Virus record (IMG/VR): IMGVR_UViG_3300024054_000550
Span: 1 to 45,201 of that record
DNA length: 45,201 bases
DNA from: a virus
Taxonomy: Duplodnaviria; Caudoviricetes
Direction: 5' to 3' (one strand)
This document shows positions 1-45,201 of the stretch, piece after piece. Below the pieces are notes generated by a model. The model made no database searches and was not told where the DNA came from. It saw only the letters and a program-made list of their open reading frames with translations. Position 1 is the first letter of the stretch. Every line of letters starts with the position of its first letter. Made by a program: the position numbers and the translations under genes.

Positions 1-174
1 TTATTTTAACATTTTGGCATCACTCATACACTGCACATTATTACATGTTTGTTTAACACAGGTAACCCAGAAATCATTTTGGGATTTACTCAGTGTAGCG
101 CATCCTACTGTACTCAATAGAATGAAAATAGTTAAAATACTTTTCACATTCTTCATTTTGAAAATTTCGAACAT
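1..174 (-). CDS. small putative lipoprotein
   Basis: ATG at 174 with SD AAAGGA downstream of the promoter at 203-230; hydrophobic stretch then lipobox-like LSTVG/C. The track start at 204 lies inside the promoter. Confidence 0.5.
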   Translation of the reverse strand: MFEIFKMKNVKSILTIFILLSTVGCATLSKSQNDFWVTCVKQTCNNVQCMSDAKMLK

Positions 175-202
175 TTCAAATCCTTTACTATTCAGTAAAA
201 TC

Positions 203-230
203 ATTATAATACAATTTCTTAAAATGTAAA
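203..230 (-). promoter_or_regulatory. sigma70-type early promoter, copy 1 of 5
   Basis: TTTACA-N16-TATAAT with upstream A-tracts; same ~55-nt block recurs near 1415, 2217, 4152 and 4561. Confidence 0.8.
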
Positions 231-275
231 GTGATTTTGAAAATATTTTTTGAGATTTTTACAAAGTTGATATTT

Positions 276-523
276 TGGTGGAGATAAGAATTCAATTTAA
301 GTTCCAATAAGTTCTAAAGTTACTTAACAACAAACAACCCACAAATTACAACAATCAAGCCACAAAGTTCTATTATCCAGGAGCAACAAGCAAAGTAATT
401 TTTACTGGAGCAATTAACTGTTTTTTGGCTAATTTTGGATAAGTTTTTACACTTATGAAGTATAATTCTTGTAGAATTATTTTTGTAACTTAAGTATTGA
501 ACTCTCTTATCGTTCTTATCCCC
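276..523 (-). ncRNA. candidate ~248-nt RNA closed by an Ala-type acceptor stem ending in ACCA
   Basis: 5' GGGGAUAAGAA pairs with UUCUUAUCUCC-ACCA (11 bp, G3.U70); internal hairpins; no T-arm. Confidence 0.6.
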
Positions 524-529
524 TAACTT

Positions 530-1120
530 TTACAGGATGCCTTCCTCTTTTAGAACATTTACATCCTGCTCGACTAAAGTAATATTTGTTTCAATATTTA
601 TTTTTAGAAGAGCGTCCTGAAGATCTTGCTTAAAACGCTTTAATTCCTTAAGTTTATCATTCGCTGCTTCGATATCGAATTTGTTAAGAACAGTTGTATC
701 TACAACACCAAAATTAGAGTTAAGATACATTGCTCTGGTTGAAATTTCCGCAGATACATTAGCAGCCTTTGCTTTATTCACCCGAGCTGTTAATTCGTCA
801 ACTGTTTTTGCTTCAGGAGTATTTGCTAACAATTCTCTGATAGCAATTCTGCTGTTAATGTACTCAATTTTTGTAAGCAAGTCATTAATTCCAGCCTGTG
901 TGTTAGCCCGGCCAACTAATGTTCGAATATTGAACAACGTTTCATTCAATTGTTCCTTGCGTGTAACTAAGTTGAAAAAATTGGTCTTGGCTTCTTTAAT
1001 TGCACTATCAATGGAAGGTGTAAACTCTGTTACAGACGTAATCACATCTAACTTGATAGAATTAATAATTCTACGAATCTCAGCTTGAATCGCACTTGCT
1101 TTACGAAGATTTATTTGCAT
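530..1120 (-). CDS. helical/coiled-coil hypothetical protein (possibly DIP1984-like)
   Basis: 196-aa ORF with SD AAGGA and heptad-like pattern; family resemblance is tentative. Confidence 0.6.
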   Translation of the reverse strand: MQINLRKASAIQAEIRRIINSIKLDVITSVTEFTPSIDSAIKEAKTNFFNLVTRKEQLNETLFNIRTLVGRANTQAGINDLLTKIEYINSRIAIRELLANTPEAKTVDELTARVNKAKAANVSAEISTRAMYLNSNFGVVDTTVLNKFDIEAANDKLKELKRFKQDLQDALLKINIETNITLVEQDVNVLKEEGIL

Positions 1121-1174
1121 TTTTAATCCTTTTTAATGTTATTATATCATAACGTATTTTCAAATTCATCCAAA

Positions 1175-1378
1175 TTATTGCAATGACATATATGCGATAT
1201 GTTGCAGAACATCTGGATAATTAAGTTCGAGATATTCTAACTCATTTGGAAGAAGTTCTTCACCATTATGTTTGTATCCTTCTGTGAAATATGCATCACA
1301 GAAATCTGGATAATCTTTAGGATCAACGCCATCGACTCCAAGAGAACTGATATTAACTTCATTCATGGTAATGCACAT
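1175..1378 (-). CDS. small acidic phage hypothetical protein (DYPDFCDAY motif)
   Basis: ORF directly behind early promoter copy 2; motif typical of small phage proteins. Confidence 0.65.
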   Translation of the reverse strand: MCITMNEVNISSLGVDGVDPKDYPDFCDAYFTEGYKHNGEELLPNELEYLELNYPDVLQHIAYMSLQ

Positions 1379-1414
1379 TTTGATTTCTCTCTCAATTACT
1401 GTTTTAGTAAAATC

Positions 1415-1442
1415 ATTATATCACAATCTCTTAAAATATAAA
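1415..1442 (-). promoter_or_regulatory. early promoter, copy 2
   Basis: TTTATA-N16-TATAAT with TGn extended -10. Confidence 0.75.
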
Positions 1443-1507
1443 GCGATTTTTGAAAATATTTTTTAAGTTATTAACATTTATTGTGTTTTACCAAAACACT
1501 AGTTACT

Positions 1508-1602
1508 TGGCGGAGCGTATTGGATTCGAACCAATGATCCCTATTTTTGCAGGAATGCTCCCTTAGCAGGGGAGTGCCTTCGACCAACTCGGCCAACGCT
1601 CC
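1508..1602 (-). tRNA. tRNA-Ser(GCT)
   Basis: Cloverleaf with long variable arm, loop CTGCTAA, GTTCGAATC, encoded CCA. Confidence 0.95.
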
Positions 1603-1634
1603 AGTATTTTAATACTCGTTTTTAATGAATTATA

Positions 1635-1709
1635 TGGATGCAGCCGTGGCAGTTTGCATCCACTTCCAACACAGGTTATGAGCCTGGTGTCAGACTAACG
1701 GAAGCTGCG
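1635..1709 (-). tRNA. atypical tRNA-Met(CAT), initiator-like
   Basis: Loop CTCATAA in CAGG/CCTG stem, C1:A72 mismatch, CCA end; D-arm and T-loop (TGCAAAC) non-canonical. Confidence 0.65.
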
Positions 1710-1716
1710 ATTATTT

Positions 1717-1809
1717 TGGTGAGTGACCACGGATTCGAACCGCGAATGTTCACCTCGAGGGACCAGATTTACAGTCTGGTGTAGCACACGCCATAGCTAC
1801 AAGTCACTC
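1717..1809 (-). tRNA. tRNA-Tyr(GTA)
   Basis: CCAGA-CTGTAAA-TCTGG, long variable arm, GGTTCGAATCC, CCA. Confidence 0.93.
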
Positions 1810-1813
1810 ATAA

Positions 1814-2175
1814 TTTTTAACAAATTAAATACTCAGGTGTGCTGTTACGCCAAAGAATTTATAATTGCATTTGTACCGGGCACCATAATCCATTGGTAGC
1901 AATAACCATTCTAATTAGTAGTCTGGCACCATACCAGTTTGCCATCTTCTCTGAGCTAGGTCAGGTGGTTATGCTGACTAGGTTTATCTCAGGAAGTGAT
2001 ACAGTTCAATCGGATCTCCTATTGTCTGTATCCAGTACTATAAATTCACTCCTTAGCGGCAAATATTCTCGGTGATATCCCGATTTAATCTGTTGACCCT
2101 GGCACAATCAACTGATTATACTGTATCAATGGCTGCTTTTAAGCCTACCGTCCGGAGTACTTAATTTGTTAAAAA
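1814..2175 (-). ncRNA. large structured RNA containing a split LSU rRNA H43-H44 (uL11-binding GTPase-associated centre) mimic
   Basis: 21-bp terminal stem (1814-1834/2155-2175, one G.U); GGACGGUAGGCUUAAAAGCAGCCAU (2153-2129), CCGCUAAGGAGU (2059-2048) and GCGUAACAGCACACC (1850-1836) match 23S/28S positions ~1054-1105. Confidence 0.85.
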
Positions 2176-2244
2176 ACTTATATTTGAACTTATCTGTTCA
2201 TTTATTTTACAGTAAAATTATATCACAATTTCTTAAAATGTGAA
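2167..2244 (-). promoter_or_regulatory. early promoter copy 3 with boxB-like hairpin and boxA-like leader
   Basis: Promoter 2217-2244; hairpin TGAAC-AGATAA-GTTCA 2185-2200; GTTTTTTAACA 2167-2177. Confidence 0.7.
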
Positions 2245-2267
2245 GTGATTTCAAACATTTTTTTATA

Positions 2268-2437
2268 TCTAATGATTAGAGTACTGCCATCTGTTTAAGG
2301 ACATATAGTTGTCCCCTGAGTAAGTAATATATCCCACCACAGGATTGCACATTATAGTGATTACTTATACAGGTCGGTATTACCATGACAGTCTGGCCGT
2401 TGGTTAGACACTTCGCTCACAGACTCTAACTATTAGA
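2268..2437 (-). ncRNA. candidate structured RNA (~170 nt), family unknown
   Basis: Terminal inverted repeat 2268-2282/2423-2437; nested stems ACUGUCAU/AUGGCAGU, CCUG/CAGG, UAAGUAAU/AUUACUUA, GGACA/UGUCC. Confidence 0.6.
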
Positions 2438-3074
2438 ATTTTCTCATATTACCTTTATGATCAATAATCCATGCATGAAATTTAATGTTAGGATATTCTG
2501 ATTCTAACGATTTAAAATAACTTAAATTTGTTCTTGAGTCATCATACATATGAACATCAGAATAATTCCCAATTTCGATATCTTTACGAATGTGAACCAA
2601 TTTTTTCTTAGCTGGAATATCATTCCCGGGGAGATTACCAGCTCTATAAACATAGATATCATCTATGTCTATACCATATTTCTTAAACGTATTCAAGAAT
2701 AAATGTTTATCATTAAAATCTTCCCGAGCAGTATTCATAATAATCTTTGAATTAGGAGTTAGATTTAATTTAATCTTATTATGAATCCTGTTTAACTGTT
2801 CAATCATTTGCATGATTGGCTTTGATTCTGTATTGAATTTTAGAGAATCTCTGAACTCGGTAAAATCATATTCATTTCCTTGTTCCAGTTTATGATTATT
2901 GAACTCACTACTAGTTAGTTTTTGCAGAATATTACCTGTTTTATCTTTAACTATAATTTCTGCATTTGTGTGCATTAATGTTTCGTCAATATCGAAAACA
3001 TGTAATGAACCTGATGAACCTGATGAACCTGACGAACCCGTCGAACCTTCTGCTAAAAATTTTTTGAAACTCAT
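2433..3074 (-). CDS. HAD-superfamily phosphatase (possibly RNA-end healing)
   Basis: Motif I VFDIDET, motif II NTAR, motif IV MYDDS; N-terminal GSS repeat from a 9-nt tandem repeat. Confidence 0.75.
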   Translation of the reverse strand: MSFKKFLAEGSTGSSGSSGSSGSLHVFDIDETLMHTNAEIIVKDKTGNILQKLTSSEFNNHKLEQGNEYDFTEFRDSLKFNTESKPIMQMIEQLNRIHNKIKLNLTPNSKIIMNTAREDFNDKHLFLNTFKKYGIDIDDIYVYRAGNLPGNDIPAKKKLVHIRKDIEIGNYSDVHMYDDSRTNLSYFKSLESEYPNIKFHAWIIDHKGNMRKF

Positions 3075-3116
3075 TTTTTAAAGTTCATTAGAATTATCAT
3101 AAATTAAAACAAATTG

Positions 3117-3192
3117 CTGACCGAGCAGAGAACGATTCTGCCTCCTCCTGATTAACAGTCAGGCACGTCTCACCAATGAACGTTATCGGTCA
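3117..3192 (-). tRNA. tRNA-Asn(GTT), non-canonical T-loop, no encoded CCA
   Basis: All four stems pair; CCTGA-CTGTTAA-TCAGG; T-loop ATCGTTC. Confidence 0.8.
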
Positions 3193-3220
3193 ACGATTTG
3201 CTTTAAATTAAAATTCACTT

Positions 3221-3247
3221 CTGCTCTACCAACTGAGCTATCGAGGA
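3221..3247 (-). pseudogene. 5' fragment of a tRNA (acceptor strand + D-arm)
   Basis: TCCTCGATAGCTCAGTTGGTAGAGCAG with no anticodon or T-arm following. Confidence 0.65.
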
Positions 3248-3262
3248 ATAAAGTTATTTATA

Positions 3263-3380
3263 CCATATCAAAGAATACTGGTATCTTAGGATTCGTTCAT
3301 TAAGCAGACCGGCCGGCTCTCTTAATTTTTAATCCCCAATCAAACCCGATCAAGGTTCAATTCAATATTCTTTAATATGG
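3263..3380 (-). ncRNA. candidate structured RNA (~118 nt) abutting the tRNA-Glu 3' end
   Basis: 15-bp closing stem CCAUAUUAAAGAAUA/UAUUCUUUGAUAUGG (U.G on minus strand); inner hairpins AACC/GGUU, GGAUU/AAUCC, UUAAG/CUUAA. Confidence 0.55.
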
Positions 3381-3453
3381 CGTCTCCACGGGGATTCGAA
3401 CCCCGGTACCAACCGTGAAAGGGTTGTGTCCTAGGCCTCTAGACGATGGAGAC
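3378..3453 (-). tRNA. tRNA-Glu(TTC)
   Basis: CAACC-CTTTCAC-GGTTG, canonical T-arm, CCA. Confidence 0.96.
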
Positions 3454-3464
3454 ATATTTTAATT

Positions 3465-3540
3465 TGGTGGAGGATGACGGGATCGAACCGACGACACCCT
3501 GCTTGCAAAGCAGGTGCTCTCCCAGCTGAGCTAATCCCCC
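3465..3540 (-). tRNA. tRNA-Ala(TGC)
   Basis: GGGGGAT start with G3.U70, loop TTTGCAA, CCA. Confidence 0.96.
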
Positions 3541-3574
3541 AAAATTCATTTAACACAAAAACACGGGTTTATTC

Positions 3575-3657
3575 TGGTGGGGAATGAGAGACTCGAACTC
3601 TCAAGCCGAAGCGTCTGATCTTAAGTCAGATGTGTTTGCCAATTTCACCAATCCCCC
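3575..3657 (-). tRNA. tRNA-Leu(TAA)
   Basis: TCTGA-CTTAAGA-TCAGA, variable arm, CCA. Confidence 0.95.
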
Positions 3658-3672
3658 AAAAAATCATCATAA

Positions 3673-3695
3673 TTCCCTAACCGGACTTGAACCGG
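3673..3695 (-). pseudogene. 3' fragment of a tRNA (T-arm + acceptor strand)
   Basis: CCGGTTCAAGTCCGGTTAGGGA isolated in AT-rich spacer. Confidence 0.5.
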
Positions 3696-3758
3696 AATTT
3701 TTAAATCAATTAATTTTAAAAGAGCTGTTTAATGTATTATACATACATTTTTTTAATC

Positions 3759-3849
3759 TGGCGGAAGGCTGGAGAGTCGAACTCCAAAGGCGCTATTAAC
3801 GCTCAACTGTTTTCAAGACAGGTACCGTCACCAATCGGTTTGGCCTTCC
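3759..3849 (-). tRNA. tRNA-Ser(TGA)
   Basis: Loop CTTGAAA, long variable arm, CCA. Confidence 0.95.
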
Positions 3850-3857
3850 GTATAACT

Positions 3858-3932
3858 TGGAGCATCTAGTCAGAATCGAACTGACATCCTCAGCTTGGAA
3901 GGCTGTGATAATAACCATTATACGATAGATGC
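3858..3932 (-). tRNA. tRNA-Gly(TCC)
   Basis: CAGC-CTTCCAA-GCTG, U73 discriminator, CCA. Confidence 0.95.
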
Positions 3933-3947
3933 ATTCTAATTTAAAAT

Positions 3948-4022
3948 TGGCACGCTTGCCTGGATTCGAACCAGGAATGAGGGTTTAGAAGACCCTAGTG
4001 ATATCCCTTTCACCACAAGCGT
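3948..4022 (-). tRNA. tRNA-Arg(TCT)
   Basis: AGGGT-CTTCTAA-ACCCT, GGTTCGAATCC, CCA. Confidence 0.95.
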
Positions 4023-4096
4023 AATAATCTTTTATTCAAATTAAAACATATTGTAATGATACCAGGTTCGACCCTGGGTAACATTAAGATACATTT

Positions 4097-4179
4097 TGTT
4101 AAAGAGCTTGTTAAATATTTGAACTTATCTGTTCATTTATTTTGTAGTGAAATTATATCACAATTTCTAAAAATGTAAA
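4097..4179 (-). promoter_or_regulatory. early promoter copy 4 with boxB-like hairpin and rrn-type boxA
   Basis: Promoter 4152-4179; hairpin 4120-4135; GCTCTTTAACA at 4097-4107 (E. coli rrn boxA is TGCTCTTTAACA). Confidence 0.8.
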
Positions 4180-4242
4180 GTGTTTTTTGAATATTTTTTG
4201 AATTTTTTTTTTGCAATTTTTTGAAAATTACAAATGCTGAAT

Positions 4243-4318
4243 TGGTGCTCTGTGACTGAATCGAACAGTCTATCTCCGGGTTACAAATCCGGCGCATCGC
4301 CAGCAATGCTTACAGAGC
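4243..4318 (-). tRNA. tRNA-Thr(TGT)
   Basis: CCGGA-TTTGTAA-CCCGG, CCA; late promoter TATAAATA at 4326-4333 just upstream. Confidence 0.93.
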
Positions 4319-4342
4319 GTATTTTTATTTATATTTGAGTAT

Positions 4343-4510
4343 TCAAACCGGTCCAACCATCCGAGCGTGACACCCAGTATGCTTCGAGCGTTTGTTAATT
4401 CCAATAATCATTTCTTGAGCATCTTTCTTTGATTTAAATTTATCAAGAAAGATTTTTCCATCATCACGAACGACACGAATTTGATATTCACGATTTTCCG
4501 AGCGATTCAT
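4343..4510 (-). CDS. 55-aa early hypothetical protein (not in ORF track)
   Basis: MNRSENREYQIRVVRDDGKIFLDKF...MVGPV*, SD AAGGA, behind promoter copy 5. Confidence 0.65.
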   Translation of the reverse strand: MNRSENREYQIRVVRDDGKIFLDKFKSKKDAQEMIIGINKRSKHTGCHARMVGPV

Positions 4511-4560
4511 TTCGATTCCTTAAAATTCCTTAAAATGCTCAACAAATATTGAGTAAAATC

Positions 4561-4588
4561 ATTATATCACAATTTCTGAAAATGTAAA
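4561..4588 (-). promoter_or_regulatory. early promoter, copy 5
   Basis: TTTACA-N16-TATAAT with TGn, phased A-tracts upstream. Confidence 0.8.
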
Positions 4589-4686
4589 GTGATTTTTGAA
4601 ATTTTTTGAAAATTTTTTGAAAATATCTTGGGACGTAAAAGAATTGAATTGATTCTTTTATCATTCCCAAGACATTTATGCCGTAA

Positions 4687-5373
4687 TTAGAACTTGTAAG
4701 AACTCGTGATGGAGAATTGATTCTTACGATTTACACCAAGAGAATCATTACCGGTAATGTCGTATTTAGCAACAACAGTTATGTTCTTAGTTAAATCTTT
4801 AGCAACCGAGATATCGTAGCTTGTTCCAGATGTGTTTCGTTTATTATACCAATCCTTAGAAATTCCACCAGAAATGTTATATCCAGAATAGGCACTTCCG
4901 TATCCAATTCTAGCATATGAATCTTTAGAATTATTCAGAACAGAAGAATCTAAAGTTTTAGAATATTCTGCTGAAACACCATAAATTGTTGTACTAATGA
5001 AAGCCTCTCCAAAATTAAGGTCAGATGCCTTTCCAAGATCATTGCTTCCACTATATGAATAAATTCTATACCCAGCAGATACAGGAACACTTAGTACATT
5101 TTTCTGAATTCCACCAGAAACGATATGAAGCATATTAGCTTTTCGTTCTTTAAGACTAACGGTATTTAGATCATAAGTACCGAACAGCCCTCGAACTGAA
5201 TCTTTGACAGATGCACTAAATCCAAGACCTAGATCATTGTCTGTAATTGTATTCCCTCGTAATGTATTATTGGTACTTCCGAGAACAGATGCTGATGTTT
5301 GAATATCAGCTTGTGCGACTGTGCTCATTCCGATTAGAATGATTGCTTTACTTAGATTGCTTAAATTAAACAT
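4687..5373 (-). CDS. outer-membrane beta-barrel protein (TorF-like putative porin)
   Basis: Signal peptide (AQA), amphipathic beta strands, C-terminal YKF barrel signal. Confidence 0.7.
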   Translation of the reverse strand: MFNLSNLSKAIILIGMSTVAQADIQTSASVLGSTNNTLRGNTITDNDLGLGFSASVKDSVRGLFGTYDLNTVSLKERKANMLHIVSGGIQKNVLSVPVSAGYRIYSYSGSNDLGKASDLNFGEAFISTTIYGVSAEYSKTLDSSVLNNSKDSYARIGYGSAYSGYNISGGISKDWYNKRNTSGTSYDISVAKDLTKNITVVAKYDITGNDSLGVNRKNQFSITSSYKF

Positions 5374-5549
5374 AGTACTCCCTTGTTAAATAATAGACTT
5401 TTAATCTATAATTAATAATATCACCAAAGCGATTAACAATGTTTATCACCAAATCGAAAATTGCTCTTTTGATATTTTGTTACAAAAATGATACAAAAAA
5501 CTTTTATTATCTTCTGTGAACGTCTATGATCACTCAATCATTTTTGAAT

Positions 5550-6188
5550 TTAAGAATTCTCTTTAAGTAACTTTACTATTTTATTGTATTGCTCAATTCG
5601 ATCGTCTAAACCGATGTATCCACCATTGATTTTTCGAGTCATTCCCTTCAAATCTTCTTTATCAGCGAAGGAATTCAAGTCATTAGCATTCCAGAACCAA
5701 ATAGCTGATTTTATCATTATATCGGTATCTGTGCATATCAAATCTGGATTTGAAATTAAATCTATGTTTATCGACTTCGAGAGTGCTGTATAATTTGACT
5801 TTCCAGTTATTTGGATTGGTCCTCTTCCCCTGTACTTATATCCATCTCCTGATGATTCATCTGAGTTTCCCATTCTTGAAGCATAGACTCTATTAGCTAT
5901 TTTTTCTGGATTTTTGGCATATTTTTTCGAATCAATTCCTGCATCTTTGAAATACTTAGGAAAGGTAAGATCTAAACCCGAAGCACTGTAATTAAGATTT
6001 TCTGAGAATACTCTGAAACCACCAGATTCATGAGCACATTGGGCTATAAATGATGCTATCCGTTTAGCGTTATTGATCTTATTAGGCTCGAATAACTTTT
6101 TCATTGATTTAATTAAATCATTTGAAATCTTGCAATTAGGATAAAGTTCAGCAAATTGTGACTCTGTTAGCATTTGAAATATCTCCAT
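5550..6188 (-). CDS. glycoside hydrolase family 19 endolysin
   Basis: AHESGG, ENLNYS, YRGRGPIQITG, AIWFW, INGG motifs. Confidence 0.92.
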   Translation of the reverse strand: MEIFQMLTESQFAELYPNCKISNDLIKSMKKLFEPNKINNAKRIASFIAQCAHESGGFRVFSENLNYSASGLDLTFPKYFKDAGIDSKKYAKNPEKIANRVYASRMGNSDESSGDGYKYRGRGPIQITGKSNYTALSKSINIDLISNPDLICTDTDIMIKSAIWFWNANDLNSFADKEDLKGMTRKINGGYIGLDDRIEQYNKIVKLLKENS

Positions 6189-6224
6189 TTTGAATTATTT
6201 ATTAATCAGATTCTAAAATACTCA

Positions 6225-6256
6225 AAAAAATAGATCAGATTTTACTCTGATCTATT
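6225..6256 (-). terminator. rho-independent terminator
   Basis: AATAGATCAGA-loop-TCTGATCTATT followed by a U-tract on the minus strand. Confidence 0.75.
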
Positions 6257-6303
6257 AATTTCTCCTGTTTTTGTTTTTATTTATATTTCATGATCTTATG
6301 ATC

Positions 6304-7101
6304 TCATGAATCTAACTTTTTCATTTTCTCCGTAATTAAACTGATGTAAATAGTGTTATTTGCACCACCATTGTATCTACTGATAGCATATTTAATAGGA
6401 TTTTTGTGACCGTTTTTCTTAGCACTCTGGTAATTCATTTTTAGATAATTCCCGGCAATAATAGCCCCGAATTTTGTATCATTCAGTAAACTAACAATCA
6501 GTAAATTGTCATTATTCAGTAAAGCATAGTACTCTTTAAGTTCCATTTTAGTTATAACATCCTTAGCTGTTTTAACTTTAATCTGAAAAGCTCCAAGAGA
6601 TGATTTACCTAACTCGGCAAAATTTATTTTAACTCTGTATTTTGTTTCACCAGATTTTGTTCTTACCAAAATATATCTAACAGAATTTTCTAAAAATGTT
6701 AAATCTTTGTGAACAGTGCGTTTGGAAAAATATGTTCTTCCATTCTTTAATACAGGCTTTTCATAAAAATAAACATTCCCCGAACCATCACCAATGTTAT
6801 TCGATCCGAATGATGACTCTTGCCAGGCTATTGCTTGAAGAATTTTAGAAAAACATTCGTCATGAGAGCAAATGTTTTTTCCTTCATGATACGCTATACT
6901 TTGTATTTTAGATTGAGAATCTGAAAGACTTGTTCCCTTTGGTTCTGGGATTGTTTTATAGATTTCTGTATTCTCTTTCTTTGGTTCTTTTTGAACATTC
7001 ATGTGTTGAACTGAATATACTAAAAGAATAGAAAGAATAAACAGAATAAAAAGAGCAGAAAAAATGCCGATTCTTTTAATTTTCAAAATTAACTCCTTCA
7101 A
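6304..7101 (-). CDS. membrane-anchored lytic transglycosylase (SLT-like)
   Basis: N-terminal TM helix; AIAWQESS, GAFQI, RYNGG motifs. Confidence 0.8.
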   Translation of the reverse strand: MKELILKIKRIGIFSALFILFILSILLVYSVQHMNVQKEPKKENTEIYKTIPEPKGTSLSDSQSKIQSIAYHEGKNICSHDECFSKILQAIAWQESSFGSNNIGDGSGNVYFYEKPVLKNGRTYFSKRTVHKDLTFLENSVRYILVRTKSGETKYRVKINFAELGKSSLGAFQIKVKTAKDVITKMELKEYYALLNNDNLLIVSLLNDTKFGAIIAGNYLKMNYQSAKKNGHKNPIKYAISRYNGGANNTIYISLITEKMKKLDS

Positions 7102-7355
7102 ATAAATTTCTCCGGGTACATTTTCTTTAACCCTTCAAAATTTTTGTCTAGTTCGTGAATTTTATTCGTTAAGAATAAAAGAGCGGTATTGTATTTATTA
7201 ATCTTCGATGTTAACTTTTCCCGTTCTTTAATGTAAAAGTCAATTAATGCATCTTCCTTCGTATCGAATGTAAAAGAATCTGTGCTATTTTCATGTTCAC
7301 ATAATCCTAGTGATTTGCTGTATGAATACTTCATTGTTTTATCGAAATTCTGCAT
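7098..7355 (-). CDS. hypothetical protein
   Basis: ORF overlapping the next gene; C-terminus YPEKFI resembles the neighbour's FPELFI. Confidence 0.55.
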   Translation of the reverse strand: MQNFDKTMKYSYSKSLGLCEHENSTDSFTFDTKEDALIDFYIKEREKLTSKINKYNTALLFLTNKIHELDKNFEGLKKMYPEKFI

Positions 7356-7483
7356 TGCGCATTGAACGTAAAGTGTGCCATTTTCTTATATATAAAGATC
7401 ATCAATTCTTTAATTCGAATCAAGAACTTCGGATCATTCTGATCTAAAGAATAACTCCAGTCGCGAAAACTTACATCTAAGAA

Positions 7484-7810
7484 TCAAATGAACAATTCGG
7501 GAAAATCTGTTTTAAAATTCTCACATTTTTCGAGCATTTTTGGATAAAGAACTGATCTGAGGTCAGAAATGTACTTATTTCGTTCTTGTTGGGCATCTCT
7601 GATTTTTTTATCTAATTCTGAGCATTTTTTATTGTGCTCTTCTGTGAGAAATTCTGACAGATAATCCTTAATTTCGGATTCGAATTTTCGTTCTAGTGGA
7701 TAAGAAAATACTGTACCGAAAATAACCGATTCTGTTGACCTAGAATACAAATCGTTAACATTAATAGATAACTTTGATTTCTTTTCGTCGAAATAAATTT
7801 TAAATTTCAT
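7484..7810 (-). CDS. hypothetical protein
   Basis: 108-aa ORF in operon context. Confidence 0.65.
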   Translation of the reverse strand: MKFKIYFDEKKSKLSINVNDLYSRSTESVIFGTVFSYPLERKFESEIKDYLSEFLTEEHNKKCSELDKKIRDAQQERNKYISDLRSVLYPKMLEKCENFKTDFPELFI

Positions 7811-7820
7811 TTTTGATCTT

Positions 7821-9026
7821 TCATTTACGCTGTGCCGATAATTTGAATACTTCCATCATTGAATTCTTCGATTTTTCGATATGACTCATTATATCATCAA
7901 TTCTCCCGTTTGGCTCAACTAACCAAACAATTTTTTTGTTCATATTACTAAAATTGTTCAAATCGGATTGTGGCACCATTCCATCAGTCAGAACTATAAC
8001 TGCTTGAAAAGGAATTTTCGATTCGTTAGCTTTAATGATTCCAGGGAAAAGCTCTGTTCCGCCATGTCCTTTTCTAGTTATAGCTTTTGATACTTTAGAT
8101 AATTTTTCTGGCTCATATGCACACGAATCAACTTGAATAAGTGAACATTTTGTTTTAGTTATATCTGTAATATTCTTAATTTCCGATAATGTCGAATTAA
8201 TTGAATCTGAACTCATTGAACCAGAAACATCTGCTATAACGAGTAAATCAAATGTTCTATTTCTAATTTTCCCCTTTAGATCATCTCTATTTGGGAATCT
8301 CCTGTCCTTTTTCATTATAGTTAAACGAGAGCTTACTTTTTTATTTCCTAAGATTCCTCTAAGAATTTTTTTCCAGTTGAATTCTGATTTTTTAGTAAAA
8401 AGATTAATCCATTCAGCGCATTTAGCTGGGATTTCACCGTATTCTTTTAGCGTTCTATCCTGTGCTGTTTCAATCATGTTCTTTGTGATTGCATCTTGAA
8501 GATCTTGATCACCTACATAATTGTCCCATGTATCATGAGAATCTAATGTTCCGGAATTTAAATTCTCGCGTTCATTAGAAGTATTCAAAAGCTCGTAATA
8601 GAACTCTGATGATTCATTCTTAGGAACTTTTATCTTAAGTACATCTTGAATTCGTTCAGGAAGAATTCCATCTTTCGGTAAATGATTAATATCGATGAAT
8701 TGATTCAGGGCACAATCTGTGCTGATATTCCATAATTTTTCGTTAAGATTATGACCTCTATCTGTAACATGCCCGTATAGAACATGAAGAATCTCATGTT
8801 TTAGAATCGCTAATCTTTCGTAAAGATTGTACTTATCAAATTCATTCGGATTTATATACAGGTTATAATGATCTACATGAAATGATATTCCAGCGGGTGC
8901 AGGAAGTTCTTCATCTATTTTAATTGAGCACTGTCCAACAATATGAGCATAAAAAAGGTAAGAATTCCTGAATTCAGGATTCACAAACATAGCAGCTAGT
9001 GTGCTATCTAGAAGGCCTCTACTCAT
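7821..9026 (-). CDS. metallopeptidase-like + VWA domain protein (DUF2201-like)
   Basis: HEILH, WNISTD, MIDAS DVSGSM, GGT, LTDG. Confidence 0.88.
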   Translation of the reverse strand: MSRGLLDSTLAAMFVNPEFRNSYLFYAHIVGQCSIKIDEELPAPAGISFHVDHYNLYINPNEFDKYNLYERLAILKHEILHVLYGHVTDRGHNLNEKLWNISTDCALNQFIDINHLPKDGILPERIQDVLKIKVPKNESSEFYYELLNTSNERENLNSGTLDSHDTWDNYVGDQDLQDAITKNMIETAQDRTLKEYGEIPAKCAEWINLFTKKSEFNWKKILRGILGNKKVSSRLTIMKKDRRFPNRDDLKGKIRNRTFDLLVIADVSGSMSSDSINSTLSEIKNITDITKTKCSLIQVDSCAYEPEKLSKVSKAITRKGHGGTELFPGIIKANESKIPFQAVIVLTDGMVPQSDLNNFSNMNKKIVWLVEPNGRIDDIMSHIEKSKNSMMEVFKLSAQRK

Positions 9027-9045
9027 TTTAGATTCTTAAAATCTT

Positions 9046-9339
9046 TTAAATACAATCTAATATTTCTGTGTAATCAATTTCTTCTTCTGGCTCTGAACAG
9101 AATTCTCTCCAGGCATGCTCTAAATCTTCAGAATTAACCTCGAAGTGATCGATTCCGCCATTTTGATTAATGAAGAATGCTACAAATTTTGAATTCTTTT
9201 TGAATTTTTTCTTGATTTTTGATTTTTTAAGAACAAAATCATATCCAAAATCTGGATTACTTAATAAAAAATCTTGCACCTCATAAGCGTACTTTCGAGG
9301 GACCCAGATTTTCTTGCCGAGAATATTAGATTGTTGCAT
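9046..9339 (-). CDS. hypothetical protein
   Basis: ORF with SD AAAGG. Confidence 0.55.
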   Translation of the reverse strand: MQQSNILGKKIWVPRKYAYEVQDFLLSNPDFGYDFVLKKSKIKKKFKKNSKFVAFFINQNGGIDHFEVNSEDLEHAWREFCSEPEEEIDYTEILDCI

Positions 9340-9366
9340 TAACAGATTACCCTTTCAAAATAAATA

Positions 9367-9933
9367 ATGAATATGAAATTCTACGAAATGAAAACTTCCG
9401 AAATTAGAACACTTAAAGAGAAACTTTGGTTAAAGAATTCAAAGAAATGTCCCGTTCTGAATAAAGAAATACCTCTTGAAAAAATGGCTCTCGATCATGC
9501 TCATAAGAATTCAAATGAGGAATACTCCGAAACTAAAGGCGTAATCAGAGAAGCTCTAGATTTTAGAGTAAATGCTGTTCTTGGTAAATTAGAGAATTCA
9601 TTAAAACGAACAGGATTAACAAAAGATGATTCATTTAACATAAGTGATTTTCTCCGACGAGCAGCAGATTATTTTGAGAAAGGCGCATACAAAGATGAAT
9701 TCGGTGTGCTTTATATTCACCCTTCTGAAGTTAAAAAGGAACCTATTCTCCCAAAAAGCAATTACAATAAATTGAAAAAAGTATACCACCAAAGTAATAA
9801 ACGAGCTAAATTCCCAGAGTACCCTAAGAATTCTAAATTAACCAAAAAACTATCTGAACTATTCAAAGAATTTAATATCGAACCTTATCACCAATCTTCA
9901 AATTCTTTAACTTCTGAATCTAAGATTCCGTGA
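9367..9933 (+). CDS. recombination endonuclease VII-like
   Basis: KCP, LDHAH, GVIR and N..LGKLE pattern of T4 gp49. Confidence 0.75.
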   Translation: MNMKFYEMKTSEIRTLKEKLWLKNSKKCPVLNKEIPLEKMALDHAHKNSNEEYSETKGVIREALDFRVNAVLGKLENSLKRTGLTKDDSFNISDFLRRAADYFEKGAYKDEFGVLYIHPSEVKKEPILPKSNYNKLKKVYHQSNKRAKFPEYPKNSKLTKKLSELFKEFNIEPYHQSSNSLTSESKIP

Positions 9934-10154
9934 AGTTTACAATCCCTTTCAATGAATGATTTGAAATAAACATCGCTAGCAATAGCATCACCAATCATTT
10001 CTAGAGATATTGAATTCTTTAACGAAAAATCCATAATAATTTCTATTAAACTTGCTGATTTATTCTTTAGTTTGATTTCTTCGATATAAGATAATACAGC
10101 GTTTATTAAATAAGGGTACTGTTCTTGTAAATTTTTTTCATTTAATTCAGTCAT
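9888..10154 (-). CDS. late transcription co-activator, gp33-like
   Basis: 88-aa helical protein coupled to gp55; SLIEIIMDFS/IERDC pattern. Confidence 0.6.
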   Translation of the reverse strand: MTELNEKNLQEQYPYLINAVLSYIEEIKLKNKSASLIEIIMDFSLKNSISLEMIGDAIASDVYFKSFIERDCKLHGILDSEVKEFEDW

Positions 10155-10965
10155 GTTTCGATCTCAGTATACTGACATTACCATTAAGTAATGGTTTGAT
10201 TTTATTATATTCTTCAAATGTTATTGAATACGATTCTGGATAAGTAATTTCCATTCTTGTGCATTTCTTAATATCTTCCTGAAGATTTTCTAATTCTTCA
10301 TAAAGAGATGTTTTAATTTCATGAAGAGTCACTCGTTCGATTATTTCAATTTCAGTTTCAAATGTTCTATATTTAGGTTCGGCGTACCAATCATCATAAA
10401 CTAATTGTAAATTTTGATTTAATGCTTCTAGTTGAACTTGTTTCTTAAAGTTCTCCATATCTTTCTTTTTAGTGTTTATTATGAAGATAATGGAATTGTG
10501 AATTATTTGTGAAATATATGCAAAGGCATTTACACTTAATCCAGAACGGGATGATATTAATTTATGATTAAAATTGTCCAGGTACTTGAGAATTTTATAA
10601 ACGGAATCTGAATAAAAATCATCTTTGAATGTATATCCTGAGAACTGTGGCTTTTTAAGAATATTCTTAATCATAAGAAGAATAATTTCTCCAAATCTTT
10701 CATAAGAACTAGAATCAACACTTGTAGATTCTGATAATTCCACAATCTTATTCTTTAGTTTATTTTTTAGAACATTTCTTTTTCGGGTATCTTCATATGC
10801 TTTACTGGAGATATCAGTATGCCATTTTATGTACTTTTTGATTTTTGCATTAGAATCTGAAGTTCCTATCAGGGCCCTTTGATTTTTAATTCTAATTAGT
10901 AACGATTTAAGTTCTAATTCACTTGTGTAATTATGTTTAAGTTTTTTTGGCTCAGAATATTCCAT
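10147..10965 (-). CDS. gp55: late sigma factor gp55
   Basis: FSGYTFKDD and NAFAYISQI motifs; many TATAAATA promoters in window. Confidence 0.88.
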   Translation of the reverse strand: MEYSEPKKLKHNYTSELELKSLLIRIKNQRALIGTSDSNAKIKKYIKWHTDISSKAYEDTRKRNVLKNKLKNKIVELSESTSVDSSSYERFGEIILLMIKNILKKPQFSGYTFKDDFYSDSVYKILKYLDNFNHKLISSRSGLSVNAFAYISQIIHNSIIFIINTKKKDMENFKKQVQLEALNQNLQLVYDDWYAEPKYRTFETEIEIIERVTLHEIKTSLYEELENLQEDIKKCTRMEITYPESYSITFEEYNKIKPLLNGNVSILRSKHD

Positions 10966-11039
10966 ATGATTCCTAGTATGAACATTTCAGTTCATTATAA
11001 ATAATTTTAATTATTATATAACACTTTAGTTAAAAATAC

Positions 11040-11519
11040 ATGAATACACACAATTTTTCTCAATTAACGAACTATATAGCTGGTTCTGATAAATTCAAGC
11101 ATATACCATTATATCTTACTTCCGTTAATATTCCAGGTATATCGTTTGCTCATCCAGAAATAGGCGGTAAGCATTCGTCGAGACTGAACATAACGGCTGA
11201 TACATATACATGGAATTCGTTATCATTCGAAGTACTAATTGATGAGAATTTTAAGGTGTACAAAGAATTGATGAAAATCATTAATTCTAATATTAGATTA
11301 GATGGAACTTTTAGCGATTTTACATTTGATTTTTGGATCGAAGTTTCTAACAATAAGGGGAATAAGGTTCTAAAAATTGATTTTAGTAATTGCAGAATCA
11401 CATCAATAGGCGATATAGAACTAAATTCTCAGGATGAAAGTACTGAGCACACATTAACATTTGATGTGATTTATGATTTTTACGAAATAGAAGAAACTAA
11501 AACATTTTTGAAAAGATGA
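11040..11519 (+). CDS. tail tube terminator, gp3-like
   Basis: SVNIPGI, F.IDENF motifs; TATAAATA at 10996-11003. Confidence 0.8.
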   Translation: MNTHNFSQLTNYIAGSDKFKHIPLYLTSVNIPGISFAHPEIGGKHSSRLNITADTYTWNSLSFEVLIDENFKVYKELMKIINSNIRLDGTFSDFTFDFWIEVSNNKGNKVLKIDFSNCRITSIGDIELNSQDESTEHTLTFDVIYDFYEIEETKTFLKR

Positions 11520-11530
11520 ATATTAGCTGA

Positions 11531-11893
11531 TTAACCCTTCCATTTGGAATTCAGGACTAATTTAACTCCAAAATTTCCGCGCTCCCTCCAACCAAAATAG
11601 AATTTAATTCTACCATAGTAAGAAATGAATGGAAATGGGATTCCTTTGTACCAAAGTACAGCATGTCCCCAACCGCCTTCTTCTCTGAATACATTAACAT
11701 TACCCTTCCGAATAAAGTCTCGGCCCATAAATCCAAATGGAGGAACATGAAACATTAGATTATGAGCTGGATTTCTGAACCACCATTTAATTCTGATCCA
11801 AATTGTATCCCTTTGTTCAGGATTCCAATTTCCATCTCCAATAACTGAATCTTCGTCATTTCCGAAAAGTGCCCACACAATTTTAGAGAACAT
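11531..11893 (-). CDS. Trp-rich phage hypothetical protein
   Basis: WWFRNP motif, FGW. Confidence 0.65.
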   Translation of the reverse strand: MFSKIVWALFGNDEDSVIGDGNWNPEQRDTIWIRIKWWFRNPAHNLMFHVPPFGFMGRDFIRKGNVNVFREEGGWGHAVLWYKGIPFPFISYYGRIKFYFGWRERGNFGVKLVLNSKWKG

Positions 11894-11918
11894 ATTTTTA
11901 CCTCGTTTTTATAAGAAA

Positions 11919-12185
11919 TTACATCTGATCTAGCTTATTTTTAATAAATGATTTAGCTTCTTCTAAATCAGTACTATTCTCAACTAATGAAATAAGCTCG
12001 TCCCTAGATACAATCCAAGGTGCTTCCCTAGGAGAAGATAAAGTAATCTCAATTGGTTTAGAACACATAGACATATTAATAGTATGTTGACCAGTATAGA
12101 TAACATTCAAACCAACTAGTTTCTTGTCCTCATTATCACTATCAAAAATAGGTTCAGAAGAACCAATAAAAAATTCAATATTCAT
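11919..12185 (-). CDS. hypothetical protein, fibre operon
   Basis: Translationally coupled ORF. Confidence 0.55.
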   Translation of the reverse strand: MNIEFFIGSSEPIFDSDNEDKKLVGLNVIYTGQHTINMSMCSKPIEITLSSPREAPWIVSRDELISLVENSTDLEEAKSFIKNKLDQM

Positions 12186-12711
12186 TCCAACATCCCGTTC
12201 CGAACCATCCGGCTGGTCGACTGGTTACATTTTCAACAGTAGAAAGTTCATTTGAGTAACACCATCTGGCATACCAAAAGTTACTATAACTATTGCCTCT
12301 ACATTCTAATATGGGTACTGAGTGAGTTGATGTTTCAGTAGGTAAAATCATTATTGAGCATATTTGATTAGCGCTAGCTGCGGTAGAACCATTAACCCAA
12401 CCAGTGTCGCTAGCGAATCCACCGGAGTCCTGATGTACATAGATGCGTGTCCACCAACCGGAACCAGGTACGAACTTAAACCACCCTTGCCCTTGAGCGC
12501 CAGCCCAGTCTCTTGATGTAAAATTAAGATAACCTGTATATTCAGTGTTATCCTCTATATTAAATCTTGAAAAAACACGCTGCCACGCACCATTAACTTT
12601 AACATAAATGTCACTGCACTTTTTCCAAGTTCCAGCAACATTTACATAAGGTGCTATAACAGTGCGCCATGCACCGGAATGTTTTGCTGATGTATTAAGA
12701 ATATGCGGCAT
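12175..12711 (-). CDS. putative tail fibre tip / receptor-binding protein
   Basis: Repeated YV.V.G.W motifs typical of fibre-associated proteins; aromatic-rich C-terminal domain. Confidence 0.55.
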   Translation of the reverse strand: MPHILNTSAKHSGAWRTVIAPYVNVAGTWKKCSDIYVKVNGAWQRVFSRFNIEDNTEYTGYLNFTSRDWAGAQGQGWFKFVPGSGWWTRIYVHQDSGGFASDTGWVNGSTAASANQICSIMILPTETSTHSVPILECRGNSYSNFWYARWCYSNELSTVENVTSRPAGWFGTGCWNEY

Positions 12712-13010
12712 TAGTATTTATACCAAATATCACCATCTATACCGCCACTAGGGGTCGATGTACTGAATGTTATTGACGCACCTGAACTAATAAGAATATA
12801 ACTAGAACCACCCCATCTGTATGTCTTATTTGTATCTAAAGCTACATAAATCTTTCCTGATTCTCCTGTACCAGGAAATCCAGCTAAGTTAGTGAATTCA
12901 AGAACATCATCAACATATGATGGTAATCTAGCAGCATTAATTACACCAGATGTTATTTTAGATGCATCTAAATTCAGAATAGATGATAATCTACTAGTTA
13001 ATAATGTCAT
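12711..13010 (-). CDS. short tail-fibre module protein
   Basis: Contains the LPSYVDDVLE...FPGTGESGKIY module shared with both long fibres; ends GDIWYKY; TATAAATA at 13053-13060. Confidence 0.7.
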   Translation of the reverse strand: MTLLTSRLSSILNLDASKITSGVINAARLPSYVDDVLEFTNLAGFPGTGESGKIYVALDTNKTYRWGGSSYILISSGASITFSTSTPSGGIDGDIWYKY

Positions 13011-13081
13011 TATAGTATTTCCTTAGAATAATTCCGTTCTTCAATTTTATTATATTTATACCATTAACAATTGTGAATACT

Positions 13082-13462
13082 TTAAGCAAAGTGATCATGT
13101 ATAGTCAAAGGCTTAATAAAATCTGGTAAATAATTTGGATTAATTCCCGCTGGAATCATTGCTGGATCTACAATATCTTCCGCAAGGTCACCATCGCGTA
13201 AAGCATGAATACAGGCTGCTACAGTATCATCTTCTAGTGCTGTAAGTGTGTGAATTTTATCTTTCTTAATGTATATTATATGTGGTGCTGTGAATTCCGA
13301 AACCACACCGTCAACATCTACTTGTAATCGACCCTTGGCTAGTAATGTAGGATGATCAAATGTATGTTTATGCCCTGGATTAATATCACCAGCTTTTTCA
13401 AAAGTCATTAGTTTGATCCAAAGATTACTAATTAAACTTAATTGAGTTTTAGAATTTGCCAT
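13082..13462 (-). CDS. cupin-fold protein
   Basis: GHKHTFDH...H.LTALED..CIH metal-binding pattern. Confidence 0.75.
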   Translation of the reverse strand: MANSKTQLSLISNLWIKLMTFEKAGDINPGHKHTFDHPTLLAKGRLQVDVDGVVSEFTAPHIIYIKKDKIHTLTALEDDTVAACIHALRDGDLAEDIVDPAMIPAGINPNYLPDFIKPLTIHDHFA

Positions 13463-13483
13463 TTATTTCTCTTTCTAAGATAT

Positions 13484-13690
13484 TTATTTTGTAACAGGAA
13501 TAGATGGATATGTAATAATTGGATATAATGAACCATTATTATTATATTTAAAACTAATCATTTCCATCGTTACATTGTCTGGTATATTAGTCATATTTGG
13601 AAAACTTGTTTCATTTTCCAGAGCTGGACAAAGTTCTTCTGGTACTAGACGAACGTCATCTATTTTAAAATTAAAGTATAATCGTTGCAT
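13484..13690 (-). CDS. hypothetical protein
   Basis: Short ORF with SD AAGGA. Confidence 0.55.
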   Translation of the reverse strand: MQRLYFNFKIDDVRLVPEELCPALENETSFPNMTNIPDNVTMEMISFKYNNNGSLYPIITYPSIPVTK

Positions 13691-13701
13691 TAAAGTTCCT
13701 T

Positions 13702-14574
13702 TTAGGCAAATCCTACAAAAGTAGATGTAAATGAATTTAAATAAATTGCGTCGTAATTTCCACCACTAGTTATACTAGCATACAAGGCAAATGTATTAGT
13801 ACTTTCTGAAGATACGGTGTGTGTTCCAAGATCGAAAGTTGCTGTGTTTCCTCGTCCCATGTAATGATTTACTATACTACTTATTGTGACACCGTCTTTG
13901 CGGAGTTGAAGACCAACATAATCGTCTGTATAACTATAAATAGTTACACTAAAACTAAAATTCATCCCTTTTGAAAATGGATTACCTATAGATACATTAG
14001 TATTGCCATCATTAACGTAGTAATAACCACCAGTACCGTCTGAATGAGAGGAAAACAAAACGTTGTGATAAGCACCACGATAATAATATACACCACCGTC
14101 ATTTGACCAAATCAATTTCCCATTTCCTATAGATTTAGTTGTTCCGGGTACTAACATTCCACCAGATGCAAATTGATAAAATTCCGAATTAGTATAATAT
14201 GGTGAGTTAACATCAGTAGACCCCAGAACTGGGAAACCAGATAAACTTAGTATTTTCCACTCGGTACCCGTGGAATAAAGGACAATGGTATTTCCAACTG
14301 ATATAACAACACCAATAGCAGTATTAATTGCGGGTGTTGGTAAGATTGTTATTGTTTTACCAGAGCAAAGAATCGTTACTATAAACCCATTAGATAAACT
14401 ATTAGCATTTGGTAGTGTTAAGGTCATTGTACTAGTTGTTGGAGAGCAATCAATTAATGAACCTCGATCTGATTCAACTATGTCATAATTAGATGTTTTA
14501 ACCTGATATTTTGTATACGGTCCAATTTTACCTACAGCTTCTTCAAGATCGGATAATATTCTGCTTTTACCCAT
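13702..14574 (-). CDS. tail fibre / receptor-binding-like protein
   Basis: T..Y...D.G..I...TLTLP module also seen in the fibres; G/S/T/Y-rich beta C-terminus. Confidence 0.6.
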   Translation of the reverse strand: MGKSRILSDLEEAVGKIGPYTKYQVKTSNYDIVESDRGSLIDCSPTTSTMTLTLPNANSLSNGFIVTILCSGKTITILPTPAINTAIGVVISVGNTIVLYSTGTEWKILSLSGFPVLGSTDVNSPYYTNSEFYQFASGGMLVPGTTKSIGNGKLIWSNDGGVYYYRGAYHNVLFSSHSDGTGGYYYVNDGNTNVSIGNPFSKGMNFSFSVTIYSYTDDYVGLQLRKDGVTISSIVNHYMGRGNTATFDLGTHTVSSESTNTFALYASITSGGNYDAIYLNSFTSTFVGFA

Positions 14575-14813
14575 TATTTAGCTCCTTCCAGTACAGACAT
14601 TGCTGCTTTAATGGCTTCAGGTGTGGTTGCCGAATCAATCGCAGTCTGCATTGATGCGTATTTGTCCCGGATGGCTTGACGCGCGGTTTCAGCCGCCGCT
14701 GCCATTGATGGGATCGTAGCCTGAATATCAAAAGGCTTGAACTCCTCGGCCCGAGCAGCACGCCTTGCGTTGTGTGCAATGGCTTTTGCTTTGTCAATGT
14801 TGATCGTAATCAT
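14574..14813 (-). CDS. tail fibre assembly/chaperone-like protein
   Basis: KAKAIAH..RR..R..EF.PFD pattern; markedly higher GC. Confidence 0.65.
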   Translation of the reverse strand: MITINIDKAKAIAHNARRAARAEEFKPFDIQATIPSMAAAAETARQAIRDKYASMQTAIDSATTPEAIKAAMSVLEGAK

Positions 14814-15061
14814 GCCGTTACCTCGAACTCGTTGGATTCTGCACCAATTCCATCGGTGAGAATTGCATTATCAATTTCCCAAGCATCCCGAAACGTCCAA
14901 TCTGATGGAATGTCTGCTGCATTGACAATTTTGTAAGGCTTCCCGTAAGGGACATCCTTCTTTGCTATTTCTTCAATTGTTCTGACCAATAAACAGTCTG
15001 GCGCTGGGACAATAATGGCTACGGCACCTTCGTCTGTTTTGTAAATTATTACTTGACTCAT
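14810..15061 (-). CDS. fibre-associated small protein
   Basis: IAKKDVP.G.PY.IV...IPSD.TFRDAW pattern; ATGA coupling. Confidence 0.65.
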   Translation of the reverse strand: MSQVIIYKTDEGAVAIIVPAPDCLLVRTIEEIAKKDVPYGKPYKIVNAADIPSDWTFRDAWEIDNAILTDGIGAESNEFEVTA

Positions 15062-15064
15062 GTT

Positions 15065-16756
15065 TCACCTATAAACGGAAAGATTAATGTTTTCTGCACT
15101 ATAAAGGGATGCATATGAAACACAGATACATTTGATAGAAGTTGTTGTCCTACTTTCCTGTGAAATGCCTCTATTTCCATATGAGTCATACGTCACCGAT
15201 AAAGGATTCAAAGCCGAATCGTACACACTACCGAATCCTGCCGACCCGCTAATAGAATATGAAGTGTCTGGCATCGCGGTTGCCATGTTTAATCTGTAAA
15301 CACCACCTGCGAGATAAGTGATGCTCGACACGTTTCCGCTTGCTCTTATGTTTGCATTATTACCATCGAAATTCACCCAAGCACGGCATGCATAAACTGG
15401 AGCAGATCCAGTTGCATTAAATGCTTCACGAATACCGAGAGGATCAACTGCTTTATTTTCAATCGTTCCAGCCACATTTTCAGCAGAAGATGAGAAGGTT
15501 ACAGCCGCGGGAATTAAAGCTACTGTTTCAGCTTTCGTATAAACCTCAGCTTTTGTATATGTATTCTCAATATAGAAAGTAGTGAATGTAATTACTTGCA
15601 ATTCTGAATTTACAGTTGCTGGAACATTTAAAACAAAACTATTCCCAGTTGTAGCTGTATAATCATCACCTGGTCGCAATATAACTCCGTTCAAAGAAGC
15701 AATTATTGCTCCAGGAATATAACTAAATGCTGCATTATTTGCATCATTACCAGAGAATGTAGTCTGACCTGCTGTTGCTACGAACTCAAATGTTTTAATT
15801 GAACTGCCAGTAACACCAGCTTGTGCATATGCTTGCCATGTAGTTCCATCATAGGTAAACTGGACAGTTACACCTCCGATATTCATGATCATATCTTCGG
15901 CAACACTACAGATAGTAGAACCATTTCTACTAACGGTAAGGTTATTATTTACCCAATTACCACCATCGGCAATAACTACAGTATCACCAAGTACCGGTGT
16001 AGCAGGAAGTGTAATAGTGAAAGCACCGCCAGTAGTATCAGCAATAATTTTTTGGTTCTTAACAGCTGTATAGTTTGCTGTTTTGCGAACATATGTAATA
16101 TCATCAACAGAACTTGAATGGATCTCTACATAACCAGAACCTTTCCATCTGTATATATTGTTTGTATCTAATGCTACATAAATCTTGCCTGATTCTCCCG
16201 TTCCAGGAAATCCAGCTAAGTTAGCAAATTCAAGAATATCTTTAACATATGATGGTAATCTAGCAGCATCAATTACACCAGATACAATCTTAGATGCATC
16301 AATATTGGTTGATGGTAATCTAGCAGCATCAATTACACCAGATACAATCTTAGATGCATCAATTGAACTTGTACTGATAGATATATAACTAGAACCACTC
16401 CATCTGTATGTATTATTTGTATCTAATGCTACATAAATCTTTCCAGACTCTCCTGTTCCAGGAAATCCAGCTAAGTTAGCATATTCAAGAACATCATCAA
16501 CATATGATGGTAATCTAGCAGCATCAATTACACCAGATACAATCTTAGATGCATCTAAACTTAAATTAGGTTCTTTAGTAAATGAAACTGTGCCATTATT
16601 CAATGTCATAGCTGCATTGAATTGGTCAGCAAACGTATTATAAATTCCGGCTATCTGTTTAATTGGTCTGTTCAGAACAACATCTTCTGCCCATTCACCA
16701 TTTGAATACCAGTCGACATTTGTTTCTGGAAGTTGATTTATATTAATTTTTTCCAT
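15065..16756 (-). CDS. tail fibre protein (copy A)
   Basis: VLNRP N-terminal anchor, internal repeats, C-terminal CRAWVNFDG domain. Confidence 0.8.
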   Translation of the reverse strand: MEKININQLPETNVDWYSNGEWAEDVVLNRPIKQIAGIYNTFADQFNAAMTLNNGTVSFTKEPNLSLDASKIVSGVIDAARLPSYVDDVLEYANLAGFPGTGESGKIYVALDTNNTYRWSGSSYISISTSSIDASKIVSGVIDAARLPSTNIDASKIVSGVIDAARLPSYVKDILEFANLAGFPGTGESGKIYVALDTNNIYRWKGSGYVEIHSSSVDDITYVRKTANYTAVKNQKIIADTTGGAFTITLPATPVLGDTVVIADGGNWVNNNLTVSRNGSTICSVAEDMIMNIGGVTVQFTYDGTTWQAYAQAGVTGSSIKTFEFVATAGQTTFSGNDANNAAFSYIPGAIIASLNGVILRPGDDYTATTGNSFVLNVPATVNSELQVITFTTFYIENTYTKAEVYTKAETVALIPAAVTFSSSAENVAGTIENKAVDPLGIREAFNATGSAPVYACRAWVNFDGNNANIRASGNVSSITYLAGGVYRLNMATAMPDTSYSISGSAGFGSVYDSALNPLSVTYDSYGNRGISQESRTTTSIKCICVSYASLYSAENINLSVYR

Positions 16757-16789
16757 AATATGTTATCTAATATATTCAACAAAAGTTAA

Positions 16790-17401
16790 TCAGAAAATTA
16801 TTGACCAGACAATTTCAAATTTAACTGTATTTTCTTTAACTCTAGCTGGGAATGTTTTCATGCTAAAAATATCGTCACCACAATAAAGAGCAGCTTCTGT
16901 AAATGCTAAAGGAACTCCAATAGATGAACTATTAGCATTTTGAGATTCAATAGTAATAGTATATGTGACTGTTCTTTCCGAAACAACTCGTCTAACGGTA
17001 TTTCCGGTTTGAATAGAACCTGTTGTTCCAGCTTCCGTTAAAATACCGCTAACAGGAATAGTAATATCATCTGCACCGTATGGGTCGAATGATAATTTAT
17101 AGAATGTACTATTAGCTGTTTCTGAAAATAATTTTGATAATGTTGAATCAAACCCATCAGAACCAACCTGTTTTGGAGTTAATATATTTGTTACATGTCC
17201 TTGTGTTCCTAGAACAAATGTATCAATTGGTCTGCCTTGATTTGTACTTGCCGATGTGATCCCACCGATTAACTGAGCCATATTATTTCTGGCTTTATCC
17301 ATGATAAGATTTTTTTCTTCATATTCTTCTACAGAACCATCCGCGTGGAAAGCCTTAAATGAGAATTTTCCAAAAAAATCAATTTTATCGTTTAAAATCA
17401 T
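16790..17401 (-). CDS. baseplate / fibre-attachment protein
   Basis: KNLI, TEAALY, F.MKTFP..K...F.IVW.I.F pattern; TATAAATA at 17426-17433. Confidence 0.6.
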   Translation of the reverse strand: MILNDKIDFFGKFSFKAFHADGSVEEYEEKNLIMDKARNNMAQLIGGITSASTNQGRPIDTFVLGTQGHVTNILTPKQVGSDGFDSTLSKLFSETANSTFYKLSFDPYGADDITIPVSGILTEAGTTGSIQTGNTVRRVVSERTVTYTITIESQNANSSSIGVPLAFTEAALYCGDDIFSMKTFPARVKENTVKFEIVWSIIF

Positions 17402-17442
17402 TTTATTTCCTTAAAAGTTTTTACTTATTTATAATATTGGAG

Positions 17443-18810
17443 TGTAAAACCGCACTATCTTCAGTCGTGCGGATGTAAGCGAATACATCATTATTTAGCA
17501 ATTTATTTTGATATATTTATAAATATAAAATATGAAACAATTTCTTGCTTACAAGTACAGGATTTACCCAACAGAGGAACAGCAAGTTCTTCTGAATAAA
17601 ACCTTTGGCTGTAAGAGGTATGTGTACAATCATTACCTGAATGAACAACAAGAAAGATACAAGAATAAAGAGAAACATCTTTCTCACTTTGATATTAATA
17701 AGGACATAACTAATCTCAAGAAAACAAATAAGTGGTTAAAAGAGGTTGATTCTATTGCATTACAAGCGGCAGCAGAGGATTTATCTGTTGCATATGTTAA
17801 TTTCTTCAAGTCAATAACTGGTAAAAGGAAAGGATCGAAAATAGAACTACCTAAGTTCAAGAATAAACATTCGAGACAGTGTTATAGAACCAGAAGTGTC
17901 AGAGTAAATGAAGATGGAACTTTGTATATACCAAAACTTAAATCAGTTAAAGCAGTTATACATAAACCGATACCTGATAATGCAATAATCAAATCAACAA
18001 CAATATCAAAAAATTCAGATGGAAGGTATTATGCTTCTATCTTAGTAGAAACAGAAGTACAATTACAGCCAATGACTGGAAAGGAAATTGGTTGCGATTT
18101 AGGTCTTAATGATCTCTTGATCACAAGTAATGGACTAAAATTCAAGAGTCCAAATAAACTAGAAAACATCGTGAAAACCAAGCGATTGTTGAAAATTAAA
18201 CAAAAGCAGTTCGCAAGAACTATCAAAAGCAGTAAAAACCACGAAGCTCTTCGCCTACAAGTAGCACATCTCTACTCAAAAATCACAAGACAGAGGAATG
18301 AGTACTATCATTTAATCAGCAGGTACTTAGTTGATAACTATGATTCTATTTATCTTGAGGATTTAGCAGTTAAGAACATGTTACAGAACAGGAAATTGAG
18401 TAGAGTCATACATGAAACAGCATGGTCTACATTAATAGAAATGATTGCATATAAAGCAGGTTCTGCTGGCAAAGTATTCCATCAAATCAATCGGTTCTAT
18501 CCGAGTTCAAAAATATGTTCAGGATGTGGTCACACACTTCAGAAACTTGATCTTGGAATAAGAACATGGGTTTGTCCTAACTGTGGTGAAATACATGATC
18601 GAGATCACAATGCTGCAAAGAATGTGCTCAAGGTTGGTCAAAATGACTGTTATGGAGAAAGAATAAAGTCACATGCAATAGGTGACTTGGAATTAATGAT
18701 TCCAATGGCTTTACAGAAAATGACTAGTAAAATCGAGAGATCTGGTATATACTTGCCAGTTAGTCATGGGAGTGAGCAAGCTACACAATCTTTGGTTGTG
18801 TAGTAGTTGA
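17443..18810 (+). mobile_element. IS200/IS605-family tnpB-only element
   Basis: Left hairpin CCGCAC-TATCTTCAGTC-GTGCGG, right hairpin CTACACAATC-TTT-GGTTGTGTAG then TAGTTGA; removal restores the host reading frame; ends uncertain by about 1 nt. Confidence 0.85.
17532..18803 (+). CDS. tnpB: RNA-guided nuclease TnpB
   Basis: YKYRIYP HTH, RuvC GCDLG / LEDL / DRDHNAA intact, CxxC...CxxC zinc finger. Confidence 0.95.
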   Translation: MKQFLAYKYRIYPTEEQQVLLNKTFGCKRYVYNHYLNEQQERYKNKEKHLSHFDINKDITNLKKTNKWLKEVDSIALQAAAEDLSVAYVNFFKSITGKRKGSKIELPKFKNKHSRQCYRTRSVRVNEDGTLYIPKLKSVKAVIHKPIPDNAIIKSTTISKNSDGRYYASILVETEVQLQPMTGKEIGCDLGLNDLLITSNGLKFKSPNKLENIVKTKRLLKIKQKQFARTIKSSKNHEALRLQVAHLYSKITRQRNEYYHLISRYLVDNYDSIYLEDLAVKNMLQNRKLSRVIHETAWSTLIEMIAYKAGSAGKVFHQINRFYPSSKICSGCGHTLQKLDLGIRTWVCPNCGEIHDRDHNAAKNVLKVGQNDCYGERIKSHAIGDLELMIPMALQKMTSKIERSGIYLPVSHGSEQATQSLVV

Positions 18811-21012
18811 CATTTGACCCCATGCAGAATAATTATTATCCTGAAGAAGAACATTATTTCTGTAAACACCAAAACCAAAATAAGATTCTAATGGCTCGTT
18901 TCCAGATATATCAAAATTGCTTACGATTAATTCATCTGATATAATATCTTCAAAATAGTATTCAGATTCGTTATTTACAGTTTTACATAAAAATGGTTCT
19001 GATGTAACTGTATATTCATCAGATTCGCTATTTACAGTTCTGAATGAATATGATTCTATTAATTCACTATCAGATATATTAAAGTTACCTATATATATTT
19101 CACTAGATATATCAGATGCAAAATACTCGTCAGATTCAAAAGAACTTATTTTATTATTAAATATTTCAGGCAAATAGCCTTCTAAAATGAACTCATTTAT
19201 CTTAGCGTTCCGACCTAAAGTATTATGTCTATAAAAATCTTTTGAATCATAACTATTTGAAAAAGTTATCAAAGAATCATTTAATTCTTCATTTTCATCT
19301 ATATAAGTGAGAACACTTTTTTGTTCTATTTCATCTGTAGTAAAGAATTGTAAATTAACTGATTCGTAATTGACTTCAGTTTCAATATAGAATTCTGGAG
19401 AAGTTAATCCAGCTATATATTTTTGATTATCATATATTGAATCAAAAGAATATCCTATTCTGAATTTATTAACCCGTTTATTCTTACCTATTGGTACTCT
19501 TTTTATTTTCTTAAATCTTTCTGAATAACATATGAACCAATCACCTATGAATTCAAATATACCGGACCCAATTTCATTCAAACAGTTAGTTCTTAAATCT
19601 ACTAAATTACCATTGAAATCGATGAATTCATCTTTATTTCCTACAATCTCATAAAGAATACCAGTTCCAGTTAAATCTATAGAATGTGTTTCATTAGAAT
19701 ATTCTTTAGCGAAGTACTCAGCGTTATGGGTATTCTGCTCGTTGTACTGTTCAACTGTTATGTTCTGATTATTAACTCTTAATGATTCTACAGTATCTGT
19801 ATAATGAATTGGTTCAGTACCCAATAAATTACCAAAATTATCGAAAACCTGAACGTTTTTCTTGTACTTACCAAGAAGTATTTTTATATCAGCTAAGCTT
19901 GATGGTGAATAATAATTCTCTTGTCTAGATCCAGAAATAGAACCATCTTCATTTCTAAGATAATTCATCCCTGTTTCATATCCTGATGAATTAGAATTGA
20001 ATGAACTTAATCTTGGAACAGAATCACCAAATGTTCTATAATCTTTGAATGCTGTGTTTTCAATTAATGACGATCTGAATGTAAAATTGTACTCAAAATA
20101 AATTGAACATTGATCTTCGAAAGCCTCAATAATAGTATCAGTACCATTATTTACCGATTGTTTGTAATAGACCTTAGTTTGACCAGTATTAGTTGTTACT
20201 TGTTCAAGATATGTACAATTAAGATTACCTATTTCTGTACCATCTTTAAAATATATTCTCTTTTTTCTATTTTTTCCCTCGTAAATCGATTCTATAGAAT
20301 GTACTGTTCGCAGATTTCCATTTGAGTCATATAAAAAATCTCTTGAATATGTGCTTCCAGTACCCTTAAGACATCTTATTTCTAAAATAGATGTATCATA
20401 AATGAAACTTGATTCAGGATAAAAATCCTCGAGTAATAATCTAATTATTCTTTCATATGTGAATGTAAAACCTAATGGATGAGCTAATGGTCTAACTATG
20501 TTCTCATAAAATAGTTCATTCATAGAACCTTTAATTTTGAAGTTAAATGGCTCTTTTTCTATTAGTGTGAATGGATAAGGTGAAACTTCATTTGTTTCAA
20601 TTAAAGAAAGTACTAATTCATATATGTACTCTATGGCGCTAGTTGTGCCTTTATTTTCCTTGAATGATTTTATTGAAAGGAAGTGCTCTTCATTAATATA
20701 AGAAACAAAATCAGCTAGTATATTTTTCTTATAGTACTCTGTACCGTAAAAGGCGTTTGTTTTTTCTATTAATTCATCTATAGATTGATTGAATTGAATC
20801 TGTTTGAAAACGGTGTACAGATCATCAAGATATATTTTGATTAATTCTTCTTTTATTCTTGTATTTTCAAATGCATTTCTAATATCGATACTTTCTTTAG
20901 AAAGTTCTTCAAGAATTTCTATAAAAATATCCATTTGATCCCTAACAACAGGGATGTTTTTGATATTATCAGGCGTTATTGCACTGAAAATTTCTTTGAT
21001 ATTATTTTGCAT
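18781..21012 (-). CDS. baseplate wedge protein (gp7-like)
   Basis: KGT..AIEY and LAHPLG motifs; follows gp6. Confidence 0.65.
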   Translation of the reverse strand: MQNNIKEIFSAITPDNIKNIPVVRDQMDIFIEILEELSKESIDIRNAFENTRIKEELIKIYLDDLYTVFKQIQFNQSIDELIEKTNAFYGTEYYKKNILADFVSYINEEHFLSIKSFKENKGTTSAIEYIYELVLSLIETNEVSPYPFTLIEKEPFNFKIKGSMNELFYENIVRPLAHPLGFTFTYERIIRLLLEDFYPESSFIYDTSILEIRCLKGTGSTYSRDFLYDSNGNLRTVHSIESIYEGKNRKKRIYFKDGTEIGNLNCTYLEQVTTNTGQTKVYYKQSVNNGTDTIIEAFEDQCSIYFEYNFTFRSSLIENTAFKDYRTFGDSVPRLSSFNSNSSGYETGMNYLRNEDGSISGSRQENYYSPSSLADIKILLGKYKKNVQVFDNFGNLLGTEPIHYTDTVESLRVNNQNITVEQYNEQNTHNAEYFAKEYSNETHSIDLTGTGILYEIVGNKDEFIDFNGNLVDLRTNCLNEIGSGIFEFIGDWFICYSERFKKIKRVPIGKNKRVNKFRIGYSFDSIYDNQKYIAGLTSPEFYIETEVNYESVNLQFFTTDEIEQKSVLTYIDENEELNDSLITFSNSYDSKDFYRHNTLGRNAKINEFILEGYLPEIFNNKISSFESDEYFASDISSEIYIGNFNISDSELIESYSFRTVNSESDEYTVTSEPFLCKTVNNESEYYFEDIISDELIVSNFDISGNEPLESYFGFGVYRNNVLLQDNNYSAWGQMSTTTQPKIV

Positions 21013-21024
21013 TCTTCAGTTAAC

Positions 21025-23067
21025 TTAGTTAAAACTAACTTGTTTAAGTCTAGGAATAGTATTTCTTGTGAACGGAATATTCTTAGATGGATAATTCACA
21101 TTTAATTTTAAACCACTAGTTGATTCATCTATTGACCCATTTAGACCCTTAATGCTGAATACAAATGGAGGAATTCCAGTTGTATAACCACTCGTATAAC
21201 TCTTTACCGATGTATCTCCAGTTATAACAAATAGCGTTATTTCTATATCTTGATAGTTCTTATTGAATATCTTATAAGAACCAATTATCATATCATCAGA
21301 TGCGCTAACACCAGAATTTCCGGTTATTTTTATATCAAAAGACGTTATTCCTTCAGAAGCATCAAAAGTACTCGTTGTTTTATCCGTATAGATTTTTTTA
21401 GCTCCGACGACATTCGGTGTATCTATATCTGGCATATTCCCAGTTATGATTGTTCCATCAGAATTAAATAATCCTTCGAATGGAATTCCTAAATGTATTT
21501 TAGCAGATGAAAATGTTTGATTATTTAATGTTTCGGTATTGATGTGTTTTTCTAAAAGAATAATAGATGTTTTCAAATCCAAATCAACACCAATGTTATC
21601 GGTTAGCTTTGAGTCGATTCTTTTTATTAAATTAGACTGGAAGTATTCAAAATTAAAAGATTCAACCATTTTTGATGAATCAGTATCTGTACTAAAATAA
21701 TTATCTATAACATTAAATACATTCTGATGTATAACTGCTTTTGATACATTAATATTGTACCTTGATATTTTTACATCATATTCAAAATCAAAATAAACTG
21801 GGTGTCTATGTAAGTATTTTAATGTTGGAATTCTATATTGTTCTAAATCTAAATATAATTTAGATATTTCTTCGTCTTTTATGAAGAACTTATTTAGTGA
21901 AACATCATATATATTCTGAAGTTTCCATGAACTAGAAGGTAATGTGAAATTTACGAATTCTCTTGGGGCTGAAGTTGGAGTAAAAGAAAACCAAATATTC
22001 CCTGGTATTCTAGGAAATTCTCTATTGCCATCCCAAACTTCAGTTTTATTTACAGAAAGATTTCTATTAGCAAATGCAATATAATCAGATTTTGTAACAA
22101 CTCTATTAGCTGAGTTATGATACATTACCGCGTTAGTTTTTATGTTCTCTATATTTTCTTCTTCTGTTCCAGAAATTAATAATTCATATCCAAGAACAAT
22201 ACCATCAGTCATTGATACCAAATCTGAAGTTATAGCACCTAATGAACCATTGCTCCTGAGAATGTTCATTTGAACAATTGAGCCAGAACGAATTTCCTTT
22301 CCGACATCACCAAGTTTAAAATGAACTCTAGGAGTACCATATGATATATTATCAAGTCTAATATATTCTTTATTAGTTACCGTATCGGAATCAATCATGA
22401 ACTGTTTTGTTCTAGTCCATTTTTCCTGCTCAAAGAACGTTCCATTTTCATCGTAATATGTTAAAAATAATTCTATACCATAAGTATCTTCAACATTGGT
22501 AAATGGAATATCTACATAATTCTGATTTTTCCATGTTTTAGTTCTATAATCGTATATTTGTTCTATCAAAATTGAAAGAACATCAGGCTCGTCGACGAAC
22601 TTATGAAGTTCACCCTCAACTACTACTATATCGACATCTTTATATCCTGGAACATTATTAGAAATTGGGGGAACAACAATATTGTTAATTGTATTATCTA
22701 GATACCAATATGTGTAATTTCCTGAAAAGAACGGTGTATATTTATCAATCTTTTTAGTTATTTGAGCATCTGTTCCATTAAAGAATCTTATTCTTACCTT
22801 GTATTGAAACGATTGTGTGTGAACAATTTCATAACCAAGAATTCTTGCATCTTGAAGAACATTATTTCTCTTTCTTGCTAATGATAGAAGTGTTTCATTG
22901 ATATTAACGGCTGTATTAGCATTAAGCATGCTAACTAAATAAGACATGGCTGTAACCAATTGCATGGTATTTGAGCCTTCTTGAATGTCATAGCCTTTAG
23001 CAACGAATTTGTTAGAAATATTACTATAAATTTCGTTGAAATTGAATGGAATTGTTTCTTTAATCAT
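21025..23067 (-). CDS. gp6: baseplate wedge subunit gp6
   Basis: EGSN, A.KR.NV...A..LGY, NRVVT..DY. Confidence 0.88.
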   Translation of the reverse strand: MIKETIPFNFNEIYSNISNKFVAKGYDIQEGSNTMQLVTAMSYLVSMLNANTAVNINETLLSLARKRNNVLQDARILGYEIVHTQSFQYKVRIRFFNGTDAQITKKIDKYTPFFSGNYTYWYLDNTINNIVVPPISNNVPGYKDVDIVVVEGELHKFVDEPDVLSILIEQIYDYRTKTWKNQNYVDIPFTNVEDTYGIELFLTYYDENGTFFEQEKWTRTKQFMIDSDTVTNKEYIRLDNISYGTPRVHFKLGDVGKEIRSGSIVQMNILRSNGSLGAITSDLVSMTDGIVLGYELLISGTEEENIENIKTNAVMYHNSANRVVTKSDYIAFANRNLSVNKTEVWDGNREFPRIPGNIWFSFTPTSAPREFVNFTLPSSSWKLQNIYDVSLNKFFIKDEEISKLYLDLEQYRIPTLKYLHRHPVYFDFEYDVKISRYNINVSKAVIHQNVFNVIDNYFSTDTDSSKMVESFNFEYFQSNLIKRIDSKLTDNIGVDLDLKTSIILLEKHINTETLNNQTFSSAKIHLGIPFEGLFNSDGTIITGNMPDIDTPNVVGAKKIYTDKTTSTFDASEGITSFDIKITGNSGVSASDDMIIGSYKIFNKNYQDIEITLFVITGDTSVKSYTSGYTTGIPPFVFSIKGLNGSIDESTSGLKLNVNYPSKNIPFTRNTIPRLKQVSFN

Positions 23068-23080
23068 TTATGTTGTTCAA

Positions 23081-23425
23081 TTATGTTAAACTAAGAGAAA
23101 CAGTAGATGTTTCATATTCTGATATATCTTTATATGAAAATGTTATAGAAACTATAAGTTTATTAAATGCTTCTTCTTTTTTCAGTTCTATATCTTGAAT
23201 ATCTATTCTATCTTCGAATTTATTTAAAGCTTCAAAAACGAAGTTTTTAGCTATTGTTTCAGTTAAAGAATCTAATGGGGCAAAAACTATTTTATAAAGA
23301 TTACTTCCAAATTCTGGTTTTCCTGGTAGCGAACCAATCGGTGTTAATAAAATGTTCTTAATGCTATTTTTAATTGCGTCGACACTTTTGACAATACCAG
23401 TGTTAGAATTCAAATCTTTATACAT
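23081..23425 (-). CDS. gp25: baseplate wedge / sheath initiator gp25
   Basis: AIKNSIKNILLT..G..P..PEFGS, FEDRI. Confidence 0.92.
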   Translation of the reverse strand: MYKDLNSNTGIVKSVDAIKNSIKNILLTPIGSLPGKPEFGSNLYKIVFAPLDSLTETIAKNFVFEALNKFEDRIDIQDIELKKEEAFNKLIVSITFSYKDISEYETSTVSLSLT

Positions 23426-23449
23426 TTGTGCAATTTCCTAATTTATTCG

Positions 23450-23523
23450 TCGATTGCTATATAATTAAAGATCATGTAATTTGCTCACTTCCATTAACAA
23501 TTGTTTAACATTTATTATTTATA
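23450..23523 (-). mobile_element. degenerate mini-derivative of the tnpB element (1)
   Basis: TATAAATA...AAACAATT then GGAAGTGAGCAAATTACATGATCTTTAATTATATAGCAATCGA, similar to 18768-18810. Confidence 0.7.
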
Positions 23524-23581
23524 TTTGATTGAAAGCCACATGATTCTTTAGATATTTAAAAGTTCACATTTCAAAACTTAG

Positions 23582-23869
23582 TTATCCTCCAGCGAAAACA
23601 TTTTCTGAACCTGTTGCAACTTCCGAACCGCAATCTACTGGATCACCTACTCTACCACATGGTAAACCATTGATAAAAACTGTTCCTGAGCCACCAGCTA
23701 ATTCTCCACCATGACACGCTGGACCGCAGCAATGAGATTCCCAAGCATCACCAAGTCTATGAACTGGGATACCATTAACGAAAACATTTTCTGACGCTGT
23801 TACACTAGCTCTTGAACCAAAGCATCCATGGCCTGTACATACATCTCCAAGTCTAGTTATTGCTGGCAT
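23582..23869 (-). CDS. PAAR spike-tip protein (gp5.4-like)
   Basis: RLGD..GH, VFVNG.P..RLGD, CGS...GS.NVF. Confidence 0.95.
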   Translation of the reverse strand: MPAITRLGDVCTGHGCFGSRASVTASENVFVNGIPVHRLGDAWESHCCGPACHGGELAGGSGTVFINGLPCGRVGDPVDCGSEVATGSENVFAGG

Positions 23870-23871
23870 TT

Positions 23872-25740
23872 TTATTTACTCAATGATGGTAAAAGACTTG
23901 TTGGCTTTTCAAAACACGGGGATGCTGTTGCCGTAGCAAGCTTGGCCAAATTAGATATTGATGGTTTTGTAATCGAACCAGTGGGTTTAGATGTTCCACT
24001 TGTAACTGGACTTGGCATAAATTTAGATAATCCTGATAAACCTCCTGAACTTGATAGCATTGATAGTCCTGCAGCTCCTGCGGCTTCTCCAGTTCCTCCA
24101 GATCCAGTACTAGGCTTATAATCCCAAAATGTGTCAGACAGAATATTTTTTGAAGTAACTGAAAGATCTGGTGAACTCTTAGAATATGATTCTGTATTTA
24201 CACCACCACTCGACTGATCAGAATTCCCCATAAGTGAATTGAATGATTTATCAGAATCACCTTTAACGCTATTTAATTTTGACACCCAAGATTTTACTAA
24301 TAAACTATTACTTGCATTGGCTGAGCTTGTACCTGAGCTTGTACCTGAGCTTGTACCTGAGCTTGTACCTGAATCTGAATATCCCATAAGTGAATTAAAT
24401 GATTTATCAGAATCACCTTTAACATTAGGAAATTTTGATGTCCAAGAAGATATTAATGGATTAACAGAATTATTTGTGCTAACGGAGTTTGAATTCGTAC
24501 TTGTGTCTGAATAACCCATAAGAGAATTGAACGATTTATCAGAATCACCTTTAACATTAGGAAATTTTGACTTAAAAGATGAAAATAATGAACTATTATT
24601 TGTGCTAACTGAACTTGAGTTAGAAGTATAATCTGCATTTGTGTTACCGGTGAAAAAATCGAATGATTTATTCGAGTCACCTTTAACACTAGTTGGCTTT
24701 GATGAAATAAGTGATGTTAAACTATTCATCAAAAAATTTCCACTAGAATTAGACATTTTTGATAAACTAGAATTATCTTTTAATATTTCCAATCCAGTTT
24801 TATCAGATTTCCCAGGAGCATTGTAGTCCCAAAAATTATCTGACAATATATTTGGTGGTTCTGTTACTGTTGTTCCAGTAGAACCTGTTGTTCCAGTAGA
24901 ACCTGTTGTTCCAGTAGAACCTGTTGTTCCAGTAGAACCTGTTGTTCCAGTAGAACCTGTTGTTCCAGTAGAACCTGTTGTTCCAGTAGAACCTGTTGTT
25001 CCAGTAGAACTAGGCAAGGTAGAAATACCGGGGATATTTACCTTGTTAGAAATCATCATATCTTTTTTGATATTATTTAATGCTACTGTAGGATTTGTAC
25101 CATTAGAAACAGAATCTTTATAAATATTTAAAGATTTAAGCAAATCTGCTTGTTTATCTGGTGAAGATAATGATACAGCTGATGAACATGGAGATGAACC
25201 AATAAGTTTAGTTAAAGAATCCATGGTTAATGGCGCTGAACCAATTGGACCTGTACAATTCTTTTTTACAGCATCGAGAACAGAATCGAGAATTCTCTGT
25301 TTTCCGCTAGTTTCTTTAACATTGCCCATATATTTTTGGACAGCTGAATCATAATTTAATAATCCACTAACAGAATCTGTTATACTTTTATCCAGTAATC
25401 CAAGTGAAGATAGGTTCTTAAATATTTCTTTTGGATCTCCTGCATTAGGTATTCCATTTGTTTTTTCAAGCACTTTCATAGAATCACAAGGATTTGAAAA
25501 TGCACTTTTCATAGAACTTGTTTTGGATACTAATTTATCCTTATTTGAAAGCATTTCATCGTAAGATTTAAATTCTGAACTTAGTGATGGCATTGTGACT
25601 GGTGCTTTTAATTTGATCAGAGTCGCATCAATTTCTTTAACCATATCATCAATTTCTTGAAATCGTGGATTTGTTGGATCCAAAGCTACCTGCTCATCCA
25701 TCAGAGAACTTTTTTGAGATTCAAGCATTGAAGCAATCAT
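23872..25740 (-). CDS. Ser/Thr/Gly-rich low-complexity repeat protein between gp5 and PAAR
   Basis: 622-aa ORF with TGSTGT, SGTS and VKGDSDKSFNSLMG repeats. Confidence 0.75.
   Translation of the reverse strand: MIASMLESQKSSLMDEQVALDPTNPRFQEIDDMVKEIDATLIKLKAPVTMPSLSSEFKSYDEMLSNKDKLVSKTSSMKSAFSNPCDSMKVLEKTNGIPNAGDPKEIFKNLSSLGLLDKSITDSVSGLLNYDSAVQKYMGNVKETSGKQRILDSVLDAVKKNCTGPIGSAPLTMDSLTKLIGSSPCSSAVSLSSPDKQADLLKSLNIYKDSVSNGTNPTVALNNIKKDMMISNKVNIPGISTLPSSTGTTGSTGTTGSTGTTGSTGTTGSTGTTGSTGTTGSTGTTGSTGTTVTEPPNILSDNFWDYNAPGKSDKTGLEILKDNSSLSKMSNSSGNFLMNSLTSLISSKPTSVKGDSNKSFDFFTGNTNADYTSNSSSVSTNNSSLFSSFKSKFPNVKGDSDKSFNSLMGYSDTSTNSNSVSTNNSVNPLISSWTSKFPNVKGDSDKSFNSLMGYSDSGTSSGTSSGTSSGTSSANASNSLLVKSWVSKLNSVKGDSDKSFNSLMGNSDQSSGGVNTESYSKSSPDLSVTSKNILSDTFWDYKPSTGSGGTGEAAGAAGLSMLSSSGGLSGLSKFMPSPVTSGTSKPTGSITKPSISNLAKLATATASPCFEKPTSLLPSLSK
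24868..25010. repeat. 18-nt tandem repeat, 8 copies
   Basis: (tgttgttccagtagaacc)x8, last copy differing at the final base; a 12-nt repeat x4 lies at about 24322-24371. Confidence 0.95.
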
Positions 25741-25765
25741 TTTGATTCCTTAGTTCATTAATTCA

Positions 25766-26581
25766 TTAGTTCAAGAATATATTTGGTGCTGTAACGGTAT
25801 AATCTCCTACAGATTCCGTTAATTGAGTTCCACCTGTTTTTATATTTAAATTCTTACCAATATTCCAATTAACATTATTTTCGATATCGAAATTGAGATC
25901 TTTCACTCCCCTGAACCAAAAATTACCATCTTTATCAATATAAAGAAATGATCCAGTTTTATGAGAAATTTTTATTCGCTCACCACCAGGTGTGTCTTCT
26001 AATTCTATTAAATGACCAGATTCTGTCTCAAGAATAATATTAGTTCTATAATTAGTATCCATTTTCGGATGCATATCAGAACGATTTGATCTTGATTTTA
26101 TTTCGCCAGGTGATGTTCCATTATCCTTGAGCGGCTCAGTTTTTCGAGAATCGTGTGGATAAACTCCACTAGGATCAAAAAATCCTTCACCAGATGCAGC
26201 TTTACCGGAAGAACTTGTAGAATTAACACCAGTAATTGTTCCCATAACAATTGGTTTATTTGGATCATTATTTTCTAATATAACCCAAACCCAAGTACCC
26301 TGTCTTAGAACATGAGATAATCCAACACCGCCGACTAAACCGAAAGAACCCATGACTTCTGCCCATGGAAGATCAACTGTTCTTACAAATTCAAATTTTT
26401 CGCTTGAATTTTCATTATTTGATGTATGAAGACCATAAATTCTTACTCTAACTCTACCAATCTGTAATGGATCGTTATTATCCTCTACAACGCCTCTGAA
26501 TAGAATAAATGGTGTTGTATTATTCGGCGAGTACCGTTCTAAATTAAGTTCATTAATTTCTTTTGATTCTTTTGTTTCCAT
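25766..26581 (-). CDS. gp5: baseplate central spike gp5 (OB-fold, no lysozyme domain)
   Basis: GVVEDNNDPL..GRVRVRI.G.H, LPWA, ETESGH..E.EDTPG.ERI...H.TG. Confidence 0.9.
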   Translation of the reverse strand: METKESKEINELNLERYSPNNTTPFILFRGVVEDNNDPLQIGRVRVRIYGLHTSNNENSSEKFEFVRTVDLPWAEVMGSFGLVGGVGLSHVLRQGTWVWVILENNDPNKPIVMGTITGVNSTSSSGKAASGEGFFDPSGVYPHDSRKTEPLKDNGTSPGEIKSRSNRSDMHPKMDTNYRTNIILETESGHLIELEDTPGGERIKISHKTGSFLYIDKDGNFWFRGVKDLNFDIENNVNWNIGKNLNIKTGGTQLTESVGDYTVTAPNIFLN

Positions 26582-27709
26582 TTAGATCTTCTTAGTCATG
26601 TCAGCTCTATGCAGATATATTTTTTGAACGAATGAATCGCCAAGTATTTTATCTATAATAGTATTGCATATGTATTTACCGTTGTTAATCATATTTCCCT
26701 TTATTTCTGACTCTGAATTACCTATATTTCCTTTAAGTACCAATTCATATATTTGATTGATATCATTTTTTACGAATCCATTAACTGCCATTTCCAATTC
26801 TGATTGTTTCAGAAATGAATTCTTTAAAATTTGTCTATGTAAACTAAAATCCAAATAAGGTTGGGTTATTGTTCGTTTACCAATATGAGCACCAACTGAT
26901 GCAGTTTGAAGATTGAATTCATCATCATTCATGTATAAACTAGAATTACTATTATCAGAATAACTTTTAACGCTTTTCGTACTAGGATCATAAGAAATTG
27001 ATTTCGTTGTATGCACGATATTATTTCTGTTCATAAAAGTTGTTCGTAAGGCTAAAATTCTATTTTTATAATGCTGATTATTAGTTTCATTAATATATGG
27101 TTTACCTGGATCGTTTAAAACTAAAGAACTAGGTATTAATTCACTCATATGTTTTAGAACTATCGCCTGTTTATTCTGATAGAAATTGAATCCTCTTTTG
27201 AATAATTCATCTATAAAAAAATTTAAATTATTGATATGACTTGGTACTACAAACGATTTTGAACTTTTCAAAGTACTAAAATCCATTTTAAAAGAACTCA
27301 GGTTAAGTTCAGAAATGTAACTATTCAAGGCAGAAACAATATCTATACTAAAACTTTTTGATAAAAAACTATGCTCAAGAACATATGAAAAGGCATCCTG
27401 TAATTCTATGGTGAATGTTTTCTTGAACTTTTCGTCGTAAATTTCTCTAACTGATGTAACTACAAAAACCTTTTTCACATATTCGTCGTACATGTCCATA
27501 TAAAAAACACTAACAACAACGTCTCTCCATGAGATCTGAAGATTCAAATCGTAAAAATCGTTAAGAACTAATTTACCAAGAACAATCGGTGATCTATTCG
27601 TATATATGATATCTAATGAGATAATTACTTCTTTGATTAAATCTATATCACCTATCTTCACGCTGTAATTTTTTAGTTTATTTACAGCATTAAAAATATT
27701 ATTACTCAT
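26582..27709 (-). CDS. putative baseplate hub (gp27-like)
   Basis: Size and position between gp53 and gp5; GKYI near C-terminus. Confidence 0.55.
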   Translation of the reverse strand: MSNNIFNAVNKLKNYSVKIGDIDLIKEVIISLDIIYTNRSPIVLGKLVLNDFYDLNLQISWRDVVVSVFYMDMYDEYVKKVFVVTSVREIYDEKFKKTFTIELQDAFSYVLEHSFLSKSFSIDIVSALNSYISELNLSSFKMDFSTLKSSKSFVVPSHINNLNFFIDELFKRGFNFYQNKQAIVLKHMSELIPSSLVLNDPGKPYINETNNQHYKNRILALRTTFMNRNNIVHTTKSISYDPSTKSVKSYSDNSNSSLYMNDDEFNLQTASVGAHIGKRTITQPYLDFSLHRQILKNSFLKQSELEMAVNGFVKNDINQIYELVLKGNIGNSESEIKGNMINNGKYICNTIIDKILGDSFVQKIYLHRADMTKKI

Positions 27710-28173
27710 AGATAGGAAAGTTCCTTAGCTAATTTTATGAAATCGCTCATTCTAGTTGGTTTTATTACTCTAATAAATCTATAAGTTTCATTCAAATCTT
27801 CATTTTCTTTGATAAAATTTTCATTTAGCGAATTAATTATTCTATCTGAAGATAATGGAGCATTACTATAAACGTAATATACGTAATTATCAACAAATTT
27901 TTTAGTTGAATAACTTAATGTATCATAACTATAAGGCATGTGAAATAATGGATCTCGCTGATTTATCATTAAGAGAACATCCCAATAATCTTCAGAACCA
28001 TATAGTTCATATGAAATCCGTTCTAACTTATCTCCGTCATTTATTCTATATATTTCTGTTAAATCTTCGTATAATGCGTAGAATTCGTTAAGATTTATAT
28101 TCTTACTGAAATAGTCCGAAACTATAAATTCATTTAACTCTTCAAAATCATATTTAAGTACTGTATTCTTCAT
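27706..28173 (-). CDS. gp53: baseplate wedge gp53
   Basis: ISYELYGS..YW.VLL.IN LysM-like motif. Confidence 0.88.
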   Translation of the reverse strand: MKNTVLKYDFEELNEFIVSDYFSKNINLNEFYALYEDLTEIYRINDGDKLERISYELYGSEDYWDVLLMINQRDPLFHMPYSYDTLSYSTKKFVDNYVYYVYSNAPLSSDRIINSLNENFIKENEDLNETYRFIRVIKPTRMSDFIKLAKELSYL

Positions 28174-28175
28174 AA

Positions 28176-28997
28176 TTAGTAAAACTCAGATGTTACTGTC
28201 ATACGTTCAGCAAATGTCATTGATAATGAGATATATTTCGGCATACCGTCGTCAAACATTTGCATTGAATTATCTACGCTGTAATTAACTGATAATTCTT
28301 TACACACAACATGAGTCATGTTAATGACGTTATTTATATGCTCGTTAGAAAAGTCAATATCAAATATGTACGGTGATAATAAAGATAATCCATTTATTGT
28401 TGACGTTGGAAGCGAATATTTTTTAAGTTTATAAATTATAGTTCTAATTGATTCTGCTTCTTCAGCATTGTTTGGAATAAGATCCCACGATAATGTAAAT
28501 TCTCTAGGCATCGTTCCTTTATAATCCTGAAAATAACCAGGGTTAATTAATGGTTTTCTCATTCCAGAATCATTTGCATATGACGCTATCGCTTTATTGG
28601 TAGAAACTCCAAGAGCAATTTCTGTATCTGCTAACCCACCTAAAGTTGTACCTATAATACCGGAAGTTGTTTCCCAGTCATGACTTTGAGTTTCTGAAAG
28701 CTCATTCGGTAAAGGCAATGCTACGCCCCAAACTGTTTTAGTATTATTCAATGCTAGAATACTTTTTTTAGCATCTTTCTTTTTTGTTATAGCCTTTTCT
28801 TTTCCAAGTGTCGTTATTATATCTTTAACGTCGTTATAAGCTTCTGAAGCTTTATTTTTTAGTGTATCAATGCCTGCTTTGAAATCATTAACTTCTTTAA
28901 CAATTATTTTAACGAATCTGAAGTTCGGGTTTTTAGGATTCGTTATAGCAATACCCTTTGGATATTCATTAGTTAAATTGTTATCTTTTGACGACAT
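28176..28997 (-). CDS. baseplate tail-tube cap gp48-like
   Basis: LPLP, INP, R.F..SW.LIP.N..EA, DGMP..I.L..TF.E. Confidence 0.8.
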   Translation of the reverse strand: MSSKDNNLTNEYPKGIAITNPKNPNFRFVKIIVKEVNDFKAGIDTLKNKASEAYNDVKDIITTLGKEKAITKKKDAKKSILALNNTKTVWGVALPLPNELSETQSHDWETTSGIIGTTLGGLADTEIALGVSTNKAIASYANDSGMRKPLINPGYFQDYKGTMPREFTLSWDLIPNNAEEAESIRTIIYKLKKYSLPTSTINGLSLLSPYIFDIDFSNEHINNVINMTHVVCKELSVNYSVDNSMQMFDDGMPKYISLSMTFAERMTVTSEFY

Positions 28998-29011
28998 ATT
29001 TCATTCCAAAT

Positions 29012-32000
29012 CTATGAAAAATCATTAAATACAGATAATGGTGAAACATTATCGGGTTTAGCTCCAGCTATACTATTTATATTAACATTTGTATTTTGAT
29101 TTGAAGAATTCACAGTACCAGATGATTTGTCATATTTTTTTGTATTTGAAAGAGTTCTGTCGTATGTATTCTCAAGATTCTTATTCTTTTTATCTTTTGA
29201 TATTGTCTTTTTAGTTGCCTTTTCTGGTTTTTTATTTTCATTCTTTAATTTAGAAATCTCAGATTCTTTTTGATTTATGAACTTTTGAATATTCTCCATT
29301 TTTGCTATATCTTTTTGTTTCTCAGCTTTTCTGTATTCTGATTTTAAATTTTCAATAGCAAGTTCTAAACCTTTTATTTTTTCTTCATTCTGCTTTGCTT
29401 TTAGTTCTTCATTTGATATGACATCTGGAATTTCGTTTTCTGCTTTAGTTGGAACTACTGCTTTAGGATCTTTTACGTTACCTAATTTGTTTTTAGCTTC
29501 ATCCACTGAACTTATTTTTTCTTTTGGAGCTTCTTTGATATTTTTACTTGAATCATTTATTATTTCTTTACGATTAACGCCAAATGGTTCAATATGCCAT
29601 AATTCTCCAGGAACAGGTCTTGTAAAATAATACTTTTTGAATAATCCAGATTTTTCGGCATTCTCAGAATTAGTACTATTCATATCTATGGCTAAACCAT
29701 AATTATGCATAGATTTACCTGGGGTTGCTGCTAGATTACCTTTCTTAGCTTTAAGTTCAGCTTGTTCAGCCATTGATCTATAAGCTGAATTGATCTGTAT
29801 TTTTGTTCCATACAAATCGATATATTCTGCAGCCATAGATTTAAGATTACTTAATAGAACAGGATTAAGACCATCAAAATCTGATTCTTTTACCTTATTA
29901 AGTGAAAATAATTCTCTTATTTTGTAATCGTCAGGATTAACTGTGCCTCTAACATCGACGAGTTTACCTTTACCAGATGAATCTTTTACCTTTTTCTTCT
30001 GGAACATACCGTGTTTCATTGTATAAGATACTTTTTTGGGTTCGTACTCGTTCTTATTTTCTTTATTTGGTGATTCTTTTTCTATTGGGGCATATATAGT
30101 GTCGGTTTTTACCGTTTCATTTGATTTTTTAGTATAGAATTCATTCTCAGGGTCATCACCCTTGATATATTTAAGAATAGAACTTATATATGATTTTGTT
30201 TCGGTTGGTAATTGTTCCATTCCTTTCTTATCTACATTGCCAGGGCCCCAGTTATATGCTGCTAGTGCTTTTGGTATATCACCTTTGTACTTATTCAATA
30301 GCCACGCCATAAATCTAGCGCCACCATCGACGTTCTGTACAGGATCCCAAGGATTTTTAACGCCTAACCATTTAGCAGTATCGGGCATTAATTGCATCAA
30401 TCCCATAGCACCCTTAGATGAAACAGCGTGAACATTAAATCCACTTTCGGCTCTTATTTGAGATTTTAAAAGATTTTCATCTAGATCATAACGATCCGCA
30501 GTTTCTGTTATGATTTTACTAATTTTTACTTCTTTTTTGCCTTTAATTTCATGGTATTTTGACTCAGTTGAACTTTTACGCTCACTTGATCCATCATTTA
30601 ATGATCCAGAATAATGAACGCCAGTATCTTCTGAACTCATCCATTTCATTATTTTCTCAGCAGCATTTTCTTTACTAATAATTCCAAATGTAAAATCATC
30701 AACGACATATGCTGCTGCTGAAATGAGTTTATCAGATTCTGTTAATTCAGAATCCTTTTTATTTAACAATTCACCCGCATTTTCATATCCATCAACAGCA
30801 GAATATATGGCAGCACCAGCAGTAATTGCCGTGCCAATTATTGGTATAGGTTTAGCAAATTTTGTTAATTTACCTAGTATTGATGCCCCTTTGGATGCCG
30901 TTAACTTGTTCGGTACTTTAGGTTCTTGTTTAGGAACTTTTTTGGGGCCTTCATCTCGTTTAAAGAAATCAATTATACTATCAACGCCAGGAATTTTTCT
31001 AAGAATTTCAATTACTTTTGTAAGACCTTTTTCAAGCATTTCTACCGTTGATTTTAATACTTTAGAACTTGCATCAAATGCCTTTGCGAATGCTTCTTTG
31101 AATGCCTTACCGAACTTAGTATTGAATAATTTATCAAAAGATTCTTTTAGAACTTTTGAAACGAATTCTCTAATCTGTTTCGATCCTTTTTCTAATAATC
31201 CCTTTATAAACGCATAGATATCTTTAGATTTAGTTAATAGATAAGTTAAAAGGGTACCACCAGCTAAATATTTGAGTATATTAGTAAATGGCAGAATTTT
31301 TTTCAGTGTGTTAAAAATTCCAATTTCTTTCTGAGCTTTCTGAACTTTCTGATCTTTTTCAATTTTGTTAGACCCAAGAACATTTTCTTCCGATTTTTTA
31401 GCAAGAACACTAGTAATAGATGTATCTTGCTCATCAATCATATTTTCAGCTAATTCGTCTAGCTTTTCATAAATTTTTTCATTAACTAATGATAACCGTT
31501 TTATTTCGGATGTATTCTTTTCAATTTCTGATGTTTTAAGATCTTCTGATTCTTTAGGTTCAGTCATTAAATCAAGAATATAATCAGCAATATCTAATTC
31601 ACCTTTTTTAACTAAATAATCGTAGATTTTTTCATTATTTTGTTCGACATCTTCAATATTGTCGGTATCTGGGTTGAATTTTAGTTCTAATGGTTCAGAT
31701 GATTCATTTTTATATTTTTTTGAACTGTCAGTTTGACCTTTTCCTGAAATTGAAGATAATGCTCTATTGATTTCATTTGTAATGGCATTTTGTTCAATCT
31801 GATCGGTTTTTTCTACCTTAAGTTTCTTTGATATTGCATCTGACGATGATTTTATTATTTTCTTTGTTGAGCCTTTATCTCCGGTATTCATCTGAACGGA
31901 AGTTCCGATAGCAGCTGAAACAGCCTCTGGGATAGATTCTCTTTCTGATTTTGATTTTGATTTTTTAGATTCTATATTACTGATCATATCCAAAATTTCT

Positions 32001-32335
32001 TTAGGATTCATATCTAAGAACTTTTTATCAACACCAAAACCAACTATATGTTTTTTTGCTTTATCTACTATTGTATCGTTCGACTGTTCTAATTCTTCTA
32101 TTATTTCATTAATCTTTTCTCTTTTTTCTCCAAGAGATTTTAATTTTTTTGCCTTTCTGAAAACGAATTTGCTTAAAGCTATACTTTTGATTTTTGAATC
32201 AACGCTGCCTAACAAGTTCTCAGCGTCATAAATAACATTTTCTTTTCTAGTTTGTGAAAATGCTAGTTTACTGGCTAATTTCAGTTTCTTTATACCGAAA
32301 TCTATAGATATGTTAGATTGTGATTCTTGATTCAT
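29012..32335 (-). CDS. tape-measure-like protein with SLT and M15 peptidase domains
   Basis: AESGF, GAMGLMQLMP, AAYNWG (SLT); SAYRS, S.H..GLAID, E.WH (M15). Confidence 0.85.
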   Translation of the reverse strand: MNQESQSNISIDFGIKKLKLASKLAFSQTRKENVIYDAENLLGSVDSKIKSIALSKFVFRKAKKLKSLGEKREKINEIIEELEQSNDTIVDKAKKHIVGFGVDKKFLDMNPKEILDMISNIESKKSKSKSERESIPEAVSAAIGTSVQMNTGDKGSTKKIIKSSSDAISKKLKVEKTDQIEQNAITNEINRALSSISGKGQTDSSKKYKNESSEPLELKFNPDTDNIEDVEQNNEKIYDYLVKKGELDIADYILDLMTEPKESEDLKTSEIEKNTSEIKRLSLVNEKIYEKLDELAENMIDEQDTSITSVLAKKSEENVLGSNKIEKDQKVQKAQKEIGIFNTLKKILPFTNILKYLAGGTLLTYLLTKSKDIYAFIKGLLEKGSKQIREFVSKVLKESFDKLFNTKFGKAFKEAFAKAFDASSKVLKSTVEMLEKGLTKVIEILRKIPGVDSIIDFFKRDEGPKKVPKQEPKVPNKLTASKGASILGKLTKFAKPIPIIGTAITAGAAIYSAVDGYENAGELLNKKDSELTESDKLISAAAYVVDDFTFGIISKENAAEKIMKWMSSEDTGVHYSGSLNDGSSERKSSTESKYHEIKGKKEVKISKIITETADRYDLDENLLKSQIRAESGFNVHAVSSKGAMGLMQLMPDTAKWLGVKNPWDPVQNVDGGARFMAWLLNKYKGDIPKALAAYNWGPGNVDKKGMEQLPTETKSYISSILKYIKGDDPENEFYTKKSNETVKTDTIYAPIEKESPNKENKNEYEPKKVSYTMKHGMFQKKKVKDSSGKGKLVDVRGTVNPDDYKIRELFSLNKVKESDFDGLNPVLLSNLKSMAAEYIDLYGTKIQINSAYRSMAEQAELKAKKGNLAATPGKSMHNYGLAIDMNSTNSENAEKSGLFKKYYFTRPVPGELWHIEPFGVNRKEIINDSSKNIKEAPKEKISSVDEAKNKLGNVKDPKAVVPTKAENEIPDVISNEELKAKQNEEKIKGLELAIENLKSEYRKAEKQKDIAKMENIQKFINQKESEISKLKNENKKPEKATKKTISKDKKNKNLENTYDRTLSNTKKYDKSSGTVNSSNQNTNVNINSIAGAKPDNVSPLSVFNDFS

Positions 32336-33036
32336 TGTTTACTCAAATCCTCTTTAGTTTTATTGAATAATCCAATAAAAATATTTCTTTCAAATGGATA
32401 CATATTATCAATATCAGTTTTAGTATAATGTCCAAAATAAATCAAAAGATTATATGACTTATATAGCGTCATTAAATTATCTTCGCTCATTATTTCAATG
32501 ATATATTCTGGTGAACTTAAATCGAATATATTCTCTGTTTGACATCTCAAACATTTACAACTTTTTGTGAAATTAAATTGAATTTGATTTTCTGTTACTT
32601 TTTTCTTTAATTCTTCATAATCTTGAATATCTAAATCATCTAGTTCTTCTTGAGAATATTCAACGAATTTAATAAGATTTTCATCTGTAACATTTTCATT
32701 TAATTTTCTTATATAATCATCATTTCTAGAACCATCAATTACAAAATTTGATGCATCAATAATTCCATCGTTTCCCTGACCGCATTCTTTACATTTAAAT
32801 TTTATATCTATTTCATTTCCTAGTGATATTTCTCTAGCTTTATATAGAATTACTTTCTTTTCGTTTTCGGTTAATCCAGATTCATTAAAATTAATTATCT
32901 CAAGAATTCTATCCAAATCTTTTATTCCAAAACTTGAAGATAAAAGAATATCTTTTTCCTGATATGTTCTATATGGTTCTATTTGAAATGTTCTGTCACC
33001 AATGGAAAAATCAATTTTCATTCTAACTTGAACCAA
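32332..33036 (-). CDS. baseplate hub assembly protein (gp26/gp51-like)
   Basis: CxxC pairs, REISLG, C-terminal MYPFER.IF. Confidence 0.7.
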   Translation of the reverse strand: MVQVRMKIDFSIGDRTFQIEPYRTYQEKDILLSSSFGIKDLDRILEIINFNESGLTENEKKVILYKAREISLGNEIDIKFKCKECGQGNDGIIDASNFVIDGSRNDDYIRKLNENVTDENLIKFVEYSQEELDDLDIQDYEELKKKVTENQIQFNFTKSCKCLRCQTENIFDLSSPEYIIEIMSEDNLMTLYKSYNLLIYFGHYTKTDIDNMYPFERNIFIGLFNKTKEDLSKQ

Positions 33037-33659
33037 TCTTCAGGTAAAAATCCAGGAATCTCGTCAAATATATATCTATGAGATTTTCCACAGTTACATG
33101 TTATTGTATTTACATCTTTAACTGTAAATCTAGATTTATGATAAATTTCCATAATGTCCGTAAGAACATCTAAATCCAAATCATCAATTTTTTCTTCTAA
33201 TTCTTTTAATGTAAATGAATCATCACCATTAAAAGATTCAATTCTTAAAAGAAAATCATAATTCTCATCTTTATCCATTAAATCTAAATAAACTTCTTTA
33301 TTCTTGATTGGTCCTAATTTTATAGATATTCCATGTACGTTAATCTCTTTAAGCTCATCAAATGAATATGTAATAATATCCTTAAGTAATAATTTTTTAG
33401 TAAACAAACTCCCGCACCCATCACAATAGAACTCTATGTCGAATTCTTCACCTAATGATTCAGCTCTAATTCTTGTGAGCACATATTTAAATTCTTCATT
33501 ACTTAGTATAACATCTTCTTCAATACAATCATATACTAAAGTATTCATTAATTTTAATTTATCGACATTTTCTGATTTTAAAGAATTGATAAAGTTCTTT
33601 TTATCTTTACCTTTCCACTTTCTAATATGAATTGTTCTATTACCTAATTTTAATTCCAT
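33018..33659 (-). CDS. baseplate hub assembly protein gp26-like
   Basis: IRAESLGE, CDGC, CNCG. Confidence 0.75.
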   Translation of the reverse strand: MELKLGNRTIHIRKWKGKDKKNFINSLKSENVDKLKLMNTLVYDCIEEDVILSNEEFKYVLTRIRAESLGEEFDIEFYCDGCGSLFTKKLLLKDIITYSFDELKEINVHGISIKLGPIKNKEVYLDLMDKDENYDFLLRIESFNGDDSFTLKELEEKIDDLDLDVLTDIMEIYHKSRFTVKDVNTITCNCGKSHRYIFDEIPGFLPEDWFKLE

Positions 33660-33705
33660 TCTAATTTCTCCAATTATTTCGATATATTTAACTATTGAGC
33701 TTAAA

Positions 33706-34224
33706 TTATTGCTTAATGCTGTATGCGTTACATTTAAAACTAACTGTAAATTCTGCTATTTGATTTTCTGTATCGTTACTTAGCGAAAGATTTGATATAC
33801 CTTCTATAAGAACACCATTGAATGTAAAAAGTTCTTTATCTTCTTCATTTAACCAATCTGCGTCTTTTATGAGTGTTATGCTCATTTTTATATTATCAAA
33901 ATATGACCCTTTCGTTAATTTATATATTTTTAAGAATTTTCTATATAGAACCATTTGATCCTGGTCCCTAAATGTTATAGTAAATTTGTATAAACTATCT
34001 CGGCCGTTGTGTATAACCCATTTATTAGCAACAAATGCTTCTATTGGATCACATGTAAAATCAGGAGATGAAAAAGAAATGATATTCAGATTTATTTTCT
34101 CATCTAAAATACCAATTTTTTTAGTTAAAAATTCTGAAAGGTGTATATGAACGGTGAACGTATTGACCATCGACCATTGTCGATTGTAAGCATCTACTAT
34201 TGCGTCGTGTAATTGATATGCCAT
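33706..34224 (-). CDS. tail-tube-fold protein (gp19/gp54-like)
   Basis: FTITF.D and AEFTVSF motifs; TATAAATA at 34243-34250. Confidence 0.65.
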   Translation of the reverse strand: MAYQLHDAIVDAYNRQWSMVNTFTVHIHLSEFLTKKIGILDEKINLNIISFSSPDFTCDPIEAFVANKWVIHNGRDSLYKFTITFRDQDQMVLYRKFLKIYKLTKGSYFDNIKMSITLIKDADWLNEEDKELFTFNGVLIEGISNLSLSNDTENQIAEFTVSFKCNAYSIKQ

Positions 34225-34264
34225 TAGTTCTTTCCTTTTTACTATTTATAATAGTTTTTGATAT

Positions 34265-34290
34265 AAAAACAGGGTTCAGTGAACCCTGGT
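34265..34290 (-). terminator. rho-independent terminator after thyA
   Basis: CAGGGTTCA/TGAACCCTG stem followed by a U-tract. Confidence 0.65.
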
Positions 34291-34310
34291 TATTTATGAA
34301 AATCTAAAAA

Positions 34311-35171
34311 TCAAATTGCCATCGGCATCTTTATAGATGGATCATAAGAATAATTCAAAAGAATATATTGAGAAACAGATGTCTTTAACAGTTCTTCAAG
34401 ATTTTTAAAGTTCGGCATCTTTAATGACGGCAGTTGTTTAGGTACCCGTTGAATCTGTTCTTTAATTTGTTCTATATGGTTTAAATAAATGTGACAGTCA
34501 CCACCTGACCATATAAGTTCACCTACTTCTAAATCAGCAATTTGAGCTAACATGTGAGTCAATAAACTGTAAGATGCTATATTAAAAGGCACACCTAAAC
34601 CAAAGTCAGCAGATCGTTGATATAAATGAGTACTTAATTTGTTATTAATTACTCTGAACTGTGATAGAACATGGCATGGTGGCAAAGCCATATTTTCTAG
34701 TTGAGCTGGATTCCAGGCAGATAGAATAATTCGTCTTGAATCTTTATCATTCTTTAATTGATCTAAAATAATCTCGATTTGATCGATGTAAGCGTCGTTA
34801 AAATTTCTCCATTGAGCACCATAAATTGGTCCTAGCATTTTTGATTCGGGTGAATTAGGATATCCAAGATTCTTTCCTTGTGTATCCGCATTATCTGTCC
34901 AGATTGTTTTTTTATCTATTAGATTCTCTCTGATATCTTCAAATGTAATTTCAGCTAATCTTCGTTCATCTTCTGAACCCTCTAAGAACCAAAGTAATTC
35001 ACCAACTACAGCCTTCCAAGCTAATTTTTTAGTTGTTACTGCCGGGAATCCATCGTAGAGATTAAATCTCATTTGCATTCCAAAGACACTTCTAGTGCCT
35101 ATTCCGGTTCTATCTTGAACATCTGTGCCATTATTAATGATAAATTCAAGAGCATCTAAATATTGTTTCAT
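34311..35171 (-). CDS. thyA: thymidylate synthase
   Basis: DRTGIGT, MALPPCH, YQRSAD..LGVPFN, HIY.NH. Confidence 0.98.
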   Translation of the reverse strand: MKQYLDALEFIINNGTDVQDRTGIGTRSVFGMQMRFNLYDGFPAVTTKKLAWKAVVGELLWFLEGSEDERRLAEITFEDIRENLIDKKTIWTDNADTQGKNLGYPNSPESKMLGPIYGAQWRNFNDAYIDQIEIILDQLKNDKDSRRIILSAWNPAQLENMALPPCHVLSQFRVINNKLSTHLYQRSADFGLGVPFNIASYSLLTHMLAQIADLEVGELIWSGGDCHIYLNHIEQIKEQIQRVPKQLPSLKMPNFKNLEELLKTSVSQYILLNYSYDPSIKMPMAI

Positions 35172-35179
35172 TTTTTTGA

Positions 35180-35629
35180 TTAAACCTTACTAACTATGTC
35201 GATAGCTTCTTGTGTTACAATACCTTCATATAGTAATCTTGATCTATTTGCTAAATGTTCATCAGCAATTAAAGTCTTAGATTGACCATGATAAGGAACT
35301 GCGTAACCCTCGGATATTAAAATTGCACATAATGTTCTTATTTCTGATTTTACTGTAAAATCAGCTAAGATTCTTCCGAATTTTCCTTTTTCAAAATTTT
35401 TAGATAGAATAGTTACTTCTTTTTCATCCTCGAAGAATTTCTTAACCCGTTCCTTAGATATCATACCAAATAATTTTTCTACCGGATCTGATGATCTAGA
35501 TTCCGGTGTATCTAATCCATTTAATCTGATCCTCTCATCGTGCAACCAAACACCGAACCCAAGATCAATATCTACATCTACAGTATCACCATCTATAATT
35601 CGTTTAACTATACATTTGTATTCGTACAT
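35180..35629 (-). CDS. thermonuclease (SNase-like)
   Basis: IDGDT, RL.G.DTPE, GKFGRIL. Confidence 0.9.
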   Translation of the reverse strand: MYEYKCIVKRIIDGDTVDVDIDLGFGVWLHDERIRLNGLDTPESRSSDPVEKLFGMISKERVKKFFEDEKEVTILSKNFEKGKFGRILADFTVKSEIRTLCAILISEGYAVPYHGQSKTLIADEHLANRSRLLYEGIVTQEAIDIVSKV

Positions 35630-35639
35630 TTATCTTCCT

Positions 35640-35930
35640 TTATTGAGAATTGTTCTTCTTATCGAATGCTTCTTTACCATAAAATGCTGCAACTATAGCA
35701 GCAACTGAAACGAAATATGTTGGAGCAATATTTCCAAGAACAGTTGCTGCATTATCTAATCCGATTAGAGTAGATATAATTACTGCGAATGGATAAAACA
35801 ACATTCCAAATAATGCAAACCAAGCCATGTTTCGCTGTGCATCTCTAGCTGCATCTTCATCATTGATTAATTTAGTTTTTTCCTCAATGGCTAGATCTCT
35901 ATCTTTATCTTCAAATTCATTTTCGTCCAT
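35640..35930 (-). CDS. small two-TM membrane protein (possible holin)
   Basis: AQR.MAW then two hydrophobic helices. Confidence 0.6.
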   Translation of the reverse strand: MDENEFEDKDRDLAIEEKTKLINDEDAARDAQRNMAWFALFGMLFYPFAVIISTLIGLDNAATVLGNIAPTYFVSVAAIVAAFYGKEAFDKKNNSQ

Positions 35931-35985
35931 TTATTTTTTCCTTTTTACTATTTATTTAATGTGGATAAAGAATTGAAGAATTGAA

Positions 35986-37554
35986 TTAAAAATATTTCAC
36001 ATATTTTTTATTCCCAGAGTCATAAATAATTCTGTACCCATTATCAAGCATATTCTCAATTTCAGTTCTTGATTCATCAAATGAATCTAGAATTCCCCTT
36101 AACTTGTGTTTTTGGAACTTTTCCCTCGGGTACAGAATATTCTCATTAACTCTAAAGTAAAAATAATTAGGTGGAGTATCCGCAATGAATTTAAATCCAA
36201 GTTTTTCATAAAGATTCCCAGAACTCCATCTGCGATTTGCAAAACTTAGAATGGAATTTGGTGAATAGTTCTTCTTAAAATAGTTCAATAATTTACTTGC
36301 CCCACCAACAATGGTGTAATTAATCAGAGATGCTAATCTTGCAATTTCCCATTCATATTTTTCATGCGTTCTAAATGTCATAACTTGAACTAATGCTTCT
36401 TCATAGAATAATCCAAGTCTTATATTACTTTTAGATGAACCTTGCATATGATTTTTAGTTAAAAATTCTTTAGATTCTTCTGAAGAAATCAGTCTTACTG
36501 TGCATTTTCTTGCATGAATCTTATTAGTTCTTCCTAACTTACTGAGTATCATAGATAACCAAATTTCTTTTTTCGTTCTATCTAAGAATTCATTTTCAAA
36601 GATATGAAATAATTCTATATTCTTATCTGCACATTCGTTAGTTTTATTCAAATGGTATGAAGAATCAATATTGAATTTATTAAAATAGCTAATTTTAGAA
36701 TGACCGAAAGAATGAGATAATAATCCATTGTACTCAATTCCAAAGTTCAAACTTGGAACATATATATCTATTTCATTAGAAATAATATTCCTAGCATTCT
36801 CCTTAGCTGGTAAAATTTCGTTTATGTACCTAAAAAGACTTGTTTGCGTTCGGTGTTTCTTTTTTGGATTGCACTTACTGCATTCCGTTCTGGAATATGT
36901 TGTACTTTTTGTTATTTCCCACTTGAAATTACATTTTTTACATTCTACTGGTAAAAATCTATTTGAATAAAAAAAATTTTCATCGAAAAGAAAATTAACA
37001 TTATCAAATCTTGTTCTAAAGGAAGAAAAAGATGTTCTTCTTAGAATGGTGTTTGTGAATTTTTTGAATTCTTCTTTAGAATATTTGCTATAAGTTCGTT
37101 TTATTGACTCACTTATTTTATTGTTCTTAGATTTTTTCTCTGCTTCGTTTAAACCAGAATAATAATTCTTAAGTGAAGAACTTAATTTATTTGTGAATGT
37201 TTCATCTTTTGATTTATACAGATTTAAGCATTTAACTGAACAGAAAGTTCTGCCGTAAATTGGTATTCCGCATTCCTTGCATTTAGAATCTGATGTTAAA
37301 AGATTTAACGATTCTTTTGAAGTATTTATGTTCTTAGATTCAAGATAATCTAATACTCCTATTTTTTGAAGAATACTGTACCAATTAGCTTTGCATTTCT
37401 TTTTAGAAAAAATGATTGTATTCTTATAATTATTCGTTCTATTCCAATAGTAATTCAATAGAAGCGTATTGTATTTTCTCGAAACATAATGACTATTATT
37501 CAATAAATTGTAATTGAAATCACTACATTTGTATTTTAATAATCTTTTATTCAT
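35986..37554 (-). CDS. Hef-like free-standing homing endonuclease
   Basis: Zn fingers, EIDIY.P....IEYNG..H, HIFENE, ARKC, GGASKL, GNLY..LGF, IYDSG. Confidence 0.8.
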   Translation of the reverse strand: MNKRLLKYKCSDFNYNLLNNSHYVSRKYNTLLLNYYWNRTNNYKNTIIFSKKKCKANWYSILQKIGVLDYLESKNINTSKESLNLLTSDSKCKECGIPIYGRTFCSVKCLNLYKSKDETFTNKLSSSLKNYYSGLNEAEKKSKNNKISESIKRTYSKYSKEEFKKFTNTILRRTSFSSFRTRFDNVNFLFDENFFYSNRFLPVECKKCNFKWEITKSTTYSRTECSKCNPKKKHRTQTSLFRYINEILPAKENARNIISNEIDIYVPSLNFGIEYNGLLSHSFGHSKISYFNKFNIDSSYHLNKTNECADKNIELFHIFENEFLDRTKKEIWLSMILSKLGRTNKIHARKCTVRLISSEESKEFLTKNHMQGSSKSNIRLGLFYEEALVQVMTFRTHEKYEWEIARLASLINYTIVGGASKLLNYFKKNYSPNSILSFANRRWSSGNLYEKLGFKFIADTPPNYFYFRVNENILYPREKFQKHKLRGILDSFDESRTEIENMLDNGYRIIYDSGNKKYVKYF

Positions 37555-37617
37555 ATGAATTTAACTGGCATAATTAAATGGTATATTTTCTTATTCAATT
37601 ATAATTCTCAAAAGATT

Positions 37618-37644
37618 AAAAAAGGCTCACCGAGGTGAGCCTTT
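37618..37644 (-). terminator. rho-independent terminator after major capsid gene
   Basis: AAAGGCTCAC-CTCG-GTGAGCCTTT followed by a U-tract. Confidence 0.9.
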
Positions 37645-37663
37645 GATTCGGACCTAAAGTGTA

Positions 37664-38938
37664 TTAGGCTAGAACGGTGTTTGCAAAGTTAATGCCGAAT
37701 GAACGAGCATATAGAGCAGCACGATCGTTGCTATTTGCTGAAGAAATACCTGGGATGGTATCTAGAGCATATCTAGTCTTCGCAATTACAGCTGGTTGAC
37801 CGGAATCAGCATGTGTAACCTTGGTGAAGCTCATTGGAACGTATGGAGCAAAGAAGCCCATAGCATCACGACGGTCAGCACCTTTGTAAAGAACTGTTGC
37901 ATAATCAGAAGTTGCGTATTGATCAACGATAACCTTAAAGCGACCGTCGAATACGCCAGCAACACCACCAGAAAGTGGCTGAGTTACTGCTGAAGATTGC
38001 TCAGCAACCTTGAATGAACCAACTTGTTCGAACATTGTTGCAACCTTTGGTGAGCAAAGAATGATGTTTCCTTGACCACGCTTGGTATCAATACCAATCT
38101 GAGCGGCTTCCTTGGATAGACGGATTACTTCGCGTCTGTATTTTTCAATTTCCCAACGACCTGTGCCATCGGTACTAGATTTAGTGAAAGTTGTATCTGG
38201 AAGTTGAGTAGCAACGGAATTAACAAAATCAACACATTCGCGATCGATTTCAGCTTGCATCTCATAAGACATCAGAGACATGATTTCCTCATCAGCTAGT
38301 AAACCATGCTGAGCCTTAAGGTCTTGATACATTTCAACGGTGTACTGACCCTTTAAGGCGCGTGATTTAGCTTCGACTGTTTTCTTAGCAATGCTGAAGC
38401 CAACTTCTTTCATGTCTTTACCGAGTTGTTCAGCAGCAGCTGTTGAATATGTACCGGTATAACCCTTAAGAATAACCTTGAATGCAGCTTCGTTAGTGTA
38501 TGAACCAACATAGCCTGGTGCAGCACTGTAATCACCGGCAGCTACTAGTGAACGAACTTTACCATTGCTAGCAGTTTCTGAATAAACGGCATTAGCGATA
38601 GCTTCATCTGCTTCAACGATAACTAATGAATCAACTGGTTTAGCTGGATTGATTCCATCACCAGTATAACGATTTGTTAATGCATAAATGAAGCCTGTTG
38701 GCATTGGCATTGGCTGAACGCCAAGAATTTCATTAGCAATCAATCCTGGATATACGCGGCGAACCATTGGCATAAGGATTGGGGTGAATTGAGCAACATC
38801 ACCAGATAGTACACCTTCGGCGATTAGTTTAGCATGCTCTTTTTCAGTATTTTCTAGCATAAGCTTCATGGCTGCGGAATCAGAAGCAGACAATGGAGCA
38901 TATTTAGAACTTTCAAGTAATGCTTGAATGTTTTCCAT
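37664..38938 (-). CDS. gp23: major capsid protein gp23
   Basis: GVQPM..PTG, AKSRALK, QDLKA.HG, FAPYVP, KTRY. Confidence 0.97.
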   Translation of the reverse strand: MENIQALLESSKYAPLSASDSAAMKLMLENTEKEHAKLIAEGVLSGDVAQFTPILMPMVRRVYPGLIANEILGVQPMPMPTGFIYALTNRYTGDGINPAKPVDSLVIVEADEAIANAVYSETASNGKVRSLVAAGDYSAAPGYVGSYTNEAAFKVILKGYTGTYSTAAAEQLGKDMKEVGFSIAKKTVEAKSRALKGQYTVEMYQDLKAQHGLLADEEIMSLMSYEMQAEIDRECVDFVNSVATQLPDTTFTKSSTDGTGRWEIEKYRREVIRLSKEAAQIGIDTKRGQGNIILCSPKVATMFEQVGSFKVAEQSSAVTQPLSGGVAGVFDGRFKVIVDQYATSDYATVLYKGADRRDAMGFFAPYVPMSFTKVTHADSGQPAVIAKTRYALDTIPGISSANSNDRAALYARSFGINFANTVLA

Positions 38939-38978
38939 TTTTTTATTTTCTCCTGTAAGTTATATATTAAATTATCGA

Positions 38979-39707
38979 TTAGACTAAGTGAGCCCAAACA
39001 GGTTTCACTTGTCCTTCGGTTAAGTCTGCATCTTTTGATTTTTCATCCTTGACTTCTGCAGAACCCTTGATACTCTCTTTAATCGTTTCTAATTTAGAAA
39101 CAAATTCTTCATCCTTCGTGAATTGAACTAAATTAGCTAATTTTTCGAATTTTTCGGATTCAATTAAAGATAAATCTTCTTTCATTTCATTAATTAATCC
39201 CATTTTAATAAGATTCTTATTTTCTTGGGAAAGATTAATATTCTCTTCAACTAAAGCATCATATTTCTCAATGCTTTCTTCTAATTTCTTCTCTAAAGAA
39301 GAACTATTTTTTGCTTCTACAATCTCAGAAATTTTAACACCGGTTGCTATTAGCATGGAATCAAATGCTTCTATGATCATTTCGGCTTTTTCGGACTTGA
39401 CGGATTCTGTTAATGTCTCTTTTAGATCATTTACGAATTCTTCAACTACTCTCTCCAAATACTTATCTAATGAATCAACCATTTCCTGTTGTTTCACTTT
39501 TACATATTCTTCGGCTTTTTCATTCAGAAAATCAATATGTTTTTCAGCTTTTTCATTCAAACTATTGATTTCTTCTTCAATTCTCTCGTCAGCAATAGAT
39601 GCCGCCTTCATTTCTACTGCCTCGTTGAATTGTGACTCTAATGACTCTTTCAACTCAGGAGTAAAAACTTTTTCATCAAGAGATTCAAAAAGTTTTTGTA
39701 AATTCAT
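38979..39707 (-). CDS. gp22: prohead core scaffold gp22
   Basis: Acidic coiled coil, LDKYL; TATAAATA at 39730-39737. Confidence 0.88.
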   Translation of the reverse strand: MNLQKLFESLDEKVFTPELKESLESQFNEAVEMKAASIADERIEEEINSLNEKAEKHIDFLNEKAEEYVKVKQQEMVDSLDKYLERVVEEFVNDLKETLTESVKSEKAEMIIEAFDSMLIATGVKISEIVEAKNSSSLEKKLEESIEKYDALVEENINLSQENKNLIKMGLINEMKEDLSLIESEKFEKLANLVQFTKDEEFVSKLETIKESIKGSAEVKDEKSKDADLTEGQVKPVWAHLV

Positions 39708-39728
39708 TTTACTCTCCTATGTTTTTAC

Positions 39729-40430
39729 CTATTTATATTGTTTCGATGAATTAAATGCATTCAAAAGATCAGCAAATCTTGATTTTATTGCTGCATTAAC
39801 ATCTTCTTTATTGAATAGTTCGCATTCTGATTTACAATCAGATTCTGATAATGGAACTATATTTCCAAAATTATCTAATCCAAAAGATAATTCTTCAATT
39901 ATTCCCTCATTTAACTGATAATTCTCAATTAAACCATTCATTGTTGCACTATAATCACTCGGTGCCGAAACAATATCGTATGTTACTAATTTAAAATTCT
40001 CAACTATTCCATTCTTAACAGAACCAACTCCCCGTGAAGATACAGATATTTTGATTCCATTATCTATAAGTGATTTTAATTGATTAGCTTTTGGATTATC
40101 TAACAGAATGGCTTCACCGATTACATGTCGATCTTTGATTTGTAATTTTGTTATTTTTGCAACAGCTTCCATCGGATCGACATTTGTTCTTGCTGGATGT
40201 TCCCATTCCATCAGTGTATTAATGGAACCAGATGAAAAATTCTCTTGGTATTTTGTTATTTCGGTTTCCCAAAGTTCTCTAGGATAGATTCTTCCGTTTC
40301 TATTTTTCTCGCCAATAGTACTGAAGGTGCCTTTAATCATATATTTTTTAGAGGTAACCCCAGTTGATTCATTTATTTCTTCTTTAATAATGAATTCTGG
40401 CTGAGAATCAAGATCGTACATTAATCTCAT
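39729..40430 (-). CDS. gp21: prohead protease gp21
   Basis: NRNGRIYP, EHP, VSSRGVGS, YDIV..PS. Confidence 0.95.
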   Translation of the reverse strand: MRLMYDLDSQPEFIIKEEINESTGVTSKKYMIKGTFSTIGEKNRNGRIYPRELWETEITKYQENFSSGSINTLMEWEHPARTNVDPMEAVAKITKLQIKDRHVIGEAILLDNPKANQLKSLIDNGIKISVSSRGVGSVKNGIVENFKLVTYDIVSAPSDYSATMNGLIENYQLNEGIIEELSFGLDNFGNIVPLSESDCKSECELFNKEDVNAAIKSRFADLLNAFNSSKQYK

Positions 40431-40627
40431 TATTTTTCACCTATCGAATCTATTGAATTTATTTCAGCAAATTTTGATTTTAACTCTTGTATCTCAAGAA
40501 GTTCTTTTGAATATTCTTTATATACTTCGTTACTTGCTAATTTATTTTTCAATTCAGATTTAATTGATGTTGAAAATTCAGAATATTTTGAATTTGTAGC
40601 TAAATCAATTATATTGTTATCTAACAT
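40430..40627 (-). CDS. small prohead core protein (gp67/68 position)
   Basis: 65-aa ORF coupled to gp21. Confidence 0.55.
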   Translation of the reverse strand: MLDNNIIDLATNSKYSEFSTSIKSELKNKLASNEVYKEYSKELLEIQELKSKFAEINSIDSIGEK

Positions 40628-40644
40628 TTATTTACTCATTTTTA

Positions 40645-40736
40645 TCAACTATTACATGATTAATAATCATGTAGCTTGTTTATTCTTGTAGCGAACTGAT
40701 ATAATACAAGAAATTGTTTCATAATTATTATTTATA
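40645..40736 (-). mobile_element. mini-derivative of the tnpB element (2)
   Basis: TATAAATA, ATGAAACAATTTCTTG (tnpB start) and CAAGCTACATGATTATTAATCATGTAATAGTTGA (right end). Confidence 0.8.
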
Positions 40737-40759
40737 TTGATCCGAAAATATTTTTACTA

Positions 40760-41293
40760 TTAAGGTTTTCTAGCATTCTTTGCACTTTTGGAACTAGCCA
40801 TCCTAAATAATTGAGCGGCTGAGTATTTTCCTTTTGTGAATGTTTCAGTTCTTAGTAATGCAATTTCAACTAATCTTTCGGGTGGAATTACAACACCATT
40901 AGATGCAAATCTTTTATTTATGTACATTCTTATACACGGAGCATATCCAAATGATTTTAACATCGGCTTCAATTGTGCATAATCAAATTGAAGTTTCTTA
41001 CCTTTTTGAATATTATTCCTATTGATCTGTATTATATGAAATATCAAATCTAGTCTCATTTTCGGAAGAATCCAATGAAAATTCAGCCCTAAAGTATGTG
41101 TACTATTTCGTTTAAAAATCAAAAATAAAGGTGTTCTATCATAGGTAGCTTCTTTATTCTTTGCATCATATAATGTAAATAAAAGATTACCTGGAATCAT
41201 ATCGGTAGACTTTAACTTCTTTTTTTCTTTAAGAAGAGCTGTCACCTTTTGATATGATTGCTCAGGAGTAAGTTCTTTTATTTTTTTTGACAT
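40760..41293 (-). CDS. DNA end protector gp2-like
   Basis: PG...F..YDAK.K..YD..PL, GLNFH. Confidence 0.85.
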   Translation of the reverse strand: MSKKIKELTPEQSYQKVTALLKEKKKLKSTDMIPGNLLFTLYDAKNKEATYDRTPLFLIFKRNSTHTLGLNFHWILPKMRLDLIFHIIQINRNNIQKGKKLQFDYAQLKPMLKSFGYAPCIRMYINKRFASNGVVIPPERLVEIALLRTETFTKGKYSAAQLFRMASSKSAKNARKP

Positions 41294-41327
41294 CGTATTC
41301 CGAAATCAATAATGATAACAATCTAAA

Positions 41328-41852
41328 TTATTCAACAACCCAATCGGTGAAACTAAATGTTACATCAAATTCCATAGCAGTGTCTTGTTGGTCATCACCG
41401 AGTGTGACTTCACCAACCTCTTGAACAAATGCATTATGGAATACATATTTTGCTGTTGATTTACCTTCAGAATTTAATTGCTCAACCGTTAGGTCAGTCA
41501 TTACAATACCTGGTTCAGTACTATGTACATTATTCTGGAAATCATCAGCAGCTTTCATCCAGGCTATCATAGCCTTACGGATAGCATGATCTTCTGTCTG
41601 ATAGAAAGTCAAAGTCCATGTGTTAGTATAAGATGTATCACCAGGAATAACTAATTTTCTTCCTTGATTGAATACCTCAATCTGTCCAATTGTTACGCTC
41701 GGAAAGCTAGATGCCTTACAAAGAACATCTAAATTTTTTGATTCTATACTGCTCTTAACGGCTGATGGTACAGAAAAAGTAATTTGATATTTATTTGGTC
41801 TTGCGGCAGCACCAATTGCTGCTTTAAGCTCATTTATTTTATTAGTAGCCAT
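41328..41852 (-). CDS. gp19: tail tube protein gp19
   Basis: ARPNKY, LCKA..FP, GR...PGD, W.LTF, EFDVTF. Confidence 0.9.
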   Translation of the reverse strand: MATNKINELKAAIGAAARPNKYQITFSVPSAVKSSIESKNLDVLCKASSFPSVTIGQIEVFNQGRKLVIPGDTSYTNTWTLTFYQTEDHAIRKAMIAWMKAADDFQNNVHSTEPGIVMTDLTVEQLNSEGKSTAKYVFHNAFVQEVGEVTLGDDQQDTAMEFDVTFSFTDWVVE

Positions 41853-41999
41853 TTAATTTATTTCTCCTTAACTGTTTTACTGTTTTTTAACAGTTCTGTT
41901 TGTTCTATTTAATTATTTTCTAATTGTTTTAACTATTTTTAATAATTCTATTTATTCATTTAATTCATTTAACTCATTTAACTAACCAAATTCATAATA

Positions 42000-42758
42000 T
42001 TATGGATCGTAAAATGTATCTGAAGCACCTTGTTTTGGTTCATTATCTTGAGGCAATGATTTACTAAGTGCATTAAAATCAAGTATTGTTGAATTAAAGT
42101 TATTTCCTAAGAATACATCATTCCGATTAGTATTAGTATTAAGATCAAACGATTCCTTGATAATTTCAGGTTCTTTCCCATGTAATGGTAAAAATTCACT
42201 AAATGCAAAGGTAACACTGAATTCTGATAATGTATTCTCATCACCATCTTCTAGAGTTACTATACCAACAGATTTAGGAAATGCATTCTGCAATTTATAC
42301 CCGTACACGGGATTATTTTTTCTATCCATTTGCCAGATATTGATATCTAACTGGTACCTGCATGATTTGTCACCTGGGAACTTACTAGCGAAGTTTTGGA
42401 TTCTATTTGAAATATCAATCTCATAACTTCCCTCTGGATGCATTGGGTTAGGTCTAGAATCATCAACCAACGCTAACCATGTGTCAAACATTTGTCTGAT
42501 TTCCATTTTAGAATCATCTACTATGGAAATCTCATATTCTGATATATAATCGGTTTCGCCTCTAACTACATATCTTCTACCCTTATGCCACATTTCTGTT
42601 ACATTTATATTCCGTTCTGGTAATCCAGCACTTTGACAAAGAACATTCATCATAGAACCATTTATCAACGGAACGGGTAACTCTAACATGTACCTGTTTT
42701 TTCTTAGTCCTAAACCAGGACCAAGATGTTTCTTTAAATCATTAATTGATATTGTCAT
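42000..42758 (-). CDS. tail tube paralogue (gp19/gp54-like)
   Basis: CQSAGLP, NAFP, EFSVTF. Confidence 0.8.
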   Translation of the reverse strand: MTISINDLKKHLGPGLGLRKNRYMLELPVPLINGSMMNVLCQSAGLPERNINVTEMWHKGRRYVVRGETDYISEYEISIVDDSKMEIRQMFDTWLALVDDSRPNPMHPEGSYEIDISNRIQNFASKFPGDKSCRYQLDINIWQMDRKNNPVYGYKLQNAFPKSVGIVTLEDGDENTLSEFSVTFAFSEFLPLHGKEPEIIKESFDLNTNTNRNDVFLGNNFNSTILDFNALSKSLPQDNEPKQGASDTFYDP

Positions 42759-42765
42759 TTGTTAA

Positions 42766-43557
42766 TCATGCTAAGTAAGAATACTCATCTCCAAATACAT
42801 TCTTATTTGTTATACTAGTTCCAGCATTTGTTGCTGGGGCCATAGCAAAAACATCTCCAAATGGATTTGAATTAGCATCAAAAATTACGCCCTTTTCTTT
42901 GAGCATTTCCTTGTATTCCTTATCCATAGATTTAGGAACCGGTATTGTATCACTAGGTTTCTGAACTATATCATTAATATAACTGCCATTCGATTTAGAA
43001 ATAACTACAGTATTGAAATGAGTATAAGAAAATTCTACTGTGAACTCTAATATTTCTCCTACTGACGAATAATCGAGATCTACTGACGAAACACTCTTAG
43101 GAAAACAATTATATAATTCATAAAGAACAGTTTGACTAGATCCCCAAAAATCTAATTGCGCTATTTTTAATGTTCCTGAATAACCTAAAAAATTATTGTT
43201 TTCTTGAGCAATCTGCACAGGACCAGATACAGGTTTTATATTATGTCTTTGATCTAAACTTTCAATCCAATCTTCAAATGCTTTTTTCAAAGAATGATCC
43301 TCCGTTAAATAAAATGTACACGACCAAGTATTATCATACTTAGTTTGACCTTTTATTGGTATAGATCTACCCTTGAATTTCAAATCTATAGTATCATGCG
43401 TTTTTCCTGGAAATTGAGATGTTTTAACATGAGCAAATATCTCATTTTCAGCATTGAACAATGAAGTATTGCTGAAATTTATAATACAATCGAATTTTGC
43501 ACTCCTGGCAGCATTCCCGAGCGTATTATTCAGTAAATTTTGGATAATAGATGACAT
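42766..43557 (-). CDS. tail tube paralogue (gp19-like)
   Basis: AR..KF, FPG, KGR, NCFP, EFTVEFSY. Confidence 0.8.
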   Translation of the reverse strand: MSSIIQNLLNNTLGNAARSAKFDCIINFSNTSLFNAENEIFAHVKTSQFPGKTHDTIDLKFKGRSIPIKGQTKYDNTWSCTFYLTEDHSLKKAFEDWIESLDQRHNIKPVSGPVQIAQENNNFLGYSGTLKIAQLDFWGSSQTVLYELYNCFPKSVSSVDLDYSSVGEILEFTVEFSYTHFNTVVISKSNGSYINDIVQKPSDTIPVPKSMDKEYKEMLKEKGVIFDANSNPFGDVFAMAPATNAGTSITNKNVFGDEYSYLA

Positions 43558-43558
43558 T

Positions 43559-43687
43559 TCAACTACTGCACGACTAAAAATTGTGTAACTTGCTCACTCC
43601 GACTATACAGTCGAAGGTTCTACTCAGAAGAACTTGAAATTCATCTGTTTGATAAATTCTGTATTTGTAAGCAAGAAATTGTTTCAT
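43559..43687 (-). pseudogene. tnpB: internally deleted tnpB remnant (mini-derivative 3)
   Basis: MKQFLAYKYRIYQTDEFQVLLSRTFDC fused directly to the element right end GGAGTGAGCAAGTTACAC...GTAGTTGA. Confidence 0.9.
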
Positions 43688-43691
43688 ATTT

Positions 43692-43808
43692 AATGGGTAT
43701 CCACTTCACGCACGCTACCGACGGCAGGAGCCCTCTCAGAATTCGCACTGAACATGGTTGTTCGGCTTCGATTTTCTTGGTTCAACGTGTGTCAAAGGGA
43801 TATCCATT
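43692..43808 (-). ncRNA. candidate 117-nt GC-rich rod-like RNA or MITE
   Basis: 11-bp terminal IR, inner CACGUUG/UAGCGUG stem; starts just after TATAAATA (43812-43819); strand ambiguous. Confidence 0.45.
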
Positions 43809-44206
43809 TTTTATTTATATTTTTTAAATGAACACAATCTTTTTTATTAAACACGGTTAGTTCTAAATCGTGTCAATATAAATAAAATTAAGAACTTGAA
43901 TTACTTGTTCACAAGTTCAGGTTAACAACAAGGAAGCAATGTGATAATAGGCAATCATAATGAAGTTATAGGAATGAAGATTACATCAGTAATCAGTTCA
44001 ATAGACTTTACACATTATGATGATCGAACTTTAACTTGTTACAATTCAACTATAGAAATAGATACTGAATATCTATTCTCATCAATTCATTCTCAAGCTC
44101 CTTAAAAAGGAAATTTGAGACGATTCCAGATTAGATCACAAGTTTAATTTGGGATTTTGGAATTTTTAAAATATAAATATAAAAATAATTTTAACAAGAG
44201 GACTAT

Positions 44207-45064
44207 ATGGAAAAAATTAATATAGATCAACTTCCGGAAACAAATGTCGATTGGTATGCTGATGGGGAACGAGCAAATGCTCTTGTTCTGAACAGACCAA
44301 TTAAACAAATAGCTGGAATTTATAATACATTTGCAGACCAATTCAATGCAGCTATTACGTTGAATAATGGCACAGCTTCATTTACAAATGCACCAAATTT
44401 AAGTTTAGATGCATCTAAGATTGTATCTGGTGTAATTGATGCTGCTAGATTACCATCATATGTTGATGATGTTCTTGAATTCGCAAATTTAGCTGGATTT
44501 CCTGGAACAGGAGAGTCTGGCAAGATTTATATAGCATTAGATTCAAATAATACATATAGATGGAGTGGTTCTGGTTATATAGAGATCAGCACAGGTGGAA
44601 TGGCATATGTCCGCAAGACATCTAACTATACAGCTGTTAAGAATCAAAGAATTATTGCTGATACAACTGGTGGCACTTTCACAATCACTCTTCCTGCCAC
44701 TCCTGGCATTGGTGATACAGTAGTTATTGCTGATGGGGGGAACTGGGGAACCACCAGTCTTACAGTTAATAGAAACGGCTCAACCATTGAAGGTGATGCC
44801 GAAGATATGACCCTAAATATCGGCGGTGTCTCTGCCCAGTTTACCTATGACGGAACAACATGGCAGGTATACACGCAAGCTGGTTGGAGCGCAGCCATCG
44901 CTGCCAATTCCAATCTCAACCCATTAGGGCGGATGAATCCAAGCACGCTTAACAGCAACGTCATCCTGGCAGCCGGGTACAACGCCGTTTCTGCCGGGCC
45001 AATTACCATCGCCGAGGGAGTCGAAATCAATCTTAACGACACCTCTAACTGGACCATTATATAA
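44207..45064 (+). CDS. tail fibre protein (copy B, inverted paralogue of 15065-16756)
   Basis: Near-identical N-terminal modules, different C-terminus; TATAAATA at 44172-44179, SD AGAGGA. Confidence 0.85.
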   Translation: MEKINIDQLPETNVDWYADGERANALVLNRPIKQIAGIYNTFADQFNAAITLNNGTASFTNAPNLSLDASKIVSGVIDAARLPSYVDDVLEFANLAGFPGTGESGKIYIALDSNNTYRWSGSGYIEISTGGMAYVRKTSNYTAVKNQRIIADTTGGTFTITLPATPGIGDTVVIADGGNWGTTSLTVNRNGSTIEGDAEDMTLNIGGVSAQFTYDGTTWQVYTQAGWSAAIAANSNLNPLGRMNPSTLNSNVILAAGYNAVSAGPITIAEGVEINLNDTSNWTII

Positions 45065-45075
45065 AGGATAACACA

Positions 45076-45201
45076 ATGAGCAATCTTAACCTTCGCAGCA
45101 TCACCGGTAAAGACGGCGGACCCGTCATGTTCCCGACTGGCATTTCCATCGGCATTGGCGCACCCGGTGGCGTCAACAACATTGGCACACCCGGCCAGCA
45201 A
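45076..45201 (+). CDS. 5' part of next fibre-cassette gene (truncated by window)
   Basis: SD AAGGA, MSNLNLRSITGKDGGPVMFPTGISIG..., GC-rich. Confidence 0.65.
   Translation, partial: MSNLNLRSITGKDGGPVMFPTGISIGIGAPGGVNNIGTPGQQ

Follow-up and report, generated by a model that had tools for sequence, protein, structure and literature searches.

A family of phage RNAs with a core predicted to fold like the GTPase-associated centre of the ribosome

The question raised by this locus is what a bacteriophage does with a non-coding sequence that reads like part of the large ribosomal subunit. The window, that is, the whole stretch of 45,201 nucleotides analysed (IMG/VR record IMGVR_UViG_3300024054_000550), is part of a T4-like myovirus whose capsid protein is 70% identical to those of Vibrio phages of the pv27 group. 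Within its tRNA gene cluster, an array of ten tRNAs, lies a 362-base non-coding element at positions 2175-1814 of the minus strand. The sequence in question is the GTPase-associated centre (GAC) of 23S/28S rRNA, which consists of the tip of helix H42 with helices H43 and H44 (E. coli residues 1051-1108) and is also known as the 58-nt uL11/thiostrepton domain. Positions in the core of the element are numbered here as in E. coli 23S rRNA. Among free-standing natural RNAs we are aware of none that copies one of the ribosome's functional centres.

A sequence-only reading had proposed that the element rebuilds the GAC from three rRNA-like blocks, separated by inserts of 69 and 197 nt and held within a 21-bp stem. 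All of these parts were confirmed in place, as follows (window coordinates):

2155 to 2175, minus strand: 5' arm of the 21-bp closing stem, a plain helix that replaces H42
2129 to 2153, minus strand: piece 1, 23S residues 1054-1078, H43 with the 1067 loop
2060 to 2128, minus strand: insert 1 (69 nt), a pair of hairpins in tandem that is grafted in between 1078 and 1079; seen in some members only
2048 to 2059, minus strand: piece 2, residues 1079-1090, comprising the lower H43 3' strand, the 1082-1086 triloop, A1088 and the H44 5' strand
1851 to 2047, minus strand: insert 2, a 197-nt multi-branch domain between 1090 and 1091, with a closing stem and a UUUG linker (1854-1851)
1836 to 1850, minus strand: piece 3, residues 1091-1105, H44 with the 1095 loop
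1814 to 1834, minus strand: 3' arm of the closing stem, pairing with 2175-2155

The closing stem forms 21 consecutive pairs, one of which is G-U. The core is identical to E. coli 23S rRNA at 37 of 52 positions and to six further rRNAs at 39-43 of 52; a seventh, whose 3' end is out of register, agrees at 34 of 52. Blocks 1 and 3, in order and at the observed level of match, were found in none of 200 mononucleotide-shuffled windows, and block 1 alone appeared in them once. The folding z-score against shuffles is -4.45 for the whole element, -4.05 for insert 2 (for a segment offset by 1 nt) and -2.69 for insert 1, in agreement with the earlier view that both inserts fold independently.

The window copy is a member of a family. 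A search of viral contigs with an H43 pattern gave at least 119 loci (about 190 estimated), and an independent search with a 3'-block pattern gave at least 120 (about 390 estimated). At 94 of 108 distinct 3'-anchored loci H43 was found upstream within three mismatches; 11 others were read by eye, with a diverged H43 in seven, none in three and one truncated. The family comprises 169 distinct elements, from which 146 distinct cores were extracted, with an estimated ~390 viral contigs and eleven cultured phages as carriers. The window copy has the H43 block, the 1079-1090 block, the stem and UUUR graft at 1090/1091, the H44 block with A1101, the closing stem and the tRNA-array context by which the family is recognised. 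The whole window element has no blastn match in cultured phages, and its 25-nt first block has no exact match in viral contigs. The family is rare in cells: across 185,579 prokaryote genomes, a pattern designed to skip rRNA matched 26 times, at 19 elements and at seven true rRNAs. In a search of plasmids, 459 records matched the H43 part only and are most likely rRNA operons; the one examined, the 207-kb plasmid 1 of Aromatoleum aromaticum EbN1 (L286), carries a full family member.

Both ends of the element were found in the cultured phages GAP32, CBB, Kaldavass, XbC2, BF, pf16, XacN1, Aeromonas 4_4572, Vibrio 2.275.O, fHe-Yen9-04 and UNO-G1W1, the copies in Vibrio 2.275.O and fHe-Yen9-04 being diverged. 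None of these eleven phages annotates the element as RNA. The hosts include Pseudomonas putida (pf16) and P. fluorescens (UNO-G1W1). A match in Paenibacillus phage Pd_22F proved to be true rRNA, and one in Acinetobacter phage ME3 was not confirmed by the element pattern. No element was found in the 49 kb with most of the tRNA genes of Vibrio phage pv27, the closest cultured capsid relative of the window. Over 5,136 bp the window is 100% identical to a 160-kb metagenome contig, which is not counted as an independent case because both may derive from one sample. At one locus (L044, 1501 and 1819) two different family members stand in tandem with tRNA-like sequence between them.

Covariation was assessed with one member per insert cluster and canonical spacing only (105 of 120), so that pairing had not been used in the extraction. 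The measure was APC-corrected mutual information over 2,926 column pairs. The top 15 pairs are all predicted pairs. They comprise pairs of the closing stem (1047-1054 with 1105-1112, including 1054-1105), 1055-1104, 1057-1081, 1058-1080 (z of 19), the first three pairs of insert 2 and the tertiary pair 1082-1086. The sequence-only reading had named covariation across the separated blocks as a check on itself; it is strong and includes pairs between pieces. The measure is not tree-corrected, but up to four pair types per column among members with unrelated inserts would be hard to reach by descent alone. The H42-H43-H44 secondary structure of the GAC is thus supported by covariation in the family. 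The mean length of the closing stem is 7.8 bp, and it falls to 2.0 when the partners are shuffled; the stem covaries freely and does not have the H42 sequence. Ranks 16 and 17 are taken by 1056-1082 and 1056-1086, a three-base correlation that would be expected only if the junction folds in three dimensions and that has a precedent in rRNA.

The bases of the tertiary contacts are conserved at 98-100%, a value partly fixed by the search patterns. As judged by conservation and covariation rather than by structure, the tertiary partners U1060-A1088, 1082-1086, G1071/G1091-C1100 and C1072/C1092-G1099 are kept. The exposed A1095 is retained in 103 of 105 members and a purine at 1067 in 104 of 105, with G in 14. 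The window copy itself has C1057-G1081, G1058-C1080, C1082-G1086, U1090-A1101, A1061, A1067 and A1095, all as had been claimed. Two interpretations attached to these residues were overstated. C1082-G1086 is a eukaryotic pattern and had been taken as a sign of archaeal or eukaryotic type; it is absent from the three archaeal 23S sequences compared and is a common state of the family (UA in 55, CG in 33 and AU in 8 of 105 members). A1061 had been regarded as simply stabilising. According to the part of PMC6239185 available, U1061A makes the fold less stable in monovalent ions and more stable only when Mg2+ is present; in the family U is the commoner base at this position (62 of 105, with A in 33).

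Together, covariation and conservation indicate that the fold matters. The conserved uL11-contact pair, A1095 and the purine at 1067 indicate that something probably binds this RNA as the ribosome is bound. The best reading, which we hold tentatively, is that the RNA, with uL11 bound, may work as an off-ribosome decoy for those host proteins that recognise the base of the ribosomal stalk. It is ranked ahead of the four alternatives considered below.

The inserts are important for the first of these. Insert 2 occurs in essentially all members, and in the H43-anchored viral set only one locus looks insert-less (L011, about 1495-1560, plus strand: an apparently insert-less, diverged GAC-like element on a viral contig, among tRNA-like sequences). 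It begins directly after U1090 with a stem, whose pairs 1-3 are kept in 99, 98 and 92% of members, and ends with a 4-nt linker, UUUG in 138 and UUUA in 23 of 169. The graft site is family-wide, while the sequence of insert 2 in the window is unique to that copy. Throughout the family the inserts range from 27 to 369 nt and fall into 120 clusters among the 169 members, with no common sequence. One sub-motif, CACCCC followed by a small hairpin and GGUAAGG near the 3' end of insert 2, was seen in 16 of the 120 clusters (L004, L010, L025, L057, L079 and others); it is absent from insert 2 of the window copy. When the 169 inserts were compared by blast with E. coli 16S and 23S rRNA, five weak matches were obtained (E 0.01-0.04). 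One of them, an exact 13-mer of the sarcin-ricin loop in insert 2 of L249 that is not predicted as a hairpin, was not accepted and may be chance. A stretch just upstream of the L002 element resembles H69, which may also be chance.

The second graft site, 1078/1079, is used in 12 of 169 members. A dedicated scan for inserts of 15-45 nt at this site gave 11 loci, some overlapping the earlier members. The inserts at this site consist of a single hairpin with four further bases or of two hairpins in tandem, and they too use 4-nt linkers, of other sequence. Insert 1 of the window copy is of the two-hairpin kind and is the longest among the 169 members. The description of the element as three pieces is therefore true of the window copy but not of the family, since 146 of 169 members have canonical spacing at 1078/1079. 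Insert 1 lies on the strand of the 1067 stem, near the uL11 face, and may hinder uL11 binding.

These features are what could be expected if the uL11-capped GAC fold were a stabilising head that protects the ends of the RNA and displays insert 2 as the working part. The near-universal presence and diversity of insert 2 agree with this, as do the graft, which looks engineered, and the tolerance of a second graft site. In addition, U1090 forms a Watson-Crick pair with A1101 in 145 of 146 cores, compared with U1101 in the six in-register U1090 rRNAs; this looks like a reinforcement of the graft point. Against such a role, the inserts have no common sequence and in some members are just 27-45 nt long, and the factor-facing A1095 and the purine at 1067 are kept more than a scaffold should need. 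We consider this scaffold possible but rather doubtful. It is important to note that a pure decoy, the reading we prefer, does not explain the near-universal insert 2 with its conserved sub-motifs.

The predicted folding of the window copy introduces a second alternative. In a nearest-neighbour model, piece 2, the UUUG linker and the start of piece 3 form a competing helix with a computed pairing probability of 0.98, the probability of the 1058-1080 pair is 0.0, and neither the lower H43 stem nor H44 is formed in the free minimum-energy fold. The E. coli 58-mer, used as a control, folds correctly under the same model. The model has no terms for tertiary contacts, Mg2+ or protein, and the 1058-1080 probability exceeds 0.5 in only 47 of 120 members; for these reasons the competing helix does not refute the GAC fold. 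The energy gap between free and constrained folds was uninformative: it is 14 kcal/mol for the window copy, which ranks 35 of 120, and 12 kcal/mol at the family median.

The UUUR linker might, by pairing with the 1083-1086 triloop, hold the RNA in an off state from which uL11 or Mg2+ would flip it into the GAC fold, so that RNA processing would change or insert 2 would become exposed. Pairing of the linker with the four positions 1083-1086 is possible in 120, 117, 118 and 102 of 120 members, and the alternative helix dominates in the window copy. Compensatory changes are nevertheless absent, the triloop is invariant, and the alternative helix exceeds 0.5 in only 3 of 120 members. The insert-1 grafts, with linkers of different sequence, suggest plain geometry instead. 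A ligand switch of this kind is improbable.

A third alternative is that a fragment of rRNA was captured together with a self-splicing or mobile insert, or that the ribosome takes up the piece in exchange for its own. Like a group I intron, insert 2 is preceded by a U and in most members has G as its last base, and the core is identical to real rRNAs at 39-43 of 52 positions. Against this, the linker ends in A in 24 of 169 members, the shortest inserts have 27 nt, no Rfam intron matches, and the closing stem covaries freely. The test for a group I intron gave no catalytic core, no invariant terminal G and no spliced product. In five complete carrier genomes a large-subunit rRNA model finds no rRNA piece besides the GAC, over which it scores 23-27 bits in three of the five, under a cut-off of 50. 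This alternative is largely refuted and now very improbable.

The neighbourhood of the elements was also considered. Of the 115 elements flanked on both sides by 700 nt or more, 78 have a tRNA or tmRNA in their locus and 51 have one within 60 nt. All 485 nearby tRNA/tmRNA calls (overlapping loci counted again) are on the strand of the element. Among 130 neighbouring ORFs, 28 match Pfam and none encodes a ribosomal protein; HNH is the only family found twice, and a dedicated protein partner gene was accordingly rejected. None of five complete carrier genomes, two of them shared with the rRNA scan, has a uL11 gene. These scans, with that for rRNA, indicate that the element has no fixed partner gene and is neither a leader nor part of a fragmented rRNA. 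In XacN1 (L280, 32-682) an RNA ligase gene ends about 10 nt before the element, a single case.

The setting in the window suggests how the RNA might be made. The relevant features are:

2217 to 2244, minus strand: predicted sigma-70 promoter (-35, 16-nt spacer, extended -10), ~40 nt upstream of the element
1717 to 1809, minus strand: tRNA-Tyr(GTA), starting 5 nt past the closing stem
1508 to 1602, minus strand: tRNA-Ser(GCT), likely on the transcript of the element
about 189-297, 1403-1476, 2165-2263, 4095-4210 and 4547-4650: copies of the promoter block, with 16-nt spacer and extended -10

The promoter has 11 of 12 matches plus TG and is among the three best sites in 1100-4700; the same block recurs at about 4588, 4179, 1442 and near 250. 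The five diverged copies of the block (78-91% alike) punctuate the tRNA array. The simplest reading would be a transcript that starts with the element, runs into the tRNAs and has its 3' end freed by RNase P. Several other features of the window were observed. Between tRNA-Tyr and tRNA-Ser lies a tRNA-like remnant with a CAT anticodon loop (1632-1712, minus strand; z of -1.9) that neither ARAGORN nor Rfam reports. A second self-closed folded element (2268-2436, minus strand; z of -2.28), with no blast match among the loci fetched, is found between the promoter and an ORF for a HAD-superfamily phosphatase-like phage protein (2433-3074, minus strand), itself within the tRNA array. Seven relatives of this ORF have no such RNA element nearby, and the HAD relatives are not tied to the RNA. 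A transposase-like gene (17532-18803, plus strand) stands on the opposite strand within the tail gene region.

Evidence at the RNA level comes from a relative of the window copy. Public RNA runs were searched with the GAP32 locus (L201:600-1800, element at about 978-1226). The runs were picked for holding the GAP32 stretch, and assembled contigs are silent on ends, strand and level; uncovered flanks were not counted as evidence by themselves. In four of the five runs on record as RNA, from three studies, the contigs are essentially confined to the element, with the insert intact: X6, 245 nt (984-1220); X11, 238 nt (989-1225); X12, 202 nt (1014-1215); and X18, 298 nt. In the fifth, X10, a contig of 6,594 nt extends through the element. 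Two more runs are RNA by guess only: X3 gives a 270-nt contig that stops at 1235, and in X1, as in X20, a run of unstated kind, the contig passes through. The transcript that the earlier reading had called for is thus represented by element-sized contigs of this relative, which hint at a discrete, unspliced RNA of about 240-270 nt for the GAP32-type element. The retained insert is a further point against the intron remnant.

In addition, the X18 contig leads from 1233 back to 975 across 8 intervening letters, and so assembles as a circle of ~268 nt would. The 8 letters are absent from the flanks of five cultured relatives, and the sibling run X6 lacks the joint. Such a joint could also arise by template switching at a long stem or from a tandem copy; a circular RNA of ~268 nt is therefore a weaker hint.

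With these observations the preferred reading, the uL11-bound decoy, can be set out in steps. The element would be a stand-alone phage RNA gene with a conserved core predicted to fold like the GAC. Transcription would begin from the promoter at 2244, and the RNA would be released by RNase P at tRNA-Tyr and perhaps by RNase III acting on the long stem. Folding would be driven by Mg2+ and uL11, and the predicted GAC fold is likely to bind host uL11 off the ribosome. The complex may then compete for factors or toxins that act on H43/H44, and this competition would keep translation running for the phage. In this reading the variable insert 2 would serve as an adaptor particular to each lineage or as a stabilising domain. 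Four further points were counted against the decoy: the G at 1067 in a minority of members, insert 1 near the uL11 face, the competing helix of the window copy and the X10 contig.

The remaining alternative concerns uL11 itself, which is identical with relC and is required for RelA activation. The RNA might titrate free uL11, so that new ribosomes would lack it and ppGpp synthesis would fall. The conserved uL11-contact bases and the early-type host promoter predicted here are consistent with such a sponge. However, existing ribosomes would retain their uL11 through a short lytic cycle, so the dampening of RelA would be quantitatively weak, and insert 1 may weaken binding in the window copy. 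We regard it as unlikely, behind the scaffold and ahead of the switch. As for toxins, the available part of PMC8661411 describes Tre23, a bacterial toxin that modifies H44 residues 1095-1098 and so demonstrates that this site is open to toxin attack; it is an interbacterial effector and not an anti-phage toxin.

It is important to compare the element with known systems. Like the rRNA GAC, it has a colinear sequence, the same helices, U1060-A1088 and 1082-1086, the base-triple partners and the 1067 and 1095 loops. Unlike it, the phage RNA is free-standing, self-closed by a variable stem and provided with U1090-A1101; it carries grafted helices at 1090/1091 in the whole family and at 1078/1079 in the window copy and a minority, and no other rRNA accompanies it in the carrier genomes tested. 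Pseudo-ToxI repeats and RNA anti-CRISPRs are phage RNA decoys of defence systems, in which a phage RNA likewise imitates a host RNA and neutralises a host protein. Here, however, the imitated RNA is a functional centre of the ribosome.

Leaders of ribosomal protein mRNAs also imitate the rRNA site of a ribosomal protein outside the ribosome, as does the uL1 site on the rplK-rplA mRNA (PMC10931766, in the part available). These leaders are cis-regulatory and encoded by the host, whereas the phage RNA lies among tRNAs and copies a whole tertiary domain. In the window no cognate ribosomal protein gene follows the element, tRNA-Tyr coming next, and the available part of PMC10931766 names no mRNA leader bound by uL11. 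GOLLD and ROOL are large structured phage RNAs found near tRNA arrays, their function being given as unknown in the portions of PMC12286853 and PMC5737381 available, and GOLLD too has a conserved and a variable part. They differ from the present family in size and fold, and no rRNA-like core is reported for them in those portions. One family locus, L021, has a ROOL nearby.

No named family covers the element, in accordance with the earlier reading. At gathering score Rfam 15 gives only tRNAs in the window, with nothing over the element at E up to 10 and no match to LSU rRNA (RF02541). No Rfam family was found over family elements in 38 locus scans (some loci repeated), and GOLLD, ROOL and the other Rfam 15 families have no covariance-model match to them in the window or in these scans. 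No published description of the family was found in the openly available literature searched, including the main texts of PMC5737381 and PMC12286853 as far as available; motif lists in supplements may carry this RNA without a name. The family of GAC-mimic RNAs in phages is thus apparently undescribed and outside Rfam. The proposal that the element rebuilds the GAC is upheld by the absence of an Rfam family, the covariation between separated blocks and the element-sized RNA contigs of a relative. To the family the window copy adds the largest form of the second graft site, a predicted promoter of its own and the competing helix, and by way of a relative the hints of a transcript and of a circle.

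In the widest form of the proposal, large phages would produce a free copy of the ribosome's factor-docking stalk base in the form of a modular and possibly circular RNA. It would load host uL11 and intercept translational GTPases, RelA or rRNA-attacking defence toxins, with swappable domains at two graft points. As a whole this is a speculative picture, and we consider it less probable than the decoy reading by itself. If true, it would define a class of viral RNA whose mark is the imitation of a ribosomal functional centre. The presence of the family in hundreds of unrelated large phages would imply a host pressure on the ribosomal stalk base during infection, for which a defence toxin, RelA and competition for factors are candidates. 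The family also shows two places at which large grafts are tolerated in the well-studied 58-nt domain, and it provides a second sampling of the covariation of that domain, taken outside the ribosome. It lies unannotated in cultured phages, including pf16 and UNO-G1W1, and can therefore be approached by experiment now.
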